A stretch of 64,000 nt of DNA from sequence record NC_014260.1. One strand, given 5' to 3'. This DNA comes from Escherichia phage IME08. Every line of letters begins with the position of its first letter. Positions within the stretch are counted from its first letter, which is position 1. Of this stretch, positions 1 to 64,000 are shown one piece after another. Both the position numbers and the translations under genes were made by a program. The notes under the pieces are model-generated. The model made no database searches and had not been told where the DNA came from. It saw only the letters and a program-made list of their open reading frames with translations.

Positions 1-447
<447 letters not shown>

Positions 448-476
448 ACAATAAAGCATAACCAAGAGGATTCAAA

Positions 477-2459
477 ATGGCTTTATTATCACCGGGCATT
501 GAGCTCAAAGAAACGTCCGTACAGAGTACTGTCGTTCGTAACGCAACGGGTCGTGCAGCGCTGGTTGGTAAATTCCAGTGGGGCCCTGCTTTCCAGGTAA
601 CTCAAATTACTAACGAAGTTGAACTGGTGGATTTGTTTGGAGGTCCTAATAACGAAGTAGCAGATTATTTTATGTCTGGTATGAACTTCCTCCAGTATGG
701 TAACGACCTTCGTACAGTTCGTGTTGTTAGTCGTGAGTTTGCTAAAAACGCATCTCCTGTTGCAGGTAATATCGAAACCACTATTACTACGGCTGGTTCT
801 AACTATGCGGTAGGCGATAAAATCAATATTAAATATAACCAAACTGTAATCGAATCTGAAGGCCGTGTGACTTCTGTAGATACGGATGGTAAAATTCTTT
901 CCGTGTTTATTCCATCGGCAAAAATTATTGCTTATGCACGTTCTTTAAACCAGTATCCTACCCTGGGTCCGGCTTGGACTGCTGAAGTTACTTCCGCTTC
1001 TTCTGGTGTTTCTGGTACTATTACTGTAGGCAAAATTGTTACCGATTCCGGTATTCTTTTGACCGAAGCCGAGAATAGTGAAGAAGCTATTACTTCTCTG
1101 GAATTCCAGGCCTCCCTTAAACAATTCGCTATGCCTGGCGTAGTCGCTCTTTATCCTGGCGAAATTGGTAGTACTCTAGAAGTTGAAATTGTTTCTAAAG
1201 CCGCTTATGATGCTGGTTCTACTAAAATGTTGGATATTTATCCAAATGGTGGTACGCGTGCTTCTGTTGCTAAAGCGGTATTCAACTACGGCCCACAATC
1301 AGAAGACCAATACGCTATTATTGTTCGTCGTGATGGCGCTATCGTAGAATCTGTAGTACTTTCTACCAAAGAAGGCGAAAAAGACGTTTACGGTAATAAC
1401 ATTTATCTCGATGACTATTTCGCTAAAGGCACTTCTAATTATATTTTTGCTACCTCTTTGAACTGGCCTAAAGGCTTCAGCGGTATCATTAATCTGATGG
1501 GCGGTGTTTCTGCCAACGATAAAGTTACCGCAGGTGATTTGATGCAGGGTTGGGATTTGTTTGCCGACCGCGAAGCATTACATATCAACCTTTTGATTGC
1601 CGGTGCTGTTGCTGGTGAAGGTGACGAAGTTGCTTCTACCGTTCAGAAACACGTGGTGAGCATTGCCGATGAACGTCAGGATTGCTTGGCATTTATTTCT
1701 CCTCCTAAAGGCCTGTTGGTTAACGTTCCATTGACTCGTGCAGTAGATAACCTTATCGACTGGCGTACAGGTTCTGGTAATTTTGATACCAACAACATGA
1801 ACATTAGCACCACTTATGCTGCTATTGATGGTAACTATAAATATCAGTATGACAAATATAATGACGTAAACCGTTGGGTGCCTCTGGCCGCCGATATGGC
1901 TGGTTTGTGTGCACGTACTGATGATGTTTCTCAGCCTTGGATGTCTCCAGCTGGTTATAACCGTGGCCAGATTCTTAACGTTCTGAAATTGGCAATTGAA
2001 CCTCGTCAAGCTCAACGTGACCGCATGTACCAAGAAGCTATTAACCCAGTTGTAGGTTTTGCCGGCGGTGATGGCTTCGTATTGTTTGGTGATAAGACTG
2101 CAACTAAAGTTCCATCTCCGATGGACCACATTAACGTTCGCCGTCTGTTCAACATGCTTAAGAAAAATATCGGCGATGCCTCTAAATATAAACTGTTTGA
2201 ATTGAACGACAACTTCACTCGTTCAAGCTTCCGTATGGAAGTTTCTCAGTACTTAGATGGTATTAAGGCACTTGGTGGGATTTATGAAGGACGTGTGGTT
2301 TGTGATACTACAGTGAACACCCCTGCGGTTATCGACCGTAATGAGTTTATTGCTAATATATACATCAAACCGGCGAGATCGATAAATTATATCACTCTTA
2401 ATTTCGTGGCTACTTCTACCGGTGCAGATTTTGACGAGTTGATTGGACCTTTAGTATAA
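477..2459 (+). CDS. 18: Tail sheath protein gp18
   Basis: 660 aa ORF, length and sequence match recalled T4 gp18; RBS AGAGGA upstream. Confidence 0.95.
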   Translation: MALLSPGIELKETSVQSTVVRNATGRAALVGKFQWGPAFQVTQITNEVELVDLFGGPNNEVADYFMSGMNFLQYGNDLRTVRVVSREFAKNASPVAGNIETTITTAGSNYAVGDKINIKYNQTVIESEGRVTSVDTDGKILSVFIPSAKIIAYARSLNQYPTLGPAWTAEVTSASSGVSGTITVGKIVTDSGILLTEAENSEEAITSLEFQASLKQFAMPGVVALYPGEIGSTLEVEIVSKAAYDAGSTKMLDIYPNGGTRASVAKAVFNYGPQSEDQYAIIVRRDGAIVESVVLSTKEGEKDVYGNNIYLDDYFAKGTSNYIFATSLNWPKGFSGIINLMGGVSANDKVTAGDLMQGWDLFADREALHINLLIAGAVAGEGDEVASTVQKHVVSIADERQDCLAFISPPKGLLVNVPLTRAVDNLIDWRTGSGNFDTNNMNISTTYAAIDGNYKYQYDKYNDVNRWVPLAADMAGLCARTDDVSQPWMSPAGYNRGQILNVLKLAIEPRQAQRDRMYQEAINPVVGFAGGDGFVLFGDKTATKVPSPMDHINVRRLFNMLKKNIGDASKYKLFELNDNFTRSSFRMEVSQYLDGIKALGGIYEGRVVCDTTVNTPAVIDRNEFIANIYIKPARSINYITLNFVATSTGADFDELIGPLV

Positions 2460-2584
2460 TCTATTATCCCAGGCTGTAATATAAAGAACCTAAAACCATT
2501 ATACCATGAGTTTGGTTACAGCGTACATCACGCAGAATTGCGCCTGGGATTGATTATTCTCTCAGAATATGATTTATCAACTGT

Positions 2585-2592
2585 TATAAATA
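2585..2592 (+). promoter_or_regulatory. Late promoter TATAAATA upstream of gp19
   Basis: Exact TATAAATA motif. Confidence 0.55.
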
Positions 2593-2605
2593 AATTAATC
2601 AGAAC

Positions 2606-2626
2606 GTTCCTGGTGTGTCCAGGAAC
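2606..2626 (+). promoter_or_regulatory. RNA hairpin in gp19 5' leader
   Basis: Perfect inverted repeat GTTCCTGG-TGTGT-CCAGGAAC between late promoter and start codon. Confidence 0.45.
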
Positions 2627-2644
2627 TGACTTATGAGGCATCCC

Positions 2645-3136
2645 ATGGAGTTGACAGATATCACTCGTGCATTTGAGTCAGGTGACTTTGCACGCCCTAA
2701 CCTTTTCGAAGTGGAAATTCCATTTCTTGGTAAAAACTTTAGCTTTAAATGTAAAGCAGCACCTATGCCAGCAGGCATTGTAGAAAAAGTACCGGTTGGC
2801 TACATGAACCGTAAAATTAACGTAGCTGGTGACCGTACGTTTGATGATTGGACCATTACCATTTATAACGATGATGCACATGACACTCGTCAAGCAATTG
2901 TTGATTGGCAGAATCTCTGCCATGGTATGACCAATGAAATTACGGGCGCAGCACCTGCAGAATATAAGAAACAAGCAGTAGTTCGCCAGTTCCATCGTGA
3001 CGGCAAGACTGTGACCAAAGAAGTTACAATTTACGGCTTATGGCCTACTAACGTTGGTGAAGTCCAGATGGATTGGGATTCGAACAACGAAGTTGAAACG
3101 TTTGAAAGTACGTTCGCTATCGATTGGTGGGAATGA
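2645..3136 (+). CDS. 19: Tail tube protein gp19
   Basis: Start chosen at second ATG (GAGG RBS 6 nt upstream); about 164 aa, matches recalled T4 gp19 including motif RAFESGDFARPNLF. Confidence 0.9.
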   Translation: MELTDITRAFESGDFARPNLFEVEIPFLGKNFSFKCKAAPMPAGIVEKVPVGYMNRKINVAGDRTFDDWTITIYNDDAHDTRQAIVDWQNLCHGMTNEITGAAPAEYKKQAVVRQFHRDGKTVTKEVTIYGLWPTNVGEVQMDWDSNNEVETFESTFAIDWWE

Positions 3137-3137
3137 G

Positions 3138-3145
3138 TATAAATA
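3138..3145 (+). promoter_or_regulatory. Late promoter TATAAATA upstream of gp20
   Basis: Exact TATAAATA. Confidence 0.55.
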
Positions 3146-3153
3146 GAATTATC

Positions 3154-3171
3154 AAGGAGCTTCGGCTCCTT
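3154..3171 (+). terminator. Hairpin AAGGAGC-TTCG-GCTCCTT (gp19 terminator / gp20 leader structure)
   Basis: Perfect stem with TTCG tetraloop followed by T-containing tract. Confidence 0.45.
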
Positions 3172-3193
3172 ATCCCATTCATCGGAGACTCTA

Positions 3194-4768
3194 ATGGCAA
3201 ACTTTAATACAATATTAAGTTTTCTTAAGCCATGGGCTAATGAAGACGAAAAAGAATATAAACAACAAATTAATAACAATTTAGAGTCTGTCACCGCACC
3301 TAAGCTTGATGATGGCGCTCGCGAAATTGAGACACAAGAGCAAAATATTCCTTATAATGCTCTTATGCAACAGATGTTTGGTAGTAATGAGCCTGAAGTT
3401 AAAAATACCAGGGAACTTATTGATACCTACCGTAATTTAATGAACAACTATGAAGTCGACAACGCCGTACAGGAAATTGTGTCTGACGCTATTGTCTATG
3501 AGGATGATAAAGAAGTAGTTGCATTGAATTTAGACGGGACAGAATTTAGCCAAGCAATTAAAGATAAAATCTTGGCCGAATTCAGTGAAGTTTTAAACCT
3601 TTTAAATTTCCAACGTAAAGGCACTGACCATTTCCAACGCTGGTATGTAGACTCAAGAATTTTCTTTCATAAAATTATAAACCCTAAAAAAATGAAAGAT
3701 GGCGTACAAGAGCTTCGTCGCTTAGACCCGCGCCAAGTCCAATATATTCGTGAAATCGTTACACGTATGGAAGATGGTGTTAAAATTGTAGACGGATATC
3801 GTGAGTTTTTCGTTTACGACACAGGTCATGAAAGCTATTGCGCAGATGGACGCATTTATTCAGCCGGGACTAAAGTTAAAATTCCTCGTGCTGCTGTGGT
3901 TTATGCCCATTCAGGATTATTAGATTGTTGTGGTAAAAACATCATTGGCTATTTGCAACGTGCTATTAAGCCTGCAAACCAGCTTAAATTGATGGAAGAC
4001 GCAATGGTCATCTACCGTATTACCCGTGCTCCTGACCGTCGTGTATTTTATATCGATACAGGTAATATGCCTTCACGTAAGGCTGCAGCACAAATGCAAC
4101 ATATAATGAACACGATGAAAAACCGTGTAGTGTATGATGCTTCGACAGGTAAAATTAAAAACCAACAACACAATATGTCCATGACTGAAGACTATTGGTT
4201 GCAACGTCGTGACGGTAAAGCGGTTACAGAAGTTGATACAATGCCAGGTGCTACTGGTATGAGTGATATGGATGACGTTCTTTATTTCCGCACAGCACTT
4301 TACCGTGCACTGCGTATTCCAGAATCACGTATCCCTAGTGAATCTAATTCAGGTGTTATGTTTGATGCCGGTACAGCTATAACTCGTGACGAGTTGAAAT
4401 TTGCTAAATGGATTCGCCAGCTCCAAAATAAATTTGAAGAAATTTTCTTAGACCCATTAAAAACAAACCTCATTCTTAAAAAGATTATTACAGAAGATGA
4501 GTGGGAAAGAGAAATAAATAATATTAAAGTTACGTTCAATCGTGATAGCTATTTCAGTGAAATGAAAGATGCGGAAATCATGGAACGCAGAATCAATATG
4601 CTAACGATGGCTGAACCATTTATTGGTAAGTACATTTCACATCAAACGGCTATGAAAGATTTCCTTCAGATGACTGACGAAGAAATTAATCAAGAAGCTA
4701 AGCAAATTGAAGAAGAGTCTAAAGAGGCTCGTTTCCAAAACCCAGATGAAGAAGAAGAGGATTTCTAA
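3194..4768 (+). CDS. 20: Portal vertex protein gp20
   Basis: 524 aa, T4 gp20 length and order. Confidence 0.95.
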
Positions 4769-5037
4769 TGGAAGATTTAATCGAAGCTATTAAATCAAAC
4801 GACCTCGTAGCAGTTCGTAAAGCAGCAGCCCCGCTTATCGAATCTCGAGTAGCCGCTTTGATTGAAGCCCGTAAAGCAGAAATTGCTCGCTCCGTTATGA
4901 TTGAAGGCGAAGAAGCTGACGAAGATGACGAAGACGAAGATGACAAAAAATCCGATAAAGCAGATAAGAAAGACAAAAAAGAATCTGACGACGCGGATGA
5001 AGGTGATGATGGCGATGACGACGAGGACGATGAATAA
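4768..5037 (+). CDS. 67: Prohead core protein gp67 (acidic C-terminus)
   Basis: 89 aa with poly-acidic tail; ATGA overlap with gp20 stop; T4 order. Confidence 0.8.
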
Positions 5038-5465
5038 TGTTCCTTATCCCTGATGATTACGAATTAACTCTTGAAAGCGTAGAGGCCAAAATTCTAGAAG
5101 CACAGGGACGTTTTGCTATTCTTTCTGAAGCACTCGAGAAAAGCGATATAAATAATCTTGTAGAGAACATGATTGCTGATGGTGATATCGATACAGCTAT
5201 TGCCATTGCTTCTTTGAATGAAAATATGGCTCTTAACGAATTTATCGTTAAGCATGTCTCCTCTAAAGGTGAGCTTACTCGTACTAAAGATATTAAAACC
5301 CGTCAACGCAATGCTTATCAAACGACTGGGTTATCTAAAGCAAAACGCCGTCAGATTGCTCGCAAAGCATCTAAAACCAAACGTGCTAATCCGTCTACTC
5401 AAGTACGTGCTGAACGTAAGCGTAAAAAAGCTCGTTCTAAACGTAAAGCCTTTGGACTTAACTAA
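5037..5465 (+). CDS. 68: Prohead core protein gp68
   Basis: 142 aa, basic C-terminus, T4 order. Confidence 0.8.
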
Positions 5466-6100
5466 TGAAACCTGAATTGCTCATCGAACATTGGGGACAA
5501 CCAGGTGAAATTATCGATGGGGTTCCTATGTTGGAATCTCATGATGGGAAAGATTCTGGACTTGCCCCAGGCCTTTATATAGAAGGCATTTTCATGCAAG
5601 CCGAAGTAGTTAACCGTAATAAACGTCTTTACCCAAAACCTATTTTGGAAAAAGCCGTTGCCGATTATATGGCAGAACAAGTTGCTACTAAACAAGCTTT
5701 AGGAGAATTAAATCATCCGCCTCGTGCTAACGTCGACCCTATGCAAGCCGCTATTATTATAGAAGATATGTGGTGGAAAGGTAATGACGTTTATGGACGT
5801 GCACGTATCATCGAAGGTGACCATGGTCCAGGTGATAAACTAGCTGCAAATATTCGAGCAGGTTGGGTTCCTGGTGTTAGTTCTCGTGGTCTTGGTTCTT
5901 TAACCGAAACCAACAAAGGATATAAGCGTGTAAACGAAGGTTATAAATTAACCGTCGGTGTTGATGCAGTATGGGGACCATCTGCTCCTGATGCTTATGT
6001 AACTCCAAAGCAAATTACAGAATCACAAACGGTAGAAACCGATACCAGTGCCGATGACGCCTTTATGGCTCTCGCAGAGGCCATGAAAAAAGCGTTATAA
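5465..6100 (+). CDS. 21: Prohead core scaffold protease gp21
   Basis: 211 aa; T4 order and length. Confidence 0.9.
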   Translation: MKPELLIEHWGQPGEIIDGVPMLESHDGKDSGLAPGLYIEGIFMQAEVVNRNKRLYPKPILEKAVADYMAEQVATKQALGELNHPPRANVDPMQAAIIIEDMWWKGNDVYGRARIIEGDHGPGDKLAANIRAGWVPGVSSRGLGSLTETNKGYKRVNEGYKLTVGVDAVWGPSAPDAYVTPKQITESQTVETDTSADDAFMALAEAMKKAL

Positions 6101-6103
6101 ATA
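6096..6103 (+). promoter_or_regulatory. Late promoter TATAAATA upstream of gp22
   Basis: Exact TATAAATA overlapping gp21 stop. Confidence 0.55.
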
Positions 6104-6130
6104 TTATTATCTAAACAACAGGACTACAAA

Positions 6131-6946
6131 ATGCTTAAAGAACAACTGATTGCCGAAGCACAGAATATTGATGCTTCCGTTGCTCTTGATAGTATTTTCG
6201 AATCAGTTAATATTTCTCCGGAAGCAAAAGAAACTTTCGGCACTGTATTCGAAGCTACCGTCAAGCAACACGCCGTGAAACTGGCTGAATCTCACATCGC
6301 TAAAATCGCTGAAAAAGCGGAAGAAGAAGTTGAGAAAAATAAAGAAGAAGCTGAAGAAAAAGCCGATAAGAAAATCCAAGAAGCTGCCGGTCGTTTCCTT
6401 GACCACGTTGCTAAAGAATGGATGGCTGAAAACCAGCTGGCTGTTGATAAAGGTATTAAAGCCGAACTGTTCGAATCCATGTTGATGGGTATGAAAGAAC
6501 TGTTTGTTGAACACAATGTGGTTGTTCCAGAAGAAGCAGTAGATGTTGTTGCTGAAATGGAAGAAGAATTGGCTGAACAGAAAGCCGAAACCGCTCGCCT
6601 GTTCGAAGAAGTTGGTAAGCGTGATTCTTATATCAATTACGTACAGCGTGAAGTTGCTGTTACGGAAGCAACCAAAGACCTGACCGAATCTCAGAAAGAA
6701 AAAGTTAGTTCTCTGGTAGAAGGCATGGATTATTCCGATGCATTTGGTAAAAAAATTAGCGCTATCGTTGAAATGGTTAAAGGTCAGTCTGACGTTGAAA
6801 AACCAATCACCGAAGCCGCTATAAATAAAACTGAAGACGATGCTGCAGCACTGAATTACATTTCGGAAGCAGTTGAAGAAAAAGGCGCTAAGCCTACCCT
6901 GTCCTTCGCGGACCTGTCTGCAATCGCAGCATCACGAATTTCTTAA
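6131..6946 (+). CDS. 22: Prohead core scaffold protein gp22
   Basis: 271 aa, acidic coiled-coil-rich, T4 order. Confidence 0.9.
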   Translation: MLKEQLIAEAQNIDASVALDSIFESVNISPEAKETFGTVFEATVKQHAVKLAESHIAKIAEKAEEEVEKNKEEAEEKADKKIQEAAGRFLDHVAKEWMAENQLAVDKGIKAELFESMLMGMKELFVEHNVVVPEEAVDVVAEMEEELAEQKAETARLFEEVGKRDSYINYVQREVAVTEATKDLTESQKEKVSSLVEGMDYSDAFGKKISAIVEMVKGQSDVEKPITEAAINKTEDDAAALNYISEAVEEKGAKPTLSFADLSAIAASRIS

Positions 6947-6967
6947 TTTAATAAGGTTATACAACAC

Positions 6968-8527
6968 ATGAAAAAGAATGCATTAGTTCAAAAATGGTCC
7001 GCTCTGCTGGAAAACGAAGCTCTTCCTGAAATCGTTGGTGCTTCTAAACAAGCTATCATCGCTAAAATTTTCGAAAACCAGGAACAAGACATCCTGACTG
7101 CTCCAGAATATCGTGACGAAAAAATCTCCGAAGCATTTGGTTCTTTCCTGACTGAAGCTGAAATCGGTGGTGACCACGGTTATGATGCTACCAATATCGC
7201 AGCTGGCCAGACCTCTGGTGCTGTAACTCAGATTGGGCCGGCAGTAATGGGTATGGTTCGTCGTGCTATTCCTCATCTGATTGCTTTTGATATTTGTGGT
7301 GTTCAGCCTCTGAATAACCCTACTGGTCAGGTATTTGCACTGCGTGCAGTATACGGTAAAGACCCTATCGCTGCAGGCGCTAAAGAAGCTTTCCATCCGA
7401 TGTATGCTCCGAACGCTATGTTCTCTGGTCAGGGTGCTGCTGAAACTTTCGAAGCACTGGCTGCAAGCAAAGTTCTGGAAGTTGGTAAAATTTATTCTCA
7501 CTTCTTCGAAGCTACCGGTGCTGCACACTTCCAGGCTGTTGAAGCTGTGACCGTTGATGCAGGCGCTACTGATGCCGCTAAACTGGATGCTGCTGTTACC
7601 GCTCTGGTTGAAGCTGGTCAACTGGCTGAAATCGCTGAAGGTATGGCTACTTCTATCGCTGAACTTCAGGAAGGTTTCAACGGTTCTACCGATAACCCGT
7701 GGAACGAAATGGGCTTCCGCATCGACAAACAAGTTATCGAAGCTAAATCCCGTCAGCTGAAAGCAAGCTACTCTATCGAACTGGCACAGGACCTTCGTGC
7801 AGTACACGGTATGGATGCAGATGCTGAACTGTCCGGTATCCTTGCTACCGAAATTATGCTCGAAATCAACCGTGAAGTTATCGATTGGATTAACTACTCT
7901 GCACAGGTTGGTAAATCTGGTATGACCAACACCGTTGGCGCTAAAGCTGGTGTGTTTGACTTCCAGGACCCGATTGATATCCGTGGTGCTCGTTGGGCCG
8001 GTGAGAGCTTTAAAGCCCTTCTGTTCCAGATTGATAAAGAAGCAGCCGAAATCGCTCGTCAGACCGGTCGTGGTGCTGGTAACTTCATCATCGCTTCCCG
8101 TAACGTAGTTAACGTACTGGCTGCAGTTGATACTTCTGTAAGTTATGCAGCTCAAGGTTTGGGTCAGGGTTTCAACGTTGACACAACCAAAGCAGTATTT
8201 GCCGGTGTTCTTGGTGGTAAATATCGTGTTTACATCGACCAGTATGCTCGTTCCGATTACTTCACCATCGGTTATAAAGGTTCTAACGAAATGGACGCAG
8301 GTATCTACTATGCTCCGTACGTTGCACTGACTCCGCTGCGTGGTTCCGATCCGAAGAACTTCCAACCGGTAATGGGCTTCAAAACTCGTTACGGTATCGG
8401 TATTAACCCGTTCGCTGACCCAGCTGCTCAGGCGCCTACCAAACGTATTCAGAATGGTATGCCTGACATCGTTAACAGCCTCGGTCTGAATGGTTACTTC
8501 CGTCGCGTTTACGTTAAGGGAATTTGA
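6968..8527 (+). CDS. 23: Major capsid protein gp23
   Basis: 519 aa; recalled T4 gp23 similarity, position after gp22. Confidence 0.97.
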   Translation: MKKNALVQKWSALLENEALPEIVGASKQAIIAKIFENQEQDILTAPEYRDEKISEAFGSFLTEAEIGGDHGYDATNIAAGQTSGAVTQIGPAVMGMVRRAIPHLIAFDICGVQPLNNPTGQVFALRAVYGKDPIAAGAKEAFHPMYAPNAMFSGQGAAETFEALAASKVLEVGKIYSHFFEATGAAHFQAVEAVTVDAGATDAAKLDAAVTALVEAGQLAEIAEGMATSIAELQEGFNGSTDNPWNEMGFRIDKQVIEAKSRQLKASYSIELAQDLRAVHGMDADAELSGILATEIMLEINREVIDWINYSAQVGKSGMTNTVGAKAGVFDFQDPIDIRGARWAGESFKALLFQIDKEAAEIARQTGRGAGNFIIASRNVVNVLAAVDTSVSYAAQGLGQGFNVDTTKAVFAGVLGGKYRVYIDQYARSDYFTIGYKGSNEMDAGIYYAPYVALTPLRGSDPKNFQPVMGFKTRYGIGINPFADPAAQAPTKRIQNGMPDIVNSLGLNGYFRRVYVKGI

Positions 8528-8557
8528 TAACATAAGTTATTAATTCTTAAATTATTT

Positions 8558-8575
8558 GGGAGACTTCGGTCTCCC
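8558..8575 (+). terminator. Rho-independent terminator after gp23
   Basis: GGGAGAC-TTCG-GTCTCCC hairpin followed by T-rich tract. Confidence 0.6.
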
Positions 8576-8585
8576 ATTCTTGTTT

Positions 8586-9257
8586 CTATAACTTATAGCA
8601 ATCGTCAAATTGAGGCCTTGTTTCTTTAATCCAATTACGAATGGTAGCTCCGGTAACATTAAAAAATTCGGCGGCGGTTTCGTATCTGTCAAATCTATAT
8701 CCTTTAATCATTATATCAACAAATACAAATTTCTTACCTTTATTAGAGTTCTCTCTAATTTTGGCTTTATGTTCTTCCGATAGTTTCCTACCTTTAAGAT
8801 GAGAATCCCTATTCTCATAAAACTTTTTATTAGCTATAGATTTGTTTTCTCGGTGCTCTTTGGATTCTTTAGAACCTGTTTTCGATTTAGACATTTTGGC
8901 CCTTACTTCCTTGGTCATACCTGCCTTGGTCTTTTCGGATAACATCTCACGATACCCAGGTTCCTGTAAAGCTACTATAACAGGATTACCCTTACCACCT
9001 AAAGCTGCATTATAAGTATCTGTTCTCATAACAAAAGCCTCGTCAACTAGTTCGGCTTCCTTAGCATACATCTCTTCAGATGTTTCGAAATTGAAAAGGA
9101 TTTCCTTTTTAAAATTCTCTAAGCCGTATTTCTTTATGGATTTTACTATGTTAACCCCGGAGCCCATATAAGAATCATTAACATCTGTAGTGGCATGGGC
9201 TCCAACATAAATCTTGTTATTAATGAGATTGGTTATTTTGTAAATTAAATAATTCAT
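8586..9257 (-). CDS. segD: GIY-YIG homing endonuclease, SegD-like (free-standing mobile gene)
   Basis: N-terminal LIYKITN...NKIYVGA GIY-YIG motif; T4 segD occupies same position between 23 and 24. Confidence 0.8.
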   Translation of the reverse strand: MNYLIYKITNLINNKIYVGAHATTDVNDSYMGSGVNIVKSIKKYGLENFKKEILFNFETSEEMYAKEAELVDEAFVMRTDTYNAALGGKGNPVIVALQEPGYREMLSEKTKAGMTKEVRAKMSKSKTGSKESKEHRENKSIANKKFYENRDSHLKGRKLSEEHKAKIRENSNKGKKFVFVDIMIKGYRFDRYETAAEFFNVTGATIRNWIKETRPQFDDCYKL

Positions 9258-9260
9258 ATT

Positions 9261-9527
9261 TTACGCTGCTTTGACACGACGGTTGATGATATCACGGAAG
9301 TCAATACGATTTTCTTGGATTTTCAGCCAGTTACCAGATTTGTCTTTGGTATGGGTAGAGTATTCACCGTTCCACCAGAAGTCGGTAGCATAAGCCATGG
9401 CTTCGTATTTCTTAACTAGTGCATTCACTGCATTACCGTTAGGATTGGAACCATATTTTTCTACCAGGGCTTTGATGTCTTTATCAAGAGCGGAAAGAGT
9501 AGTACGAATAAAGTTTAACTTGTTCAT
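9261..9527 (-). CDS. Hypothetical early protein upstream of segD-like gene
   Basis: ORF with AGGAG RBS; start set to MNKLNF because upstream ATG overlaps promoter; preceded by early promoter. Confidence 0.5.
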   Translation of the reverse strand: MNKLNFIRTTLSALDKDIKALVEKYGSNPNGNAVNALVKKYEAMAYATDFWWNGEYSTHTKDKSGNWLKIQENRIDFRDIINRRVKAA

Positions 9528-9556
9528 TTTTAATCTCCTCATGTTTTGATAGGTCT

Positions 9557-9586
9557 ATAGTAACATGTGATAACCTTGCTGTAAAC
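9557..9586 (-). promoter_or_regulatory. T4-type early promoter (GTTTAC-N18-TACTAT)
   Basis: Minus strand reads GTTTACAGCAAGGTTATCACATGTTACTATAGACC. Confidence 0.55.
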
Positions 9587-9592
9587 AACTTT

Positions 9593-9600
9593 TATAAATA
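9593..9600 (+). promoter_or_regulatory. Late promoter TATAAATA upstream of gp24
   Basis: Exact TATAAATA about 28 nt before ATG. Confidence 0.6.
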
Positions 9601-9628
9601 AACATATACCCTCAATAAGGAAAGCGCA

Positions 9629-10909
9629 ATGGCAAAGATTAACGAATTACTGCGCGAGTCAACAACTACTTCTAGCAACTCATTGGGTCGCCCTAATCTT
9701 GTTGCTTTGACCCGTGCTACAACCAAATTGATTTACCGTGATATTATTGCTGAACAACGTACTAGCCAGCCTATTGCTGCATTGTATGGTGTCAAATATC
9801 TTACCCCTGATAATGAATTCAGTTTCCAAACTGGTGCTGTTTATGGCGGTGAAGTTGGTTCTAAAGACCGTGAAACTATCCCAGAACTCACAGATAAGGC
9901 CCAGGCGATTGCCAAGGGTGAATATTTCAAGTATCAGAATATTGTTTATAAGGCTCTTCAAGCAAGCCCACTCGCATCCACTAGCGCTACAGAATTGGCT
10001 GATGCCCTTCAAGAAGGTTTGGTGTCATTAACATGTCGTCTGGTTCCTGATGCGGCTCACACAGAGAAATTCGAAGCAGGTGATGTTGAAATTAGCAATG
10101 CAGTATTCCAGGTTAATAAATGGAACGCACCTGTTAAGTCTCGTAAACTTAAAACCGCTTTGACTGTAGAACTAGCCCAAGACATGGAATCCAATGGCTT
10201 CGACGCCCCTGCATTCTTAGAAGACCTCCTGGCTACAGTAATGGCAGATGAAATTAATAAAGACGTTCTGCAGTCTCTAATAACTGTATCTAAACGCTAT
10301 AAAGTTACCGGTGTATCTGATAACGGTATTGTCGATTTGTCTTATGACAGTGCTCCGGAATCTGCACGTAAACTTTATGAAATGGTTTGTGAGATGAATT
10401 CTGAAATTCAGAAAACCACTTCTTATTCAGGTACGTTTGTTGTCGCATCTAGTCGTGTAGCTGCAATGCTTGCTGGTTCAGGTTGGTTGAAACATAAACC
10501 AGAAGATGAAGCTTGGCTCCCAGAAACCGCTTATGGTTATTTGATTAACGGATTGCCTGTATTCTGTGATGTTAATAGTCCTTTAGATTATGTTATCGTG
10601 GGCGTTAAAGAAGATTACGGCGGTAATGAAGTGGTTGGTTCTATTTTCTATGCTCCGTATACCGAAGGTCTGGATTTAGACGACCAAGAACATGTTGGTG
10701 CCTATAAAGTTATTGTAGACCCTGATAGTTTGCAACCGGCTATTTCTCTGATGGTTCGTTATGCACTTTCAGCAAACCCATATACCGTTGCTAAAGATGA
10801 TAAAGAAGCTCGTGTTATAGACGCAACTAATATGGATTTAATGGCAGGGCAGAGTAACATGTCTTATCTGCTTGGTGTTAAACTTCCTCCAATTATTTAC
10901 GAGGCATAA
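9629..10909 (+). CDS. 24: Head vertex protein gp24
   Basis: 426 aa; close to recalled T4 gp24 (MAKINELLRESTTT...). Confidence 0.95.
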   Translation: MAKINELLRESTTTSSNSLGRPNLVALTRATTKLIYRDIIAEQRTSQPIAALYGVKYLTPDNEFSFQTGAVYGGEVGSKDRETIPELTDKAQAIAKGEYFKYQNIVYKALQASPLASTSATELADALQEGLVSLTCRLVPDAAHTEKFEAGDVEISNAVFQVNKWNAPVKSRKLKTALTVELAQDMESNGFDAPAFLEDLLATVMADEINKDVLQSLITVSKRYKVTGVSDNGIVDLSYDSAPESARKLYEMVCEMNSEIQKTTSYSGTFVVASSRVAAMLAGSGWLKHKPEDEAWLPETAYGYLINGLPVFCDVNSPLDYVIVGVKEDYGGNEVVGSIFYAPYTEGLDLDDQEHVGAYKVIVDPDSLQPAISLMVRYALSANPYTVAKDDKEARVIDATNMDLMAGQSNMSYLLGVKLPPIIYEA

Positions 10910-12193
10910 ATGAAAAAGATTAATGCATTAATACAAGAATCAACTTTGACGGCGGCCAACCAGGTCGCCCGTCCTAATCTTCTTTCATATACCCAGGCAA
11001 CTAATAAAAGAATTTTTAAAGCCCTTGTTGCTGAACAAAAAACTACTCAACCTGTTGCAGCATTATATGGTGTCCGTGTTTTAAACCCAGACGATAAAAT
11101 GACTTATCTCGGCGGAGCCACTTTTGCAGGCGAAATTGGTATGTTCGAACGTAAAAACATTCCTGAATTCACCGATAAAGACGAAGCATATGCTGTTGGT
11201 GATATGTTCCAATTCGAAAGTGTGGTTTTCAAGGTATTAGAAGCTTCTCCGTTTGCAGGAACAACTGAAACCGATTTGGGCGAAGTTATTTCAGAAGCTA
11301 TTGCCGCAGGCCATATTCGTATGATGTCTGATGCAGCCTTTACCAATAAATTTGAAAAAGGCCATCCTGAGATTGCTGAAGCAGGATTCCGTATTGATAA
11401 GTGGCAGACTGAAGTTAAATCGCGTAAACTTAAAACTTCTTTGACTGTAGAACTGGCCCAGGATTTAGAATCCAACGGGTTTAATGCACCAGACTTTATA
11501 GACAATATTTTGGCTATTCAAATGGCCGAAGAAATTAATAAAGACGTATTACAGTCCTTAATTACGGTAAGTTCTCGTTTTAAAGTCCAAGGAGTTTCCG
11601 AGAAAGGCGTCTTGAACTTAACAGACCCACAATATGATAACGCCCAAGACCGAGCGCGTACCTTGTATTACTATATGTGTGAAATGAATTCTGCTGTTCA
11701 ACGCCAGACTTCGTTTGCAGGTACTTATGCAGTAGCTTCTTCTCGTTGCGCCGCTATTTTAGCTGCATCCGGTTGGGTTGAGAAAAAAGAAGACCAAGAC
11801 GAATTAGCTTATGGCATATTAAAGAACGGTCTACCACTTTATGCTGATATGAATAGTCCGTGTGATTATGTTATTGTCGGTGTAAATGCTCAGATGGGTG
11901 AAGGGCAGACGGTCGCATCTTTGTATTATGCGCCTTATACGGAAGGGCTCGAAGAAGTTGATGATGAAGGTGATACTTCAGTAGGTGAATTCAAGGTTAT
12001 TGTAGACCCAGATTCATTGCAACCTACCATATCTTTATTGGCTCGGTATGCATTGACTGCGAATCCTTATACCGTCGCTAAAGACGACAAAGAAGCTCGT
12101 ATTATTGACGGTGCGGATATGGACAAAATGGCTAATCAAAGTCAATTGAGTTCTTATCTTGGTGTTAAACTTCCTCCACTTGAAAAAAGCTAA
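10910..12193 (+). CDS. gp24 paralog (second vertex-protein-like gene, diverged)
   Basis: 427 aa colinear with gp24 along full length but substantially diverged; start ATG directly follows gp24 stop. Confidence 0.9.
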   Translation: MKKINALIQESTLTAANQVARPNLLSYTQATNKRIFKALVAEQKTTQPVAALYGVRVLNPDDKMTYLGGATFAGEIGMFERKNIPEFTDKDEAYAVGDMFQFESVVFKVLEASPFAGTTETDLGEVISEAIAAGHIRMMSDAAFTNKFEKGHPEIAEAGFRIDKWQTEVKSRKLKTSLTVELAQDLESNGFNAPDFIDNILAIQMAEEINKDVLQSLITVSSRFKVQGVSEKGVLNLTDPQYDNAQDRARTLYYYMCEMNSAVQRQTSFAGTYAVASSRCAAILAASGWVEKKEDQDELAYGILKNGLPLYADMNSPCDYVIVGVNAQMGEGQTVASLYYAPYTEGLEEVDDEGDTSVGEFKVIVDPDSLQPTISLLARYALTANPYTVAKDDKEARIIDGADMDKMANQSQLSSYLGVKLPPLEKS

Positions 12194-12205
12194 TAGGAGA
12201 AATAT

Positions 12206-12412
12206 ATGGTAGATGAAACCCTGTTTGGTCATGACGGAAGAGGCAACTTTAGTGGCAAATCCTTAATTCAGCCAGAAGAGTCTATTATAATTCCGTTTTC
12301 GAACATCAGAATTTCTACAGAAAAGATAAAGTTAAATGAAGTTGAAGTTAACAATTTAGCAAAAAGTATTTTAGAATCAACAACCCAAGAAGAGGTTCAT
12401 AGTGTGTTTTAG
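12206..12412 (+). CDS. Small ORF A (68 aa) with N-terminal LFGHDGRG motif; probable N-terminal segment of the collagen-like protein
   Basis: ATG with AGGAG RBS; ends at TAG 12410-12412 three codons after the collagen-like frame opens. Confidence 0.5.
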
Positions 12413-13602
12413 GAATAAACAATTCCCAGATAGAGCCAATAGAGGGTCCGCCGGGCCCTCAAGGAGACCCGGGCCCACAAGGTATTCAAGGCCCGCCCGG
12501 CCCTCAAGGAGACCAAGGTCCACAAGGTATTCAAGGCCTTAAAGGAGATAAAGGAGATACAGGTCCACAAGGTATTCAGGGCCTACAAGGACCCAAAGGA
12601 CCTAAAGGAGACCAGGGTCCACAAGGCATTCAAGGGCCTATAGGTCCTATAGGTCCCGCAGGGCTAATATGGAAAGGAGAATGGGATGTAGATACACTTT
12701 ACTCTGTCGATGATGCTGTTGGATATGCAGGTGCATCATATTTTTGTATAGCCGAAAATACCGGTAATATACCCACAGAATCGCCGGAAAACTGGGCCTT
12801 ATTAGCATCGCAAGGAGCTAGAGGAGAATCAGGGGCCCAGGGCCTACAAGGACCCAAAGGGGATAAAGGAGATACGGGTCTTCAAGGTATTCAAGGACCC
12901 AAAGGGGATAAAGGAGATACAGGTCTTCAAGGACCTATAGGGCCTATAGGACCTAAAGGAGACCAGGGTCCTCAAGGTTCTAGAGGTATTCAAGGTATTC
13001 AAGGTCCCCAAGGAGACCAGGGCCCACAAGGTTCTAGAGGTATTCAAGGTATTCAAGGACCTCAAGGAGACCAAGGTCCGCAAGGCCTTCAAGGACCCCA
13101 AGGAGATAAAGGAGAGGATGGATTCGGAATTGATTCTAAAATAAGTGGGGTATATAAAATTCCTGCATCCGGAACCAAAGGACAATTTTATATAAACTTA
13201 CCTGGGGCAGGTGGTCTTAGATTGATTGTATCAACGGCTGGGACAGGTAATGCTGTTAAAATAGGATACGGAGGTAACTCTAGCACTGTTCAAAGAACAT
13301 TTACTATAGGATATAATTTAACAGCTAATTATACCGATTTGGCAAAAATAAAAACCGGTAGGATAAATTATACAGGGTATACTTCGGTTTCATATAGTAG
13401 CGATACAACGGCTCTAGTCGGATATGGGGATATGTATACAGCAATAGCCTCTAATAAAGATACTTTAGATTCATGGCATATAGTAATATCAGGCGTAGTG
13501 GCAAAATCATCTGCTTCGGCCACTGATGGAAGATTACTTATATCTGTAACTAAAGTTTTTGATTCCGAAACTCAACAGATTCAAACAGGTGAAATATATT
13601 AA
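12403..13602 (+). CDS. Collagen-like fibre protein (two Gly-X-Y blocks, CBM5/12-like linker, C-terminal globular domain); no canonical start codon
   Basis: Continuous open frame of about 400 codons; 24 and 34 Gly-X-Y triplets; first ATG/GTG/TTG in frame is TTG at 13222. Confidence 0.75.
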
Positions 13603-13608
13603 AACATA

Positions 13609-13626
13609 AAGGGCCGCAAGGCCCTT
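13609..13626. terminator. Bidirectional hairpin terminator between collagen-like gene and rnlB
   Basis: AAGGGCC-GCAA-GGCCCTT perfect stem between convergent genes. Confidence 0.6.
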
Positions 13627-13631
13627 ATCAT

Positions 13632-14639
13632 TTATTTGGATACTAGTTCAATCCAAACATGTCTTAATGTTTCTTTTACACACTCAATGAGCTGCTTTTT
13701 AACTTCAACAGGATTTTCAGCGTCAGTTAATTCTAATTCTTCACGGGCAGCTTCTTCAAGGATATCTTGGACCGTCAAGCCCATTACCTTTCCAAAATCC
13801 TTTTTGGAAACTTCGCCAATCTTACTGATAACATTGTTAATACGGTTAACAGTCACATAATCAGTGAATTGCCACATCAAATCCATATCGTCTTGGGATA
13901 AAACTACCGCAGCCTTAATAGGCTTATCAGACTTTTTCTTCTCGCTGAATTTAGAGTTCTTACATTTAATCGCTACACGATTTCCGTTTGGAAGCCAGGT
14001 AGGAATATCAGGTTTAAGTACAAAGCCTTCAGCCGTGAATACTTTACCTTCTACCTTAGGAATAAAGTCTGTAGAGTTTGCAATAGTTAGGCCGGCGTTA
14101 TCCACCGCAAAATTATAATCAGGAATAACTGAATCAAAGTCATTAGGTAATTTAATAAGGTCTTCAAAGCTACCTGTAGCCAGACATGGGGCTACCTTAA
14201 ACTTATGGATAATACAGAAGGCTTCCATCAATGTATCGGTTAGAACAGATTCTGAACCGTCTTCCTTAGTAACTCGGATATCGAACACATAAAAGTCTTT
14301 ATCACCGTAGTCCACATTCTTCTGGATACCTGGTCCAGCGAATTCGCCATAAATCTGGTACGACTGATAATTAATCGATTCAATTAGATGTTGAACAGAT
14401 TTAATAGAATCAGCATAGTTCTTAAGTACAATTTCATAACCATAGAAATCTTCAGCAGGGAGGATAGGGCCAGTGCGCTTGGCGCATGTGACTGCGTCAC
14501 GTTCTATGATTAAACTAAAGTTGGTCCCGTGAATCTTCTCACGTGCAACCCATTCACCACCAGTCAAACCGTTGATACGGAGTTTTTCGATAAACTTACT
14601 GTTGTAGTGGTTTTCGAGACTGCTATATTTCTTGAACAT
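13632..14639 (-). CDS. rnlB: RNA ligase 2 (RnlB, gp24.1)
   Basis: 335 aa; matches recalled T4 Rnl2 N-terminus [16 protein letters not shown] and KIHGTN nucleotidyltransferase motif. Confidence 0.93.
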
Positions 14640-14753
14640 AAATCACCATAATAAATATAATTAAATAGAAGAGCTAGTATTCTTCTGTCACCAAGCCAAA
14701 TGGTTTAACGGAAGGACCTAGACCCATTATAACACATCTAAATTTAAAGCATA

Positions 14754-14963
14754 TTACTTTGAACTAGAACGCGCTTTGCGCCGAACCTTGTTGTTCAATC
14801 TTTTACGATAGACAATCTTTTCTTTCGCTTTAAATTTGGCCTTAGCATTCTCAACTTCGGTCCAAGCTTTAGCCATATCTCTGGCGGTTCCGCCAATCTT
14901 TTTAGCAATATCAATAAAATTCATACCCGATTCATGTAAAAAATGTACTTTAATCTTATCCAT
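14754..14963 (-). CDS. Small basic protein (24.2/24.3-like), possible DNA-binding
   Basis: 69 aa ORF preceded by early promoter; lysine/arginine-rich C-terminus. Confidence 0.5.
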   Translation of the reverse strand: MDKIKVHFLHESGMNFIDIAKKIGGTARDMAKAWTEVENAKAKFKAKEKIVYRKRLNNKVRRKARSSSK

Positions 14964-14991
14964 AACAATTCTCTTGTGATTTGACTATTCA

Positions 14992-15021
14992 ATAATAACA
15001 TGAGAATTTTAACTTGTAAAC
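14992..15021 (-). promoter_or_regulatory. Early promoter GTTTAC-N18-TATTAT
   Basis: Minus strand GTTTACAAGTTAAAATTCTCATGTTATTAT. Confidence 0.5.
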
Positions 15022-15031
15022 AGGAGATTTT

Positions 15032-15106
15032 ATGCCAGACAATCCATTATACGGGCATGACGGTAGAGGTGTATCATTAGAACTCACTAGTGAAAGCACC
15101 TTTTAA
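15032..15106 (+). CDS. Mini-ORF B (24 aa) sharing the LYGHDGRG N-terminal motif with ORF A
   Basis: ATG with CAGGAGA RBS; MPDNPLYGHDGRG...; two in-frame stops before the Hoc-like ATG. Confidence 0.35.
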   Translation: MPDNPLYGHDGRGVSLELTSESTF

Positions 15107-15115
15107 GGAGGTTAA

Positions 15116-15982
15116 ATGATTGCACTTAAAATAAATGGTCCTAGATATGAATTGGTTGGTAAGACTGTAACGTTGTATACCGCATTTGTATTACCAGCAG
15201 GTTTGACTCTAGATGATATAGAAATTAATTGGTATAAAAATAATGTCCATGTCCCACAACTTCCTATTGAAGACCCTTTTGAATTGAATTTATGGGATGT
15301 TGGATATCCGGCGGCAGGAACATTTTATGCAACTATAACAAACAAGAAAAGTGGTGAAATAACAAAGAGTAATGAAATAGAACTTGAAATAGGTGTCATT
15401 CCAAGAAGAGTAATCCTGGATATAAGCTCTAGGGAATTAATATATGCCGATATAGGAGAAACCGTTTCACTTCGCCCGTCGTGTAGAGTAGAACCTACTT
15501 ATGCCGTACGTGATTGTAGATGGTATAGAAATGGAGTAGAATTATCTAACGATGAAGATATTGATATAACAATAGATAGTTCTGATAAATTCGGTACATA
15601 CATGTTGAAATCTATAGCGACCTGCGAAGGAGCGTATATCCCTGCTTCTGAAGAACTTTTAGTTGAAATAAAACCTAGAGGGGGTGTATTGCAGTGCCCG
15701 TTCATATATGATAACGACCTTAATGCCTATTTACCATATGGCGGCGGAAGAAATGAATCTTATATGTGGATAGGTTGGTGGGTGTGGGACGAAATAAGAG
15801 AAGCCGTTAGATTAGGAGAAGATTGGACGTTGGATATAAACAACAGCCGTTACAAGTATAAATGTGAGTTACAAAAAGTAGCCGACCTTTTGTCTAAGTA
15901 TCATGAAGTAGAGATACAAGAATCTAGAAACGGATATATTCTGGGGCGTAAAGACTTGCTTTATGTTCCGCCTGTACCATAA
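15116..15982 (+). CDS. Hoc-like capsid decoration protein paralog (two Ig-like domains plus Hoc-type C-terminal capsid-binding domain)
   Basis: C-terminus ESYMWIGWWVWDEI...EVEIQESRNGYI parallels Hoc SAYIWCGWWVMDEI...EVDVQESRNGRI; AAGGAGG RBS. Confidence 0.85.
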   Translation: MIALKINGPRYELVGKTVTLYTAFVLPAGLTLDDIEINWYKNNVHVPQLPIEDPFELNLWDVGYPAAGTFYATITNKKSGEITKSNEIELEIGVIPRRVILDISSRELIYADIGETVSLRPSCRVEPTYAVRDCRWYRNGVELSNDEDIDITIDSSDKFGTYMLKSIATCEGAYIPASEELLVEIKPRGGVLQCPFIYDNDLNAYLPYGGGRNESYMWIGWWVWDEIREAVRLGEDWTLDINNSRYKYKCELQKVADLLSKYHEVEIQESRNGYILGRKDLLYVPPVP

Positions 15983-15990
15983 AAAAATAA

Positions 15991-16012
15991 AGGGACCCGA
16001 AGGTCCCTTTTT
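15991..16012. terminator. Bidirectional terminator between Hoc-like gene and hoc
   Basis: AGGGACC-CGAA-GGTCCCT hairpin with T-run on both strands. Confidence 0.65.
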
Positions 16013-16014
16013 AA

Positions 16015-17148
16015 TTAATAAACGTAATCGTAAATAATTCCAGCATCCAAAGCGGTTCTGTGAATAATTCTACCATTACGAGATTCCTGTACATCAACCT
16101 CCGGATAGTCAGTAATCATTTTTTGAAGAGTATAACGATGGAGATAGAAATCACTATCAGGGTCATCGGTTTTCCAGTCTTTGCCTTCAAGAGTCATTTT
16201 CTGGATTTCGTCCATAACCCACCAACCACACCAGATATAAGCTGAATTGCGAACTGGTAGCGGATGAACGTAAGGTAGTTCGCCCTCTGGAACTGGTGCG
16301 ACTTTAGCCGTGACTGTTACATTACCAGTTTTGGTAACAGTCGTAGGGTTATAATCGGCGGCCGAAACAACAGCAGAAACTTCAATAACCTGTGAACCTT
16401 CAGCGCTTGTGTCAATTACTAATGTATCTGTAGCACCCACAACAGGTGAACCGTCTTTCTTCCAAGAATAAGCAAAAGTGGCACCACTAGGCGCACCTGC
16501 TACGGTAGCTTTAAAAGAAGCCGGAGTTCCTTCAGGTACATTAATAGAGGCTGGCGTTAAATTAACAGAAACCCCAGACATTGTTTTCTTAACAAAAGAA
16601 ACCGTTACGCCTTTAGCAGCAGTTGCTGAACCGTATTCCGGAGAGGTAACAGTAACTTCACAATTCAAGGTATAATTTGCTTCGGCTGCTTCAGTTAGTG
16701 TAATAGTTTTAGAGGTTTGGCCTGAAATTACGGTGGTATTTCGTTTCCAAACATAATTAATTGTTGCACCAGCAGGAGCACCGGTTACATTAGCCGTAAC
16801 AACTTGGGATTGGCCGACTTCTTTAGAAACGGAAGTAGGGTCCAAAGCCAAAGAGATATCCATAGTTTTATTAGATACAGTAACTTCAAAGGTGTCTTCG
16901 GCTGTCTCAAGAGGACCCGCATCGCCAGGGTCAGAAGTTACTACTACTTTTATAACTTTCTTACCCGCAGGAGCAGCACCCGTATATCTCAAAACATTAG
17001 TGGTTTCTGGGTTAGCAGCTCCATCAACGGTCCATACATATGCAATGGTTCCACCTGTTACAACTGCGTCGGTTGCGGTAGCAGTGTAGTTAGCGCTTTC
17101 GCCTATTTTCATAGACGCTGCGCCGGCTATACTTACAGTAAAGGCCAT
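16015..17148 (-). CDS. hoc: Highly immunogenic outer capsid protein Hoc
   Basis: 377 aa; near-identical to recalled T4 Hoc C-terminal half (LPYVHPLP...YIWCGWWVMDEIQKMT). Confidence 0.92.
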   Translation of the reverse strand: MAFTVSIAGAASMKIGESANYTATATDAVVTGGTIAYVWTVDGAANPETTNVLRYTGAAPAGKKVIKVVVTSDPGDAGPLETAEDTFEVTVSNKTMDISLALDPTSVSKEVGQSQVVTANVTGAPAGATINYVWKRNTTVISGQTSKTITLTEAAEANYTLNCEVTVTSPEYGSATAAKGVTVSFVKKTMSGVSVNLTPASINVPEGTPASFKATVAGAPSGATFAYSWKKDGSPVVGATDTLVIDTSAEGSQVIEVSAVVSAADYNPTTVTKTGNVTVTAKVAPVPEGELPYVHPLPVRNSAYIWCGWWVMDEIQKMTLEGKDWKTDDPDSDFYLHRYTLQKMITDYPEVDVQESRNGRIIHRTALDAGIIYDYVY

Positions 17149-17157
17149 AGTTTACCC

Positions 17158-17835
17158 TTATTTTAAAGTGACAAAAGATGAATTACGCGTTTCACGTACT
17201 AATACTGAGCCATTACGATTGATGTAATAAATCAGACTGAATAATGTTTGGTGGGCTGAAGGATGTTGGAAATCTTTAGGACGTTCTTTCCAATCAGGGG
17301 TTTCAGAAATCCATTGATAAATCCACCAAGGAACAGTACAGTAACCTGGGTTTTTACCAATAAGCAAAAGATTGGGACTAAAGTTTTCAGGGAGTTCAAA
17401 TTTAGGTTTTTCTGATTCTTTAACCAAGGTTATAGCTTGATTGAATTTCTCTTCGACAAACGGAACAACTTCTTCAATAATCTCGACCTTAGGAAGTTCG
17501 ACTACCTCAACGACTTCAACTACAGCCTCAGGGGCATCGAACAACAGGGTTGCTTCTTCTTTAGCAGGTTCGGCTCCATCAATAAATTCATTAGAACCTG
17601 TAAGTTCGTCAGCAGCATCAATCAAATCAGAAATGGACAAACCTTCGGTTTCTGGAAGTGGTTCGTCGGCCAGGGCTTTAAGACCTTCAGTGATATCGAT
17701 AATCAAATTATCAAACGAACGGGTTTTCTTAAGTTTTAAACCGAACTGTTCGCCGTATTCGATTAACTTAGCTTTAGCTTCTTTTTTATCTTCGAGTGCA
17801 CGAAGCTCTTCAATATATTGGCGGTCCATAATCAT
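17158..17835 (-). CDS. inh: Inh-like protein (inhibitor of prohead protease), acidic
   Basis: 225 aa between hoc and uvsW as in T4; assignment by position and size only. Confidence 0.55.
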   Translation of the reverse strand: MIMDRQYIEELRALEDKKEAKAKLIEYGEQFGLKLKKTRSFDNLIIDITEGLKALADEPLPETEGLSISDLIDAADELTGSNEFIDGAEPAKEEATLLFDAPEAVVEVVEVVELPKVEIIEEVVPFVEEKFNQAITLVKESEKPKFELPENFSPNLLLIGKNPGYCTVPWWIYQWISETPDWKERPKDFQHPSAHQTLFSLIYYINRNGSVLVRETRNSSFVTLK

Positions 17836-17849
17836 TCTCTTTTCTAGTG

Positions 17850-17857
17850 TATAAATA
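17850..17857 (+). promoter_or_regulatory. Late promoter TATAAATA (plus strand, toward uvsW)
   Basis: Exact TATAAATA in inh-uvsW divergent intergenic region. Confidence 0.45.
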
Positions 17858-17863
17858 TAACTA

Positions 17864-17871
17864 TATTTATA
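17864..17871 (-). promoter_or_regulatory. Late promoter TATAAATA (minus strand, toward inh/hoc)
   Basis: Reverse complement of TATTTATA. Confidence 0.45.
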
Positions 17872-17885
17872 ACTGAGAATTACTT

Positions 17886-19382
17886 ATGCAAATTCAAGTA
17901 CATTTCGATAATTTTAGTCATGTTCGTATTGAGTGTGATGAATCCACATTCTACGAACTCAGAGACTATTTTAGCTTTGAAGCTGATGGATATAAATTCA
18001 ACCCTAAATTTCGTTATGGTCAATGGGACGGACGTATTCGCCTTCTGGATTATAATCGTAAACTTCCTTATGGATTGGTTCCGCAGATTAAAAAATTCGC
18101 TGAACAATTTGAATACTCTCTGTGGATTGACCCACGTATTCTTGAACAGGAAGATATTTCTCGTGAAGATTTTGACTCATGGGTGGCATCTCAAGAAATT
18201 TATTCAGGGTCTACCAAGATTGAGCCCCATTGGTATCAGAATGAAGCCGTATACAACGGTCTAACAAAACGTCGCGCAATTCTGAATTTACCTACATCTG
18301 CAGGTAAATCATTAATCCAGGCGCTCCTGAGTCGATACTACGTTGAGAACTATGAAGGTAAAATTCTTATCTTAGTTCCTACTACTGCACTCGTTGACCA
18401 GATGATTAATGACTTCATCGATTATCGGTTGTTCCCTAAAGCCGCAATGCTTGGAATTCGTTCAGGTACTGCTCGTGATTCTGATGCAATGATTTACGTT
18501 TCGACTTATCAAACTGCTATTAAGCAACCTAAAGAATGGTTTGCTCAGTTTGGTATGTTTATGAACGATGAATGTCATTTGGCTACAGGTAAATCTATTT
18601 CTACCATCATCGAAGGCCTAACCAACTGTATGTTTAAATTCGGTTTGTCTGGTTCTTTAAAAGATGGTAAAGCTAATTTAATGCAATATATGGGTTTGTT
18701 TGGTGATGTGTTTAAACCTGTTTCCACCTCCCAATTGATGGAAGAAGGACAGGTTACAGACCTTAAAATCAACAGTATTTTCCTTCGATACCCAGACGAA
18801 TTCACTGTTAAGATGAAAGGTAAAGATTACCAATCAGAAATTAAAGTCATTACTAAGGCTACTCGTCGTAATAAATGGGTTGCTAATTTAGCTGTTAAAC
18901 TCGCTAAGAAAGAAGAGAACGTATTCCTGATGTTTAAAAACATCGAACACGGTAAAACTCTTTTTGAAATGGTTAAAGAGCAACATAAAGAAGTTTATTA
19001 CGTATCAGGTGAAGTTAATACCGAAACGCGTAATGCTCTGAAAGTAATGGCGGAAAATGGTAAGGGTATTATTGTTGTGGCAAGTTATGGTGTGTTCTCT
19101 ACTGGTATTTCTGTTAAGAACCTTCATCACGTTGTATTTGCTCACCCAGTAAAATCCAAAATCATTGTACTCCAGACAATTGGTCGTGTACTCCGTAAAC
19201 ATGCTTCCAAATCAACAGCGCAAGTATGGGATATCATCGACGACATGGGTGTTAAGCCTAAATCAGCTACGGCTAAAAAGAAATATGTTCATTTGAACTA
19301 CGCCCTCAAACACGCTTTAGAACGTATTCAACGTTATGCTGATGAGAAATTTAATTACGTAATGAAACAGGTGGATTTATGA
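17886..19382 (+). CDS. uvsW: UvsW helicase
   Basis: 498 aa; matches recalled T4 UvsW N-terminus and helicase motif NLPTSAGKS. Confidence 0.93.
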   Translation: MQIQVHFDNFSHVRIECDESTFYELRDYFSFEADGYKFNPKFRYGQWDGRIRLLDYNRKLPYGLVPQIKKFAEQFEYSLWIDPRILEQEDISREDFDSWVASQEIYSGSTKIEPHWYQNEAVYNGLTKRRAILNLPTSAGKSLIQALLSRYYVENYEGKILILVPTTALVDQMINDFIDYRLFPKAAMLGIRSGTARDSDAMIYVSTYQTAIKQPKEWFAQFGMFMNDECHLATGKSISTIIEGLTNCMFKFGLSGSLKDGKANLMQYMGLFGDVFKPVSTSQLMEEGQVTDLKINSIFLRYPDEFTVKMKGKDYQSEIKVITKATRRNKWVANLAVKLAKKEENVFLMFKNIEHGKTLFEMVKEQHKEVYYVSGEVNTETRNALKVMAENGKGIIVVASYGVFSTGISVKNLHHVVFAHPVKSKIIVLQTIGRVLRKHASKSTAQVWDIIDDMGVKPKSATAKKKYVHLNYALKHALERIQRYADEKFNYVMKQVDL

Positions 19383-19606
19383 AAACCTTTAAAGAAGTTA
19401 TTCAGGAAGCATCTATTGAAAGCTTCATGTCTAAAATTAGTTCGTGTCAGACCATGGAAGGTCTGGAGGAATTAGAGAAGTATTACAAAACTCGTAGTAA
19501 GGAAGCCGAACTTCGTGATTCGGATGATATCAGCGTACGCGATGCATTGGCTGGTAAGAGAGCTGAATTGGAGTCGATGGACGACGAGGAAGAGGAAGAT
19601 TTCTAA
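19379..19606 (+). CDS. uvsW.1: UvsW.1 small acidic protein
   Basis: 75 aa, ATGA overlap with uvsW stop. Confidence 0.7.
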   Translation: MKTFKEVIQEASIESFMSKISSCQTMEGLEELEKYYKTRSKEAELRDSDDISVRDALAGKRAELESMDDEEEEDF

Positions 19607-19666
19607 ACAAAAAAGGCCCAACCTTTCGGAAGGGCCAATAACCATAAAATGGCTATACACACTAGA

Positions 19667-19834
19667 CTAAATTAATAATTGGGTTTCGTTCAGCTGTTCT
19701 TCAGTGTTTTCCGTAACCGGCAAGCTTTGAACGTAATTATAGCATGGACCCGGGTGAACCGGACCTTTTTCTGTTTCAACAACCAATGCAGCATCGATTG
19801 GAGTTTTACAGACAACGCAAATCTTATCTGACAT
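19667..19834 (-). CDS. Small Cys-containing protein (about 55 aa), not in ORF track
   Basis: Own translation MSDKICVVCKTPID...; below 60 aa cutoff; position corresponds to uvsY.-2 region. Confidence 0.4.
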   Translation of the reverse strand: MSDKICVVCKTPIDAALVVETEKGPVHPGPCYNYVQSLPVTENTEEQLNETQLLI

Positions 19835-19862
19835 GATTGTCTCCTTAGTTTAACTTACATAT

Positions 19863-20561
19863 CTATTTATTAGCCAAATTCTTTTCAAATGTTTTAACCA
19901 TATAACCTACATCTAAATCAGGAAATCCATTCTCAACTATTATGCGTTGAAATTTCCTTCTTTTAGGCATTCCTTCCTTTATCCAAAGTTCACGGATTTC
20001 CTTTTCAAATTCCCATAATTTACTTCTCATAGAAAGCTTAGGCTGTGAATGTTTACCTATATGGGCCTCATTAGCCTCTTTGGTACGTTTCTTACCTAAT
20101 TTGGCTAATGACATAGCTTTTTTAGCTTCTTCTGTATGAGAATATGGATTTCTTTTATGACCCGCACTTATGGCTTGTTTGGTGGATTCAGACCTTGGAA
20201 TACCTCGTATTTTCGACGCACTCTTTTCAATAGATTCAGGAGAACGAGTAGTACAACTACCTCCTTCACCACCAGGTTTCATATTCATACAGCGAATACC
20301 TTTACCAAACTTATCCCAAGCCTCTTCTATCAAAAGCTCTTCGAATTCATAAGCAAGTTGTTCGGTATCGAAAAAAGTCCTATCGACTATTTCAATTCGG
20401 TATTTTAATCTTTTTGCATAATAGATGTAATTACCAGACCCTACATACTTGTCAGATATTTTATCAGAAGAATGCTTACCAAAATATCGCCTAGTTCCGT
20501 TAGGCGAGTATACTAAAGTTTGGTAGCACATATGGTACTTTTTATTTTTCACCTGCTTCAA
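19863..20561 (-). CDS. GIY-YIG-type homing endonuclease (Seg-like)
   Basis: N-terminal YxxxNG...YVGSG pattern, basic C-terminal half typical of Seg DNA-binding domains. Confidence 0.7.
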   Translation of the reverse strand: MKQVKNKKYHMCYQTLVYSPNGTRRYFGKHSSDKISDKYVGSGNYIYYAKRLKYRIEIVDRTFFDTEQLAYEFEELLIEEAWDKFGKGIRCMNMKPGGEGGSCTTRSPESIEKSASKIRGIPRSESTKQAISAGHKRNPYSHTEEAKKAMSLAKLGKKRTKEANEAHIGKHSQPKLSMRSKLWEFEKEIRELWIKEGMPKRRKFQRIIVENGFPDLDVGYMVKTFEKNLANK

Positions 20562-20979
20562 ATTTCCTGAGCTCCAACATATTCTTTAATGAGAAACCTC
20601 TGGCTTTGACTGCGTCTAAAGCCGAACTACAGAAGTCCTGTAATAAAGCCCAATACTGGATTGACGTATCGATTTTAATTACACTAGAATCTGCAGCCAT
20701 TACGGTCTTTAATTCAGACTTCTCATATTGGTCCATACAAACCTCATCACCAGGCTCTCCACGTCCCGTGTAGAAATCTAATCGCTTCTTAAGTGAGGTC
20801 TTTTTCTGGATTTCTAATCTCATTATTTCTTTCTTACAATTCGTATACAGTCTTAGCCATTTGCTGTGCAGCAAAACGTTGTTCTGTACTTCATACTGTA
20901 AACGAGTCCCATCAATCTTCAAATCTTCATCCAAAGCATCTTGAAACGACTCTAATTTATATTCAATCTCTTTACTCAT
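20542..20979 (-). CDS. uvsY: Recombination mediator UvsY
   Basis: Matches recalled T4 UvsY (KLQYEVQNNVLLHSKWL...); start set to MSKEIEY with AGGAAA RBS. Confidence 0.85.
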   Translation of the reverse strand: MSKEIEYKLESFQDALDEDLKIDGTRLQYEVQNNVLLHSKWLRLYTNCKKEIMRLEIQKKTSLKKRLDFYTGRGEPGDEVCMDQYEKSELKTVMAADSSVIKIDTSIQYWALLQDFCSSALDAVKARGFSLKNMLELRKFEAGEK

Positions 20980-21037
20980 CGCATGTTTCCTGTGTAATAA
21001 CCATAGGACCATTATACACTATTCATTTGAACAGCAA

Positions 21038-21427
21038 TTAACCACTCTGGGAGAGCTGAATTCTAATTTGCTCTAATGTATCCGGGTCATCAACGATACT
21101 AAACTGAACAGTCACGATAATCGAGTTATCATCGTACACAGGTGTCACACCTACAGCCAGGGCAGAAATTCTGGGTTCGAAGTTCCGCACAGCGGAAACT
21201 ATATTACGCTTAATGGTGTCTGTGATTAATGGAGTAATATTCTCAAACAATTGGTTGCTGATGTCACAACCGAATTCAGGCATAAAAGGGCGTGAACCTT
21301 TGCGAGTAGTAATAATACCTAACAAGCTATTTTTTACTGCACGAGCGCCTATAGCTTTAGCAACGTCTCTATTCCAAGACGTCCTCATTTCAGGGTCTAA
21401 ATCCGAATACATTTTATTGATATTCAT
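21038..21427 (-). CDS. 25: Baseplate wedge protein gp25
   Basis: 129 aa, matches recalled T4 gp25 (ITTRKGSRPF.PEFGCD). Confidence 0.9.
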   Translation of the reverse strand: MNINKMYSDLDPEMRTSWNRDVAKAIGARAVKNSLLGIITTRKGSRPFMPEFGCDISNQLFENITPLITDTIKRNIVSAVRNFEPRISALAVGVTPVYDDNSIIVTVQFSIVDDPDTLEQIRIQLSQSG

Positions 21428-22050
21428 TACATCACCTTAAAGAACTCTTTAAGTCCCTCAATAACGTGGACAGTATGTTCACCACATTCACAAGAAATAG
21501 GTATGGCCAAAATAGGCTTAGGGGCAACTAGTGCATCATAAACTTCTTTTATATCTTTTTCTGTTATCACAGAATAAAGGTCATCAAGTTCCACATCGCT
21601 TAAATCTGAAAGAAAAAGCTTTTCGCCTGTAGAAGTTAAAATATAATCGATACACCCTGCGACCATCATAGCCCTATTTTTATCTTCAAAGAGTTTAGGG
21701 TATCTGAAAACAATTTTAAAGTTGCCAAAGTCTTTAATAACATCAGGCTCTTTACCCAATGTTGCGCGAGTTAGTGTCATAGGGACAACCTGTGAGCGAC
21801 CACAACTACAAACCCACTCACGTTCTATATTCACTTCAGCTAATGAATGGGCCCACAGGTTTATCACTAGGAGCTCAGATTCTTGCTTGTTTAAATCACG
21901 AGCATCTGTGCAATTCGAAATGAGTTCATTGATAAAGGACTCTATTCTGCCTTCTAATTTAGCTTGGAGCAAGTCCTTATACTCTCTGAGGGTAAATGCT
22001 CTGCATTTTATGGTTTTGTTTTTAATTTTTACGTCAAAAGTATAATTCAT
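21427..22050 (-). CDS. 26: Baseplate hub protein gp26
   Basis: 207 aa, T4 order and length. Confidence 0.85.
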   Translation of the reverse strand: MNYTFDVKIKNKTIKCRAFTLREYKDLLQAKLEGRIESFINELISNCTDARDLNKQESELLVINLWAHSLAEVNIEREWVCSCGRSQVVPMTLTRATLGKEPDVIKDFGNFKIVFRYPKLFEDKNRAMMVAGCIDYILTSTGEKLFLSDLSDVELDDLYSVITEKDIKEVYDALVAPKPILAIPISCECGEHTVHVIEGLKEFFKVM

Positions 22051-22068
22051 TGTCTTCTCCTTTAAGCT

Positions 22069-22080
22069 TATTTATAAATA
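22069..22080. promoter_or_regulatory. Palindromic bidirectional late promoter TATTTATAAATA (serves gp26 on minus strand and gp51 on plus strand)
   Basis: 12-nt perfect palindrome containing TATAAATA on both strands between divergent late genes. Confidence 0.55.
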
Positions 22081-22100
22081 CATCAATAAGAGGACACCCT

Positions 22101-22853
22101 ATGGCTAATATCGTACGTTGTGAAATGCCTGATGGAGTCCACCGATTTAAACCTTTTACAGTAGCTGATTATCGTGATTTTATTTTGATTCGAAATGACA
22201 TGAATAATAAATCGCCTGAAGAGCAAAAACAAATTTTAGATGAGTTACTGGAAGAATACTTCGGTGAATATCCTATGTCATGGCGCCCGTATATGTTCAT
22301 TGAACTTTACACGTCATCACTCGGCAAGACCAAAATTCCTATCCGATACACTTGCAGTAAGTGTGAAAAGGATAGACAAGTTTTATTCAATTTGAAACAG
22401 GCCAAGTTAGATAATCCCACAATTGAAGTGGCAGGCTTGAAGCTAACATTCAAATTTCCGGAAATAGAATATCAAGACAAATCTGAATTGATTTTGAACA
22501 CCCTCCAAACCGTAGAAGATGAAAACGGAAAATATAATTGGACTGACCTTTCTGAAGAAGACCAATTAGCCGTAATAGATGCTATAGACTTATCCACTTT
22601 AGAGGATATAGTCAAACAAACCGGCCCTATCCACTTTGAGCTTAAATATGGGTGCTGTAATCGTAGAACAATTATGTATACCGATATTTTAGAGGTGTTT
22701 AAGCTTATAGTCAATCCGGATGAGATATTTTTATTTTACCAAATAAACCATTTATTGGTAAAGAACAATTATTCATTAGAAAGCATTATGCAGATGATTC
22801 CAATCGAACGCGGTATTGCTTTGTCTTTGGTTGAAAAGGACCTTAAGAAATGA
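22101..22853 (+). CDS. 51: Baseplate hub assembly protein gp51
   Basis: Start at MANIVRC with AAGAGGA RBS, 250 aa. Confidence 0.85.
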
Positions 22854-24019
22854 GTTCAAAAACTATGCAACGTGAAGGCTTTCCTAATATTAGTATACGC
22901 CTTTACGAAGATTATGACGCCTGGTTAGAGCATCGTTTTGTTGAACTAGGCGCAACATTTACTACCCTAACAATGAGGGATGGACTTTACGGTAGTAATG
23001 AAGGATTACTCCAGTTTTATGATGCAAAAAACCTTCATACTAAAATGGATGGCGAGCAGATTATCCAAGTTTCCGTTAAGAACGCTAACTCAGAACGTAC
23101 CCAATCAAGAATTTATGGAAGCAAACACTTTGCTGTAGGAGTGGATTCGAAGGGCGACAATATCATAACAATACAACTCGCCCCAATCCACTTTTTAGAA
23201 AATCTTAAATTCGGACGTATGTTCTTCCCTAGTGTTCAAGAAACATTAACAGAAATGATTGGTGTTATTTACCAAGACCGACCACTTCTTGCACCTCCGT
23301 TGAACGGAATAAACGTTTACGTTCCTAATGTTCCTTGGTGTGATTCAATGGACCGTTATATGGAATTTGTACGAGAAGTAGGTATGGCAGTTGAATCTGA
23401 TAAATTTGTATTTGTCTGGGAAGATATAGATGGTATTTCTATCATGGACTACGAATTTATGGTTAATCAAGAGCCAATTAATTTTGTGGTAGGTGAGCCT
23501 CGTTTAATAGGCCAATACGTCCAAGATATGGACACCCCTATCGCATTTGATTTTGAATGGCTAACTAAAGCTAACCAGCATACCAGAAAGCCGTACGAAA
23601 ATGCTACAGTATATGCCCATTCCTTCTTGGATAAAAACGCCACACGAATTACTTTTGGTGATGGACAAAACAGTATATTAGTTTCTCGTTCAGGTGGATA
23701 TTCTGATTATACCTACCGAAACGGATTTGAAGAAGCTGATAGATTGGTTACTATGGCTCAGTATGATGGTTATGCTCATTGCAAAGTATATGGGAACTTT
23801 GAATTAACCCCAGGTGATAAGATTAATTTCTATGACCCTAAAAACCAGTTCCAATACGATTTTTATGTAGACGAAGTTATTCACGAAGTGAGTAACAATA
23901 CATCAATTACAAACCTTTATATGTTTACTAATGGTAAGCCTATTAAGATTGAAGAACCACCGAAGGTTAAAAATGAACTTAAAACTGATACTCCCGATCA
24001 AGAAAATAACGCTGGGTGA
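22850..24019 (+). CDS. 27: Baseplate hub protein gp27
   Basis: 389 aa, T4 gp27 length. Confidence 0.9.
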
Positions 24020-24500
24020 TAAAGAGATTTCTATTCCTAAATTGGGCCTTAAACACCAGAAACTGGTTAAAGATGAAAAAGACCCTTATAAGGCTCTTCA
24101 CATATTAATGAATTCCATTTATAAAGGTTTATCCGCGGCAGAGACCGATTTTGCCGCTCTTCATCTTTTAGAATTCAATGGAAGATTAAAAAGTAAAGTA
24201 ACCAAAGACGGGTTTACTTATAATTTAAACGACCTTTATATTTGTCAACGACTTGAATTCCAGTTCCAAGGTAAAACGTTTAAATTTAAATCACACGAAC
24301 CATTTCAAACATTTGGCCCTGTTGATAGTGTATTACAATCTCTTTACCTTGGTGATGATGTACCAGATTTTCTGGATATGCCTGCCTTTGTTGCTACATG
24401 GGCCGACGATATAACTTCTACTGTAGCTATCCCTGGTCCTAATGGTCCTATCAAAGGATTGCTTAAAATCATGGATATCTTAAATGAAGAACGAATCTAA
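23973..24500 (+). CDS. 28: Baseplate hub distal protein gp28
   Basis: Start at MNLKLILPI with GAAGG RBS; 175 aa. Confidence 0.8.
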
Positions 24501-26220
24501 TCAGAATAGTTTTCGTCGCAATAAACTGATTGAAGAAATGGCTCCTCAGCGTCGTGCTGAGGCGCTAGCCCAAACTCAGAACGACGAATTAGGAAATATA
24601 TCAGATGTTTTATCCGATTCCCAGGCGGCGTCTGAATTGCTCTCTGAAGTGGTTGAGACAAAGTCTAATCAGATTATTAGTTCTGTAGACCGAGTAGATA
24701 AAAGCGTCCAAGATGTTGTCGCTGGAACAGAATTAACAGCTGAAGCTATATCAGAACAAACCCAACAATCTAAAGCTCTTTCGGACGCATTAAACGAAAA
24801 GATTAATAAGCTTTCTAATATGTTGGAGGCTAAATTTTCTGGTATTTCTATTCCACCTGAAGGGAGCTCATTAAAGGTTATTGAAGACTCTATTCCGGAA
24901 GAACCTAAGGCCGAAACTCCTAAAGTTCCTGCTGTTGTTGAAGATATTCTTCCACCGGAAGACAATAAACCTGACGCTGAATTTGTTCCCGAGCCTCCTA
25001 AAAATTCAGATGAAGGTAAAGAAGGCGCTAAGTCTCCTCTTTCCGAGAAAATTGAAGCCCTTACTAAAATAACTGAAAAGGGATTTAAAGCTTCTGTAGG
25101 CGTTGCTGATAGAATTTCAGGTATGCTTTTTAAGTATACCATTACTGCCGCCGCTGAAGCTGCTAAACTCGCTGCAGGTTTAGTTCTTTTAATATTTGGT
25201 ATAGATGCTATTCGTGTTTACTTCCAATATTTCATGGACCAATTTGAGGCAGGGTGGAAAGAATTTAACGATAAGTTTAAAGAGTGGGGCCCGTTACTTG
25301 AAGGGCTAATGACATGGGCCAAGAATGCCGAGGCTATGTTTAGTGAAGGGAACTGGTTAGGCCTGGCCGAAGCTATTATTCGCGGTATGGTTAATCTTAC
25401 TAAAAATATGGCTCAGCTTTTAATGGTCGGTATTTCTAAGTTGATTTCTGCTATTTTAAGCAAAATACCTGGTATGGGTGAGTTGGCTGAAAACGTAGAG
25501 GCTTCCGCTTTAATGTCATATCAGCAAAATACTGGAGCCACTTTAGATGACGAAGACCAAACTAAAGTAGCCAAGTACCATGATAGACGTTCTGCTGAGG
25601 CTTTAGAAACAGCCGAGAAAATGAATAAGAAGTATAAGAATAAACCTGAGCTTATAAACCAGGCAGAGAAATACGGTAATCTTACTAAAGAACAAGCTGA
25701 CCAATTACGCGCAGGTGGAATTGACACAAGCTTCCGTGACCTCCCTGAAGAAGAACGTTTGGAGTATTTCAAGAAACGTGATAAAGCCCAGGCCGATATT
25801 ATTCGTTTGACTCAAACTGCTGATAATATAATGAAGCCTGATTCTAAAGATATCGAAAATGCTAAAGCATATAAAGCTGATATCGAGAAACAATTGGCTG
25901 ACCCTATTATGGCTAAAGGTGGAGCACCGAAGGACCTTAATATCCAGCAATTACTTGATAAGATGAATAAATCTTTAGAGAAATTTAACGAAGCCGAAAA
26001 GCCTAAACCTGCCTCTGTAGCGGAATCCCCTGAAAATACTCAGGTTAAAAAGGTTGACGAACAAATGAGAGCAAAGGAAAATGCTAAATATAGTCAGCAA
26101 GCTCCAACTCAAATAAATCAGCAAACGAATATCAAGAAAACGAGTAAGACCAGTTATAATTTACCTCCACAGTCTTCTACTCCTGCTCCTGGTATGCGTC
26201 AAGCTACTAAAGTTAATTAG
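24484..26220 (+). CDS. 29: Baseplate hub / tail length determinant gp29
   Basis: 578 aa, T4 gp29 length and order. Confidence 0.85.
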   Translation: MKNESNQNSFRRNKLIEEMAPQRRAEALAQTQNDELGNISDVLSDSQAASELLSEVVETKSNQIISSVDRVDKSVQDVVAGTELTAEAISEQTQQSKALSDALNEKINKLSNMLEAKFSGISIPPEGSSLKVIEDSIPEEPKAETPKVPAVVEDILPPEDNKPDAEFVPEPPKNSDEGKEGAKSPLSEKIEALTKITEKGFKASVGVADRISGMLFKYTITAAAEAAKLAAGLVLLIFGIDAIRVYFQYFMDQFEAGWKEFNDKFKEWGPLLEGLMTWAKNAEAMFSEGNWLGLAEAIIRGMVNLTKNMAQLLMVGISKLISAILSKIPGMGELAENVEASALMSYQQNTGATLDDEDQTKVAKYHDRRSAEALETAEKMNKKYKNKPELINQAEKYGNLTKEQADQLRAGGIDTSFRDLPEEERLEYFKKRDKAQADIIRLTQTADNIMKPDSKDIENAKAYKADIEKQLADPIMAKGGAPKDLNIQQLLDKMNKSLEKFNEAEKPKPASVAESPENTQVKKVDEQMRAKENAKYSQQAPTQINQQTNIKKTSKTSYNLPPQSSTPAPGMRQATKVN

Positions 26221-26228
26221 GATTAATA

Positions 26229-27317
26229 ATGAAAGTAAAAGAACTTGACTTTGATGTAGCCTCCTTGTTTAAAGGAGGTTCAAAGACCTCCGCCGGCCAG
26301 TCTAAAGCTAAACCGATACAAACTACAGTAACGGCCCAATACCCGGCAGAAAGGGCCTCCGGTAATGACACCTCTACAGATATGGTGTTAAGCGATTTAT
26401 ATAAAAATGGCTTACTTTTTACGGCATATAATTTTAGCTCTCGTGTATCACCTGATTTGCGTAACGACCGTTCAAGTCAAATGACTAAAAAGTTTTCAAA
26501 GGCTACTGGTAAACTTACCGGTAATACCGGAGGATTCAGTGCGGTTAAAAACTTGTTTAGTAATAACTCCAAGGGAGTTAAATTTGACAACCAAGCTTTG
26601 GCAAATATTTTACTCCCACGTTCTAAATCTGACGTAGATTCGGTCACCCATAAATTTAATGATGTCGGTGAATCATTAATTACTAAAGGTGGTGGTACTG
26701 CTACGGGTATTTTAAGTAACGTTGCCAGTACTGCTGTATTTGGTGCGTTGGAATCCGTGACTAATGGCGTAATGGCCGATTCAGGTGAGCAGATATACAC
26801 TACCGCCCGTAGTATGTACGCAGGTCCGGATAACCGTACTAAGGTATTCACTTGGGAAATGACCCCGCGAAACGCCCAAGACCTTATTCAGATTATTAAA
26901 ATATATGAAATCTTTAACTACTATTCTTACGGCGAAACAGGCAACTCGGCCTTCGCTGGCGAATTAAAAGAGAAGATTGATACTTGGTATCGTTCTACGT
27001 TTAAAAAAGAAGCTATTGACAAGTTTGACGGTAAGCTATTAGGGGAAAGTATTACAAGCTTCCTTTCTAATGTTATTGTGGTAAGTAACCCGACCATTTG
27101 GTATATCAGAAACTTTGGCGATAGCAGTTCATATGATGGTCGTGAAGATATTTTTGGTCCATGCCAAATCCAGAGTATCCGTTTTGATAAAACTCCGGAT
27201 GGCCATTTTAACGGATTGGCTATTGCTCCTAACTTACCATCTACATTTAGTTTAGAAGTTACTTTCCGTGAAATCATTACTCTGAACCGTGGCTCACTTT
27301 ATACGGAAGGATTCTAA
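26229..27317 (+). CDS. 48: Baseplate tail-tube junction protein gp48
   Basis: 362 aa, T4 order. Confidence 0.85.
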   Translation: MKVKELDFDVASLFKGGSKTSAGQSKAKPIQTTVTAQYPAERASGNDTSTDMVLSDLYKNGLLFTAYNFSSRVSPDLRNDRSSQMTKKFSKATGKLTGNTGGFSAVKNLFSNNSKGVKFDNQALANILLPRSKSDVDSVTHKFNDVGESLITKGGGTATGILSNVASTAVFGALESVTNGVMADSGEQIYTTARSMYAGPDNRTKVFTWEMTPRNAQDLIQIIKIYEIFNYYSYGETGNSAFAGELKEKIDTWYRSTFKKEAIDKFDGKLLGESITSFLSNVIVVSNPTIWYIRNFGDSSSYDGREDIFGPCQIQSIRFDKTPDGHFNGLAIAPNLPSTFSLEVTFREIITLNRGSLYTEGF

Positions 27318-28270
27318 TGTATACTTTACAAGAATTTCAGAACCAGGCAATTAATATTGACCTACAGAGGAATAATCTGTTTAGTGTAGTATTTGCTACA
27401 GTTCCTTCTTCTAAATCCCAAGCGCTCCTCGACCAGTTCGGTGGAGCTTTATTTAACAATATCCCATTGAATAGCGATTTGTTTGGTATTACACAAGGAG
27501 AGTTGACCCAAGGTGTTACGACATTAGTGACAGCGGGCACTCAGAAGCTCATTCGTAAGTCAGGCATAAGTAAATATCTGATTGGAGCTATGTCATCCAG
27601 GGTTGTGCAGAGCTTACTAGGAGAGTTTGAAGTAGGTACATATCTGATGGATTTTTTCAATATGGCTTATCCTACAGCAGGTCTTTTAGTCCATGCCGTT
27701 AAAATCCCGGATAATACTTTGAACTATGAAATGGATTTGAACCACAACTCGCCTAATATCAAAATTACCGGAAGAGAATATTCTCCTCTGGTATTAAGCT
27801 TCCGTATGGATTCTGAAGCTGCCAACTACCGTGCTTTTAATGATTGGGTCAATAGTGTCCAAGACCCTATTACACAATTAAGAGCATTACCCGAGGATGT
27901 TGAAGCTGATATTCAAGTCAACCTTCATTCTCGTAATGGGCTACCTCATACAGTAGTAATGCTTAACGGTTGTGTTCCTGTGGGTGTTTCATCGCCTGAA
28001 TTATCTTATGACGGTGATAACCAAATTGCTTCGTTTGATGTTACATTTGCTTATAGAAGTGTGCAGACGGGTGCAGTTGGTAAACAGGCTGCTTACGAAT
28101 GGCTGGAAGATAAAGTCCTTAAAGGAGTGGCGGGCATAAGTGAGAGTAATTCACTGAGTTCTTCAGTAGCTAAATTAAGCCGACTTTCAGGAGCTTCTAG
28201 TGGATTGACCGGATTGGTTAACACATTTGGCGGGCGTACTATTAATAATGGAATATCGAGGTTGTTATAA
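27317..28270 (+). CDS. 54: Baseplate tail-tube initiator gp54
   Basis: 317 aa, T4 order. Confidence 0.85.
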   Translation: MYTLQEFQNQAINIDLQRNNLFSVVFATVPSSKSQALLDQFGGALFNNIPLNSDLFGITQGELTQGVTTLVTAGTQKLIRKSGISKYLIGAMSSRVVQSLLGEFEVGTYLMDFFNMAYPTAGLLVHAVKIPDNTLNYEMDLNHNSPNIKITGREYSPLVLSFRMDSEAANYRAFNDWVNSVQDPITQLRALPEDVEADIQVNLHSRNGLPHTVVMLNGCVPVGVSSPELSYDGDNQIASFDVTFAYRSVQTGAVGKQAAYEWLEDKVLKGVAGISESNSLSSSVAKLSRLSGASSGLTGLVNTFGGRTINNGISRLL

Positions 28271-28277
28271 CAAAAAA

Positions 28278-28295
28278 GGAGAGCGTATGCTCTCC
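28278..28295. terminator. Bidirectional terminator after gp54
   Basis: GGAGAGC-GTAT-GCTCTCC hairpin between convergent genes. Confidence 0.6.
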
Positions 28296-28305
28296 TTTAG
28301 GGGGT

Positions 28306-28596
28306 TTACTTACGGAACGAAATGAAACCTGCCGCCGTCATTAGCGGTTGCTTTTTAACAAATACCGTAACTGAAATAGGAGCTTCGGATTCAAGCTGAC
28401 CAGTCACTACACCATTAAAGATATTTTCAGTTTGTTCCGGCTGAGAAAAGTTCTCAACAGGGCGGATATCAAATTGCTTATCTTCACCGAAAACTCGACG
28501 CAATTCATTACCAATGGCACTGTCAAACTCTTCGGAAGCAGGGATAACGTTTTCAACTACCAGTTCTTGACCATTAAAACGGAATGCAGATTTCAT
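28306..28596 (-). CDS. Hypothetical protein (alt-downstream small gene)
   Basis: 96 aa ORF with GAGGAG RBS and early promoter upstream. Confidence 0.5.
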   Translation of the reverse strand: MKSAFRFNGQELVVENVIPASEEFDSAIGNELRRVFGEDKQFDIRPVENFSQPEQTENIFNGVVTGQLESEAPISVTVFVKKQPLMTAAGFISFRK

Positions 28597-28624
28597 AATG
28601 TTCTCCTCATGTTTGTGTAAGGTA

Positions 28625-28654
28625 ATAGTACCACATCCATGTGGTGTTGTAAAC
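28625..28654 (-). promoter_or_regulatory. Early promoter GTTTAC-N18-TACTAT
   Basis: Minus strand GTTTACAACACCACATGGATGTGGTACTAT. Confidence 0.5.
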
Positions 28655-30777
28655 TACATTTTGAATTTATTTGGCAGAGCAGAGATATCCAAAGATGCAG
28701 CAAGGATTTCCATAGCCTCGTTGCTTTCAGAAACAGATTCACTAACCAAGAACTGTTTAAAGCCATCCATCGGACGAACTTCACCGGTTTCCATCAGATG
28801 GTCGCCGTCATAAACAGATTCACTGAGCTCTGAAGGAGACATCACAGTAGCTTCCATAAGATATTTGTGAGATACCCTATCATTCATAGCAAAAGCCGCT
28901 ACTTTATCAACCTTCATCAATAATCCGCGCGGAAGGATAATTTCTGCTTCTTCAGCGTATTCTGTAAGGTCACCAGGAGCGATAACTTTAACTGCTTCAG
29001 CACCTCGAATAACCATACCAATTTCAGCAATTCTATCCGCAGGGCCTTCAGGTGCAATTGGATTACCAAACTCGTCTTCTTCCCATTCTACCTCTTCATC
29101 GTCGACTTCACCTACATCAGATGAACTACCGCTAGCCAATTTAAACAACTCATCAGCGGAGGATAAAGAACCTTCACCACCAACAAAAACGGCTTGGTTG
29201 TCGAGGGCCATATAATTTTTACCGAATTCACCAAAGATGTTAGGCTTTAGTGAGGCGGACACAAAGTTCTTAAAGTAAAATGTTTTGTTATCGATATTAT
29301 GACGCAGAATTTTGTATGGCAAATCCTGACCACGATACAAAATAGTACCCTTAGGAAGTTTAATACCCTTAGTAAATGCCGAGTCTAAATCCTTAATCAA
29401 TCTAATAGCCGTTGTATTGTTTTCGGATTCAGGTTTACCTAAAAGGAATAAGTTCATAGGAGCATATTCAGCTGCGCAATATTCAATAATAGCATTGCTT
29501 TCGTCTTTGGTTAGGTCCTTAGGTTTAATGAGCTCGCCTGAATAAGCATATGCATCACCAATAGAATCGTTAATCAGTTTATAAACGGCTTCCATAGCGA
29601 AAGCAATTCGAGATGCCTTTTCTGAAGGGGAGCCATTAAAACGGGCACTCAGGTTATTAACAATTCTCTTAATAATATCCAGACTATTGGTAGTATTGAT
29701 TTGCGAAAGGCCGCTTAAAAGTCTATCGACTTCTGTATTAAAAAATGCCATATTTTTAGAGTAAATTTCAAACCCTTGTTTATCTCTATTAGCATAATTT
29801 AGTTTAAATTTACTATCAGTCATTAAAGCATGTGTGAGAGCAATAGTGTATCTAAAGTTAGCAAGGTCCTCGCTCTTAGATTTAAACTGAGAAGCCTGGC
29901 GCATTTTGGTAATAGCACCTTTTTTAAAGTTCTGACTAATCTGTTCAATACCTTCGTTCTCAGGGCCTTCGGCAGTGTGAACCGGTACAGAAGCTTCAAA
30001 CTCGTTATAAACCTGCAATTCTTTAGGGGACAAAGTTTCAGGCTCAGCAGTAGAATACTGCGCGGCAGCCGCCATACGACGGGAAATCTTAGTACGAGTA
30101 ATGACAGCCTTATCGGTACGTTTCTCTTCAACCTGTGCAATAGATGCCGCTACGGCTTCGACCTTACTTACGGCCTGGCCGGTTTTCTTAGAAACATACA
30201 CTTCGCCGACTTTAGAATCGACTTTGGTATAAAGGTCGGCATCAATTTCAGGCATGCCTTTGATATCTTCGATATTGGAACCACGACGTACTAAAAGAAC
30301 GTAGGTATGTTTTCCACTGAACTGGAACATGCTATCAACAACTTTAAACTTACCGCCAGTACGAGCCATCGCTAAACGTGCCAATACGCGCTGAACAGTA
30401 GGACCCTTACCTTTCATTTTCTTGGTAGGGAAACGGAATAAAACTGCATCCATTTTAAGTTTGTTTACTTGTTCGTATACAGTATCGAAAATGGTATTCA
30501 GTGTACCAAGTGGGTCAGAACCAAGGCCACCCTTAAGTTCAGCCGGAGCACCCTTGCTTGACAAACTCATTAGAATAACATGAATGTATTTGTCGCCTGG
30601 CTTAACCATTTTAATAGCGTCTCCTTGAGACGCATAAGATACCATACGAGCAACCAGGTTATCATTACCTGGTGCATGGATAGAGAAAATCTGTGGAATA
30701 CCGGAACCCGGTTTAAGATTTGTTACTGGATAGTTTTTAGCGGAATCACTATCAAAAACCTCGTTTAAATTTTCCAT
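28654..30777 (-). CDS. Alt-family mono-ADP-ribosyltransferase paralog 1
   Basis: 707 aa; conserved N-terminal roughly 240 aa shared with neighbour; ART-like motifs YRGQ, FVSAS, EEAEI. Confidence 0.8.
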   Translation of the reverse strand: MENLNEVFDSDSAKNYPVTNLKPGSGIPQIFSIHAPGNDNLVARMVSYASQGDAIKMVKPGDKYIHVILMSLSSKGAPAELKGGLGSDPLGTLNTIFDTVYEQVNKLKMDAVLFRFPTKKMKGKGPTVQRVLARLAMARTGGKFKVVDSMFQFSGKHTYVLLVRRGSNIEDIKGMPEIDADLYTKVDSKVGEVYVSKKTGQAVSKVEAVAASIAQVEEKRTDKAVITRTKISRRMAAAAQYSTAEPETLSPKELQVYNEFEASVPVHTAEGPENEGIEQISQNFKKGAITKMRQASQFKSKSEDLANFRYTIALTHALMTDSKFKLNYANRDKQGFEIYSKNMAFFNTEVDRLLSGLSQINTTNSLDIIKRIVNNLSARFNGSPSEKASRIAFAMEAVYKLINDSIGDAYAYSGELIKPKDLTKDESNAIIEYCAAEYAPMNLFLLGKPESENNTTAIRLIKDLDSAFTKGIKLPKGTILYRGQDLPYKILRHNIDNKTFYFKNFVSASLKPNIFGEFGKNYMALDNQAVFVGGEGSLSSADELFKLASGSSSDVGEVDDEEVEWEEDEFGNPIAPEGPADRIAEIGMVIRGAEAVKVIAPGDLTEYAEEAEIILPRGLLMKVDKVAAFAMNDRVSHKYLMEATVMSPSELSESVYDGDHLMETGEVRPMDGFKQFLVSESVSESNEAMEILAASLDISALPNKFKM

Positions 30778-30780
30778 TAT

Positions 30781-32865
30781 TTACCCTTGGATGAATTTTT
30801 CTGGGATGTCATAGAGGTCTATGCATGAAGCCAAAAGAGGCAGTACATCAAACCGTGTAGATTTGACAAATGAATCAAAAGATACAGGGCTTTCGGAAGT
30901 ATCGAAGTCATCTTGATATACGACCAACTCGCCGGTTTCCATTAGTACGTCACCATCATACACCACAGATTCTTGAAGCTCATCTGTCGTCATAACTTCA
31001 GCTTGGATGAGTTTTGTATTATTAGATGTTGTTCCGTCATTATTAGAAGCATCTGTTATTTTATTAACTTTGACCATCAATCCGCGCGGTAGAATAACTT
31101 CAGCTTCTGTTGCTATTCCGAGACTTCCTGGATATACAACATTGACTTTATGAGCCCCATCAATCGCCCATCCTATTTGAACTTTAACGTAATCAGGATT
31201 TTCTTTATACGCTCTTATTTCATTAGGATTAATAGTTATTCCTTCTTCATTTTTATCGACTGTCAATTCATCGCGAACTTCCGGTTCTAAAAGACCAATA
31301 CCAGCGTGTGTAACACCAAATCGTCCAAAAATGATAGGGGTTAAAGAAGTAGATACAAAATTTCTGAAATAGAACACTTTATTTTTAACTAGTGCTTCGT
31401 ATATAGGAGCAGTCATACTCTGTGCACGATAAACTGTGATGCCTTCTGGTATACGGTCACCGTTTTCAAAAGCAGAATCCAAATTATTGACTGCAGATTC
31501 AATAGATTTTTCGTTCATTACATCATAGTTATGAGGATTATAGCGTCCTAAAAGAAGATTATTGATGTCTGTATATCCAGAACCACAATATTCTCTGATG
31601 CCGCGCTTTTGTGATGGGGTATATTTAGAGCCCTCACGAGCAATAGTAATATCGACCATAATACCGCCGCCCACACCAGCAAAACTATATACGCGTTTTT
31701 TAATGAATTTGGTCTTGGCTGCTTTCCACTTGGACTCGGTCAATTCATTCCAGAGGTCGTCGGGTTGGCCTTTACGAGTTTTGTTATGCTGGGCCAACCA
31801 TTCGCCTTTGTATTCTTCGAAAACGGTATTAATAACAGAGGCATATTTTTCTAGAGCTTTAACAGATGTCAAAGGTTCGTTTTTGATGGCTGTAAGAATT
31901 TTCTCTTTAATTTTCTCTTGGATTTCACCTATACCATGAAGAGGAAACATTTTATAATCGTAATGCAACTCTTCAGCAGTGCCTTCGGCTACTATATTAG
32001 CCACCTTATTTTTAGCCGCAGGAGAATTGTTATTAGTAACCATTTCCTGAGCCTCAGGGATTAATGGAGCTGTTGCCGGTTTATTAAAATCTACGGCAGT
32101 TGCTTCATATTTCTTAAACAGTTCACTTTCATTACGATAAGATTCTAACGATTGACTTGCTGCAATGGCACGACGAGAAATCTTAGTCTTGGTTATAACC
32201 ATTTTATCAGTGCGACGTTCTTCAACTTTAGCAATACTGCCGGCAATAGCAGTTTCTTTAGTAACCTGCACACCTTCTTTTTTAGAAATATAAACTTCAC
32301 CGACATCAGAATCTACCTTAGTGTATAATTCGGCATTAATTCCTGGCATACCTTTGATATCTTCGATATCAGCTTGTTTACGAACTACTAAGATATAAGT
32401 ATGTTTACCAGTAAATTGGTACATAGCCGGAACTACTTTAAAACGTCCACCGGTTTTCTGTGCTACCAAACGTTGGATAATACGTTGGACAATAGGGCCT
32501 TGTCCTTTCATTTTCTTGGTAGGAAAACGGAACATGATGGCATCCATACGAAGCTTTTTAACTTGTTCGAATACTACGTCGAAAATGGTATTAATGGCAT
32601 CAATAGGAGTAGGGCCTAAGCCGCCTTTAAGTTCAGCAGGAGAACCTTTAGCCGAAAGGCTCATAAGGATAACGTGGGCATATTTGTCACCTAATTTAAC
32701 TTGTTTAATGGCATCGCCTTCAGAAGCGTAGGACACCATACGCGCCACTAATTGAGACTCTACGTCTCCAATCTTCCAAATCTGTGGTACTTTAAGTTTA
32801 GGGTTCAAGTTTACTGTAGGCAGTGTGCCTTCGGACTCAAACACTTCATTTAATTGTTCGGTCAT
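30781..32865 (-). CDS. alt: Alt-family mono-ADP-ribosyltransferase paralog 2
   Basis: 694 aa; motifs YRAQ, FVSTS, TEAEV; adjacent to DNA ligase gene region as T4 alt. Confidence 0.8.
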   Translation of the reverse strand: MTEQLNEVFESEGTLPTVNLNPKLKVPQIWKIGDVESQLVARMVSYASEGDAIKQVKLGDKYAHVILMSLSAKGSPAELKGGLGPTPIDAINTIFDVVFEQVKKLRMDAIMFRFPTKKMKGQGPIVQRIIQRLVAQKTGGRFKVVPAMYQFTGKHTYILVVRKQADIEDIKGMPGINAELYTKVDSDVGEVYISKKEGVQVTKETAIAGSIAKVEERRTDKMVITKTKISRRAIAASQSLESYRNESELFKKYEATAVDFNKPATAPLIPEAQEMVTNNNSPAAKNKVANIVAEGTAEELHYDYKMFPLHGIGEIQEKIKEKILTAIKNEPLTSVKALEKYASVINTVFEEYKGEWLAQHNKTRKGQPDDLWNELTESKWKAAKTKFIKKRVYSFAGVGGGIMVDITIAREGSKYTPSQKRGIREYCGSGYTDINNLLLGRYNPHNYDVMNEKSIESAVNNLDSAFENGDRIPEGITVYRAQSMTAPIYEALVKNKVFYFRNFVSTSLTPIIFGRFGVTHAGIGLLEPEVRDELTVDKNEEGITINPNEIRAYKENPDYVKVQIGWAIDGAHKVNVVYPGSLGIATEAEVILPRGLMVKVNKITDASNNDGTTSNNTKLIQAEVMTTDELQESVVYDGDVLMETGELVVYQDDFDTSESPVSFDSFVKSTRFDVLPLLASCIDLYDIPEKFIQG

Positions 32866-32887
32866 AATAATTCCTCTTTAATAACCT

Positions 32888-32895
32888 TATTTATG
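32888..32895 (-). promoter_or_regulatory. Late-promoter-like CATAAATA upstream of Alt paralog 2
   Basis: One mismatch to TATAAATA, about 22 nt before ATG, followed by AGAGGA RBS. Confidence 0.3.
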
Positions 32896-32901
32896 CCAGA
32901 A

Positions 32902-32917
32902 AAGGCCCGAAGGCCTT
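32902..32917 (-). terminator. Hairpin terminator downstream of the small gene at 32916-33089
   Basis: AAGGCC-TTCG-GGCCTT on minus strand followed by TTTCT. Confidence 0.45.
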
Positions 32918-33089
32918 AAAGTGGTAGCAACGTACGGTATACTTCGAATGTCGGGCCTTTTTCGTAGCCATCAAAGACCTCAATAAATTTATTATATGCG
33001 GCTTCATCTATGAATTCTAAAATGGTTTGAGAAACGGCTGGGGCAGCCGTAGTATGCGATATTACAATTGTTTCTAAATAAGCTTTCAT
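32916..33089 (-). CDS. Hypothetical small protein
   Basis: Start set to internal Met just past ligase stop; 57 aa. Confidence 0.35.
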   Translation of the reverse strand: MKAYLETIVISHTTAAPAVSQTILEFIDEAAYNKFIEVFDGYEKGPTFEVYRTLLPL

Positions 33090-33090
33090 A

Positions 33091-34596
33091 TTATAGTCCA
33101 GTTTGAGACCAATCACCGAATACATCTTCAAATGTATCAGCTTCTGTTTTATCGAAACGCCAACCTTTAATGATTGGAAGGAAAATACCTACAGTATCTG
33201 TACGTCCTTTAGAATGAACCCAACCATTACATTCACAGTCAGCAATACGTCCAATCAACTTACCTTCACGAGCTTGTTTCATAAGAAGTTCACGGTCTAA
33301 ATCAGGACGGTCTTCCAATGGAATCAATACCTTTTTACCTGATTTATCTTTCTTATGGGTGGTATCTTTAAAGCCTGAACCACAGTCACTTGTAATTCGT
33401 CGACAACGTGATACCAACTCGACCCCACCTAGTTTGTTAGGGTCCTTCGAGTGTTCATAATAACCTACTACTTCTAAAGCGATATCGATTACTTCTTTGA
33501 ACTTGATAAGATTCTTAGAACGGCGGTTTTCCCAGTAGGAGTCCATGTTCTTAAGGATAATGCCTTCCAGACCTTGGTCGACATATTTTTTATAAACGAC
33601 TTTAGCTTCTTCAAGATTATTAACCCATTGCGTTTCGATAGGCTCGACACGTGTAAAGCCTTCAGCCATTTGTACTAATGCCGCTAAACGAACATCGTAT
33701 TTTTGACCTTTAATTTTGCCTTCAGAATAAACTTCATCCAGTGGAACAAAGTCCCATGCCTGTAATACCATACCATCGGCTTCAGCCGGAGTAATAGTTC
33801 CTTGAAGAGCCTTGTTAGCCAAGCCGTTTGAAGTAGAACGATCAGCGACAGTTTGGAATTCCTTAGCCTTACTTAATTCAGGAAGTTCCTCATCAAACAT
33901 ACTAAACAAATCATTAGATGCTTTAGGTTCTACTTTAGGAGTATGGTAAACTAATTCACCATCAATCATAACCCCATTAGGATGGCGTTGTCGAGCTTCT
34001 TCGGTCATTTTAATAAGTTCGGCTGCAAGCTTAGTAAGCCCTTGATATTCATTACCACCACGAGTAAGGAATGTCACCCCATCGTTACGAACTTCGGCAA
34101 AACAACGAGCACCGTCAGCTTTTAATTGAGCAAACGCTGGCCATTTAATATTTTTCTTAATTAAAGCTTCATCATAAGAACTAGCTAACATTTGAGGTTG
34201 TTCAGGGATTAAACCTTTCCAAACCTTGTTAGCAATAGAAATCGATGCACCGCATTCAAGGTCACGCATCATTACACGACGTAATACCTCGGCATCCGAG
34301 GCCTTAGCATCAGCAATGATTTGAGCCAGTTCTTCAATAGCCGCATTACCCGTAATCTTACGGGTGGCTAATGTGAACTCTGCGAAATCAAGAAGGTCTT
34401 CAAGAGTAATCATACCAAAGGATTGAGACGTAAATCCAGGTTCTGGCCACTTTTTAATGCCATAGTTTAAACGACGGGTATAAGCCATACGATAAACACG
34501 TTTCAGAAGCTCATCGTCCTTTTCACGAGCAATAATGGCTTCTTTAGCTTTAGTAGAATCAATAGCAGCAATTTCGTTTAAGATATCTAAAATCAT
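33091..34596 (-). CDS. 30: ATP-dependent DNA ligase gp30
   Basis: Matches recalled T4 ligase; KADGARC adenylation motif; start at MILDILNEIA. Confidence 0.93.
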   Translation of the reverse strand: MILDILNEIAAIDSTKAKEAIIAREKDDELLKRVYRMAYTRRLNYGIKKWPEPGFTSQSFGMITLEDLLDFAEFTLATRKITGNAAIEELAQIIADAKASDAEVLRRVMMRDLECGASISIANKVWKGLIPEQPQMLASSYDEALIKKNIKWPAFAQLKADGARCFAEVRNDGVTFLTRGGNEYQGLTKLAAELIKMTEEARQRHPNGVMIDGELVYHTPKVEPKASNDLFSMFDEELPELSKAKEFQTVADRSTSNGLANKALQGTITPAEADGMVLQAWDFVPLDEVYSEGKIKGQKYDVRLAALVQMAEGFTRVEPIETQWVNNLEEAKVVYKKYVDQGLEGIILKNMDSYWENRRSKNLIKFKEVIDIALEVVGYYEHSKDPNKLGGVELVSRCRRITSDCGSGFKDTTHKKDKSGKKVLIPLEDRPDLDRELLMKQAREGKLIGRIADCECNGWVHSKGRTDTVGIFLPIIKGWRFDKTEADTFEDVFGDWSQTGL

Positions 34597-34606
34597 AATC
34601 ACCTCA

Positions 34607-34885
34607 TTAGTCATGGATTCTATTATAAGCCACATCGGCCAAAAGCAAGTCTAATCGCTTATGATAAGAGAACACAAATCTCATTCGCCCGTCAGATTTA
34701 ATTTTGGACATAAAATGGACATAAATGAATCCCTGTTCGACGCATTCGCGCCAAACAGGATGGTCTTTAGCCGGATTTACATCAAATGAGTAATCATGAT
34801 TCACATGACGAATAAACTGGTTTACATGACCATAATCCATTGTAGTGGTAGGACCATAGTCTGAAATTGTATGAACTACAAACAT
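34607..34885 (-). CDS. Hypothetical protein (30.1-like)
   Basis: ORF, start adjusted to avoid 32-nt overlap. Confidence 0.45.
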   Translation of the reverse strand: MFVVHTISDYGPTTTMDYGHVNQFIRHVNHDYSFDVNPAKDHPVWRECVEQGFIYVHFMSKIKSDGRMRFVFSYHKRLDLLLADVAYNRIHD

Positions 34886-34886
34886 A

Positions 34887-35525
34887 TTAACCTCGAGCAA
34901 TCCATTCAACTGCGGCATTATTACGAAGGGATTCGATTGCTGCGATATCGTCCCATGAATTAACCTTTACGGCTAAATTAGGTTTAAAGTCACGTTCACC
35001 ACGAGCTAACCAATAAACTTGGATATCCATGAGAACATTAGATGCTGCATCGCAGTGGTGAGCCAAATCATCAACATAAAACTTAATACGTTTACCGTAT
35101 GTATTTTTAGCTCTTATGAACAAGTCTTCTTTTGATTCTGAATGACCACACATCAGAATCTCCTTGAATGCGCCAGGGAACAAAGCATTCAAATTGAATT
35201 GTCTATTCAGCAGGGCATCAATTGAGTCGCCTAGCGCAGTCACGGCTACAAAATCGAAGTCTTTTTTGAGCTTGTTGATATGTTTTAATGCGTCCATGTA
35301 AGGAGACAGATAACGAATAAAATCCGACTGATTATATTTCTCGATTAAACGAGCGCCCAATTCATTATCACAATTAAACAGCTCGCCTGGAGATAAGAAA
35401 CGTTCGTCCTGAATCATATTCAAAATATGTTCTAAAGGCAAATTATATTTCTGTGCGAAATAAGGCAAGCCGGACTGCCAACTTAAACATACTCCATCGA
35501 TATCTGTTAAGATAACTGGTTTCAT
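34887..35525 (-). CDS. HAD-superfamily hydrolase-like protein (30.2-like)
   Basis: N-terminal ILTDIDGV matches HAD motif I (DxDG). Confidence 0.5.
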   Translation of the reverse strand: MKPVILTDIDGVCLSWQSGLPYFAQKYNLPLEHILNMIQDERFLSPGELFNCDNELGARLIEKYNQSDFIRYLSPYMDALKHINKLKKDFDFVAVTALGDSIDALLNRQFNLNALFPGAFKEILMCGHSESKEDLFIRAKNTYGKRIKFYVDDLAHHCDAASNVLMDIQVYWLARGERDFKPNLAVKVNSWDDIAAIESLRNNAAVEWIARG

Positions 35526-35989
35526 AATAAATCTCTCAATTTGTTTAGGATGTCGATAAACTCTTTTTCAGTTAGTATTGTATCACATTCTGTAAGGTGG
35601 CTTGCCATCGAATGCTTTAAAACTTTACCTTTAGTGGCTTGTAACGCATCGCGGAATCCTTTGTTCTGGAGCGCTGCTTCAAAATACGCACTTTCGTAAA
35701 GCTCTTTCCACGCTGTGGAATATCTTGAAAACGGAGTTCCAAGCCAGAACAACGTACCACGGTCCTGAGCTCTAGCATAAGCTCGTCCAGCTTGCTGAGC
35801 GGCCAACCCGGACATCCCAAATATACGTCTTTGTTGTTCAACATTTTTCACCTTACACCCTTGGAGGAATCCTTCGAGTCCACCAAATTGGATACCATCC
35901 ATAACGAAAGGCCATTTAGCAAAGTTACTTAATGCGCATGATGGCCACGGAAAGTTGCTTCTGATTTCTAACTCAGACATCTTTGACAC
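35522..35989 (-). CDS. NADAR/YbiA-like (DUF1768-type) domain protein (30.3-like)
   Basis: SNFxxWPF...GxxFxxxEgxxQ pattern typical of YbiA/NADAR family; assignment from motif recall only. Confidence 0.5.
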   Translation of the reverse strand: MSKMSELEIRSNFPWPSCALSNFAKWPFVMDGIQFGGLEGFLQGCKVKNVEQQRRIFGMSGLAAQQAGRAYARAQDRGTLFWLGTPFSRYSTAWKELYESAYFEAALQNKGFRDALQATKGKVLKHSMASHLTECDTILTEKEFIDILNKLRDLL

Positions 35990-36185
35990 TTACTACATCA
36001 ACGTTTGCCCAATGTCCATAACTAGGTAGACGGTCTTTAATAGATAATCCACCGTCAGATTTCAGCATTTTAATTGTTTTAGTATATGGTTCAATATTTC
36101 GGGCCCATGGACTCCCGTCTGTTACGCGATAAGTCACTTCGACCATTTCCGTACCTAATAATTTCTGAATCAATTTCTTAACCAT
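35973..36185 (-). CDS. Hypothetical protein
   Basis: 70 aa ORF in operon context. Confidence 0.4.
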   Translation of the reverse strand: MVKKLIQKLLGTEMVEVTYRVTDGSPWARNIEPYTKTIKMLKSDGGLSIKDRLPSYGHWANVDVVSVKDV

Positions 36186-36186
36186 A

Positions 36187-36381
36187 TTATCCTCGCTTTA
36201 AACATTTGATTACAGACAGTTCACCACCCATACGAACATCTTCAGTTCCATCGACCCATAGGACGGTGTAGGCTTCTTTAATAGTAACATTACCTAATTT
36301 AAAAGCAGGTATAACCTTTGAAATCATGCCAGGAATACCTACACCTTTTAATTGGACTGTTTGCGATAAGAATAGTTGCAT
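36187..36381 (-). CDS. Hypothetical protein
   Basis: 64 aa ORF in operon context. Confidence 0.4.
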   Translation of the reverse strand: MQLFLSQTVQLKGVGIPGMISKVIPAFKLGNVTIKEAYTVLWVDGTEDVRMGGELSVIKCLKRG

Positions 36382-36668
36382 TAGAACCTCATCTGAAAGC
36401 CATGTGATTTAACATTACCGCCATAGATGTCAGATGTATTGACTTCACGTGCAGCGCTCGGGTCGATATTGATATCATGGTTGAGCTTAGTGATTGCTAG
36501 GGTATCACGACCATTAACAGTACGGAATTCTACTGGGCACACAGCATCAGCATAAGCCTTAATAGATTCACGAGTAGGTTGTTTGTCGGCAGGAACGTCT
36601 TTACCTGCTTTAGAGAAAACAACTTCACAGAAATTTTTACGAGTATCAAAATAAGTGGTCATAAACAT
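36381..36668 (-). CDS. Hypothetical protein
   Basis: Start set to MFMTT with GAGGA RBS; upstream extension overlaps terminator hairpin. Confidence 0.45.
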   Translation of the reverse strand: MFMTTYFDTRKNFCEVVFSKAGKDVPADKQPTRESIKAYADAVCPVEFRTVNGRDTLAITKLNHDINIDPSAAREVNTSDIYGGNVKSHGFQMRF

Positions 36669-36683
36669 AATATTTTCCTCAAA

Positions 36684-36699
36684 GGAGGCCGAAGCCTCC
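36684..36699 (-). terminator. Intercistronic hairpin
   Basis: GGAGGC-TTCG-GCCTCC then TTTGAGG. Confidence 0.4.
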
Positions 36700-36709
36700 A
36701 TTTTTAAGA

Positions 36710-37075
36710 TTAGATATCGAATTCGTTCAGAACTACATCAAAGATTGCTTCCAGGTGTTCAGGTTTAGCTCGGTTGCTCAGGATGTGACGAATCCAAGTT
36801 TTAACCAGAAGCTTACGATTATCACCGTTCCAGCAAGGATGGGTACCTAAATCACGTTGACGGAAATCGTCATCTAAAGCGATTTTAAAAGTAGAACCTT
36901 CCATTGTGATTGAAACCGTAATACCATTTTCAAAGCGCATATAAACGTAGTTAGGAGTCATGCACTGTTCGATTTCGCACACTGTACCGTTGTTGTGTTT
37001 CCACAGGCAAATAACTTCAGAAGAACCAGCGATACCGTTAGAAACATATTTACGTTCGAAGTTGATGTAGTTCAT
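36710..37075 (-). CDS. Hypothetical early protein
   Basis: 121 aa ORF with own early promoter and GGAGAA RBS. Confidence 0.55.
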   Translation of the reverse strand: MNYINFERKYVSNGIAGSSEVICLWKHNNGTVCEIEQCMTPNYVYMRFENGITVSITMEGSTFKIALDDDFRQRDLGTHPCWNGDNRKLLVKTWIRHILSNRAKPEHLEAIFDVVLNEFDI

Positions 37076-37116
37076 TTTATTCTCCAGTTTGTTTTCGTAT
37101 TATTTGGTACAGGTCT

Positions 37117-37145
37117 ATAATAACACAACCTGTACCAAAGTAAAC
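37117..37145 (-). promoter_or_regulatory. Early promoter GTTTAC-N17-TATTAT
   Basis: Minus strand GTTTACTTTGGTACAGGTTGTGTTATTAT. Confidence 0.5.
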
Positions 37146-37149
37146 TGTT

Positions 37150-37518
37150 TTATGCAACTTTAATCCAATTATCTAAATTTAATTCACCTTTGGCTTTCAT
37201 TTTTTCAATCAAATCATCGGCAGTGGTGCGACCATTTTGATACCATGTAACATCTTCAGAATAACCGGTTTCTTCATCTTCATAGGTCTTACAACGAATC
37301 TTACCGGTTATGATAGTTTTCAGTTCGTAGGTATCACCGGTAAAAAAGTTTGTTACCATAATTTTCCAAGAGAAGTCATCAGAAGGACCTTCCGGAGTCA
37401 TGCAACCTACAAATTCAAATTGTTCTTTGTACAAGCGCCATTGCATTTCTTTAGTTTCGATTGCTTTGTAACCGTCGTGGTCTTTACATTTGATATATGA
37501 GTTAAGATTGATTTTCAT
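37150..37518 (-). CDS. Hypothetical early protein
   Basis: 122 aa ORF with own promoter, same leader sequence as neighbour. Confidence 0.55.
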   Translation of the reverse strand: MKINLNSYIKCKDHDGYKAIETKEMQWRLYKEQFEFVGCMTPEGPSDDFSWKIMVTNFFTGDTYELKTIITGKIRCKTYEDEETGYSEDVTWYQNGRTTADDLIEKMKAKGELNLDNWIKVA

Positions 37519-37559
37519 TTTATTCTCCAGTTTGTTTTTGTATTATTTGGTACATGTCT

Positions 37560-37589
37560 ATAGTATCATGCCTACCGGAGATGTACACC
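37560..37589 (-). promoter_or_regulatory. Early promoter (GTGTAC-N18-TACTAT)
   Basis: Same architecture and downstream ATAGAC element as other early promoters. Confidence 0.4.
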
Positions 37590-37616
37590 CTTTTTTAAAG
37601 ATTTAGAAACAAAAAT

Positions 37617-37634
37617 GGGACTCCGAAGAGTCCC
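37617..37634 (-). terminator. Rho-independent terminator
   Basis: GGGACTC-TTCG-GAGTCCC followed by ATTTTTG on minus strand. Confidence 0.6.
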
Positions 37635-37639
37635 ATAAC

Positions 37640-37801
37640 TTATGCCTGAGGCTTACCAAAGCAAGCAGCATCTGCACGCAATACTGCACGAGCACGAGCT
37701 TGAAGCTTATCAACTACCTGATTGATACGCTTGTTGGACGCACGCTTGTAACCAGCGCGTTTAGAGGTACCGTCAACTACTTTAACTTCTTTCTTGGCCA
37801 T
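37640..37801 (-). CDS. Small basic protein (53 aa; 30.9-like), not in ORF track
   Basis: Own translation MAKKEVKVVDGTSKRAGYKRASNKR...; directly followed by terminator. Confidence 0.4.
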   Translation of the reverse strand: MAKKEVKVVDGTSKRAGYKRASNKRINQVVDKLQARARAVLRADAACFGKPQA

Positions 37802-38128
37802 TTTAAATCTCTTAAATTAGAATGCAGGACTTATTGGCGTTGCCTGCGCAAGCCCTCAAGGGGAACATAGGTTTCGGATATTTAACGACAGGATAACCAT
37901 AAACCTCGTCATCATACCAACCACGGCTTAGACAGATAACCTTTTTCTGACGCGTGATAGTACAAAATACATTCAAGAGGTACACCGTAAAACTGTCGGG
38001 GTCTTAAAACTATAATGATTCGCAAATCATTAATCAAACAGTTCGACGGCTCCTCGGATGATATTAAAGACAACATACAAGCAGGTATCATATTATAGTG
38101 GAGGTACCTGCCAACATCCACTTAAAAC

Positions 38129-38377
38129 TTACTTCAGGGTAATAATAAAATGACGTACTGCTTTACGAGCTGCTGAAGCCAAAGGCTTAGCAAATTTCAG
38201 TTCATCTTTAGCTTCCAGTTCAGCAGCCAGAGTAGCCTGAGCAGGATTCAGATGTTTGAAATAACGCAGGATTTCCAGTGCTTCGGCTTCAACATCAATA
38301 GATGCGCCGTAGTTTTCGTGACCGTTGTTCCAAGCGTTGCGTTGCAGTTCAAGAGCGTGATTCAGTTGTTTGTTCAT
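38129..38377 (-). CDS. rIII: rIII lysis inhibition accessory protein
   Basis: 82 aa, position downstream of gene 31 as in T4. Confidence 0.7.
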   Translation of the reverse strand: MNKQLNHALELQRNAWNNGHENYGASIDVEAEALEILRYFKHLNPAQATLAAELEAKDELKFAKPLASAARKAVRHFIITLK

Positions 38378-38514
38378 TTTAGTTTCTCAATTCGAGATAA
38401 AGATTGGCGAGCACGTTCGTCTCAGTATTCCAGCTGAGTTGTATCTCGCCGTATGGAAGAGGCTAACCCCATACACCAACCGAAGTTCTGTATGACATCA
38501 ACCTCTTCGTAATT

Positions 38515-38838
38515 TTATTTATACAAGCAAGGAATTGCTTTATAGTGGCAGGTAACGAATTTTTGTTTAATTTCTTTAGGCTGTTTAATACCCAATGCAA
38601 CTAAAGGATGAGGCACGTTAGCAATCTTACCAACAGGAAGTGGAGTCAAATCGCCTACTTCACAAAAACCTTCAGGGACATCAGGTCCTACAGAATAAAT
38701 TTCACAAAGTTCAGGGATTTCACCTTGATGAAGTTTGCCAATAACGATACCAGATGCAGTAGTTTCTTCATCACCAGCTTGTTTTGGTTCGGAAACGAGA
38801 ATAACATATTCTCCGACCGCTTTAATAGGAAGTTCCAT
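38515..38838 (-). CDS. 31: Co-chaperonin gp31 (GroES analogue)
   Basis: Matches recalled T4 gp31 almost throughout ([18 protein letters not shown]...[15 protein letters not shown]). Confidence 0.93.
38516..38523 (-). promoter_or_regulatory. Late promoter TATAAATA upstream of rIII
   Basis: Minus strand TATAAATA immediately after gp31 stop. Confidence 0.4.
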
Positions 38839-38896
38839 ATTTAATCCATATTGTTTTGTTGATAGATTAATAATAACACGCTATTCTTAAAGCATA

Positions 38897-39193
38897 TTAC
38901 AGGACAAGCAGAGTTTCGGTCTGAAGCCCATTAACAGAAATCAGCTTATCGAAACGGAATGAGCGCCATTGTTGAAGGTCGACATCAAAAACATATAGAG
39001 AATTACGTGGGCCCTGTTTACCTGTTTGAGATTTGAAGTCTTCCTTTTTAGGAAGAAGGTCTAAGTCCCGAGTACATTTAAGACGACGAATATTACCATT
39101 AATCTTTTCAAACACCACTTCGTGAGTGCCTACAGACAGGATGGTTTTTACTTTTTCACATAGACGAATTGTTTCTTGTTCAGTTAAAATCAT
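38897..39193 (-). CDS. Hypothetical protein
   Basis: 98 aa ORF. Confidence 0.45.
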   Translation of the reverse strand: MILTEQETIRLCEKVKTILSVGTHEVVFEKINGNIRRLKCTRDLDLLPKKEDFKSQTGKQGPRNSLYVFDVDLQQWRSFRFDKLISVNGLQTETLLVL

Positions 39194-39195
39194 AA

Positions 39196-39429
39196 TTATT
39201 CCAGAATAGTTTTGATAGTGGTTGCATTACGCTCTTTTAGAGCTCTTAATAGATTATGACAATTATCAAGAATAGGCACCGTTTTATATTTCATTTCGGC
39301 GCGAACCCACTCGGATTTATAGTACGATTTCCAACGAGAGAAAAAGTACTTTTTATATTCTACTGAATAGGCTATCAGGTTTTCACCTTTTGAGTTCAGG
39401 CCTGAAAATTTAACTAGACGAAATTTCAT
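39196..39429 (-). CDS. Hypothetical protein
   Basis: 77 aa ORF. Confidence 0.45.
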   Translation of the reverse strand: MKFRLVKFSGLNSKGENLIAYSVEYKKYFFSRWKSYYKSEWVRAEMKYKTVPILDNCHNLLRALKERNATTIKTILE

Positions 39430-39974
39430 TATTCACCACAATAGTTTTGAATTGATTCCCAGTTCAAAGAACGGAGACCTGTACGATTATACTGGATAAC
39501 TTCGATGCCTGATTCACGGAGGATATCGTCCCAACCTTCAGGATTTCGGTCATAGAGCTCAGCATAAACCAGTGTTTTAATTCCGGACTGCGCAATAGAC
39601 TTAGCACAATCAGCGCACGGAGATAACGTCACGTACATCGTAGCGCCATCAATAGAACTTCCGGTACGAGCTGCAAACAAAATAGCATTCAGTTCAGCAT
39701 GGATTTCATTTTTAGATGACCATGCAGCGTGAGCCATACGGTGTTCTTTAAGAAGAACCGATTTATGCGACATTCGAGCTGGGTCATACACAACACGAGT
39801 CCAGTCCTGTTCCACAGCGTGGTCGCAACAGTTAACACCACCGGATGGTGAACCATTATAGCCTGTAGAGATAATGCGACCATTCTTTTCGATAACCGCA
39901 CCCACTTTCCATGAACAACATTTTGATTCTTGAGAAATCAGATATGCAATCTGAAGGTATGTGCTTGCTTTCAT
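39429..39974 (-). CDS. cd: dCMP deaminase
   Basis: HAELNAI and SPCADC zinc-binding motifs of cytidine/dCMP deaminases. Confidence 0.92.
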   Translation of the reverse strand: MKASTYLQIAYLISQESKCCSWKVGAVIEKNGRIISTGYNGSPSGGVNCCDHAVEQDWTRVVYDPARMSHKSVLLKEHRMAHAAWSSKNEIHAELNAILFAARTGSSIDGATMYVTLSPCADCAKSIAQSGIKTLVYAELYDRNPEGWDDILRESGIEVIQYNRTGLRSLNWESIQNYCGE

Positions 39975-40312
39975 TACATCACCACTAGATAAGCTGTATT
40001 ATTGGTTTCGACACGATATAAATCGGTACGAAGTTTAGTGATAGATTTCACACGTGAGGTTAATATACCATAACCGTCTGGGAAGCGTTTTTGTTTATCG
40101 AAAAATACCGCCGCCGGAATTCGATCACCAATTTCAACCGGAAGAACAGTAGCCAGCACAGCATCATATGTTGAAGTATGGATGCTTTGGAAATCTTCAC
40201 TCAGTTTAAAAAGGTCTTTGATGTACTGAGTAGCCTTTTCAGAGAGACCTCGATGGTCTCCGTCTTCGTCAGATTGTAAGGTGGCATTAACTTCTAGTTT
40301 TAAATTAAGCAT
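39974..40312 (-). CDS. Hypothetical protein
   Basis: ORF, start adjusted. Confidence 0.4.
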   Translation of the reverse strand: MLNLKLEVNATLQSDEDGDHRGLSEKATQYIKDLFKLSEDFQSIHTSTYDAVLATVLPVEIGDRIPAAVFFDKQKRFPDGYGILTSRVKSITKLRTDLYRVETNNTAYLVVM

Positions 40313-40541
40313 CAATATACACCCGCTGCGCTTCGACCAAACCATCTGAACCGAGTTTTAACTGGGTAACCTGGCCACCATTTTTAAGATTAACTATAAC
40401 CAATACCGCGCGGGGTGTTTCCTGGATTACTCGCAGAGTTGCGTCAGGAAAACGTACAGAAACCTTATTAATCAGGGCCTGAGCAAATTCTTTAACTTTA
40501 ACTTGGAACTGCTCTACAGTAATAGGTTGTTCGCTCAGCAT
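40305..40541 (-). CDS. Hypothetical protein
   Basis: 78 aa ORF. Confidence 0.4.
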   Translation of the reverse strand: MLSEQPITVEQFQVKVKEFAQALINKVSVRFPDATLRVIQETPRAVLVIVNLKNGGQVTQLKLGSDGLVEAQRVYIDA

Positions 40542-41095
40542 TAGATTGTCTCCAACTTAAGTTGTTTGGTAGTGGTAGCTTGGGTAACATCGCCTTTAAC
40601 AATATAACACACTTGTTGGAACGAACTGGTCAAAAGCTCTTCAGCCTGACGATCGGCTTGTTCCTTTGTGTTATGGCGAGAATGAACTTCAATCTTACCA
40701 TTTTTAACAATAAGCACTTTCCAATCGGCCGGAGTTTTAATAGGTTTGATTTCAGGGTTCTGGAAAACTAACTGCAGTTCTTTAGGGTCTACCACTTCGA
40801 TAAAGTATTCGAATTCATGGCTAAAAAAGCCCGCTGAATTAAAAAGAACACTATTTGCATCGTCAGGATTACCTGTCATTTTGCTCGGGTCGACAAACAT
40901 CATCTCGTCATATACACGAATTCGGCTTACACGTTCACGCCCATTATGGTAATCAATTTCAACTTCAAACGGATTCATACCCACATACTTAGCAAAAGCT
41001 GTATTGAGGCCATAAGCACCGTTATTAGTGAATTTGTTTTTAGTGTATTCACCAACGAACTTGTAAAACTTACGCTCTTCAAAGAACTTACTCAT
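40541..41095 (-). CDS. Hypothetical early protein
   Basis: 184 aa with early promoter and GAGGAAA RBS. Confidence 0.55.
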   Translation of the reverse strand: MSKFFEERKFYKFVGEYTKNKFTNNGAYGLNTAFAKYVGMNPFEVEIDYHNGRERVSRIRVYDEMMFVDPSKMTGNPDDANSVLFNSAGFFSHEFEYFIEVVDPKELQLVFQNPEIKPIKTPADWKVLIVKNGKIEVHSRHNTKEQADRQAEELLTSSFQQVCYIVKGDVTQATTTKQLKLETI

Positions 41096-41125
41096 TTCGA
41101 TTTCCTCATTTGTTTCGGTAAGGTC

Positions 41126-41155
41126 ATCATATCACCGTCCTTGGTGAAAGTAAAC
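41126..41155 (-). promoter_or_regulatory. Early promoter GTTTAC-N18-TATGAT
   Basis: Minus strand GTTTACTTTCACCAAGGACGGTGATATGAT. Confidence 0.5.
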
Positions 41156-41157
41156 AC

Positions 41158-41436
41158 TTAAATTGCTTCGACAACTACCGTTTGTTTCTGGAAGTCCATT
41201 TTGCATGAAATAGCCAAAATGTGGTTATCAATTTTAAATGGAACAATTGCAAATGCTGCACCAGGTGTGAGTTGAACAGTGATTGCATCAACTGCATCTG
41301 GGAACATGATTTCCAGAATAGCAGACAAACGAGCGTGTACTTTTAGTTCAGTCGACGTGTCGACGGTTTCGTATAGATAATCAGATACAATCTGACTAAA
41401 AACAGTTTTAACAATTTGAGAATAAGTAGGGAACAT
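41158..41436 (-). CDS. Hypothetical protein
   Basis: 92 aa ORF. Confidence 0.45.
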   Translation of the reverse strand: MFPTYSQIVKTVFSQIVSDYLYETVDTSTELKVHARLSAILEIMFPDAVDAITVQLTPGAAFAIVPFKIDNHILAISCKMDFQKQTVVVEAI

Positions 41437-41443
41437 AATTACC

Positions 41444-41659
41444 TCAGTGTACTGTATGGACCTTCACGTTAACAATAAACCGGTCAACGACTTCAGTCAG
41501 AGGAACGAACTCAACATAGTATTCGCCTTTGTAACGTTCATTGAGGTCATTACGAAGGGCCGCTAGTGAGTTAATGAGGGTAGGAGACATATTCTGACCT
41601 ACCAGTTTCTGAAGCTCTTTATAAGCTTCTTCTTCAACTTCATGGTGTTTGTTATACAT
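41444..41659 (-). CDS. Hypothetical protein
   Basis: Start uncertain; internal Met chosen to limit overlap. Confidence 0.35.
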   Translation of the reverse strand: MYNKHHEVEEEAYKELQKLVGQNMSPTLINSLAALRNDLNERYKGEYYVEFVPLTEVVDRFIVNVKVHTVH

Positions 41660-41848
41660 AATGTTCTTCCAAGAAGGCAAGGAGTTCAGGCGCGGATTTA
41701 AAAATACCACCATCGACCTTGTCTTCATCTTTATAGTCCATAACATCCAGGCCAATACGTCCGTCAGTTAAAGGCCATACGCCGAAGAAAAAGCATTTAC
41801 GTTTTTCAATTTCTTCGATTGTACGAAAAATCTTTTCGATATTATTCA

Positions 41849-41849
<1 letters not shown>
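41652..41849 (-). CDS. Hypothetical protein
   Basis: Start at MNNIEK, abuts pnk stop. Confidence 0.4.
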
Positions 41850-43049
<1,200 letters not shown>

Positions 43050-43053
<4 letters not shown>

Positions 43054-43532
43054 ACGTCAAGTTCCTTATAAAGTTCTTCACGGCAGGTTTTAAGGGTTTT
43101 ACCCGATTCGTAAGCAACACTTTCAGGAACATCGCCAAGGGTTACTGCGGATTGCATTTGACCATGGCGTTTAGCCGCATATTCAAAACTTTTCACCAAT
43201 TCACGAATACGTTCTTTTTCATTATACTCTTCAATGAATTCAGGGTATTCCCAAACTGGGCGCATCATACGATACCAATGCTGAATAGTAATATAATTAC
43301 TTCCATCCAGATTAATAATTTGCGAAGGCTTAATAGCGCCCGGAGCATAAAAAGTTACCTGTCTTACTACATCAATACCGTCCACCATAGCCCAAGCAAA
43401 ATCAAAAGTTGCCTTCTTTTCAAGTGGTGTACTTGCACAGGACCCTAGCTTAAGGAGCTTTTGTAATGCAGGCGATTTAACGCCTGAAATGTACTCAGGA
43501 TTAGCCACAAAACTGTTATCACGTAATGTCAT
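43050..43532 (-). CDS. Hypothetical early protein
   Basis: Start set at MTLRDN after GAGGAA RBS; upstream ATG lies inside promoter -10. Confidence 0.5.
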
Positions 43533-43566
43533 AGTCATTTCCTCAAATTTTATAATCCGTAGGAGC

Positions 43567-43596
43567 ATTATACTCTGCTCCCAAGAGTTTGTAAAC
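43567..43596 (-). promoter_or_regulatory. Early promoter GTTTAC-N18-TATAAT
   Basis: Minus strand GTTTACAAACTCTTGGGAGCAGAGTATAAT. Confidence 0.55.
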
Positions 43597-43700
43597 TACT
43601 TTCCAAAAAGACCATCAATACACATACTGAAAGCAATCCCGAAGCAAAAGAATGCGATAGCTAATCTAACGGCATCCCAACCAAGACTACACTCAATCAT
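43596..43700 (-). CDS. Possible small hydrophobic protein (34 aa)
   Basis: Own translation MIECSLGWDAVRLAIAFFCFGIAFSMCIDGLFGK; ATGA overlap with o-spanin stop. Confidence 0.25.
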   Translation of the reverse strand: MIECSLGWDAVRLAIAFFCFGIAFSMCIDGLFGK

Positions 43701-43987
43701 TTGCACTTCTCCTCTTTTAACCCGGAACGATAATAACATAACATAGATTTCTGGTCTTGTACATATCTTTTTACGTCATTCAACCAAATACGATGTTCTT
43801 GGGAATCTTCAAATGGCATTCCAACCCAAGCTTTACCATCGATTACCTTAACCTGCCATTTAACATTATGTTCGGCAATAGGTTGTGGCCATGAAGGATG
43901 TAGTTGTTGTTTAGGCACTACAGGAAGCTCCTGAGCACACCCAACTAACAAGCCAATAGATAATACTACCACAGATAATTTAATCAT
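43697..43987 (-). CDS. Outer-membrane spanin lipoprotein (o-spanin, PseT.2-like)
   Basis: Signal peptide with lipobox LLVGC, paired with upstream i-spanin. Confidence 0.8.
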   Translation of the reverse strand: MIKLSVVVLSIGLLVGCAQELPVVPKQQLHPSWPQPIAEHNVKWQVKVIDGKAWVGMPFEDSQEHRIWLNDVKRYVQDQKSMLCYYRSGLKEEKCK

Positions 43988-44337
43988 TCTGTAATGCTCC
44001 TGAAGTCTTCTGTAAAGGAATCGAAGGACTTGTTGATTTGTTTTTCGACCAGTCCTGGCTTACTTGCCACCACGTGCGCCTTCTTCGAATCTTTACGGAG
44101 CTTTTCATTTTCTACCTTAATTTTATCCATTCGGGCATTCATTTCAGTAGTACGGAATTCAATATCAGAGTATTGACCACGAAGGTCCTCTACAGCTTCG
44201 GCGTTCTGTTTTGCCGTTTGCTGGGTTGTTTTCAGTTCTTCAGTAAGGGTATCAATACGGCTTGATTGATACGAAATAAAACCGTAAGCACCTACTGCAA
44301 TGGCTCCAGCTAAAAGGTAAATACTTAATTTAGACAT
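43984..44337 (-). CDS. Inner-membrane spanin (i-spanin, PseT.3-like)
   Basis: N-terminal transmembrane helix followed by charged coiled-coil region. Confidence 0.8.
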   Translation of the reverse strand: MSKLSIYLLAGAIAVGAYGFISYQSSRIDTLTEELKTTQQTAKQNAEAVEDLRGQYSDIEFRTTEMNARMDKIKVENEKLRKDSKKAHVVASKPGLVEKQINKSFDSFTEDFRSITE

Positions 44338-44825
44338 TTGGTAATAATCTCGATGATGTCATCACGTGACAGGGAATTAATAAGAACTGTTTTAGGATTT
44401 TCACACTGAATTTTGTACGTTTCGAACATAAAACACAATTCTTCAGCGGTATGGTAAGGACTTGAAATGCCAAGGCGATTAAACTTGTCGCTTAATGGGT
44501 CACAAATCAAATAGAAAGTGATGCCTGAGATTTTAACATTAGGTTGGCTAATATTAATGAACACCTCGGCATCGTACTTGGAAAGGTTGTTTCGGAGAAA
44601 CTCAACCATAGAGTTAACAGCTTCGGGCATGGCTTCACGCTTTTCTTCTGCATAACGGGTAGAGTATTCTTTTTGCTTGATTTTCTTTTTAGCATTTTTG
44701 GCTAAAGTAACACGAAGATCGGTCAGGTAACCTACTGCACGAGAACCTTTAAAAACTTGGATACCGTCAGTAGAGTCACCAAAAGCCTTAACAACCATTT
44801 CGTTAGTAATCATTTGCATATTCAT
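44325..44825 (-). CDS. Alc-like protein (by position between rnlA and spanins)
   Basis: 166 aa ORF with early promoter; T4 Alc is of similar size at this position. Confidence 0.45.
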   Translation of the reverse strand: MNMQMITNEMVVKAFGDSTDGIQVFKGSRAVGYLTDLRVTLAKNAKKKIKQKEYSTRYAEEKREAMPEAVNSMVEFLRNNLSKYDAEVFINISQPNVKISGITFYLICDPLSDKFNRLGISSPYHTAEELCFMFETYKIQCENPKTVLINSLSRDDIIEIITKCLN

Positions 44826-44855
44826 TTTGTTTTCTCCTCATTAGTTGGTAAGTCT

Positions 44856-44884
44856 ATACTAACACATCATGAGGAGATGTAAAC
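44856..44884 (-). promoter_or_regulatory. Early promoter GTTTAC-N17-TAGTAT
   Basis: Minus strand GTTTACATCTCCTCATGATGTGTTAGTAT. Confidence 0.5.
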
Positions 44885-46032
44885 TACTCTACCACAATTT
44901 CTTTCAAATATTTTTCAGGGATTTGGGCTTTATGGTTTTTCAAGAACACCGAGTTAATCTGGTCTACAACCGTATCATAATTAATACCGCCTACGTACGC
45001 CTGCATAAGAATAGAGAACAACCCTGGGAAGTCCTTAAGGATTAGCTGTCCGGTAACGGCATAGTCTTTACGGTCGCGGCCCTTGAGTTGGGAATACGCT
45101 GCTTCCAACAAAGCCAATGATTGTTCTAGGTAATCTAAATGGATGCGTTCAAAGGCATCGATTTTCTCGATAGCAAACGAATCTGTACTGAACAGACCAC
45201 GAAGGTCGTCAGTTCCACCTGCCACTACAACTTCAAACAAACGTTCGTTATTGTTAATGGAATCTTTGGTATGATGCAATGCACTGTACCAGGCAGTTTT
45301 GAGTTTAAAGAACGTACCATCTTTCAGTACAAAGATGAAACCTTCAATACCCTCTTGTTTACGGATGTTTTCTACGAAATCACCTTCAGTGAGGTCATAA
45401 CTTTCAACCAAATGCTTACGCAGGGCCCCATCTTTAAACAGTTCGGCATACGGAATATATTCACCTGTTTCATTATTACGAACATTCAACAGGATGAGGT
45501 TTGTTTCTTGGTAAGCCAGCACGATACGGTTGGTAGGTGCAACATATTCAAGGTTGCAGGTATACCCAGCTTTGGTGATTTCTTCTAGACGTGCGGCAAA
45601 AGCCTCGTTCTCAGGGAGACGAAGGAAGCGTAAAGAATCATGCACCATTGATGAATGGATAGAGCCTTTAGATTTAACAGAAAGATACTGTCGGTCCATG
45701 AATGTAGAAATCAGAGAACCATCTTCCTTAGCCATTACGAGGTCGATATTTTCTGGCGACAAATCTAGACCGATAGTCAGTGGGTTTTCGTCAAGGTTAA
45801 AGAACTTTTGCATAGGACGAGCAGCAATACGTACCGGACCGTTCTCGTCCATTTCAAACATAATGCCACGGCACTCTAGTGCGCCGTCTTCCAACCAATC
45901 ACTGTACGATGCATAGTTATAACTAAAGATGCGATAGTTGACTCCTAGCGCACTCTGAAAGTCTTTAAAGAAGAACTTAGATTTAGTCGAGTTTTTAACC
46001 AGGGCCATCAAGTTATCATATAATTCAATCAT
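44884..46032 (-). CDS. rnlA: RNA ligase 1 (RnlA)
   Basis: 382 aa; KEDGSL adenylation motif; T4 order. Confidence 0.92.
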   Translation of the reverse strand: MIELYDNLMALVKNSTKSKFFFKDFQSALGVNYRIFSYNYASYSDWLEDGALECRGIMFEMDENGPVRIAARPMQKFFNLDENPLTIGLDLSPENIDLVMAKEDGSLISTFMDRQYLSVKSKGSIHSSMVHDSLRFLRLPENEAFAARLEEITKAGYTCNLEYVAPTNRIVLAYQETNLILLNVRNNETGEYIPYAELFKDGALRKHLVESYDLTEGDFVENIRKQEGIEGFIFVLKDGTFFKLKTAWYSALHHTKDSINNNERLFEVVVAGGTDDLRGLFSTDSFAIEKIDAFERIHLDYLEQSLALLEAAYSQLKGRDRKDYAVTGQLILKDFPGLFSILMQAYVGGINYDTVVDQINSVFLKNHKAQIPEKYLKEIVVE

Positions 46033-46442
46033 TGCTTTATCCTATGTTGGGTATTCCAAGGTGGATTAAATTTCTTTATGAACATTGGCTCTTCAAGAGA
46101 CATGGTCTCAACTGACATAGTTCCAAGTTCGTTAGTCATCGACAGATTAAAGCACTGCCGTGCATAGAACTCTACCTTTTTACCTGCCATTAACGCTTCA
46201 TGAATCAGAATGGACTTAGTCGAATCTGACGTTTGGTCCTTACGATTAATAGCGGTTCGGTAGTAGTTGATGCGCTTACGAAGATTTTTAGTCTTCCCGA
46301 TGTAGACTAGTATATCATCAACCGCTATAGCATATATGACATTTTGTTTATTTGGTACTGTGAGTGGAGCTATGGTGGCGTCATCTTGGAGTTCTAGGGT
46401 GACGTACTTGATAAAGCTAAATTCGTCTGCGATTTCTTTCAT
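46029..46442 (-). CDS. denA: Endonuclease II (DenA), GIY-YIG-like
   Basis: VIYAIAVDDILVYIGKT motif; start set after terminator hairpin. Confidence 0.8.
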   Translation of the reverse strand: MKEIADEFSFIKYVTLELQDDATIAPLTVPNKQNVIYAIAVDDILVYIGKTKNLRKRINYYRTAINRKDQTSDSTKSILIHEALMAGKKVEFYARQCFNLSMTNELGTMSVETMSLEEPMFIKKFNPPWNTQHRIKQ

Positions 46443-46450
46443 AGCAATAA

Positions 46451-46464
46451 GGGGCCGAAGCCCC
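46451..46464 (-). terminator. Hairpin terminator after nrdB
   Basis: GGGGC-TTCG-GCCCC on minus strand. Confidence 0.5.
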
Positions 46465-46469
46465 ATTCC

Positions 46470-47639
46470 TTAAAAATATTTCTTGTACGATGCCATTACT
46501 TTTTCATCAACATCGTTATCAATTTGTGCTACAAGGTAAGAACTGATTTCCACTTCCTGAGGAGCAGCCTGTACAGCATCAGAGTTCAGGTATTCGCGAA
46601 TCCAAGGATAAGGATGGCGAGTAGGGGCATCAGTAATAGGACATGGTAAGCCACATTGTTTCATACGAGAAACTGTCAGGTAATCGACAAAAGCACCCAT
46701 GTTCTGAGTATTTAATCCAGGGCAAGTACCGTCTTTGAACAGGTGAGTGGCCCATTCTTTTTCTTGGCGGTTAACTTCCATGAAAATATCAACTGCTTCT
46801 TGTTCGCACTCTTGAGCAATTTTAACCCATTCGTCGCCATCAGTACCAAGTTGAAGCTGACGAATAATGTACTGGGTGCCTTTAAGGTGGAGCTGTTCAT
46901 CACGTGCAATGAACTTCATAATCTTAGCATTACCTTCCATGATTTCCATGTTCTTATGGAAGTTAAAGGTACATGCGAAAGATACATAAAAACGAATAGC
47001 TTCTAGGGCGTTGATTACATGCAGGCAAAGATAAAGAGAACGCATTAGTTCGTATTTGGCCTGTTTTACGCCTTCGCTAAACTCATGATATTCTTCTAAA
47101 GCATTCTGATAAAGGCGAGTTTTATCAATAACGTCATCATAATAACGACCAATAGATTCAGCACGTTTCATGATGGCGTCATCTAACAGAATTTCATCAA
47201 ATACCTTAGATGGGTCTGTATAGAGGTTACGCATGATATGGGTATATGAACGAGAGTGAATGGTTTCACTAAAGGTCCATGTTGCCACCCAAGTATCAAG
47301 GCTAGGGTCTGAAATCAAGGCTTGGAGAGCTGCAGAAGGAGCACGACCCTGAATACTATCCAGAAGTGATTGATACTTCAGGTTATTGGTAAAAATATTT
47401 TGCTGGAATTGTGGAAGCTTATTAAATTGAGCAGCATCCATCATCAAGTTGACTTCTTCTGGACGCCAGAAAAAACTCAACTGCTTCTCACAAAGCTCTT
47501 CGAACACTTTATGACGTTGGATATCATAACGAGCAATACCCAATCCTGAACCAAAGAACATCGGCTCGACTAAAACATCAACTGGGGTGGTATTAAAAAC
47601 TGTAGACATATTATTCTCATTTGTTAGTGACTCATCCAT
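46470..47639 (-). CDS. nrdB: Ribonucleotide reductase small subunit NrdB (uninterrupted)
   Basis: 389 aa continuous ORF. Confidence 0.95.
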   Translation of the reverse strand: MDESLTNENNMSTVFNTTPVDVLVEPMFFGSGLGIARYDIQRHKVFEELCEKQLSFFWRPEEVNLMMDAAQFNKLPQFQQNIFTNNLKYQSLLDSIQGRAPSAALQALISDPSLDTWVATWTFSETIHSRSYTHIMRNLYTDPSKVFDEILLDDAIMKRAESIGRYYDDVIDKTRLYQNALEEYHEFSEGVKQAKYELMRSLYLCLHVINALEAIRFYVSFACTFNFHKNMEIMEGNAKIMKFIARDEQLHLKGTQYIIRQLQLGTDGDEWVKIAQECEQEAVDIFMEVNRQEKEWATHLFKDGTCPGLNTQNMGAFVDYLTVSRMKQCGLPCPITDAPTRHPYPWIREYLNSDAVQAAPQEVEISSYLVAQIDNDVDEKVMASYKKYF

Positions 47640-47662
47640 GAGTCAATTATAATCAGATTTTA

Positions 47663-49918
47663 TTAAAGCTTACAAGCTGCACAATCGTCGGCTTTAGGAG
47701 TTTCGATTTCGTAGTCATCAGTACCGGAGCCATCACGGGTGTTATGATAATAGAGATTTTTTCCACCATAATACCAGAAATATAGCAGGTCATCAAGCAT
47801 TACAGACATCGGAACTTTTCCTTTTGGAAAAATCTGCGGGTCGTAATATGTATTCGCTGATGCCGATTGACAAACCCATTTCAACATAATCACTACCTGC
47901 GTAAGATAAGGTTTATTACCTTTCTTAGCAAGGGTCCAAGCGTAATCATACAGCCCTTGGTTATGTTCTACATTAGGAACTACCTGACGGAAGTTACCTT
48001 CTTTAGATTCTTTAATACTTACCGGGCCACGCGGAGGTTCGATACCGTTTGTAGAGTTGGAAACCTGGCTGCTTGATTCGCATGGCATAAGTGCTGATAA
48101 TGTGCTATTACGGATGCCATGTTTAGCCAAGTCTTCCCGCAACGACGTCCAGTCACAAACATAGTTAGGGGCTGCGATTTGGTCAATCTTTTTATTGTAC
48201 CAGTCGATAGGTAGTTCGCCTCGAGACCATTTAGTGTCTGAATAATACTCGCAAGGTCCTTTTTCTTCGGCCAGCTTGATTGATGCTCGGATAAGTCCAT
48301 ATTGTAATCTCTCAAACAGTTCATGAGTTAAATCGTTTGCGTCTTCATAAGAAGCAAAGTTGCTTGCTAACCAAGCAGCGTAGTTCGTAACACCAACACC
48401 CAGGTTACGACGTTTCTTAGCCTTCAGAGCTTCAGGAACAGGATAATCTTGGTAGTCTAACAGGTTATCAAGTGCACGTACTTGTACTTCAGCAAGTTCG
48501 TTGATTTTGTCTTGGTCCTGCCAATCGAAGTTATCCAGCACAAATGCAGACAATGTACACAAGCCAATTTCAGCGTCCGGACTATTCACATCAGTGGTCG
48601 GGATAGCAATTTCACAACATAAGTTGCTCTGGCGAATAGGAGCTTTCTCACGAATAAATGGTGTGAAGTTGTTAGTGTTATCGACGAACTGAGGATAAAT
48701 TCGTGCAGTGCCTGAACGTTCAGTCATGAACAATTCGAAGAGGTCACGTGCCTTAATACGTTTCTTACGAATACTAGGGTCTTTTTCTGCAGCTTCATAC
48801 AATTCACGGAAACGGTCTTGGTCTTCGAAATAAGAATGGTAAAGCTCACCGCTCATTTCATGAGGACTAAACAGAGTAATGTAATCATTCTTACCGAAAC
48901 GTTCCATCATCAGGTCATTCAACTGGATTCCGTAGTCCATATGTCGAATACGGTTTTCATCAACGCCCTTGTTATTTTTCAGAACGAGCAGATTTTCAAC
49001 TTCCAAATGCCAAATAGGATAATAAGCAGTAGCAGCGCCGCCACGGATTCCACCTTGTGAACATGATTTAACAGCAGTCTGGAAATGTTTCCAGAATGGA
49101 ATAACACCGGTATGTTTGACTTCACCCATGCCAATACGAGAACCTTCAGCACGAATCATACCAACGTTGATACCAATACCTGCACGTTTAGAAATGTATT
49201 CAATTATCGAGTTAGCAGTTTTGTTAATAGATTTCAGCGAGTCGCCTGCTTCAATAACCACACAAGAACTAAATTGGCGAGTCGGTGTACGCGCTCCAGC
49301 CATAATAGGGGTAGGCAACGAAACCTGACGAGTACTTACAGCATCATAAAAACGAATAATATGTGCTAAACGATTACCGGGTTCTTCTTGGTGTAAGGCC
49401 ATACCAATACACATGATAGCGAACTGAGGGGTTTCATAGATTTTACCGGTTGTTTTATCTTTAACCAGATATTTCTCTTTCAGCTGCATTGCGCCTGCAT
49501 AGGTCAATTCAAAGTCACGTTCATGCTTGATATGAGATTCTAAGAAAGTAATTTCTTCTGCAGAATATCGAGACAGCAATTCAGGGTCATATTTACCTTC
49601 GTTAACACAATAGGAAATATGGTCGATAAAACTACGTGGTTCGAATTGGCCATAAACTTCTTTACGCAGTGCAAACATCAATTGCTTTGCAGCAACATAT
49701 TGGTAATCAGGCTCTTCAACCGAAATAAGGTTGGCTGCGACCTTAACAGTCAGATTCTGGATATCTTTGGTAGTCATACCATCACGAAGATGAGATTTGA
49801 TTTCTTCGTATAATTCATAGGGGTCGATTTGGGTTCCTTCACAGCCCCAAGTCAGAACTTTAATAATTTTTTGTGCGTCAAAATCTTGGGATACACCGCT
49901 ACTTTTTTGTACTTGCAT
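47663..49918 (-). CDS. nrdA: Ribonucleotide reductase large subunit NrdA
   Basis: 751 aa; T4 order. Confidence 0.95.
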   Translation of the reverse strand: MQVQKSSGVSQDFDAQKIIKVLTWGCEGTQIDPYELYEEIKSHLRDGMTTKDIQNLTVKVAANLISVEEPDYQYVAAKQLMFALRKEVYGQFEPRSFIDHISYCVNEGKYDPELLSRYSAEEITFLESHIKHERDFELTYAGAMQLKEKYLVKDKTTGKIYETPQFAIMCIGMALHQEEPGNRLAHIIRFYDAVSTRQVSLPTPIMAGARTPTRQFSSCVVIEAGDSLKSINKTANSIIEYISKRAGIGINVGMIRAEGSRIGMGEVKHTGVIPFWKHFQTAVKSCSQGGIRGGAATAYYPIWHLEVENLLVLKNNKGVDENRIRHMDYGIQLNDLMMERFGKNDYITLFSPHEMSGELYHSYFEDQDRFRELYEAAEKDPSIRKKRIKARDLFELFMTERSGTARIYPQFVDNTNNFTPFIREKAPIRQSNLCCEIAIPTTDVNSPDAEIGLCTLSAFVLDNFDWQDQDKINELAEVQVRALDNLLDYQDYPVPEALKAKKRRNLGVGVTNYAAWLASNFASYEDANDLTHELFERLQYGLIRASIKLAEEKGPCEYYSDTKWSRGELPIDWYNKKIDQIAAPNYVCDWTSLREDLAKHGIRNSTLSALMPCESSSQVSNSTNGIEPPRGPVSIKESKEGNFRQVVPNVEHNQGLYDYAWTLAKKGNKPYLTQVVIMLKWVCQSASANTYYDPQIFPKGKVPMSVMLDDLLYFWYYGGKNLYYHNTRDGSGTDDYEIETPKADDCAACKL

Positions 49919-50046
49919 AATTTCCTCAATGTGTTAGGTTCTACAATTATTCTATCATAGAACCTGTTAAGCATGGACTGATATTTATAGAATGAAATTC
50001 AGTCCGACCATAATAACCAAAAACAGAGTACAGATTATTTGAATTT

Positions 50047-51735
<1,689 letters not shown>

Positions 51736-51760
51736 TTTATTCTCCTTAGTTGACAAGGCT

Positions 51761-51790
51761 ATAGTATCACTACCATAGCCTGAGGTAAAC
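51761..51790 (-). promoter_or_regulatory. Early promoter GTTTAC-N18-TACTAT
   Basis: Minus strand GTTTACCTCAGGCTATGGTAGTGATACTAT. Confidence 0.55.
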
Positions 51791-52018
51791 TTATTTTTGA
51801 ATTAGGCCCATATAAAATTTAGCGTCTTCCGGGTGCATACCGTCACAATACTCGACAGCCATAAAGCGGGTAAGGTCTTCAAGAGGACCTTGGACTTCAA
51901 TTTGCATACTACAGAATTGCGTATCTTTAATATGGGTCATAACTAAAGAAGGATAACGATTACGGATAACTTCGTAAGTGTATTCAAAATCAACGATATC
52001 AATATTAACCTTAGCCAT
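51791..52018 (-). CDS. Hypothetical protein (frd.2-like)
   Basis: Start MAKVNI after GAGGAAA RBS. Confidence 0.5.
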
Positions 52019-52050
52019 TTTATTTTCCTCACTCATTAGTTGATAGGTCT

Positions 52051-52080
52051 ATAGTATCATGTTTAAAGCAGATGTAAACA
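52051..52080 (-). promoter_or_regulatory. Early promoter GTTTAC-N18-TACTAT
   Basis: Minus strand GTTTACATCTGCTTTAAACATGATACTAT. Confidence 0.55.
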
Positions 52081-52081
52081 C

Positions 52082-52342
52082 TTATTTTTGAATTTTATCA
52101 AGCCATTTACCAAGCTTAATCATTTCTTTGGTAGCTTTTTCCATACTTCTGAATTTAACCAGTAAAGGTTGTGCATCAACACCCATAACTAAAGTGGTTA
52201 CAAGACTATGTTCACCTACAAGCCATAACGAATACGTTTGGATATCGAGCCCGTAATTTCGGTCTTTATGAACTCGTACACCCATCACTTCAAATTTCTC
52301 ACTGGCTTTTTCTACTGCATCCAGGAAATCATCTTTAGTCAT
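52082..52342 (-). CDS. Hypothetical protein
   Basis: Start adjusted to internal Met abutting upstream gene stop. Confidence 0.45.
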   Translation of the reverse strand: MTKDDFLDAVEKASEKFEVMGVRVHKDRNYGLDIQTYSLWLVGEHSLVTTLVMGVDAQPLLVKFRSMEKATKEMIKLGKWLDKIQK

Positions 52343-52343
52343 A

Positions 52344-52730
52344 TTAGGCCTTAAAAGTTTTTTGCAAAAGTTCAATGATTTGGTCAACGTTCTGTTCGGT
52401 GACAATGCAATGGATTTGAGTCACGCCCGCCTTAGTAACGGGTTCGTCAACTTCGTCTTGTTCAGCACATTCACGGAAGCAATAGAATTCATCTTCGTGC
52501 AATTCAAAATAATTTGGCACCAACCCAACTTCATTATAAGTCTCGCCGTTAGCGCATTCGATTTCAGTCACAAATTTGTCGCCATCCATAGTCAACATAT
52601 CCTTTACTTCAAACCAACCGCCGTTGTCTTGGATAAGGTCGACCATGCTTTTATTATTTTCATATTCGTCCATTTCAATAAAGTCTTTAATGCATTCAGG
52701 ACGAAGTTCATATTTTTTACCGATTTCCAT
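52344..52730 (-). CDS. Hypothetical acidic protein
   Basis: 128 aa with early promoter and GAGGAAA RBS. Confidence 0.55.
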   Translation of the reverse strand: MEIGKKYELRPECIKDFIEMDEYENNKSMVDLIQDNGGWFEVKDMLTMDGDKFVTEIECANGETYNEVGLVPNYFELHEDEFYCFRECAEQDEVDEPVTKAGVTQIHCIVTEQNVDQIIELLQKTFKA

Positions 52731-52759
52731 TTTTATTTCCTCATGTAGTTGATAGGTCT

Positions 52760-52789
52760 ATAGTATCATGTTTAAAGGCATTGTAAACC
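52760..52789 (-). promoter_or_regulatory. Early promoter GTTTAC-N18-TACTAT
   Basis: Minus strand GTTTACAATGCCTTTAAACATGATACTAT. Confidence 0.55.
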
Positions 52790-52804
52790 ATTAAATGCCA
52801 AAAA

Positions 52805-52824
52805 GGGAAGACCGAAGTCTTCCC
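52805..52824 (-). terminator. Rho-independent terminator after gene 32
   Basis: GGGAAGAC-TTCG-GTCTTCCC followed by TTTTTGG on minus strand. Confidence 0.65.
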
Positions 52825-52840
52825 ATTATAAATCAATAAC

Positions 52841-53746
52841 TTATAGACCAGCTAACAGGTCGTCCAGACCATCGTCATCAGAAGGACTTACTGACGGCTC
52901 AGGAGTAGTGGAACGAGTTGGTGTAGACGGTTTAGAATCATATGCATCAAGGTCTGCACTGAAGGCGTCCAGGTCATCACCAATCTTATCAGCGGCTGCA
53001 GAAGCTTTAGCGGCAGCACCACCAAGAGCAGCTGTACCAACAACTTTCTTAAACTTGGCTTCGTTAGTTTCGAATGATTTGAAATCGAGCAGTTTAGAAA
53101 GGTCGTGCATTTCTTCCATCAATTTAGCTTGGTAAGCTTCATCATTGATGTTAGGAATTTCAGACTGACCCATGAATTTGGAATCATCGTAGTTCTTGAA
53201 GTCGCCAACTTTCTTAGATTTCAGTACGAAGTTCGCACCATCAAACGGACATGTTACGTCAACCGGCACTTCACCAATATCAGTATCAACTTCAACCATC
53301 TGGTTGATTTTATCCATAATTTTCTGACCGAAACGGAATTTAAACACTTTACCTTCGTTAGCAGGCACTGCACTATCCTTAATAACAAGGATGTTAGCCC
53401 AGAAGGAAGTTTTACGTTTCATCAGTTTGTATTCGGCATTATTAGTATTAAAGGTATCATTCTGGTTCATGTATTTACATACAGGACACGAATCGAAATC
53501 ACCGTGAGTAGACGTACAGTTTTCAATGTACCATTGACCATTTTTCTTAAAACCGTGGTTAACGAGCTTAATGAATGGAGATGGATTTTCTTCGTTTTTC
53601 GAAGGTAGGAAACGAATTACCGCAGTACCAACACCGTTGTCATCTTTCAATTTCCATTCAGCTTTATCATCGGAAGAGAAAGAAGAACCACCTTTCATTG
53701 CGGACAGTTGAGCAGCCAGTTGGGAAGGGTCTTTACGTTTAAACAT
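52841..53746 (-). CDS. 32: Single-stranded DNA-binding protein gp32
   Basis: 301 aa; matches recalled T4 gp32 (MFKRK...VIRFLPSK...DSCPVC...LLAGL). Confidence 0.95.
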
Positions 53747-53835
53747 TTTATTTACCTTAGCAGATTTAGCAGTTGTATTTTATTAACAGTTTTTAACAGA
53801 TTGAGTTAGTATATTAACACAGTTTATTTGGAGCA

Positions 53836-54489
53836 TTAAAACTTACAAGATTTGATAGTTTCAATGAACAATTTACGAGCTTCTAAATTATCAATTATAA
53901 GGATTTTCTTATAAGCATTTAATTTAGTCGAATACTTAGACCACACTAAATCGTTGGTCTGTTCATCATGTTTATTTATTATATCCATAAATGAATCAAG
54001 CAAAATAAACGTTTCGAATGAAATAACATTCGATTGAAGGAGCTTAAAAATATAGCTCGAGTTAACTTTTTTATTATAATCAAAAATTTCAGAAAGCGCT
54101 TGAACTTCCACTTTCTTACTAAAATAATAAATGTTTTTGATATCATCCTCAAAAACTTGTTTTATTCTTTTAAGTCTACCGATATATTCTCGGTAAAAGA
54201 CTAAGGCGTCAGCATCACTGATGTCGCCAATCCATGCGTCTTGGTTAGCCACCAAGTTACTCATGAAGATAAGAGCAAGCTCTTTCAAAGTGTATTTATC
54301 ACTCAATTTCTCAAAGAAATATTTGTCACGACGTTTTTGATAAGCCGTATCAGAGATTCGCATGACCCAGTTATATTTTATAACGTCGTATTTGGCATTG
54401 AAGTGATGTTTGAGCATTAAGTATAGTGAATATACGCTCTTACCATTCACCATACGGTTATTGTTTGGTGGCATGCGAATCTTAATCAT
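53836..54489 (-). CDS. 59: Helicase loader gp59
   Basis: 217 aa, T4 order. Confidence 0.88.
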   Translation of the reverse strand: MIKIRMPPNNNRMVNGKSVYSLYLMLKHHFNAKYDVIKYNWVMRISDTAYQKRRDKYFFEKLSDKYTLKELALIFMSNLVANQDAWIGDISDADALVFYREYIGRLKRIKQVFEDDIKNIYYFSKKVEVQALSEIFDYNKKVNSSYIFKLLQSNVISFETFILLDSFMDIINKHDEQTNDLVWSKYSTKLNAYKKILIIDNLEARKLFIETIKSCKF

Positions 54490-54788
54490 AACAAGAAATC
54501 CAGGGTATTAGTCTTTTGCGTTCGGGCCATTGAAGGTCGAAGCAAGTTATCATCAATGGCTTCGTTCATAATTTTATCAATAATTCCTGCAGGCAAATAA
54601 CGAGCAAAGTTACCTTCAGGGATGCTGTTCTCTTCCAACCATGCGGTAGCCGCTTCGAGATAGCTACATCCTTCAGCCTCAACAAAGGCCTCAATATCAA
54701 GGCCATTCTGTTGTTTGTTCACCAATACATGGACAGGTTCGGAAGCGGTATTAACCGCTCCATCAAAATCATTCAAAGATTGTGTCAT
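54486..54788 (-). CDS. 33: Late transcription co-activator gp33
   Basis: C-terminus LLRPSMARTQKTNTLDFLL resembles recalled T4 gp33 end. Confidence 0.8.
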   Translation of the reverse strand: MTQSLNDFDGAVNTASEPVHVLVNKQQNGLDIEAFVEAEGCSYLEAATAWLEENSIPEGNFARYLPAGIIDKIMNEAIDDNLLRPSMARTQKTNTLDFLL

Positions 54789-55047
54789 ACAGTTCTACCA
54801 CTTCAGTTTTTTCGTCTTCGAAACGTTCACGAGTGCCTTTATGATACAGGGAGAACAGTTGGTTAAACATTTTACCGTCTACACCAAGTTCAGTCTTAGC
54901 ACGGTCTTTGATATCTTTAATTTCGTCACCGTAAGCTTCCATTTTTAATTTAGTATCGGAAGCCGACTTAATCAGTTGTGCCAATGTGTTGCCATGTTCT
55001 TCTTGATTGAATTCAACTTTCACTTTTTCTTTAGCCATTATATTCAC
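54769..55047 (-). CDS. dsbA: DsbA-like dsDNA-binding protein
   Basis: 92 aa, position between gp33 and rnh. Confidence 0.65.
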   Translation of the reverse strand: MNIMAKEKVKVEFNQEEHGNTLAQLIKSASDTKLKMEAYGDEIKDIKDRAKTELGVDGKMFNQLFSLYHKGTRERFEDEKTEVVELYDTIFE

Positions 55048-55048
55048 C

Positions 55049-55996
55049 TTAATAAAAATCAGCTACTGTAGCGGTTAGTTTAGACAAACCGGATTTAACG
55101 AAATAAGGATAAACTTTAGATTTCGAAGGTTTGTTATACGTATTATATCTTTCAGTAATTAAAGCAACAATATCATCCGGAATAAAGTCCATATCAATTA
55201 AGATTTGGTTTTCACAGAAACGTTCATATTGTTCTTCAGTAAGAAGTGTTTTAATTATATCATGGTCATAATAATTAAGAGCAATTGCTTCAAGTTCCTT
55301 AGCACGAGTGCTAGGAGTACGTTCACCTTCAACCATTGTCAACCAGTAATCACCACGAACTTTAATACTCGCGACGTTATCTTTACGGTCGCCTTTAACT
55401 ACTTTAGTTACGCAATCAAGCAAGGCATCACCAGATTTCGTTTTGACGAATTTTTTCTGCATTGGAGACCATTGTTTCACCCCAGGGAATTTATGGAGTT
55501 GGGTAAAGTCACCATCAGAAGAACCAATCATAACCGGATGGCCTAAAGCCGTGAGGATTCGGGTTAAAACAGCAATATGGTCATCAGCTTCGATTGTATC
55601 GATGTTCATAACAATATAAGGCATGTTTTGTTCCAGTTCATCAACAATAATATGCATTGCTGTGAATAAACCTTCCCAATCAAATGGTGATTCGTCACGT
55701 GCCTTAGCACGGTTTTTCTTATAATAAGAAGAATAACGACGACGCCAATAACCTGATTTAGAGTTATCAACACAAATAATCAGTTGGTTGTAACCTTGTT
55801 TTTTAAAGTCTTTAATGTTTTTCTTAATTGAATTCAACACAAGGTGTCGAAGCATTGCTGTAGTTACTTTAGGAAATCCAGCATTTTCACCAAATTCTTG
55901 GAATGCGGCAGCCATAATGATTTGGCTAAAGTCTAACAACAAGAATCCATCTTTTTGACGTTCTTCTTCAGGAAGTAAAAAATCTAAATCGTTCAT
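55049..55996 (-). CDS. rnh: RNase H (5'-3' exonuclease / flap endonuclease)
   Basis: Matches recalled T4 RNase H; start at MNDLDFLL because upstream ATG lies in promoter -10. Confidence 0.9.
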   Translation of the reverse strand: MNDLDFLLPEEERQKDGFLLLDFSQIIMAAAFQEFGENAGFPKVTTAMLRHLVLNSIKKNIKDFKKQGYNQLIICVDNSKSGYWRRRYSSYYKKNRAKARDESPFDWEGLFTAMHIIVDELEQNMPYIVMNIDTIEADDHIAVLTRILTALGHPVMIGSSDGDFTQLHKFPGVKQWSPMQKKFVKTKSGDALLDCVTKVVKGDRKDNVASIKVRGDYWLTMVEGERTPSTRAKELEAIALNYYDHDIIKTLLTEEQYERFCENQILIDMDFIPDDIVALITERYNTYNKPSKSKVYPYFVKSGLSKLTATVADFY

Positions 55997-56027
55997 ATGA
56001 ACCTCTGTCCAATTAGTGTAGAGGTTC

Positions 56028-56056
56028 ATTATATCATGACCCTAGAAGAAGTAAAC
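56028..56056 (-). promoter_or_regulatory. Early promoter GTTTAC-N17-TATAAT for rnh
   Basis: Minus strand GTTTACTTCTTCTAGGGTCATGATATAAT. Confidence 0.55.
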
Positions 56057-56063
56057 ACTTTGC

Positions 56064-56071
56064 TATAAATA
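56064..56071 (+). promoter_or_regulatory. Late promoter TATAAATA upstream of gp34
   Basis: Exact motif about 32 nt before ATG. Confidence 0.6.
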
Positions 56072-56103
56072 GTTCTATACCCTGAAAACGAAAAGGAAAT
56101 AAA

Positions 56104-59100
56104 ATGGCTGATATTTTAAAACCTGCATTCCGTGCTACATCCGGACTCGATGCTGCGGGCGAGAAAGTTATCAATGTTGCCAAAGCCGATTACAATGTAT
56201 TAGATGATGGCGTCAACGTTGAATTCTTTATAGATGAGAACACCATCCAGGCGTACGACGAGACGCGCGGATATAAGAAAGGGTTTGCAGTAATCCATGA
56301 CCAACGTATCTGGGTTGCTCAACGTGATATCGATGCTCCTGCAGGAACCTTTGTACCTGGTTATTGGACTGCTACCCGTACTGACCCTAAATGGATTACC
56401 GTAGCGTCTCCTACACGCCAGCTGGCTTCCGGTGAATATATTGCAGTAGATTCTGCTGCTAGCTTTACTACATTTACCCTGCCTCCTAACCCTACTGATG
56501 GCGATACCGTTGTAATTAAAGATATTGGCGGACGTGTTGGTTATAACGAAATCAAGGTCCAATCTAGTTCTGCTCCTGGCGGCGGTAACCAGAAAATTGT
56601 TCGTTTTGGTAATCAGTTTACTGAGACCTTAATTACGAAGCCTTTTTCTTATAACATGCTTATCTTTGCTAACCGTCTTTGGCATTTCTGGGAAGCAGGT
56701 AATGAAGAACGTGGTATCCGTGTAGAACCAAACATGGCCCAGTTCCAATCACAAGCAGGTGATAACGTTCTCCGTCGTTATACTTCAGGTGCAATAATTA
56801 AGTTTACTCTTCCTAAGTATGCAAACCAAGGTGATATGATTAAAACCGTTGATATCGATGGTTTAGGAAGTAAGTTCCACTTAATCGTTGAAACGTTTGA
56901 TGCTTCATCTTCATTAGGTAAGCTTGGTCAGCATAGCATGGAATTCCGTACCTCAGGTGATGGATTCTTTGTTTATAACTCTACCGAAAAATTATGGTAT
57001 GTTTGGGACGGCGACCGTCAAACTCGTTTACGTGTAATTCGTGACGATGTTGAGCTCTTGGCTAATGAAAGTGTTATTGTTTTTGGCCCTAATAATACAA
57101 CACCACAGACGATTAATATCACATTACCCACAAGCGTAGCCCAGGGTGATGTCGTTAAGATTGCTCTGAACTATCTCCGTAAAGCTCAGACGGTAAATAT
57201 TAAGGCAGCCGTAGGAGATAAAATAGCTTCTTCGGTTCAATTGCTCCAGTTCCCTAAACGTTCTGAATATCCGCCGGATACCGAATGGGTATTGAATGAT
57301 GTATTGACTTTCAATGGTAACTTAAGTTATACTCCGGTTATTGAACTGAGTTATATCGAAGACTCAACCACAGGTGGCAAATATTGGGTTGTTGCCCAGA
57401 ACGTTCCTACTGTAGAACGTGTGGATTCTAAGGATGATTTAACTCGCGCGCGTCTCGGTGTTATTGCTCTGGCGTCACAGACCCAAGCAAACGTCGACCA
57501 TGAAAATAATCCTGAAAAAGAACTGGCTATCACCCCACAGACTTTAGCTAATCGTGTAGCGACTGAATCACGACGTGGTATTGCTCGTATTGCTACAACT
57601 GCTCAGGTAAACCAGAATACTGGATTTGCATTCCAGGACGATTTGATTATTTCTCCTAAGAAATTAAACGAACGTACTGCTACCGAAACTCGTCGTGGTG
57701 TCGCTGAAATTGCTACGCAACAGGAAACTGATGCAGGTGTTGATGATACAACCATTATCACTCCTAAGAAGCTACAGACGCGCCAGGGAACCGAAACCCT
57801 GTCAGGTATAGTAAAATACGTATCCACCACAGGAACCACTCCTGCGGACTCTAGAGCAACTGTAGGTACTAACGTTTATAATAAGAACACAACTACTTTA
57901 GTTATTTCTCCTAAAGCTTTGGACCAATATAAAGCTAACTATGAGAACCAAGGCGCTGTATATCTTGCTACGCAAGCCGAAGTTAACGCTGGTGCTACTA
58001 ACCAAGGTTTTAGTAACTCAGCTGTTACACCTGAAACATTAGGTGCTCGTCGTGCTACTGATACTAATCACGGTTTAATTGAAATTGCTACGCAAGCAGA
58101 GACTGATGCTGGAACTGATTATACTCGTGCGGTAACGCCTAAGACGTTAAATGACAGGAATGCTACTCAAACACTTACTGGTATTGCTCGTATTGGTACT
58201 CAAGTAGAATTTGATGCAGGTGTATTAGATAATGTTATTTCAACTCCGTTGAAAATTAAAACACGTTTTAATAATACTGCTAGAACTTCTGTCTCAGCAG
58301 CCAGTGGTTTGGTTGAATCAGGAACCTTATGGAACCATTATACACTAGATATCCGAGAAGCAAGTAATACTCAACGTGGTACGGCTCGTTTGGCTACCCA
58401 AACTGAAGTTAATACTGGTACCGATGACAAAACAATCATCACTCCGCTTAAGCTTCAAGCTAAAAAGGCTACCGAAAACGCTGAAGGTATTATCCAACTC
58501 GCTACTCAGGCCGAAGTTATTGATGGTACGGTAAGTAATAAAGCGTTTAGTCCTAAGCATTACAAATATATCGTTCAACAGGAAAAATCCTGGGAAGCTA
58601 CTTCTGCTCGTAGAGGATATGTTAAATTAACCACAGGTACAGCCACTTGGGAAGGTGACGACACTAATGGTTCTGTTGCTAACCTGGCTAAATTTGAAGA
58701 TTCCGGCTTTGCTATTTCCCCTCTTCAAATGAACACCGCTTTAACTCATTATCTTCCGATTAAAGGTAAGGCTTTTGACTCTGATAAATTGGACAACCTG
58801 GATAGCTCTCAGTTCGTCAGGAGAGATATTGACCAAATAGTTGAAGGAACATTAACCCTTCGTAAAAACATCAGAGTGGATGGCCAGTTGGCTACAGGCG
58901 GTACTGGTGAATTTGGTGGTTCTTTAGCTGCTAATAGCACATTTACCCTCCGTAATACAGGAACGGCTACGCGTATAATATTTGAAAAGGGTCCTCAAAC
59001 AGGAACCAACCCTGCCCAATCTATGAGTATTCGCGTATGGGGTAACCAATTTGGCGGCGGGTCCGACCAAACCCGTTCTACAGTGTTTGAAGTTGGCGAT

Positions 59101-60003
59101 GAAACCTCTAACCACTTCTATAGCCAGCGTAACAATTTAGGTAACATTACCATGAGTATTAATGGTACTGTCCAACCTATTAATGTTAACGCTTCAGGTT
59201 CATTGAACGCTTCCGGTGTTGCAACATTTGGTAGTTCAGTTACGGCCAATGGTGAATTCATTAGCAAGTCTGCAAACGCATTTAGAGCAATTAGTGGTGA
59301 TTACGGATTCCTTATTCGCAATGATGGCACTAATACCTATTTTTTGCTAACCCATCCAGGAGGCCAGACTGGCGGATTTAGTGGATTGCGTCCTTTAGCT
59401 ATTAATAATACATCCGGCCAGGTTACAATTGCCGAAGGGCTTGTTATTGCTAAAGGTGCTACTATAAACTCAGGTGGTTTAACTGTTAATTCTAGAATTC
59501 GTTCACAGGGTTCTAAACCTGCTGACCTTTATTCGAGAAAACCTGATGCAGATAATACAGGCTTCTGGTCTGTTGACGTTAATGATTCAGCCACATATAA
59601 CCAGTTCCCAGGTTATTTTAAAATGGTTGAAAAGACCAACGAAGTAACCGGACTGCCGTATCTGGTCCGCGGTGAAGAAGTTAAATCTCCTGGTACGTTA
59701 ACTCAGTTCGGTAACACTCTGAATTCGCTTTACCAAGATTGGATTACCTATCCAAATACTGCAGACGGAAGCACTACTCGTTGGACTCGTACTTGGCAGC
59801 AAAATAAAAATGCTTGGTCTGGATTTGTTCAGGTATTTGATGGCGGTAACCCACCACAACCGTCCGATATCGGTGCTTTGCCTTCTGACAACGCTTCAAT
59901 GAGTAACTTGACCATTCGTGATTGGTTACGTATCGGTAACGTACGTATGGTTCCGGACCCGGTAACTCGTTCTGTTAAATTCGAATGGATTGATACACCA
60001 TAA
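56104..60003 (+). CDS. 34: Long tail fibre proximal subunit gp34
   Basis: 1299 aa; T4 gp34 size and position. Confidence 0.95.
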   Translation: MADILKPAFRATSGLDAAGEKVINVAKADYNVLDDGVNVEFFIDENTIQAYDETRGYKKGFAVIHDQRIWVAQRDIDAPAGTFVPGYWTATRTDPKWITVASPTRQLASGEYIAVDSAASFTTFTLPPNPTDGDTVVIKDIGGRVGYNEIKVQSSSAPGGGNQKIVRFGNQFTETLITKPFSYNMLIFANRLWHFWEAGNEERGIRVEPNMAQFQSQAGDNVLRRYTSGAIIKFTLPKYANQGDMIKTVDIDGLGSKFHLIVETFDASSSLGKLGQHSMEFRTSGDGFFVYNSTEKLWYVWDGDRQTRLRVIRDDVELLANESVIVFGPNNTTPQTINITLPTSVAQGDVVKIALNYLRKAQTVNIKAAVGDKIASSVQLLQFPKRSEYPPDTEWVLNDVLTFNGNLSYTPVIELSYIEDSTTGGKYWVVAQNVPTVERVDSKDDLTRARLGVIALASQTQANVDHENNPEKELAITPQTLANRVATESRRGIARIATTAQVNQNTGFAFQDDLIISPKKLNERTATETRRGVAEIATQQETDAGVDDTTIITPKKLQTRQGTETLSGIVKYVSTTGTTPADSRATVGTNVYNKNTTTLVISPKALDQYKANYENQGAVYLATQAEVNAGATNQGFSNSAVTPETLGARRATDTNHGLIEIATQAETDAGTDYTRAVTPKTLNDRNATQTLTGIARIGTQVEFDAGVLDNVISTPLKIKTRFNNTARTSVSAASGLVESGTLWNHYTLDIREASNTQRGTARLATQTEVNTGTDDKTIITPLKLQAKKATENAEGIIQLATQAEVIDGTVSNKAFSPKHYKYIVQQEKSWEATSARRGYVKLTTGTATWEGDDTNGSVANLAKFEDSGFAISPLQMNTALTHYLPIKGKAFDSDKLDNLDSSQFVRRDIDQIVEGTLTLRKNIRVDGQLATGGTGEFGGSLAANSTFTLRNTGTATRIIFEKGPQTGTNPAQSMSIRVWGNQFGGGSDQTRSTVFEVGDETSNHFYSQRNNLGNITMSINGTVQPINVNASGSLNASGVATFGSSVTANGEFISKSANAFRAISGDYGFLIRNDGTNTYFLLTHPGGQTGGFSGLRPLAINNTSGQVTIAEGLVIAKGATINSGGLTVNSRIRSQGSKPADLYSRKPDADNTGFWSVDVNDSATYNQFPGYFKMVEKTNEVTGLPYLVRGEEVKSPGTLTQFGNTLNSLYQDWITYPNTADGSTTRWTRTWQQNKNAWSGFVQVFDGGNPPQPSDIGALPSDNASMSNLTIRDWLRIGNVRMVPDPVTRSVKFEWIDTP

Positions 60004-60011
60004 GAGGTAAT

Positions 60012-61136
60012 ATGGAAAGATTTATGGCTGAATTTGGACAAGATTACGTTCAAATTCCTGTACTATCTGAAAATAATGCCGTTAGTTATAAACTTAGTAT
60101 AGCAGGGAGCTGTACTAAGTCCACTAAAAAGGCTTATATTAAATTTCAAGATGAGGACTTAGGTCCTCAGAATTTCCAATCTGGCCTAAATTTGGTTGAA
60201 ATAGACCCGACCAATAACACAATAGTGACTACAAAATCATACGCCTTTACTAAAGACCATGATGTTATTTCCCAAGCGTTTATAACTTATATTTCGTCTA
60301 TACCCGCCGGTAGAATTGTTTGCTTTATTTCTTCCGGTAAATTAAACGCCTCACAGGTATTAATTGATTGGTTTAGAGCTTCCGGTTCTACAGCGTTTCC
60401 AGATAAATGGCTCATTGATAAAGTGGATACTTCTTATTCAGCTTTTTATGTTTCAGGAAGGAATGCTATAGTAATGGAACACGTGCTTTATAACGACGGC
60501 GTTTTGGTAGAAGACGTTTCCACCCCATTAGAAGTCGTTTATGACAACTTTAATGATGTAGGAGGAACTGGGTTCCCTGTTAGAGTCATTGAAGATGAAA
60601 ACACTTACTATAGTGGAGCTACTCAAGAAATTAAAAGGTTTCCTACCGAATCCACTATAACTCCTTGTGCCGGTTATAATATGGTTCCTGGAGATTTCTT
60701 TTATCTCAAATTTCAAATGACCTACGACCAGGCTTTAAAAGATTTAGGAACGACCCAGATGTCCATACGATTTTTTAATGGCCAGGAAATGATTCAATCC
60801 ACTGATATCAATATTCCTGTAGGAGCGGGCTCTCCACCAGCAGGTGCATGGATGTCTTTTGAGCGCGTAATAGAAGTTCCGCCGAATGCCAATGGTTTTA
60901 CATTATATTGTAGAAAAACTGTCTCAGGCGGAGTAGGAGGTGTTAGGAATGTTATGTTTGGTGAAATAGCTAGACCTGAAGATACTCCTAAATCCGCTGA
61001 AATTGGTGTTAACGGTATTCGTATGAGCTACGGTACTGAAACCCGTTCAATGGGTAATGTTATTGCACAATTGAATGACAAATCATCTGGTAATGCAGGT
61101 AAAGTATTTGTTCAAGAATTTAAAGAAAAATATTAA
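60012..61136 (+). CDS. 35: Long tail fibre hinge protein gp35
   Basis: 374 aa, T4 order. Confidence 0.9.
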   Translation: MERFMAEFGQDYVQIPVLSENNAVSYKLSIAGSCTKSTKKAYIKFQDEDLGPQNFQSGLNLVEIDPTNNTIVTTKSYAFTKDHDVISQAFITYISSIPAGRIVCFISSGKLNASQVLIDWFRASGSTAFPDKWLIDKVDTSYSAFYVSGRNAIVMEHVLYNDGVLVEDVSTPLEVVYDNFNDVGGTGFPVRVIEDENTYYSGATQEIKRFPTESTITPCAGYNMVPGDFFYLKFQMTYDQALKDLGTTQMSIRFFNGQEMIQSTDINIPVGAGSPPAGAWMSFERVIEVPPNANGFTLYCRKTVSGGVGGVRNVMFGEIARPEDTPKSAEIGVNGIRMSYGTETRSMGNVIAQLNDKSSGNAGKVFVQEFKEKY

Positions 61137-61158
61137 GGGACCTTACGGTCCCTTTTTT
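61135..61158 (+). terminator. Rho-independent terminator after gp35
   Basis: AAGGGACC-TTAC-GGTCCCTT followed by TTTTTG. Confidence 0.65.
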
Positions 61159-61160
61159 GC

Positions 61161-61168
61161 TATAAATA
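61161..61168 (+). promoter_or_regulatory. Late promoter TATAAATA upstream of gp36
   Basis: Exact motif. Confidence 0.6.
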
Positions 61169-61193
61169 CGTTATCTAATAAAGAGGAATAACT

Positions 61194-61853
61194 ATGGCTG
61201 ATTTAAAATTAGGCTCAACCGCTGGAGGTTCCGTTATATGGCACCAAGGCAATTTTCCGCTGACGCCGGTATCAAATGATATTTTATATAAGACCTACAA
61301 AATCTATACTGAATTTAATAAGCCTCAAGCCGCTGATAACGATTTTGTTTCTAAGGCCAACGGTGGGAATTATTTAGGTACAGTAAACTTTGATAAAGAC
61401 TTGCAATTTAAAGATTCTGATGGATACTGGGTTAAATTAGGTAGAAAAACCAATACAACTCCAATGTCATCCACGTATTCTTTCTCATTCAGAATGAGTA
61501 AAGGCATGGGTCTTGAAACTGAAACAGGAACCCCATTTGTAATCTTTGACCCTAGCACTACAGTAGGAGCTAACCGTCTTACAGTAATGGGTGATATCCT
61601 TGGACGTCAAATTAAAGACGAATCCGGAAGAGTATTTTCTCCAGGGAATACTCCGACAAAAGCCCAGGTGGGTTTAAGCGATGTAGATAACGCAAAACAG
61701 GTCCAAATAAATAATAGTAACATACAATCTATGGCTGGCGTTCTTTCAGCCCCGAATTTTATATCTAGGAACCCAGGTACATTGAACGAACACGTTCCTC
61801 GTATCGACCAGGTTGTTCTTAGAGGTACATCTGAAGATTTTGGATATTATTAA
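61194..61853 (+). CDS. 36: Long tail fibre distal connector gp36
   Basis: 219 aa, T4 order. Confidence 0.9.
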
Positions 61854-61861
61854 GAGGCATT

Positions 61862-64000
61862 ATGGCTACTTTAAAATCGATACAATTTAAAAGAAGTAAA
61901 ACACCAGGAGCCAAGCCTACTGCAGCTCAGTTAGATGAAGGCGAACTGGCTATTAACTTGCGTGACCGCACTATTTTTACTAAGTCAGACCAGGGACAGA
62001 TTATTGATTTAGGCTTTGCTAAAGGTGGCCAGGTTGATGGTGACGTGACTATTAACGGCCGTTTGACTTTAGAAGGCGAACTTGTCCAAACTAGTACTGC
62101 GGGTATGAGAACTGAAGGTAGTATTACCGCACCTGTCTTCCGAGCTAGTAAGGGCTCATTTTATTCTAGAGCATCTAATGATACTGCTAATGCTCATTTG
62201 TGGTTTGAAAATACCAACGGTTCTGAACGCGCTGTATTATATGCCAAACCACAGCTTGAAAATGAAGGCGTAATTACAATGCGTGTTCGACAAGGAACCG
62301 CAGCCGGCGCACAGAATTCAGAGTTCCATTTTATTTCTAATGATGGTGGTATCTTCCAGGCACGCAAATTAACTGCTTTAACTTCTATTAGTACACCAAC
62401 TATTAGTGTTAATTTAATTAATCATGATTCTAAAGCCTTTGGACAATACGATTCACAATCATTAGTTCAGTATGTTTATCCAGGCACCGGTGAAACGAAT
62501 GGTGTAAACTATCTTCGTAAAGTTCGTGCTAAATCCGGCGGCACCATGTGGCACGAGCTTTGCACCGCCCAATTAGGTCAAGCTGATGAACTGTCTTGGT
62601 GGACAGGTAATACTCCGTCATCTAAACAATATGGCATTCGTAATGACGGACGAATGGCAGGCCGTAATAGCCTTGCATTAGGTACATTCACTACAGATTT
62701 CCCGTCTAGTGATTATGGTAACGTCGGTGTAATGGGCGATAAGTATCTTGTTCTAGGTGACACTGTAACTGGTCTGAAATATATTAAACAAGGTAATTTT
62801 GATTTAGTAGGTGGAGGTTATTCTGTCGCTTCTGTTACTTCCGACGGCTTCCGTGGGACTAGTAAAACCATATTTGGCCGTAGTAATGACCAAGGTCTTA
62901 CTTGGCTTCTGCCTGGCCAGAACTCTTCTATGGTTTCTATTAGAACCGAAATAGACGGTAATAACTCTGGGGATGGTCAAACCCATTTAGGTTATAATTC
63001 TAATGGTAAACTTTATCATTATTTCCGTGGTACAGGTCGTGTAGCCATTTCTATGGCAGAAGGCATGATTATTGAACCGGGTATTTTGAATATTAAGACC
63101 GGGGTCAATGAACTGAATCTTAGAGCAGATGGCACAGTTTCTACCACCCAACGTCTGCAAATTAATAATGGCCTTGTTCTTAATTCTAATAATAATACTT
63201 CAGCCTTAGCTTTCACTGCTCCTACAGCCGTTGACGGGACAAAAACCCTTAATTGGGATTCAGGTACTCGCGCAGGTCAGAACAAAAACACTGTTATTCT
63301 TAAAGCATGGGGTAACTCATTTAATGCTGAAAAAGGTAATCGTGAAACGGTATGGGAAGTTTCAGATTCACAAGGTTATTATTTTTATGCCCAACGAACC
63401 AATCCAGCTGTTGCTGGTGGTGTGGGACCTGTTAATTTTAAGTTTAACGGAACTGTTGAAACAGGCCATATCATAGGCCTTGGTAATATAAGTGCCTCTG
63501 GTACAGGTTCTTTTGGTGGCAATGTTACCATGACTAATGGCCTGTTTGTCCAAGGTGGTGCTTCAATTAACGGACAAGTTAAAATGGGTGGTACCGCTGA
63601 CGCATTAAGAATTTGGAATGCCGAATACGGTATGATTTTCCGTCGTTCAGAAACAGGTTCTTCTGCTTCATTACATCTTATTCCTACCCTTCAGAACGCT
63701 GGTGAAAACGGTGGAATAAGTGACCTTCGCCCGCTTTCCATTAATTTGGCTAATGGCACGGTTATAATGGGTAATAAAAGTGCTGGATATGGTCCACTTT
63801 TTACAGTAGACAACGTAAGCAAATTTGTTCAGACCGACTGTCGACTGCGTGTTAATATGGATTCCGACGCCATTGTGGTAAATGCTTCATCCCAGGCGGC
63901 ATCTAACTTTATCCAAGGACGTAAAGCCGATGTTACAAAATGGTATTTAGGTATTGGCGACGGTGGTAACGTTGTTCGTTTACATAACTATACTTATTCA
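61862..64000 (+). CDS. 37: Long tail fibre distal subunit gp37, N-terminal part (3' end outside window)
   Basis: Open frame to window end; matches recalled T4 gp37 N-terminus MATLK.IQFKRSK. Confidence 0.9.

Follow-up and report, generated by a model that had tools for sequence, protein, structure and literature searches.

Overlapping divergent late promoters predicted at a palindrome between baseplate hub genes 26 and 51 of Escherichia phage IME08

Within the 64-kb window, that is, the whole stretch of Escherichia phage IME08 DNA analysed here, two baseplate hub genes stand head to head: the homologue of gene 26 on the minus strand and the homologue of gene 51, the hub assembly catalyst, on the plus strand (Table 1). 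To the left of this pair is gp25 and to its right are gp27, 28 and 29; the region is 94-98% identical to that of JS98, Bp7, AnYang and other Dhakavirus phages of the Straboviridae. The real start of gene 51 is the ATG at 22101 (MANIVRC...) and not the TTG at 22050 given in the list of open reading frames. Between the start codons there are consequently 50 nt, and from first base to first base the distance is 51 nt, as the initial annotation had stated for these divergent hub genes. The two proteins are themselves paralogues, sharing both PF12322 and PHROG 150 and aligning in BLASTP at 21% identity over ~200 aa (E=3e-6). Their genes being head to head, the promoter palindrome proposed below falls on the axis of the paralogue pair.

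On the plus strand the whole spacer reads CAT TGTCTTCTCCTTTAAGCT TATTTATAAATA CATCAATAAGAGGACACCCT ATG. It contains the perfect 12-nt palindrome TATTTATAAATA, read directly from the sequence at 22069-22080, exactly where it had initially been annotated; its immediate plus-strand context is AAGCT TATTTATAAATA CATCAA. The accompanying claim that a late-promoter box is presented on both strands also holds, since each strand of the palindrome contains the octamer TATAAATA without a mismatch. The two octamers overlap by 4 bp, the central TATA. From the end of the plus-strand box to the ATG of gene 51 there are 20 nt, and from the end of the minus-strand box to the ATG of gene 26 there are 18 nt. 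On both sides, therefore, a box lies just upstream of a late-gene orthologue with a ribosome-binding site in between.

Table 1. Features of the gene 26|51 junction and trans-acting factors encoded in the window
Feature	Position	Strand	Remarks
Gene 25 homologue, baseplate wedge	21038-21427	-	second in leftward unit; Pfam PF04965; start overlaps gene 26 stop
Gene 26 homologue, baseplate hub, 207 aa	21427-22050	-	CAT at 22048-22050; Pfam PF12322 E=5e-51, PHROG 150; gp26 in JS98 annotation
Shine-Dalgarno AAGGAG of gene 26	22057-22062	-	plus strand reads CTCCTT; CTCC/CCTC conserved at same offset elsewhere
Predicted leftward late start, A	22063	-	six bases past box, -13 to -6 rule (PMC1524935); leader ~13 nt
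Late-promoter box TATAAATA	22069-22076	-	perfect consensus; predicted promoter of leftward unit (genes 26, 25)
Late-promoter box TATAAATA	22073-22080	+	perfect consensus; predicted promoter of rightward unit (genes 51, 27, 28, 29...)
Predicted rightward late start, A	22086	+	six bases past box, -13 to -6 rule (PMC1524935); leader ~15 nt
Shine-Dalgarno GAGG of gene 51	22090-22093	+	from sequence; A-rich run then GGAG/GAGG conserved at same offset elsewhere
Gene 51 homologue, baseplate hub assembly catalyst, 250 aa	22101-22853	+	Pfam PF12322 E=6e-56, PHROGs 150 and 634; gp51 in JS98 annotation
Gene 27 homologue	22850-24019	+	second in rightward unit; gp27 annotation in relatives; start overlaps gene 51 stop
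gp33 homologue, late-transcription co-activator	54486-54788	-	PF16805 E=1e-25, PHROG 254; C-terminus ...TLDFLL
DsbA homologue	54769-55047	-	PF11126

The late-promoter class was defined in T4. Its 8-bp TATA box, TATAAATA, occupies positions -13 to -6 without a -35 element and is recognised by RNA polymerase carrying gp55, in concert with gp33 and the gp45 sliding clamp; some 50 such sites are listed for T4, 32 of them perfect (PMC2988020, PMC1524935). Geiduschek and Kassavetis caution that some of the consensus sites are unproven as promoters (PMC2988020). Applied to IME08, the spacing rule places a candidate start on either side of the palindrome, and the leftward leader predicted in this way, 5'-AAAGGAGAAGACA-AUG, would be short, with just 3 nt ahead of the Shine-Dalgarno sequence of gene 26. 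The segments running from box to predicted start, CATCAA (plus strand) and AGCTTA (minus strand), are each A or T at four of six positions, in agreement with the A+T-richness expected there, which is a soft criterion. Neither a sigma-70-like hexamer pair or promoter nor a terminator was found in the spacer, as befits promoters that have no -35 element, and the other box is all that is conserved upstream of each.

Counts of the two motifs set the palindrome apart from its background. Over both strands of the 64 kb the 12-mer occurs once, against 0.06 occurrences expected; 6 of 100 shuffled sequences gave one match anywhere, and a chance match within a given 50-nt spacer would be about a thousand times rarer still. 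The octamer TATAAATA is present at 16 sites in the window where 6.1 +/- 2.5 were expected, a number that none of 100 shuffles reached, and the majority of these sites are followed, 20-48 nt downstream, by a Shine-Dalgarno sequence and the ATG of a long ORF. Thus, both its enrichment and its placement before genes indicate that the motif acts as a promoter signal in this genome. Between 20900 and 24100 the palindrome holds the only perfect matches; no further plus-strand motif with at most one mismatch was found in that interval, and the one-mismatch motifs on the minus strand, at 22680 and 22733, are weak and lie inside gene 51. The next perfect minus-strand box upstream is at 38516, 16 kb off. 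We also considered whether late promoters in general might extend upstream into a TATT like that preceding the plus-strand box; this was rejected, as TATT precedes no other TATAAATA in the window.

Comparison with other phages revealed how strongly the element is retained. Junctions were gathered from 14 annotated lineages and from 64 IMG/VR loci obtained through an alignment search with gp51, gp26 being located by tblastn. A divergent 26|51 arrangement was present at 69 loci (GenBank and IMG/VR together), corresponding to 41 distinct spacers, with gp51 identity reaching down to ~38%. The exact 12-mer TATTTATAAATA is found in 32 of these 41 spacers, which come from T4, Dhakavirus, Gaprivervirus, Karamvirus, Gelderlandvirus, Mosigvirus, Bragavirus, the Acinetobacter phages Acj61 and Acj9, and other genera. 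Four more, all from Aeromonas phages, have the 10-nt palindrome TATTTAAATA. Two others hold two perfect boxes set face to face, namely Ac42, with TATAAATATTTATA, and the locus L058, with TATAAATA-N7-TATTTATA. Three Krischvirus spacers have a box on the plus strand only: the Krischvirus spacer (L008, L059-L061) is 71 nt long, and a 1-nt insertion, giving TATTTTATAAATA, destroys the perfect minus-strand box. Hence, a perfect leftward box is not universal.

In all 57 loci with the 12-mer it occurs exactly once per locus and always inside the spacer. On the left it lies 16-22 nt from the ATG, on the right 16-24 nt (the range over 26 distinct spacers); the values for the window are 18 and 20. Conservation falls away steeply at its edges: the four positions on each side carry 0.1-0.6 bits, and information does not recover before the two Shine-Dalgarno regions. 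With co-oriented genes, as in Pseudotevenvirus and Slopekvirus, in which 54-51-26-25 are all on one strand, no TATAAATA was found upstream of gene 51, and a GC-rich hairpin and a Shine-Dalgarno sequence stand there. Four bases of the palindrome are especially informative. TATT (22069-22072) is invariant in the 32 spacers, serves the minus-strand box alone and is conserved only at 26|51, which argues that both strands are under selection. The lineages of altered geometry, which still possess two perfect boxes, similarly suggest that selection acts on two promoters and not on the palindrome as such. Taken together, the invariant 12-mer between free flanks, the variant geometries that keep both boxes and the loss of the element upon co-orientation support a function for both.

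T4 itself provides the closest point of reference. Its spacer reads CAT ATTTAGCTCCTTTATTTATCA TATTTATAAATA GAATAAAAGGAGCATCT ATG, with genes 26 (-) and 51 (+) 50 nt apart. The two phages are alike in having genes 25-26 leftward and 51-27-28-29 rightward, an identical 12-mer with the same 4-bp overlap, a 50-nt spacer and a Shine-Dalgarno sequence on each side; they differ in that the spacer has diverged outside the 12-mer and the Shine-Dalgarno regions, and the left box-to-ATG distance is 21 nt in T4 but 18 nt in IME08. Judged by its junction, sequence and overlap geometry, all of them the same, the IME08 element is the orthologue of the T4 P26/P51 pair. As T4 has the identical element, the IME08 palindrome can be regarded as an ordinary, already known feature. 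In 1989, Scarlato, Storlazzi, Gargano and Cascino reportedly mapped overlapping late promoters and divergent transcription of the T4 baseplate gene cluster, and Gruidl et al. are said to have analysed the T4 25/26/uvsY transcripts in 1991. The GenBank and RefSeq records of T4 hold no promoter features at 26|51. In the literature open to full-text search, no mapping or citation of the T4 26/51 promoters was found, the DksA/T4 paper being silent on the locus. A T4 dRNA-seq (NAD-cap) preprint puts the number of phage start sites at 150 (doi 10.1101/2024.04.04.588121).

RB69 offers a further parallel. Additional file 5 of Nolan et al. 2006 contains the predicted RB69 late promoters Pl:118620(+) and Pl:118672(-) (PMC1524935), and we could place both in the RB69 26|51 spacer (118623-118669), which has the 12-mer. 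Opposite-strand late promoters within the 26|51 spacer and the same 12-mer are thus common to RB69 and IME08, although RB69 belongs to the genus Mosigvirus, has a 47-nt spacer and owes its promoter pair to a computational prediction.

Of the factors that late transcription would demand, gp33 has a homologue in the window, and the gp33 and DsbA ORFs are adjacent and overlapping, with gp59, gp32 and RNase H as neighbours. A conserved dsbA-33 coupling has been remarked upon by Geiduschek and Kassavetis (PMC2988020). Neither gp55 nor gp45 was found within the 64-kb window. JS98, which is 94% identical in the 26/51 region, encodes gp55, gp45 and gp44/62; its gp55 shares 78% identity with that of T4, the central region being almost unchanged. 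From this relative, the presence of gp55 and gp45 in the genome of IME08 is very likely.

We propose, with a probability of about 0.86, that the palindrome is a back-to-back pair of T4-type late promoters, the one directing rightward transcription of genes 51, 27, 28, 29 and onward and the other leftward transcription of genes 26 and 25. This proposal, built on sequence comparison, would also account for the symmetry. TATA is self-complementary, so four bases are the largest overlap at which two divergent boxes can both remain perfect, and TATTTATAAATA is the result. Late in infection, the host RNA polymerase core with gp55 and gp33, aided by a gp45 clamp loaded on DNA, would open either box. 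We infer both the dependence on gp55 and the start sites, the -13 to -6 rule predicting initiation some six bases downstream of each box, near 22086 rightward and near 22063 leftward, to yield leaders of ~15 and ~13 nt that would each include a Shine-Dalgarno sequence. The two starts would be ~23 bp apart, and given the size of a polymerase the element should admit only one at a time. Mutual exclusion of open complexes may in turn lead the leftward and rightward units to compete for initiation. The suggestion in the initial annotation that a single element could drive both late transcription units requires some refinement: the comparative evidence supports function on both strands, but this would reside in two overlapping 8-bp promoters and not in one element.

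Could it be that only the plus-strand box, that of gene 51, works, with the minus-strand box an AT-rich by-product and genes 26 and 25 transcribed from elsewhere? Krischvirus, which retains the plus-strand box alone, would fit such an arrangement, and the weak one-mismatch motifs inside gene 51 might supply leftward starts. T4 genes 25 and 26 also occur on longer overlapping transcripts, according to a statement in PMC2988022 and the title of Gruidl et al. 1991. Nevertheless, we consider this very improbable. TATT is invariant in 32 of 41 spacers, whereas other late promoters are without conserved upstream bases; in Ac42 and L058 the minus-strand box is shifted and yet perfect; the left box-to-ATG distance is constrained as tightly as the right; and the nearest perfect alternative for the leftward unit is the box 16 kb upstream. 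It is also quite improbable that the palindrome is kept mainly, or additionally, as the symmetric site of a dimeric modulator of late transcription such as DsbA. Perfect dyad symmetry is indeed typical of dimer operators, DsbA is encoded in the window, and PMC2988020, citing Gansz 1991, reports DsbA on AT-rich sites that overlap two T4 late promoters. However, the two consensus boxes account for the dyad fully, so a binder is not needed, and lineages of changed geometry have other palindromes (TATAAATATTTATA, TATTTAAATA and, in Aeh1, TATTTAGCTAAATA); such differences between lineages make a poor fit to one sequence-specific binder. Moreover, DsbA is reported to bind with micromolar affinity, to have no effect in vitro and to be encoded by a non-essential gene (PMC2988020).

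The head-to-head placement of the paralogous genes 26 and 51 around the palindrome might invite a third explanation, in which the symmetry is a fossil of their inverted duplication, or else forms a cruciform, and has no present role as a promoter. This we hold to be exceedingly improbable. The spacer retains no more than the 12-mer and the Shine-Dalgarno regions, and since the coding sequences have decayed to 21% amino acid identity, neutral spacer DNA would have been randomised. As for a cruciform, the single-stranded DNA of the spacer folds at -2.3 kcal/mol, much as its shuffles do (z = -0.42), and a loop-less, AT-only dyad of 12 bp is a poor candidate for extrusion.

Within our preferred reading of two back-to-back late promoters, it is tempting to speculate that the 4-bp overlap is itself selected and is not mere compaction. 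The element might then be a mutually exclusive toggle, placed on the symmetry axis of gp26 and gp51 and driven by clamp orientation. Owing to the polarity of the gp45 clamp, the leftward unit would be fired by clamps of one orientation and the rightward unit by those of the other. The transcript ratio of the two units (26/25 to 51/27-29) would, if this were true, depend on the direction in which replication or nicking passes the locus. We regard such a toggle as unlikely. The element would mark the start of both baseplate-hub late transcription units in a Dhakavirus genome, and this matters little beyond annotation. The T4 arrangement has been kept nearly base for base over many T4-like genera. 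Possible uses include promoter annotation in the Straboviridae and a compact bidirectional cassette for late expression in phage engineering.

Paired late-promoter boxes are not confined to this junction. The tables of Nolan et al. 2006 contain further opposite-strand pairs, among them Pl:122785(+) and Pl:122835(-), predicted for Aeh1 (PMC1524935). Between gene 4 and the tail-tube-cap gene of Aeh1 (L082 1200-1215) we observed a perfect 14-nt palindrome, TATTTAGCTAAATA. It consists of two boxes of the variant CTAAATA, those of the two promoters just named, which abut without overlap, whereas the IME08 26|51 boxes overlap. The best leftward candidate box of Krischvirus, ACTAAATA, is like this Aeh1-type box. 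In IME08, a second divergent late-gene junction lies between the homologue of inh (minus strand, ATG at 17835, PHROG 1051) and uvsW (plus strand, ATG at 17886). Its spacer, 17836-17885, has TATAAATA on both strands within 17850-17871, the boxes facing each other in a perfect 10-nt inverted repeat, TATAAATATA-AC-TATATTTATA. With the boxes in this facing orientation and each ending 28 nt from its ATG, the predicted leaders would overlap by ~6 nt. In T4, segE is inserted at the inh|uvsW junction. The Aeh1 and inh|uvsW pairs thus resemble 26|51 in their opposite-strand boxes, a spacer of ~50 nt and an inverted repeat. A more distant likeness is to the overlapping divergent sigma-70 promoters of bacteria and plasmids, which are likewise back to back, with overlapping polymerase-binding regions and competitive occupancy; unlike them, the IME08 pair has no -35 element and no repressor/operator logic, and would depend on the phage sigma factor gp55 and on clamp-dependent activation.

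At the RNA level, Rfam gave no match in 20500-23500 at E<=1. A transcript reading through the spacer could form a hairpin with the palindrome at its apex and a stem in which the antisense copies of the Shine-Dalgarno sequences of genes 51 and 26 pair with each other. Such a hairpin is significant in T4 (z = -2.9; L001 4421-4487), RB69 (z = -2.8; L081 1115-1178) and Proteus phage PM2 (z = -5.5; L012 1445-1505). In these three phages the entire spacer is an extended imperfect palindrome, and the hairpin can arise from read-through RNA of either strand. Sequestration of the ribosome-binding site has been reported for T4 genes 25 and 26 (PMC2988022), with which the T4, RB69 and PM2 hairpins agree. 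In the window, the corresponding fold (22042-22108) has z = +0.66, no better than shuffles, and sequestration of the gene 26 Shine-Dalgarno sequence by a read-through hairpin was for this reason left out of the explanation for IME08.

Two additional observations concern the genes to the left of the baseplate cluster. In the window uvsW is an ORF of 498 aa (17886-19382, plus strand), followed by a separate, overlapping ORF of 75 aa for UvsW.1 (19379-19606, plus strand; PF11637); the T4 RefSeq record instead still has one longer uvsW and notes discrepancies in the sequence at that place. Between the homologue of uvsY.-2 (DUF2685) and uvsY, roughly in the place of T4 uvsY.-1, lies an ORF of 232 aa on the minus strand (19863-20561). 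It has no Pfam match but matches a homing endonuclease family, PHROG 314, at E=5.5e-17, and is probably a free-standing homing endonuclease insertion.

Follow-up and report, generated by a model that had tools for sequence, protein, structure and literature searches.

Two intact, tandem alt paralogs and an exchangeable middle-plus-ART cassette in Escherichia phage IME08

What might explain why Escherichia phage IME08, a T4-type coliphage of the JS98-like Dhakavirus group, has two intact, adjacent genes for Alt-family ADP-ribosyltransferases (ARTs), whereas T4 has one intact gene and a stump? The locus was analyzed in a window of 64,000 nt from the phage genome record (NC_014260.1), and all features of the alt locus given here by their window positions are on the (-) strand. 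An ORF listing recovered the 694-aa altA gene (30781..32865) and the 707-aa altB gene (28654..30777) with exactly the lengths and overall span (28654-32865) of the first-pass annotation, which had described them as adjacent. They are separated by 3 nt (30778..30780; TAA-ATA-ATG at the junction), and annotation coordinates indicate the same 3-nt spacing in T4 (alt/alt.-1), RB10 and MX01. The sequence AAGGG inside the last altA codons resembles a Shine-Dalgarno sequence ahead of altB. The upstream neighbor, as in T4, is an alt.1 homolog (57 aa, PF24647, 32916..33089); alt.-3 (DUF5498, 28306-28596) lies downstream, and a strong terminator at 28275-28298 closes the altA-altB-alt.-3 unit. The position of altA is that of T4 alt, adjoining alt.1 and the DNA ligase gene 30, and the order gp54/alt.-3/altB/altA/alt.1/gene 30 is common to T4, JS98, IME341 and RB10. 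Scans of the entire window for tRNAs and Rfam families gave no matches.

The two proteins are paralogs, exhibiting 40% identity overall (BLASTP, E 5e-146). The proposal that a conserved N-terminal region of about 240 aa gives way to divergent sequence is borne out by segment comparison: identity is 65-67% over the first ~240 aa and ~34% afterwards, with 11% in the middle, 35-53% in the ART region and 23% in the tail. Both match PHROG 802 (Alt-like) over their full length (AltB 1-707, E 4.5e-251; AltA 1-693, E 5.9e-262). AltA covers positions 3-195 of the 196 in Pfam profile PF03496 (ADPrib_exo_Tox; E 8e-36), and AltB matches the same profile with an interruption (E 5e-18); the two scores, 65.5 and 123.6 bits, compare with a gathering score of 23.4. 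Precomputed annotations of Alt homologs list PF26846 alongside PF03496. The PDB sequence search returned no solved Alt structure. The AF2 model of AltB (pLDDT 80.8) matches Vis, C3bot, Certhrax, VIP2 and CDTa in Foldseek (best E 4e-7), with E values of 4e-7 to 1e-4 and target TM scores of 0.56-0.69 for the first four, so that the ART fold is found by PF03496 in both proteins and by Foldseek in AltB. Each consists of a family-specific N-domain of ~235 aa, a helical middle, a C3/VIP2-type R-S-ExE ART domain and a short C-terminal tail. Both are colinear with T4 Alt from end to end, including the N-terminal domain, share its domain order, and are encoded at the same genomic site, between baseplate gene 54/alt.-3 and alt.1/gene 30. 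They also have in common with T4 Alt an N-terminal (L/I)-x-E and a C-terminal ...KF.. ending, although AltA is only 49% and AltB ~41% identical to it and the N-domains just 41-46%.

[quoted passage not shown] In AltA these are Arg480 (31426..31428; YRAQ, residues 479-482), S505-T-S507 (31345..31353; FVSTS, residues 503-507) and E587-A-E589 (31099..31107; T-EAEV, residues 586-590), the last followed by ILPRG. The AltB equivalents are Arg482 (29332..29334; YRGQ, residues 481-484), S507-A-S509 (29251..29259; FVSAS, residues 505-509) and E610-A-E612 (28942..28950; E-EAEI, residues 609-613). The arginine, first serine and both glutamates are invariant among AltA, AltB, T4 Alt, ModA and ModB. In a family alignment of 74 sequences, AltB S507, E610 and E612 are invariant and R482 and S509 are at least 90% conserved. 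AltA Arg480 and ExE also align with the YR arginine and ExE of iota toxin Ia and BECa; the register of S-x-S with solved toxins is that of AltA's full-length Pfam match as a whole rather than residue by residue. Arg, Ser-x-Ser and Glu-x-Glu thus stand in register, as in other members of the R-S-E clade. Paralogy, PF03496, PHROG 802 and the conserved R-S-ExE residues fully support the original identification of two tandem Alt-family ADP-ribosyltransferase genes. The ART fold and active site are shared with C3bot, Vis, Certhrax, VIP2, iota Ia, CDTa, BECa, ModA and ModB, but the C3-like and binary toxins and the two Mod enzymes possess no Alt N-domain, helical middle domain or tail; the toxins are secreted and ModA and ModB are early-expressed phage enzymes, and none is packaged in the head, unlike Alt.

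The ART core of AltA, residues 419-628 (30982..31611), is shared with the Tequatrovirus alt of the RB10/T6/RB32 type: nucleotide identity to RB10 alt is 84-98% in the core and 38-74% elsewhere in the gene, dS is 0.32 in the core and saturated in the flanks, and the encoded core is 96% identical in amino acids with a dN/dS of 0.08. Over the whole protein, AltA is 67% identical to RB10 Alt. The core, only 64% identical to that of T4 Alt, is the RB10/T6 allele and not the T4 allele. Compared with JS98, a fellow Dhakavirus, the N-domain and tail of AltA are 98-99% identical, whereas the middle-plus-ART cassette is another allele (37% and 61% amino acid identity, dS saturated). The group of MX01, NC-G and fDHCT2 shares the IME08 AltA cassette allele, and a 1301-nt query (window 30900-32200) is matched at 80-90% by 313 phage records. 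Among pairs with N-domains at least 90% identical, cassette identity spans 25%-99%, and comparison of T4 alt with RB10 alt gives the same breakpoints as in AltA. The 3' breakpoint falls at YDGDxLMETGE, invariant columns that T4 Alt also shares (AltA residues 636-646, 30928..30960; AltB equivalent 28780-28812). Alt is thus a genus-specific N-domain and C-terminal tail around an exchangeable middle-plus-ART cassette, an additional result of this analysis, and we came across no statement of such a modular view in the literature searched. The three-alt Dhakaviruses MX01, QL01, WG01 and AnYang have altA and altB orthologs 95-96% identical to those of IME08, but also a third, middle copy absent from the IME08 window, which combines an AltB-like N-domain (90%) and an AltA-like tail (63%) with a unique cassette.

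What do two such enzymes do? We think it probable that the intact, co-oriented paralogs encode late, head-packaged, injected ARTs with different targets, at a locus that exchanges cassettes. What the analysis shows directly is homology, the ART fold, conservation of the catalytic residues and of gene order, purifying selection on both genes, and the occurrence of both Alt lineages in two genera; the T4-like biology is drawn by analogy with T4 Alt, an NAD+--arginine ADP-ribosyltransferase that is packaged in the head and injected. AltA and AltB would enter the host with the injected DNA and mono-ADP-ribosylate arginines of host proteins. The targets of AltA would be the T4/T6-Alt set (RNA polymerase alpha and others), and those of AltB would be others, selected by its unrelated helical domain and its acidic loop. 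Different targets are plausible from sequence, given how the two proteins diverge in their middle domains and loops and given the purifying selection that acts on each gene (dN/dS 0.03-0.08 for altA and altB within Dhakavirus). Because middle-plus-ART behaves as an exchangeable cassette, the locus would amount to a small arsenal of effectors for injection, reshuffled by recombination. In its broadest form, which we propose tentatively and at slightly less than an even chance, this reading has T-even-type phages carry, at the alt locus, between one and three injected effectors that recombine as an array. In each, a genus-specific head-delivery domain of ~235 aa and a short tail would surround a swappable cassette, with breakpoints fixed at invariant KISRR and YDGDxLMETGE, an arrangement reminiscent of polymorphic toxins but applied to virion cargo. 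Cassettes would move between genera, so that the classical T4 Alt would be just one allele, and paralogs and alleles would differ in their host targets, possibly including defense proteins.

The last point leads to the strongest alternative, that both Alts are mainly counter-defense effectors against host toxin or immunity proteins and that cassette turnover reflects an arms race and not transcription reprogramming. T4 Alt is reported to ADP-ribosylate the MazF toxin. The hypervariability of the cassette between near-identical N-domains, the exchange of the ART core between genera, and an alt copy number that varies from 1 to 3 among relatives all favor this alternative, as does the parallel with the T-even internal proteins, in which a conserved capsid-targeting sequence precedes varied anti-restriction cargo (PMC3012670). 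IPI-III follow the same logic of a conserved delivery element, diverse injected cargo and a variable locus; however, they have no sequence relationship to Alt, and their element is a cleaved peptide of ~10 residues, as opposed to a folded Alt domain of ~235 residues that would stay on the mature protein. The strong conservation of the AltA ART core between IME08 and RB10 fits a housekeeping target such as RNA polymerase equally well, and we regard a mainly counter-defense role as rather unlikely, if a serious competitor.

Is AltB an active enzyme? The duplicate might instead be decaying or have lost catalysis, serving perhaps as a purely structural internal head protein, en route to a stump like that of T4. 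T4 has indeed lost most of altB: its alt.-1 and alt.-2 are 95-96% identical to residues 1-56 and 62-116 of RB10 Alt2, so T4 retains a truncated AltB of the first ~116 codons. The AltB ART domain also holds an acidic insertion between the S-x-S strand and the pre-ExE strand (residues 541-582, 29032..29157; 15 of the 42 residues are D or E), which divides its PF03496 match into two stretches. The insertion is predicted to be disordered, with pLDDT <50 at 552-565 and 573-578, and could alter or regulate AltB activity. Against decay, the ORF is full-length with R482, S507/S509 and E610/E612 intact, dN/dS is 0.05-0.08 in comparison with JS98 and MX01 altB, and an intact ortholog exists in another genus, in RB10. 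Where phage records with an Alt match were sampled evenly, about one-third carry an AltB-type match (~52% identity, two places per record). A dead AltB is therefore very improbable. On sequence grounds, altA is the ortholog of T4 alt, and altB that of JS98 altB and of the full-length RB10 gene labeled "alt.-2". Past residue 264, AltB is closer to RB10 Alt2 than to any other protein compared, and the two share a KFKM terminus. RB10 (Tequatrovirus RB3) has the tandem pair, the 3-nt junction and a related middle domain in its second Alt, although not the long acidic insertion. Both Alt lineages thus occur in Tequatrovirus and Dhakavirus.

The N-domain (AltA residues 1-234, 32164..32865; AltB residues 1-236, 30070..30777) is the same module in both proteins, and we propose that it targets them to the head. 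By analogy with T4, it would bring AltA and AltB into the prohead scaffolding core, where the prohead protease would trim them after an N-terminal L-N-E. AltA has the sequence LNE/V near its N-terminus, in agreement with L-x-E, the pattern of T4 prohead protease (gp21) cleavage sites. A gp21 homolog is present in the window at 5465-6100, and the L-M-E within YDGDxLMETGE is a possible second site. In T4, gp21 removes an N-terminal peptide from gpAlt, of which ~40 copies are found in the scaffolding core, and a review calls protein localization to the head core "mysterious" (PMC9958956). An HMM search with the N-domain of 1.84 billion representatives found just 72 clusters, nearly all with an ART, and among these there was no clear case of the N-domain joined to non-ART cargo, which would be proof of delivery. 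Four of the 72 lack a Pfam ART, and three of those four show degenerate S-x-S/ExE-like motifs by eye. One cluster without a Pfam ART, P0175 (541 aa), has an unrecognized C-terminal part. That the N-domain is a second, GNAT-like acyltransferase that would make Alt bifunctional, rather than a packaging module, we consider very improbable. N-domains group by genus and not by paralog: that of AltA is 98% identical to JS98 AltA, 65-67% to AltB and 46% to T4 and RB10 Alt, and identity between Dhakavirus and Tequatrovirus is 45-46%. Codon comparison of altA with altB gives a saturated dS, which rules out recent gene conversion as the source of their N-domain similarity; genus-specific constraint or ancient conversion are possible explanations.

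Nothing but the tandem layout speaks for an assembly artefact or for a very recent duplication confined to IME08. Such an origin is refuted by at least 30 independent phage records that cover at least 80% of the 5.2-kb region with the same arrangement, and by the saturated dS, and its chance is close to nil. The tandem alt pair is already known: genomes almost identical to this one label both genes as Alt, and a 2006 paper (PMC1524935) recorded duplicated alt genes among T4-like phages. Dhakavirus IME341, with 97.6% DNA identity to the window, is annotated with two Alt genes, and JS98 (GenBank record EF469154) and JS10 carry altA/altB annotations; all three have the same genes, order and spacing, with JS98 AltB 97% identical to that of IME08. 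The first-pass suggestion of an extra copy relative to T4 consequently fails, since the pair is annotated in these phages and is also found in Tequatrovirus RB10. Its statement that T4 has a single alt holds for intact genes but overlooks the truncated second copy; in spirit, the tandem pair is standard for the genus of T4, as RB10 shows, but not for T4's own intact gene set.

T4, the model behind all Alt knowledge, is a degenerate case that lost its second enzyme. Its Alt ART allele differs from that common in T6, RB32, RB10 and IME08, and Alt keeps its two conserved ends while its effector part is swapped as a cassette. For these reasons, Alt target results from T4 need to be checked before they are transferred to other T-even phages. 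A large share of therapeutic-type coliphages have AltB-type enzymes, which appear, by analogy with T4 Alt, to form a second, uncharacterized class of injected ARTs.

By the same analogy, altA, altB and alt.-3 would be transcribed late as one unit. No exact T4 late promoter TATAAATA was found upstream of the alt genes, only CATAAATA, the motif with one mismatch, 22 nt before the altA ATG (32888-32895); there is no late-promoter motif ahead of altB, and sigma-70 and terminator scans found nothing beyond the terminator after alt.-3. A GGCC-TTCG-GGCC hairpin followed by a T run can be read from the sequence after alt.1 (32898-32917), and a conserved terminator upstream of alt has been described (Nolan et al. 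2006).

The window carries altB (707 aa, 28654..30777) and altA (694 aa, 30781..32865) on the minus strand with an intergenic gap of 3 nt, and the ORF listing places both exactly where the first-pass annotation had put its tandem 707- and 694-aa Alt-family pair. AltA and AltB are clear paralogs (40% identity, E 5e-146 by BLASTP). Each consists of an N-domain, a helical middle, an ADP-ribosyltransferase (ART) domain and a short C-terminal tail, and identity between the two is 65-67% over the first ~240 residues, ~11% in the middle, 35-53% in the ART and 23% in the tail, which agrees with the conserved ~240-aa N-terminus and later divergence described before. The motifs claimed for the pair are likewise present (YRAQ/YRGQ, FVSTS/FVSAS and EAEV/EAEI-ILPRG in AltA/AltB).

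Both proteins pass the gathering threshold of Pfam PF03496 (ADPrib_exo_Tox); the match to AltA spans the whole profile, and that to AltB falls into two stretches because of an insertion of 42 residues, acidic and predicted to be disordered, between S-x-S and ExE. Both also match PHROG 802 ('Alt-like RNA polymerase ADP-ribosyltransferase') end to end (E ~1e-251 and ~1e-262). The Arg, the two Ser and the two Glu are invariant when T4 Alt, RB10 Alt and the paralogs from JS98 and MX01 are aligned with the pair; once T4 ModA and ModB join the alignment, the Arg, the two Glu and the first of the Ser are still invariant. Across 74 members of the family, in AltB numbering, S507, E610 and E612 never vary, and R482 and S509 reach 90% conservation or more. 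When Alt is compared with solved toxins by HMMER, its YR arginine and its ExE fall on the equivalent residues in iota toxin Ia and BECa. The catalytic residues therefore align with known ART motifs, and the ART assignment stands. We found no Alt structure in the PDB; the AlphaFold2 model of AltB (pLDDT 80.8, pTM 0.73) has three regions, an alpha/beta N-domain (~14-230), a helical region (~250-420) and an ART (~420-650), and its Foldseek matches (lowest E 4e-7, target TM 0.56-0.69) are Vis, C3bot, Certhrax, VIP2 and CDTa.

Is the second gene an extra copy relative to T4, as first proposed? The same pair is annotated in Dhakavirus relatives and intact in RB10, and T4 retains a stump of the second gene. 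The pair was correctly identified but is not new: it is already known and ordinary for Dhakavirus-type phages. Over the 5.2-kb alt region, Enterobacteria phage vB_EcoM_IME341, whose record labels each ORF 'Alt RNA polymerase ADP-ribosylase', shares 97.6% identity with the window, and about 30 further Dhakavirus (JS98-like) genomes share 90-95%; the pair is named alta and altb in JS98 (GenBank EF469154) and JS10, and MX01, QL01, WG01, AnYang, C6 and others have three consecutive alt genes. Nolan et al. 2006 listed full-length alt duplication in 44RR, partial duplications in RB49 and 44RR, and T4 alt.-1/alt.-2 (PMC1524935). In RB10, a Tequatrovirus like T4, alt is followed 3 nt later by a 685-aa second alt labelled 'alt.-2' (RB10 locus, 3813-5870). 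In T4 (NC_000866 locus, 5066-5451), alt.-1 matches residues 1-56 of this second Alt at 95% identity and alt.-2 matches residues 62-116 at 96%, whereas the two reach just 57-62% against the Alt of T4 itself. The statement that T4 has a single alt thus holds for intact genes, of which there is one, but overlooks the 5' stump of an AltB-type gene. The T4 record calls alt.-1/alt.-2 an 'old duplication of the first part of alt'; judged by these identities, they are better described as what is left of an AltB-type gene that was deleted. Searching by tblastn with the ART half of AltB gave matches at 1,750 places in 1,220 phage records. Sixty records were sampled at even spacing along the ranking; 19 of these (rows H44-H62) come from Escherichia phages ~166-170 kb in length, RB10 among them, together with two short partial records, and they have ~52% identity to the AltB ART half at two places each. 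The tandem pair is widespread and probably ancestral rather than peculiar to IME08, and T4 becomes the degenerate case for the locus, a useful side result.

By Nei-Gojobori estimation, altB of the window has dN/dS of 0.05-0.08 when compared with JS98 and MX01, and altA has 0.03-0.07 when compared with IME341 and MX01; these low values, together with the intact motifs, argue against a decaying copy. Past residue ~264 AltB is nearest to RB10 Alt2, at 35-83% identity per 30-column block against 0-43% for A-type proteins (middle and ART blocks), and both end in ...KFKM; T4 and RB10 Alt are the counterparts of AltA, and share with it the C-terminus ...KF(I/V)QG. The A/B split is therefore older than the Dhakavirus-Tequatrovirus split. 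The N-domains, however, cluster by genome, A and B being 67% identical in the window and in RB10 but only 41-46% across genera. What might explain this likeness? The explanations that remain are genus-specific constraint, for example a common capsid-core partner, and ancient conversion; recent gene conversion between altA and altB was rejected, dS between the N-domains being saturated.

The middle and ART together behave as a cassette. Residues 1-234 and 628-694 of AltA are 98-99% identical to JS98 AltA (dS 0.17-0.36), whereas residues 235-627 are only 37-61% identical, with dS saturated. Comparison with RB10 alt gives the reverse pattern: the ART core (residues 419-628, window ~30982-31611) is 84-98% identical in nucleotides and 96% in protein, its dS of 0.32 equalling the intra-Dhakavirus background level, and the remainder of altA is 38-74% identical. 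On these comparisons AltA has a mosaic history. A 1,301-nt query (window 30900-32200), wider than the ART core and spanning it, hits 313 phage records, T6, RB32, RB27 and partly T2 among them, with nucleotide identity of 80-90%. Within one genus, T4 and RB10 alt are 93-100% identical in nucleotides at residues 1-240 and 616-682 and 43-80% in between, with the same two breakpoints as in AltA, which coincide with the invariant KISRR (~residue 230) and YDGDxLMETGE (~residue 640). Among 74 database proteins, N-domain pairs at least 90% identical have cassettes from 25% to 99% identical. The middle of the three MX01 alt copies (MX01 locus, 4282-6327) is a chimera: its N-domain resembles that of AltB (90%), its tail that of AltA (63%), and its cassette neither (18-35%). 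Such a make-up is what unequal recombination inside the conserved ends would give, and it points to unequal crossing-over there as the likely source of alt copy-number change. The cassette architecture is a second useful side result; neither it nor the reading of T4 as a degenerate case was found stated in the literature searched. Two rare proteins have the Alt N-domain, one (P0172, 1142 aa) with ~600 additional C-terminal residues and the other (P0175, 541 aa) without a recognisable ART, and each of them may represent cargo other than an ART joined to the proposed delivery domain.

A GC hairpin and T run follow alt.1, and CATAAATA, one mismatch from the T4 late motif TATAAATA, lies 22 nt upstream of the altA ATG; the altA upstream region has no exact copy. 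altB starts 3 nt past the altA stop, with AAGGG within the final altA codons, and the 3-nt junction recurs in T4, RB10 and MX01. Downstream of altB, alt.-3 (DUF5498) precedes a strong terminator that closes the unit. In the whole window TATAAATA occurs 16 times against 6.1 expected, a count reached in 0 of 100 shuffles, mostly on the plus strand in the structural gene block at 1-10 kb.

Both N-termini read M(T)E(Q/N)LNE|VF, and LNE fits the (L/I)-x-E pattern of sites for the T4 prohead protease gp21. The L-M-E inside YDGDxLMETGE could be a second gp21 site, removing a tail of ~50 residues; T4 Alt is processed from 76 to 70 kDa, which such removal would fit. In T4, the scaffolding core contains ~40 gpAlt copies, from which gp21 removes a small peptide at the N-terminus (PMC9958956).

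The analysis establishes the homology, fold and motifs of the pair, the selection on it and its evolutionary history, while the account of expression timing, packaging, cleavage, activity and targets is inference. AltA and AltB would be made late, packaged in the head and injected as mono-ADP-ribosyltransferases. Since AltA has the common T6/RB10-type catalytic module, it probably modifies RNA polymerase alpha and other T4-Alt-type targets; AltB, given its unrelated helical domain and acidic disordered insertion, probably acts on others.

The window, in which no tRNA genes or Rfam matches were found over its 64 kb, has a second tandem paralog pair of a head component: two gp24-like capsid vertex protein genes (426 and 427 aa; 9629-10909 and 10910-12193, plus strand) with 56% mutual identity. 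JS98 annotates the same pair; in T4, gene 24 is present once. A 223-aa ORF (8586-9257, minus strand), the positional analog of T4 segD, lies between the genes for gp23 and gp24. On its sub-threshold Pfam matches to SegE GIY-YIG and NUMOD3 it is probably a seg-type homing endonuclease, and since the corresponding place in JS98 is occupied by no more than an 88-aa hypothetical ORF, it looks like a mobile insertion.

What the first reader, a model, noticed from the sequence alone, without database searches (positions are those of the whole stretch)
34887..35989. HAD-like hydrolase and NADAR/YbiA-like gene pair next to the ligase and Alt genes
Adjacent early ORFs carry an HAD motif I (ILTDIDGV) and an SNF.xWPF-type NADAR/YbiA-like signature. 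NADAR-family enzymes have been linked to reversal of nucleic-acid ADP-ribosylation, so together with the two Alt paralogs and the Rnl/Pnk RNA-repair genes this may be part of a counter-defence toolkit. The family assignment rests on motif recall only.
Basis: inference. Interest (0 to 1): 0.45.

Follow-up and report, generated by a model that had tools for sequence, protein, structure and literature searches.

The report
T4 genes 30.2 and 30.3 (adfN)

Summary
Both ORFs and both motifs are at the stated coordinates, on the minus strand of a Dhakavirus-like T4 relative.

**Gene 30.3 (35522..35980, 152 aa)**
- It is 88% identical to T4 gp30.3 and matches Pfam PF08010 at 1e-66.
- The family profile reaches E. 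coli YbiA (hhalign 94.7%).
- An AlphaFold model (pLDDT 95) matches the NADAR structures 2b3w, 8bau and 8bat and nothing else meaningful.
- Catalytic E36 and K43, the phage-type H123 and the C-terminal helix are all present.
- T4 gp30.3 is published as AdfN, a NADAR ADP-ribosylglycohydrolase that removes ADP-ribose from guanine in DNA and counters DarTG1 (Nat Commun 2025).

**Gene 30.2 (34887..35525, 212 aa)**
- It has all four HAD motifs: D8/D10, T96, K132 and D152/D153.
- It leans towards 5'(3')-deoxyribonucleotidases. The substrate is unknown, and I found no paper on it.

**The pair**
- The adjacency is T4-group synteny, not a demonstrated functional unit.
- The pair is absent around distant gp30.3-type NADARs and is split in an Aeromonas phage.
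- Nothing found here links either gene functionally to Alt, Rnl or Pnk.

Verdict: interpretation supported, already known, low interest.

The parts
35522..35980 (-). [quoted passage not shown] The mechanical ORF call begins at the GTG at 35989.
   Evidence: Pfam PF08010, E = 1.4e-66. 88% identity to T4 gp30.3. hhalign to YbiA 94.7%. AF2 pLDDT 95.1. The top Foldseek hits are 2b3w, 8bau and 8bat.
35906..35932 (-).
   Evidence: L17, S18, N19 and F25 are invariant in 66 homologues. The stretch aligns to YbiA FSNFAAWPI.
35873..35875 (-). Codon GAA for E36, the catalytic glutamate. It corresponds to T4 AdfN E36 and PnNADAR E43.
   Evidence: Invariant in 66/66 sequences. The E36A mutant of T4 AdfN loses activity (PMC11825919).
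35852..35854 (-). Codon AAG for K43, the phosphate-binding lysine. It corresponds to T4 AdfN K43 and PnNADAR K50.
   Evidence: K in 64/66 sequences, R in the other 2. Literature.
35612..35614 (-). Codon CAT for H123, the last-strand histidine that defines the phage gp30.3 subfamily. YbiA-type NADARs have Glu here and DarT1-linked NADARs have Asp.
   Evidence: Invariant in 66/66 sequences. The model places it in strand 120-122/123. Literature.
34887..35525 (-). Gene 30.2 orthologue: a HAD-superfamily, C1-capped, DxD-type phosphatase of 212 aa. Substrate unknown.
35490..35513 (-). HAD motif I, ILTDIDGV. D8 is the nucleophile and D10 the general acid/base.
   Evidence: D8 and D10 are invariant in 66 close and 66 distant homologues.
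35238..35240 (-). HAD motif II threonine, T96.
   Evidence: At least 90% conserved. It lies at the end of strand 91-97 in the model.
35130..35132 (-). HAD motif III lysine, K132.
   Evidence: Invariant in both alignments.
35067..35072 (-). HAD motif IV, D152-D153 (Mg2+ ligands).
   Evidence: Invariant in A3. D153 is at least 90% conserved in the distant set. It lies at the end of strand 147-152.
34607..34885 (-). Context: gene 30.1 orthologue (DUF3045). The probable start is the ATG at 34885.
   Evidence: Pfam PF11243, E = 6e-16, with the match starting at residue 12 of the mechanical ORF. WG01 annotates a 279-nt gene.
33091..34596 (-). Context: gene 30, ATP-dependent DNA ligase.
   Evidence: PF01068, E = 1.4e-23. 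T4 synteny.
35973..36185 (-). Context: gene 30.4 orthologue. It overlaps the start of 30.3 by 8 nt.
   Evidence: phrog_2042, E = 6e-32. Junction sequence.

Best explanation
The two ORFs are the orthologues of bacteriophage T4 early genes 30.3 and 30.2. They sit in the conserved block alt - 30 (DNA ligase) - 30.1 - 30.2 - 30.3 - 30.4 ... rIII - 31.

**gp30.3 is AdfN.**
- It is a stand-alone NADAR-fold N-glycosidase.
- When the host toxin DarT1 ADP-ribosylates guanine bases in the replicating phage DNA, AdfN hydrolyses the ribosyl-guanine bond. This releases ADP-ribose, restores the base, and lets the phage replicate in DarTG1 hosts.
- This allele keeps the catalytic Glu36 and Lys43, the phage-type His123 and the C-terminal helix that the inactive RB69 allele lacks. 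It is therefore predicted to be active.
- Basis: the activity is inferred from the T4 orthologue. The residues and the fold are shown here.

**gp30.2 is a separate enzyme.**
- It is a Mg2+-dependent HAD phosphatase with a helical C1 cap.
- The DxD motif makes it a phosphotransferase or phosphatase rather than a dehalogenase.
- The cap implies a small-molecule substrate.
- My best guess is a (deoxy)nucleoside monophosphate, making it an NT5C-like nucleotidase that tunes nucleotide pools. This step is inferred and weakly supported.

**The adjacency** reflects lineage synteny and shared early transcription, not a demonstrated two-enzyme pathway.
For: **Identity and synteny**
- The window is about 94% identical at the nucleotide level to Dhakavirus phages.
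- Gene order matches the T4 annotation.

**gp30.3**
- PF08010 at 222.9 bits.
- 88% identical to T4 gp30.3, aligned end to end with no truncation.
- E36 and H123 are invariant and K43 is present in 64/66 sequences.
- A profile search finds 4583 relatives. Some also match PF08719, and JGI names some YbiA/DUF1768.
- Profile against PDB YbiA: E = 1.5e-3. hhalign against YbiA: 94.7%, E = 6e-8.
- AF2 pLDDT 95. The only meaningful Foldseek hits are 2b3w, 8bau and 8bat.
- Published work: T4 gp30.3 removes ADP-ribose from DNA in vitro, is necessary and sufficient for DarTG1 resistance, and E36A and K43A impair it (PMC11825919). Its in-vitro guanine-ADPr hydrolase activity is in PMC11125620. The equivalents of PnNADAR residues E43, K50 and E125 are in PMC11543638.

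**gp30.2**
- 74% identical to T4 gp30.2.
- D8, D10, K132, D152 and D153 are invariant and T96 is nearly so.
- AF2 pLDDT 92.7.
- Foldseek TM = 0.65-0.71 to 2jao, 4mum and 3bwv.
- 21 of 66 distant relatives match Pfam NT5C, best E = 4e-10.
- The motif I region aligns DvDGvlvkWqsgL to cdN MDGVLADFESGL.
Against: - No biochemistry or genetics was done on this allele. 12% of gp30.3 residues differ from T4.
- gp30.2 itself reaches no Pfam HAD family threshold. NT5C scores 13.4 bits against a cut-off of 24.8, E = 0.074.
- T4 AdfN does not rescue DarT1 toxicity in uninfected E. coli and needs an unidentified T-even factor for full activity. The simple stand-alone-enzyme picture is therefore incomplete.
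Confidence: 0.85

Rival explanations
1. gp30.2 and gp30.3 form a functional two-enzyme module. Either the HAD phosphatase is the unidentified T-even factor that T4 AdfN needs for full activity, or it processes the ADP-ribose-derived product released by the NADAR.
For: - The genes are translationally coupled, with an ATGA overlap.
- They lie directly adjacent in most T4-like loci examined, down to about 42% gp30.3 identity.
- They have similar distributions in phage genomes: 1509 and 1446 records.
- The literature reports an unknown T-even-specific potentiating factor.
Against: - 51 of 79 viral loci with gp30.3-type NADARs have no gp30.2 within 4 kb. In two loci the ligase follows 30.3 directly.
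- Unrelated insertions of 0.7-1.25 kb separate the genes in six loci: L019, L020, L035, L036, L047 and L080.
- In Aeromonas phage 50AhydR13PP, 30.2 stays beside the ligase while the NADAR is about 60 kb away, beside ribonucleotide reductase.
- Nearly every gene in this block is equally tightly packed, so the overlap is not specific to this pair.
- No paper in the searched library mentions gp30.2.
Confidence: 0.07
2. gp30.3 reverses ADP-ribosylation made by the phage's own transferases (Alt, ModA, ModB) on host proteins or RNA. This would explain why it lies near the alt genes.
For: - It lies within about 3 kb of two Alt paralogs.
Against: - Every NADAR activity reported in the papers read here is hydrolysis of a base- or N-glycosidic linkage. 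T4 gp30.3 has a clear genetic phenotype against DarT1.
- The Aeromonas phage keeps Alt next to the ligase but places the NADAR elsewhere.
- I found no direct test of gp30.3 on arginine-ADPr, so this is not formally excluded as a second activity.
Confidence: 0.05
3. gp30.3 is a YbiA-type metabolic N-glycosidase acting on reactive riboflavin-pathway intermediates, not on DNA.
For: - YbiA 2b3w is the best structural and sequence match in the PDB.
- One gp30.2 homologue is auto-annotated as FMN phosphatase YigB, which would fit a riboflavin theme.
Against: - The residue that defines the YbiA subfamily, the last-strand Glu, is His in all 66 family members.
- The T4 orthologue acts on ADP-ribosylated DNA and gives DarTG1 resistance.
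Confidence: 0.03
4. gp30.2 is a HAD enzyme with a non-nucleotide substrate, for example a sugar phosphate, phosphoglycolate or pyrophosphate. It would be an auxiliary metabolic gene unrelated to nucleic-acid metabolism.
For: - 13 distant relatives match the generic HAD_2 family and 11 match the generic Hydrolase family.
Against: - NT5C is the only specific Pfam family that is recurrent among relatives, at 21/66. It is also the only Pfam or PDB sequence-level hint for the protein itself.
- The genomic neighbourhood is nucleic-acid and nucleotide metabolism: ligase, dCMP deaminase and Pnk.
Confidence: 0.35

Closest known systems
T4 gp30.3 = AdfN (anti-DarT factor NADAR), Nat Commun 2025 (PMC11825919); Pfam PF08010 Phage_30_3
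   Same: - 88% identical over all 152 residues.
- Same genomic position.
- E36, K43, H123 and the C-terminal helix are all present.
- Same predicted fold.
   Different: Only allelic differences, 18 substitutions. Activity was not tested for this allele.
DarG1 / DarT1-associated NADAR antitoxins (BC4488 subfamily; e.g. Geobacter lovleyi NADAR, 8bat)
   Same: - Same fold: Foldseek probability 0.96, TMq 0.62.
- Same chemistry, hydrolysis of ADPr-guanine.
- Conserved Glu and Lys.
   Different: - No N-terminal extension.
- His instead of Asp in the last strand.
- Not encoded next to a DarT toxin.
- The T4 protein does not neutralise DarT1 outside T-even infection.
E. coli YbiA (2b3w), N-glycosidase of riboflavin intermediates; Pfam NADAR PF08719
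   Same: - Best PDB match: Foldseek E = 1.4e-4, TM = 0.67, and hhalign 94.7%.
- Shared xSNFxxxP and E..Q..K motifs.
   Different: - 19% identity.
- Last-strand Glu replaced by His.
- Different physiological substrate.
T4 gp30.2 (NP_049815, 'hypothetical protein')
   Same: 74% identical over residues 1-194, with the same position between 30.1 and 30.3.
   Different: T4 carries an extra C-terminal tail of about 85 aa that is rich in aromatic residues and proline. The tail is absent here (212 aa against 278 aa).
5'(3')-deoxyribonucleotidases cdN/mdN and the bacterial NT5C-like protein 3bwv (Pfam PF06941, HAD superfamily)
   Same: - HAD Rossmannoid core plus a four-to-five-helix C1 cap.
- DxDGV motif followed by an aromatic residue at +8 and SGL.
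- 21 of 66 distant relatives match NT5C.
   Different: - 13-17% identity.
- The protein itself is below the Pfam NT5C threshold, 13.4 bits against 24.8.
- Substrate untested.

Membership tests
NADAR superfamily, phage gp30.3/AdfN subfamily | Significant match to the family's curated profile (Pfam PF08010 Phage_30_3) | tested here: met
   222.9 bits against a cut-off of 36, E = 1.4e-66, covering profile positions 2-138 of 138.
NADAR superfamily, phage gp30.3/AdfN subfamily | Detectable homology to canonical NADAR/YbiA proteins | tested here: met
   hhalign of the family profile against E. coli YbiA gives probability 94.7%, E = 6e-8. hmmsearch against PDB 2b3w gives E = 1.5e-3. Family members are co-annotated with PF08719.
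NADAR superfamily, phage gp30.3/AdfN subfamily | [quoted passage not shown] | tested here: met
   The AF2 model (pLDDT 95.1) has small strands at 3-5, 25-27, 30-32, 76-79, 82-85 and 120-122 around helices. The top three Foldseek hits are 2b3w, 8bau and 8bat, and the next hit has E > 4.
NADAR superfamily, phage gp30.3/AdfN subfamily | Catalytic Glu and phosphate-binding Lys (T4 E36 and K43; PnNADAR E43 and K50) | tested here: met
   E36 is present in 66/66 sequences and K43 in 64/66. The numbering is the same as in T4.
NADAR superfamily, phage gp30.3/AdfN subfamily | Histidine in the last strand, replacing the YbiA Glu and the DarG1 Asp | tested here: met
   H123 is invariant in 66/66 sequences. 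Literature definition.
NADAR superfamily, phage gp30.3/AdfN subfamily | Intact C-terminal helix (lost in the inactive RB69 allele) | tested here: met
   Aligned to the last residue of T4 gp30.3. The model has helix 138-151.
NADAR superfamily, phage gp30.3/AdfN subfamily | Hydrolysis of guanine-linked ADP-ribose on DNA, and protection from DarTG1 | not testable with these tools
   Shown experimentally only for the T4 orthologue (PMC11825919, PMC11125620).
HAD superfamily phosphatase (gp30.2) | Motif I DxDx(T/V), with a nucleophile Asp and a +2 acid/base Asp | tested here: met
   D8-I-D10-G-V. D8 and D10 are invariant in the close and the distant alignments.
HAD superfamily phosphatase (gp30.2) | Motif II Ser/Thr, motif III Lys, motif IV acidic pair | tested here: met
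   T96 is at least 90% conserved. K132 is invariant. D152 and D153 are invariant. Each lies at the C-terminal end of a core strand of the model or at the start of the following helix.
HAD superfamily phosphatase (gp30.2) | Rossmannoid core with a C1 cap inserted after motif I | tested here: met
HAD superfamily phosphatase (gp30.2) | Match to a curated HAD-family profile above threshold | tested here: not met
   The only Pfam hit is NT5C at 13.4 bits (cut-off 24.8), E = 0.074. NCBIfam gives nothing. Superfamily membership therefore rests on the motifs, the fold and transitive hits.
NT5C 5'(3')-deoxyribonucleotidase family (gp30.2) | Family-level sequence membership and nucleotide substrate | tested here: inconclusive
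   The direct hit is sub-threshold. The profile against 2jao gives E = 0.11. 21 of 66 distant relatives match NT5C, best E = 4.2e-10. Structural similarity is no better than to other C1 HADs. The substrate cannot be tested here.

The most novel reading that the evidence does not exclude
gp30.2 may be the unidentified T-even-specific factor that the literature says T4 AdfN needs for full anti-DarT1 activity. It could act either through direct partnership with AdfN or by dephosphorylating an ADP-ribose-derived product. That would make 30.2-30.3 a two-gene counter-defence cassette. The evidence here does not exclude this, but it weakens it: the two genes are separable in an Aeromonas T4-like phage, and gp30.3-type NADARs outside the T4 group lack gp30.2.
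Probability: 0.06. Interest if true: 0.55.

Novelty: already known. Interest (0 to 1): 0.15.

Why it matters
- **Annotation.** Gene 35522..35980 can be named adfN, an anti-DarTG1 NADAR DNA ADP-ribosylglycohydrolase. Gene 34887..35525 can be named a HAD-family phosphatase (30.2). Most GenBank relatives still call both 'hypothetical protein'.
- **Prediction.** With an intact adfN, this phage should plaque on DarTG1-carrying E. coli.
- **Open item.** The substrate of gp30.2 is unknown, although it is conserved across more than 1400 T4-like genomes. Whether it has anything to do with AdfN's unexplained dependence on T-even infection is a cheap experiment but an unlikely link.

Tried and rejected
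1. **Single-sequence searches of the PDB.** gp30.3 gave no hits and gp30.2 gave only noise plus a weak 2jao hit. Profiles and structure prediction were needed.
2. **NCBIfam.** No family for 30.1, 30.2 or 30.3.
3. **T5 Dmp (deoxynucleoside-5'-monophosphatase) as a functional analogue of gp30.2.** hhalign probability is 2%, with similarity confined to motif I. It is not a specific relative, and Dmp itself matches no Pfam family.
4. **Domain fusions among longer gp30.2 relatives as a clue to the substrate.** No partner domains were recognised.
5. **Promoter and terminator scan of 32.8-38.6 kb.** 17 promoter-like sites were found against 16.2 expected, which is uninformative.
6. **Literature.** The term 'gp30.2' occurs in no paper of the library, and a broader search on '30.2' returned only noise.
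7. **The annotated T4 internal gene 30.3'.** The ORF is present here, but it diverges faster than the main frame and is broken in distant homologues. I do not count it as part of the feature.
8. **Dehalogenase reading of gp30.2.** Several top Foldseek hits are L-2-haloacid dehalogenases. I rejected this because of the invariant second Asp of motif I and the DD motif IV, which are hallmarks of phosphoryl-transfer HADs. This rests on established knowledge of the HAD superfamily.

Full report
**What is there**

The window is a T4-like phage. The 1.6-kb stretch around the finding is about 94% identical to Dhakavirus phages such as WG01, QL01, MX01 and Bp7.

On the minus strand lie two tightly packed ORFs. 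One spans 34887..35525 (212 aa). The other spans 35522..35989 as a mechanical ORF starting at GTG.

- ILTDIDGV is residues 5-12 of the first ORF.
- LSNFAKWPF lies near the N-terminus of the second ORF.

The realistic start of the second gene is the ATG at 35980, giving 152 aa. This matches T4 gp30.3 and the annotated WG01 gene.

The gene junctions are typical for T4:
- The 30.4 stop and 30.3 start overlap by 8 nt.
- The 30.3 stop and 30.2 start overlap as ATGA.
- The 30.2 stop is 1 nt from the 30.1 ATG.

Comparison with the T4 annotation shows complete synteny: alt, 30 (DNA ligase), 30.1 (DUF3045), 30.2, 30.3, 30.4-30.8, rIII, 31.

- an ATP-dependent DNA ligase;
- two tandem Alt paralogs, 40% identical and both PF03496;
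- Pnk, Rnl1, dCMP deaminase and Alc further along.

**Gene 30.3 is a NADAR, specifically AdfN**

Sequence evidence:
- Pfam PF08010 (Phage_30_3) matches at 222.9 bits, E = 1.4e-66.
- The protein is 88% identical to T4 gp30.3 over its full length.
- A profile built from seven family members finds 4583 proteins. Several also carry the Pfam NADAR domain PF08719, and JGI names several 'YbiA (DUF1768 family)'.
- A 66-sequence profile hits the PDB entry for E. coli YbiA, 2b3w, at E = 1.5e-3.
- The same profile aligns to YbiA in hhalign with probability 94.7%, E = 6e-8.

Structural evidence:
- The AlphaFold2 model is very confident, with pLDDT 95.1 and pTM 0.90.
- Its only meaningful Foldseek hits in the PDB are three NADAR structures: YbiA 2b3w (E = 1.4e-4, TM = 0.67), Phytophthora NADAR with ADP-ribose 8bau, and the Geobacter lovleyi DarT1-associated NADAR 8bat. 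Everything else has E > 4.

Residue evidence:
- E36 is invariant in 66/66 sequences, and K43 is present in 64/66.
- H123 is invariant. [quoted passage not shown] YbiA has Glu and DarG1 has Asp at this position.
- The C-terminal helix, whose loss inactivates the RB69 allele, is intact.

**This gene's function is already published**

LeRoux and colleagues (Nat Commun 2025, PMC11825919) mapped DarTG1 resistance of T-even phages to gene 30.3 and renamed it adfN. They reported that:
- it is necessary and sufficient for counter-defence;
- the purified protein removes ADP-ribose from DarT1-modified DNA;
- E36A and K43A impair it;
- it does not counter the thymine-specific DarTG2.

Cihlova et al. (Toxins 2024, PMC11125620) independently showed guanine-ADPr hydrolase activity for T4 gp30.3 in vitro. 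The assignment of gp30.3 to the NADAR superfamily goes back to de Souza and Aravind, as cited.

The established target is host DarT1 modification of guanine in phage DNA. Nothing found here connects the enzyme to the neighbouring Alt transferases, Rnl or Pnk beyond shared early-region synteny.

**Gene 30.2 is a HAD phosphatase of unknown substrate**

Direct family searches are nearly silent:
- phrog_420 is a family of unknown function.
- The Pfam NT5C hit is sub-threshold, E = 0.074.
- NCBIfam gives nothing.

The protein is 74% identical to T4 gp30.2 over residues 1-194. T4 has an additional tail of about 85 aa that is absent here.

Evidence for the HAD superfamily:
- In a 66-sequence alignment the four HAD catalytic motifs are conserved. 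D8 and D10 (motif I), K132 (motif III) and D152/D153 (motif IV) are invariant, and T96 (motif II) is at least 90% conserved.
- D8, D10 and K132 remain invariant, and D153 at least 90% conserved, in a much more divergent set with 20-43% identity.
- The AF2 model (pLDDT 92.7) shows a Rossmannoid core with a helical C1 cap at residues 16-86.
- Foldseek gives 125 PDB hits at E <= 1e-3, with HAD-superfamily enzymes filling the listed top hits.

The DxD motif and the DD motif IV indicate phosphoryl transfer rather than dehalogenation. A C1 cap generally goes with small-molecule substrates. Both statements rest on established knowledge of the HAD superfamily.

Hints towards a nucleotidase:
- The only sequence-level hints for the protein itself are NT5C and cdN. 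In that alignment W16 aligns to the cdN aromatic residue that follows motif I.
- Deoxyribonucleotidase structures give the best TM-scores on the target side, 0.63-0.71.
- An exhaustive profile search found 1202 cluster representatives. Of 66 distant ones, 21 match Pfam NT5C (best E = 4e-10), 13 match HAD_2 and 11 match Hydrolase.

The term 'gp30.2' occurs in no paper of the searched library. A few GenBank records already label the homologue 'putative phosphatase', 'HAD-like hydrolase' or '5'(3')-deoxyribonucleotidase'.

**Is the pair a functional unit?**

Points in favour:
- The genes are translationally coupled.
- They have similar distributions in phage genomes: gp30.3 in 1509 records and gp30.2 in 1446.
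- T4 AdfN is reported to need an unidentified T-even factor for full activity.

Points against:
- Of 79 IMG/VR loci encoding gp30.3-type NADARs, only 25 have gp30.2 within 4 kb. All 25 also have the T4-type ligase downstream, except one locus that ends inside 30.2.
- In six of those 25, insertions of 0.7-1.25 kb separate the two genes.
- In two loci the ligase follows 30.3 directly, with no 30.2.
- 51 loci have neither the ligase nor gp30.2.
- In Aeromonas phage 50AhydR13PP (Straboviridae), 30.2 stays immediately upstream of the ligase and near Alt. The NADAR sits about 60 kb away, next to ribonucleotide reductase.

The adjacency is therefore best read as inherited gene order within one early transcription block. 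I give the 'gp30.2 potentiates AdfN' idea about 6%.

**Verdict**

Both folds are confirmed, and the counter-defence role is confirmed for the NADAR through its characterised T4 orthologue.
- Novelty is 'already known'.
- The residual unknown is the substrate of gp30.2.
- Interest is low, 0.15.

Noticed in passing
window 35617..35844 (-): A 75-aa ORF in the +1 frame inside gene 30.3 corresponds to the T4-annotated gene 30.3'. It is 62% identical to the T4 version, against 88% for the main frame. It is broken or much shorter in more distant gp30.3 genes, so it is probably not a conserved coding gene.
   Followed up: partly
window 34887..35525 vs L001:7475-8311: T4 gp30.2 (278 aa) carries a C-terminal tail of about 85 aa that is rich in aromatic residues and proline. 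This phage's 212-aa allele lacks it. Family members range from 196 to 347 aa, so the tail is a variable appendage of unknown role.
   Followed up: partly
window 28654..30777 and 30781..32865 (-): Two full-length Alt-type ADP-ribosyltransferase paralogs lie in tandem, 40% identical and both PF03496. T4 has one alt plus the small alt.-1 and alt.-2 genes, which its annotation describes as a duplication of the first part of alt.
   Followed up: partly
L083:2122-2571 and L084:2989-3690 (Aeromonas phage 50AhydR13PP, NC_055746): In this T4-like phage the gp30.3 NADAR is next to an endonuclease and ribonucleotide reductase. gp30.2 remains immediately upstream of the DNA ligase and near the Alt genes. 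The pair is therefore separable.
   Followed up: yes
database proteins P0013, P0014, P0019, P0021: Several sequenced T4-like coliphages carry truncated or fragmented gp30.3 genes of 86-109 aa: SV76, UGJNEcP4, NR1 and RPN226. By analogy with the truncated RB69 allele, they may be naturally DarTG1-sensitive.
   Followed up: no
L085:1674-2108 (phage WG01): The closest relatives differ from the window by a 222-bp insertion. WG01 annotates two tandem 213-nt genes there (ORF207 and ORF208), which looks like a duplicated 30.4-like gene immediately upstream of 30.3; I did not compare the two sequences.
   Followed up: partly
window 37615..37636 (-) and 37117..37144 (-): A strong terminator-like hairpin (9 pairs followed by a T-run) lies just after the small ORF 37640..37801. 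A promoter-like site (TTTACT-16-TATTAT with an upstream TG) lies ahead of gene 30.7. Together they may delimit the transcription unit containing 30.7 to 30, but the promoter scan overall was at chance level.
   Followed up: no
window 34885, 34596, 35980: The mechanical ORF starts are too far upstream for three genes. Gene 30.1 probably starts at the ATG at 34885 (92 aa). The ligase probably starts at 34596 (MILDILNEIA, like T4). Gene 30.3 probably starts at 35980.
   Followed up: yes

Follow-up and report, generated by a model that had tools for sequence, protein, structure and literature searches.

A T4-type separated spanin pair and an overlapping gene for a predicted small membrane peptide in the Dhakavirus IME08

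The spanins of phages T4 and lambda are the closest described systems to the locus considered here. In lambda, Rz is a type II inner-membrane coiled-coil protein and Rz1 is an outer-membrane lipoprotein, and their genes are embedded. In T4, the genes follow the order alc, pseT.3, pseT.2, and the two spanin genes share a 4-nt ATGA overlap. The T4 pair pseT.3/pseT.2 complements lambda Rz/Rz1, PseT.3 contains no cysteine, and C87 and C98 of PseT.2 are each essential; in the same study, gene overlaps down to 8 bp were still classed as “separated” (Kongari 2018, PMC6139136). T4-type phages also contain promoter/stem-loop (PeSL) cassettes which mediate the shuffling of ORFans; in RB49 and phi1, from which they were described, the motif is repeated and frequently has G-tract/C-tract stems (Arbiol 2010, PMC2839356).

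This study was concerned with a locus of Escherichia phage IME08 (NC_014260.1), from which a stretch of 64,000 nucleotides, referred to as the window, was analysed. The window represents a Dhakavirus, a JS98-like T4-type phage, with 96.7% identity to IME341. Three open reading frames are found on the minus strand: an i-spanin gene (43984..44337), an o-spanin gene (43697..43987) and a 34-codon hydrophobic frame, the mini-ORF (43596..43700). Both junctions are ATGA overlaps on that strand, the first shared by the i-spanin stop and the o-spanin start (43984..43987) and the second by the o-spanin stop and the mini-ORF start (43697-43700). The preliminary description had proposed adjacent spanin genes with a 4-nt overlap as in T4 PseT.3/PseT.2, followed by a 34-codon hydrophobic frame over the o-spanin stop. 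Both arrangements were found as proposed, and the same 4-nt overlap of the spanin genes is annotated in T4. The i-spanin gene comes first, is adjacent to the o-spanin gene and overlaps it by only 4 nt, which corresponds to the separated architecture.

The i-spanin gene encodes 117 aa with no cysteine and was assigned as a PseT.3 orthologue from its open reading frame, its homology to T4 PseT.3 (42% identity, E 9e-27), its match to PHROG 739 (phrog_739), “Rz-like spanin” (E 3.5e-37), an AlphaFold2 model and a heptad test. Its N-terminal transmembrane segment, LSIYLLAGAIAVGAYGFIS (codons 4-22, 44272..44328, minus strand), has a Kyte-Doolittle 19-residue mean of 1.77 and is helical in the model, with Lys3 on the cytoplasmic side. 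The model contains helices at residues 3-91 and 94-116 (pLDDT 88), and these two helices and their short linker agree with the description in PMC6139136. Residues 24-91 form one unbroken heptad register, in which hydrophobic residues occupy 0.70 of the a/d positions versus 0.31 overall, a value reached by none of 5000 shuffles. The N-terminal transmembrane helix and coiled coil proposed for this protein were thus borne out by the hydrophobic segment, the heptad test and the PseT.3 homology.

The o-spanin gene encodes 96 aa with cysteines at positions 17, 84 and 95. Its N-terminus, MIKLSVVVLSIGLLVGC, fits the PROSITE lipobox pattern PS51257; the match, VVLSIGLLVGC, covers residues 7-17 and ends at Cys17, and Lys3 is present. 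The lipoprotein signal sequence occupies codons 1-17 (43937..43987, minus strand) with the lipobox L-V-G-C at codons 14-17, and the motif LLVGC noted previously as the lipobox corresponds to codons 13-17 (43937-43951). That earlier assignment holds by both the PROSITE rule and homology, the two means by which the lipobox was assessed, as the lipobox of T4 PseT.2 is identical. Outer-membrane lipoproteins lack Asp at position +2 after the lipidated cysteine (the Lol avoidance rule), and the +2 residue after Cys17 (residue 18) is Ala. The protein is 69% identical to T4 PseT.2 (E 7e-50), and its Cys84 and Cys95 align with C87 and C98 of the T4 protein. It also matches PHROG 812 (phrog_812), “Rz-like spanin” (E 2.2e-43). 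Precomputed annotation assigns PF26831, Phage_T4_Spanin, to its homologues; the o-spanin itself had no match in a local Pfam scan.

Sequence comparison thus identifies the two genes as a T4-type “separated” two-component spanin, orthologous to PseT.3/PseT.2. This pair is already known, and RefSeq relatives carry the annotation “Rz-like spanin.” Gene order and the ATGA overlap are shared with T4, as are the i-spanin length of 117 aa, a similar o-spanin length (96 versus 99 aa in T4), a cysteine-free i-spanin with two helices joined at a K-P-G linker, and an o-spanin with the lipobox LLVGC and two C-terminal cysteines. The proteins differ from those of T4 by ordinary sequence divergence only, with the transmembrane domain and first helix of the i-spanin least conserved. 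The resemblance to lambda Rz/Rz1 is one of kind, an inner-membrane coiled-coil protein with an outer-membrane lipoprotein, with weak coiled-coil matches (phrog_214, phrog_89) as the only detectable sequence homology. In contrast to the embedded lambda genes, the window pair is separated, its o-spanin is larger and structured, and its disulfide scheme is different. Searches of solved structures with both spanins returned chance coiled-coil matches only.

By analogy with the T4 and lambda experiments, the i-spanin would be anchored in the inner membrane by its N-terminal helix, with its coiled coil reaching into the periplasm, and the o-spanin would be lipidated on Cys17, sorted to the outer membrane and bound to the i-spanin C-terminus. 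Once the endolysin had cleared the peptidoglycan, the spanin complexes would collapse and the inner and outer membranes would fuse as the last step of lysis. One could suppose instead that the pair is non-functional, for example a decaying remnant, and that another gene disrupts the outer membrane. The o-spanin of a natural relative, vB_EcoM_005, is truncated, yet this phage could be isolated, which shows that spanins are dispensable under some conditions. However, in the window both spanin genes have their full length, with pN/pS values of 0.47 and 0.25, and the transmembrane domain, coiled coil, lipobox and both essential cysteines are kept, which makes a non-functional pair extremely improbable. 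The spanin pair itself adds nothing new, as it is a textbook T4-type system which is annotated in near-identical genomes.

The third frame differs from the arrangement in T4, where the o-spanin gene is followed by pseT.1. T4 has no mini-ORF, and the soluble PseT.1 is encoded at its position. A 99-aa open reading frame of the window was considered as a PseT.1 orthologue and rejected, as it has no similarity to PseT.1.

The mini-ORF encodes the 34-aa peptide MIECSLGWDAVRLAIAFFCFGIAFSMCIDGLFGK. Its ATG lies 8 nt from the Shine-Dalgarno sequence AAGAGGAG (43709..43716, minus strand), which is located inside the o-spanin codons for KEEK and which occurs in all T4-like loci examined with an intact o-spanin, 8-9 nt from the start codon. 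A longer, 47-aa reading from an ATG at 43739 is present in the window. This upstream extension is interrupted by a stop in VR5 and lacks an ATG in SP18; thus, the ATGA start is the conserved start of the mini-ORF. Some loci have an alternative 8-nt overlap between the o-spanin gene and the mini-ORF, which preserves the start logic. In Dhakavirus and Gaprivervirus, the overlap and the internal Shine-Dalgarno sequence suggest that the mini-ORF is translationally coupled to the o-spanin gene. In vB_EcoM_005, an ATGA junction with the peptide gene has been formed anew by the deletion which truncates the o-spanin, and this could reflect only a dependence of the peptide on upstream translation.

MX01, NC-G and ABTNLsp5 list the product of the mini-ORF as a “hypothetical protein,” and the ORF is unannotated in the IME341 RefSeq entry, KIT01, VR5, JS98, SP18, Bp7 and AnYang. 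Its frame is intact in 85 of the 87 phage records matched by tblastn. It matches the full length of phrog_23289 (E 2.8e-11); profile positions 1-35 of 35 align with residues 14-47 of the 47-aa reading. This family, PHROG 23289, consists of 35-residue phage proteins of unknown function and includes MX01 gp221. Conservation of the mini-ORF was one of the points on which the preliminary description depended, and the frame is conserved in the manner of a coding sequence.

A short frame that is absent from the annotation of many curated records and directly abuts a strong promoter might also be an untranslated, conserved non-coding spacer, such as an upstream element or attenuator of the following early promoter, held open by chance. 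We regard this as very unlikely for several reasons. First, pN/pS is 0.33, and 0.21 for the C-terminal half, with pS at 0.48, so that synonymous change is heavily preferred. Secondly, indels are whole codons, and the length variation observed is one codon, in frame. Third, the other two frames of the same stretch contain 0-4 stops in every allele. In addition, the start codon is conserved together with its Shine-Dalgarno sequence, and Kuravirus and Winklervirus encode the same peptide followed by different sequence without such a promoter. Lastly, conservation of the DNA in the locus is lowest over the mini-ORF, whereas a regulatory element would show the opposite. The comparison of alleles therefore indicates that the mini-ORF is a genuine protein-coding gene.

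Its product is predicted to be a single-helix membrane peptide. Residues 10-28 have a Kyte-Doolittle mean of 2.16, and AlphaFold2 places a single helix at residues 3-32 (pLDDT 79). The suggestion that the mini-ORF might encode a small membrane peptide is the right reading, given this one predicted hydrophobic helix, which would insert into the membrane. The motif FSMC in the peptide was considered as a lipobox and rejected; PS51257 is unmatched, and position -1 is occupied by M, L, I or V in every allele.

Downstream of the mini-ORF is an intergenic, early-type sigma-70 promoter with a predicted stem-loop over its -10 box (43560..43595, minus strand), identified by consensus match, fold and conservation, which resembles the PeSL cassettes. 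The -35 hexamer TTTACA (43590-43595) abuts the mini-ORF stop codon and is separated by a 17-nt spacer from the -10 hexamer TATAAT (43567-43572), giving an 11/12 consensus match. The stem-loop (43560-43583) has an 8-bp stem with a folding energy of -12.3 kcal/mol, although its z-score of -1.6 is weak and 13 of 200 shuffles fold at least as well. The element is 92-100% conserved in Dhakavirus. It was the sole strong signal in a promoter search of the minus strand from 43000 to 46200; neither the T4 late-promoter core (TATAAATA) nor a MotA-box middle promoter was found in that interval, and no intrinsic terminator was found after the peptide gene. The locus forms the end of a transcription unit of the early region, in which alc is followed by pseT.3, pseT.2 and the mini-ORF. 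The next gene on the minus strand (43050..43532) encodes 160 aa from the ATG at 43532 and matches phrog_4482, of unknown function. The PHROG alignment begins at residue 13 of its 172-aa reading, and the gene is 483 nt long in the annotation of relatives. This gene is the first of a variable block before pseT and is context, outside the spanin unit.

Like the PeSL cassettes, this element has a strong sigma-70-type intergenic promoter, here with a candidate stem-loop over the -10 box, is highly conserved, and adjoins a variable ORFan at the edge of a block with differing gene content; the genes downstream of it vary among relatives. It differs in that PeSLs are repeated in RB49 and phi1, whereas the stem of the window element is modest and the exact promoter-plus-stem motif occurs as a single copy in the 64-kb window even when 3 mismatches are tolerated, in a search that covered this specific pattern rather than looser PeSL variants. 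With a weak stem-loop and a single-copy motif, PeSL-mediated exchange of mini-ORF alleles is an analogy.

The mini-ORF is the most variable stretch of the locus and lies between the conserved spanin genes and the near-invariant promoter/stem-loop element. Its nucleotide identity to the window is 70-81%, versus 88-100% in the flanks. Nucleotide diversity (pi) is highest, at 0.29, over 43648-43691, and nowhere in the locus is it lower than over the promoter element, where it is 0.019. The peptide alleles do not co-vary with the i-spanin transmembrane domain or the o-spanin signal sequence. For example, MX01 (Dhakavirus) and SP18 (Gaprivervirus) have the same peptide allele and strongly differing spanins, and Dhakavirus phages with near-identical spanins have peptide alleles that are only 54-74% identical. 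Nucleotide identity between the spanin genes of locus L013 and those of the window is 47% for the i-spanin and 69% for the o-spanin. The conserved o-spanin end upstream and the promoter/stem-loop element downstream may supply the homology for allele replacement, which would account for the 105-nt ORF as an island of divergence.

Members of the peptide family were also found in other genomic contexts. The Kuravirus podophages 172-1 and NJ01 carry members among their early genes, unannotated in these two genomes, related metagenomic contigs have them in the same setting, and one Kuravirus allele is 83% identical in nucleotides to a Dhakavirus allele, inside the spread of the T4-like alleles. In Winklervirus, the family member is located one gene further downstream of the spanins and is coupled to a different ORF, and a different 33-aa hydrophobic ORF occupies the position after the o-spanin gene that the mini-ORF has in the window. 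An alignment-based search of a database of 5.8 billion proteins returned 10 clusters, all of them phage or metagenome peptides of 34-35 aa, and a scan of IMG/VR returned 7 loci, on contigs equal in length to phage records among the GenBank matches. A profile search of 1.84 billion representatives returned only 2 clusters and no bacterial or distant relatives, so none that could suggest a function for the peptide. No match was found in Pfam, NCBIfam or PADLOC. There was also no copy of the gene in 5,426 E. coli genomes (blastn) or in plasmids (tblastn); thus, within the genomes and plasmids searched, it is not prophage- or plasmid-borne. AcrZ, MgrB and MgtS are small inner-membrane regulatory peptides of about 30-50 aa with a single transmembrane helix. 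The mini-ORF peptide resembles them in size, in its single predicted helix and in having conserved Cys or small residues along one face of the helix. The likeness is only one of kind, as the peptide had no sequence similarity to any bacterial protein in the searches.

The position of the peptide gene raises the possibility that its product belongs to the lysis apparatus as a third, accessory component or as a regulator, such as a membrane peptide that tunes the spanins or holin and is kept in a fixed ratio to the o-spanin by coupling. Every Dhakavirus and Gaprivervirus locus examined has the ATGA or 8-nt overlap and the conserved Shine-Dalgarno sequence, which is consistent with this, and the tight ATGA coupling to the o-spanin gene, seen in about 80 genomes, is compatible with a role in lysis. 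The predicted membrane helix would also fit, and the 33-aa Winklervirus ORF hints at a recurring theme of a small membrane ORF after the o-spanin gene. However, the T4 spanins work without the peptide and complement lambda as a pair alone (PMC6139136), the Kuravirus members are far from any spanin, the Winklervirus member is coupled to another gene, and the alleles vary independently of the membrane-anchoring parts of the spanins. We therefore consider a lysis component unlikely. The other contexts in other phages suggest that the peptide is probably outside the lysis machine and, together with the lack of co-variation with the spanins and the absence of the mini-ORF from T4, make a mobile accessory inner-membrane peptide, not a third spanin component, the most likely reading.

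A more specific form of this reading, for which the chances seem roughly even, is that the peptide is a horizontally exchanged inner-membrane accessory of the hyperplastic-region ORFan type, which would function in host interaction, for example in takeover, exclusion or counter-defence. It would probably pack helix against helix with an inner-membrane protein of host or phage through the conserved face C-F-G-I-x-F-S-x-C-x-x-G. A more speculative and rather unlikely proposal is that it is a new, horizontally mobile and allele-diverse inner-membrane effector, passed among virulent coliphages that are unrelated (Straboviridae and Kuravirus), coupled to the o-spanin in Dhakavirus, and acting on lysis or envelope competition. 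Such an effector might set spanin/holin timing, or might block superinfecting phages or membrane-based defence, and its allele diversity would then reflect an arms race. For the locus as a whole, we find it highly probable that the best explanation is a T4-type spanin pair together with a genuine accessory membrane-peptide gene outside the spanin system.

The contribution of this locus is thus in the peptide. Many curated records lack its gene, among them JS98, SP18, the RefSeq entry for the nearest relative and both of the Kuravirus genomes in which it occurs. For PHROG 23289, our results add the Kuravirus and Winklervirus occurrence, the motif G-W-D-x-x-R ... C-F-G-I-x-F-S-M-C-x-x-G-I-F-G-K and the allele diversity. 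The mini-ORF also provides an example of a 105-nt gene that behaves as a replaceable allele cassette between conserved flanks. The peptide is a tractable candidate for the class of phage membrane proteins of very small size, which is largely unexplored, and, if it influences lysis or phage-phage exclusion, would bring a new factor into a model system that has been studied very thoroughly.

The window comes from a Dhakavirus, a JS98-like T4-type phage, and a 1.9-kb query round its spanin locus matches 128 phage records, the closest being vB_EcoM_IME341 (96.7% identity, full length). On the minus strand the locus runs rnlA (44884-46032), alc (44325-44825), a 117-aa ORF (the i-spanin, 43984-44337), a 96-aa ORF (the o-spanin, 43697-43987), a 34-aa mini-ORF (43596-43700), a strong promoter (43567-43595), a 160-aa ORF (43050-43532), a 99-aa ORF (42754-43053) and pseT (41849-42757). 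Two ATGA junctions were read in the sequence: the i-spanin stop and o-spanin start share 43984-43987, and the o-spanin stop and mini-ORF start share 43697-43700. Therefore, the preliminary description had the coordinates and layout of the locus right. The alc and i-spanin genes also overlap, by 13 nt (44325-44337; the T4 overlap is 10 nt), so that the frames from alc through both spanin genes to the peptide gene overlap in one unbroken chain. No promoter or terminator was detected inside this chain.

The pair had been likened to T4 PseT.3/PseT.2, and the comparison holds. Identity to PseT.3 is 42% for the 117-aa protein (E 9e-27), which also matches PHROG 739 (E 3.5e-37); identity to PseT.2 is 69% for the 96-aa protein (E 7e-50), which also matches PHROG 812 (E 2.2e-43). 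Both PHROGs are labelled 'Rz-like spanin'. T4 pseT.3/pseT.2 are annotated with the same 4-nt overlap and complement a lambda Rz/Rz1 defect (Kongari et al. 2018, PMC6139136); the 'separated' spanin architecture still includes overlaps as short as 8 bp (PMC6139136). The transmembrane helix and coiled coil proposed for the i-spanin are also found. Residues 4-22 form a hydrophobic N-terminal segment, residues 24-91 follow a single continuous heptad register (hydrophobic a/d occupancy 0.70 versus 0.31 overall, reached in 0 of 5000 shuffles), and the AlphaFold2 model (pLDDT 88) has helices at 3-91 and 94-116 with a K-P-G junction. The o-spanin N-terminus, MIKLSVVVLSIGLLVGC, contains the proposed lipobox and satisfies the PROSITE lipoprotein rule. 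Its +2 residue is Ala, which under the Lol-avoidance rule means outer-membrane sorting. The i-spanin has no cysteines, and o-spanin Cys84 and Cys95 align with C87 and C98 of T4 PseT.2. Both PseT.2 cysteines are essential, and PseT.3 has two helices with coiled-coil propensity in the first only (PMC6139136). Judged from sequence, the window pair has every defining feature of a T4-type spanin. Both genes are already labelled 'Rz-like spanin' in RefSeq relatives, and the pair is known biology. By orthology with the tested system, lysis would proceed as in T4, with a periplasm-spanning complex fusing the inner and outer membranes once the murein is degraded.

Comparison among relatives indicates that the mini-ORF is a real gene. 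First, the frame is conserved: of the 87 records that the 34-aa product matches in tblastn, 85 have it intact over at least 80% of the query. Secondly, it starts at the ATG of the ATGA on the o-spanin stop in all Dhakavirus and Gaprivervirus loci read, one allele group having an 8-nt overlap instead. The motif AAGAGGAG, embedded in the o-spanin K-E-E-K codons, lies 8-9 nt before the start codon wherever the o-spanin is intact. The window also allows a longer, 47-aa reading, but this is closed in VR5 and has no ATG in SP18; therefore the ATGA start is the conserved one. Third, its length varies in whole codons (34 versus 35 aa), and its pN/pS, summed over pairs, is 0.33 at a pS of 0.48 (0.46 in the N-terminal and 0.21 in the C-terminal half), comparable to the i-spanin (0.47) and o-spanin (0.25). 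Lastly, the product matches the full 35-position profile of PHROG 23289 (E 2.8e-11), to which no function is assigned. The ORF is annotated as a hypothetical protein in MX01 (gp221), NC-G and ABTNLsp5 and omitted from IME341 RefSeq, KIT01, VR5, AnYang, JS98, SP18 and Bp7; that the frame is non-coding is nearly excluded. In UPEC01 (locus L011), a 135-nt 'hypothetical protein' annotated at 1217-1351 overlaps the conserved 34-codon frame at 1201-1305, itself unannotated, and is likely a gene-calling error.

The suggestion of a small membrane peptide agrees with a Kyte-Doolittle mean of 2.16, the highest hydrophobicity among the three proteins, and with a predicted single helix over residues 3-32 (pLDDT 79, 11-sequence alignment). 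Invariant or near-invariant residues include M1, E3, G7, F20, G21, C27, G30 and K34, and C4, D9, A16, F18, C19, F24, F32 and G33, with a recurrent C-terminal signature, C-F-G-I-x-F-S-M-C-x-x-G-I/L-F-G-K. In profile searches the family is narrow: 5.8 billion proteins yielded 10 clusters, all of 34-35 aa, and 1.84 billion representatives, scanned exhaustively with HMMER, yielded two. Protein databases hold too few members because gene calling tends to miss small ORFs, but six-frame searches likewise place the family in only a few groups of virulent phages of enterobacteria. Searches of E. coli genomes and of plasmids found no copy, and Pfam, NCBIfam and PADLOC gave no match.

The peptide gene is a local island of divergence. 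Identity between Dhakavirus relatives and the window is 88-99% for alc, 95-99% for the i-spanin, 90-97% for the o-spanin and 92-100% for the 63 nt that follow the peptide gene, but within that gene it drops to 70-81%, with IME341 an exception at 99%. Pairwise diversity is highest (0.29) in the stretch that encodes the N-terminal half of the peptide, 43648-43691, and is 0.019 directly downstream. One Kuravirus allele has 83% nucleotide identity to one Dhakavirus allele, as close as Dhakavirus alleles are among themselves, so the peptide gene has moved between unrelated coliphages.

The peptide also occurs apart from these spanins. The Kuravirus podophages 172-1 (locus L004, 957-1061) and NJ01 (L005, 3001-3105) carry 34-codon homologues between small early genes, in a gap left without annotation, as do related metagenomic contigs, and each Kuravirus gene has its own GAGG Shine-Dalgarno sequence. 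These two phages came from avian E. coli; several Dhakavirus relatives (MX01, QL01) came from duck feces. The Winklervirus family member (in Serratia LC53, Kosakonia Kc304 and Erwinia Virsaitis27) is found one gene beyond its Dhakavirus position, where it is ATGA-coupled to a 161-aa ORF homologous to the window's 160-aa ORF; two of these three phages have no annotation for the family member. A separate, unannotated, very hydrophobic 33-codon GTG-start ORF, MKSNLTLGATLFCAGLVLALLVTVIVFAFVLVV, overlaps the o-spanin gene end in LC53 (L006, 845-946) and Kc304 (L007), in the place of the Dhakavirus peptide; the Winklervirus genomes compared are nearly identical. T4 lacks the 34-aa peptide; its ATGA-coupled gene in the corresponding place encodes soluble PseT.1.

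In addition, peptide alleles do not follow spanin alleles in the sequences compared. MX01 (Dhakavirus) and SP18 (Gaprivervirus) share an identical peptide with strongly different spanins (SP18 locus L013 against the window: i-spanin 47%, o-spanin 69% nt), whereas Dhakavirus with near-identical spanins have peptides just 54-74% identical. These contexts and the allele mismatch are evidence against a specific partner in the i-spanin TMD or o-spanin signal sequence. That the peptide is a lysis accessory, as its place behind the o-spanin gene might suggest, is thus improbable; it is most likely functionally independent of the spanins. The gene would share a transcript with the o-spanin gene, and in Dhakavirus its translation is probably coupled to that of the o-spanin. 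In vB_EcoM_005 (NC_055783; locus L024, about 2900-3111), a 96-nt deletion cuts the o-spanin after about residue 63, so that the two essential cysteines are lost; the peptide gene remains intact and again overlaps the o-spanin stop, now a new one, by ATGA, while the shortened gene keeps its 'Rz-like spanin' label in RefSeq.

Downstream lies an early-type promoter and stem-loop element (43560-43595, minus strand), conserved among relatives and the most conserved stretch of the locus (pi 0.019). It is a near-consensus sigma-70 promoter (TTTACA-17-TATAAT, 11/12) whose -35 hexamer adjoins the peptide stop codon and whose -10 box is overlapped by an 8-bp stem-loop. The element resembles the promoter-early stem-loop (PeSL) cassettes of RB49 and phi1, at which, in the proposal of Arbiol et al. 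2010 (PMC2839356), recombination shuffles ORFans in the hyperplastic regions of T4-type phages. It fits the PeSL family only in part: its stem is weak (z -1.6), and the window contains the exact motif just once. The stretch from this element to pseT varies in gene content among close relatives and is a small hyperplastic block. It holds the 160-aa and 99-aa ORFs in the window (42754-43532), a single ORF of 111-118 aa in AnYang, Bp7 and SP18, a gap and orf217 in JS98, and pseT.1 in T4; the 99-aa ORF has no similarity to T4 PseT.1. A mechanical ORF call gives 172 aa (43050-43568, minus strand); the ATG at 43532, giving 160 aa, is probably the start. GAGGAAA precedes that ATG, the promoter -10 box falls inside the 5' extension, the alignment with PHROG 4482 starts only at residue 13 and relatives annotate 483 nt.

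On the likeliest reading, the peptide belongs to the hyperplastic-region ORFan class and is an accessory peptide of the inner membrane, which may pack its helix against a membrane target and so play a part in host interaction. The spanin and mini-ORF finding is thus correct yet largely ordinary, and its sole unexplored element is the mini-gene, catalogued but uncharacterised, with an interesting population behaviour.
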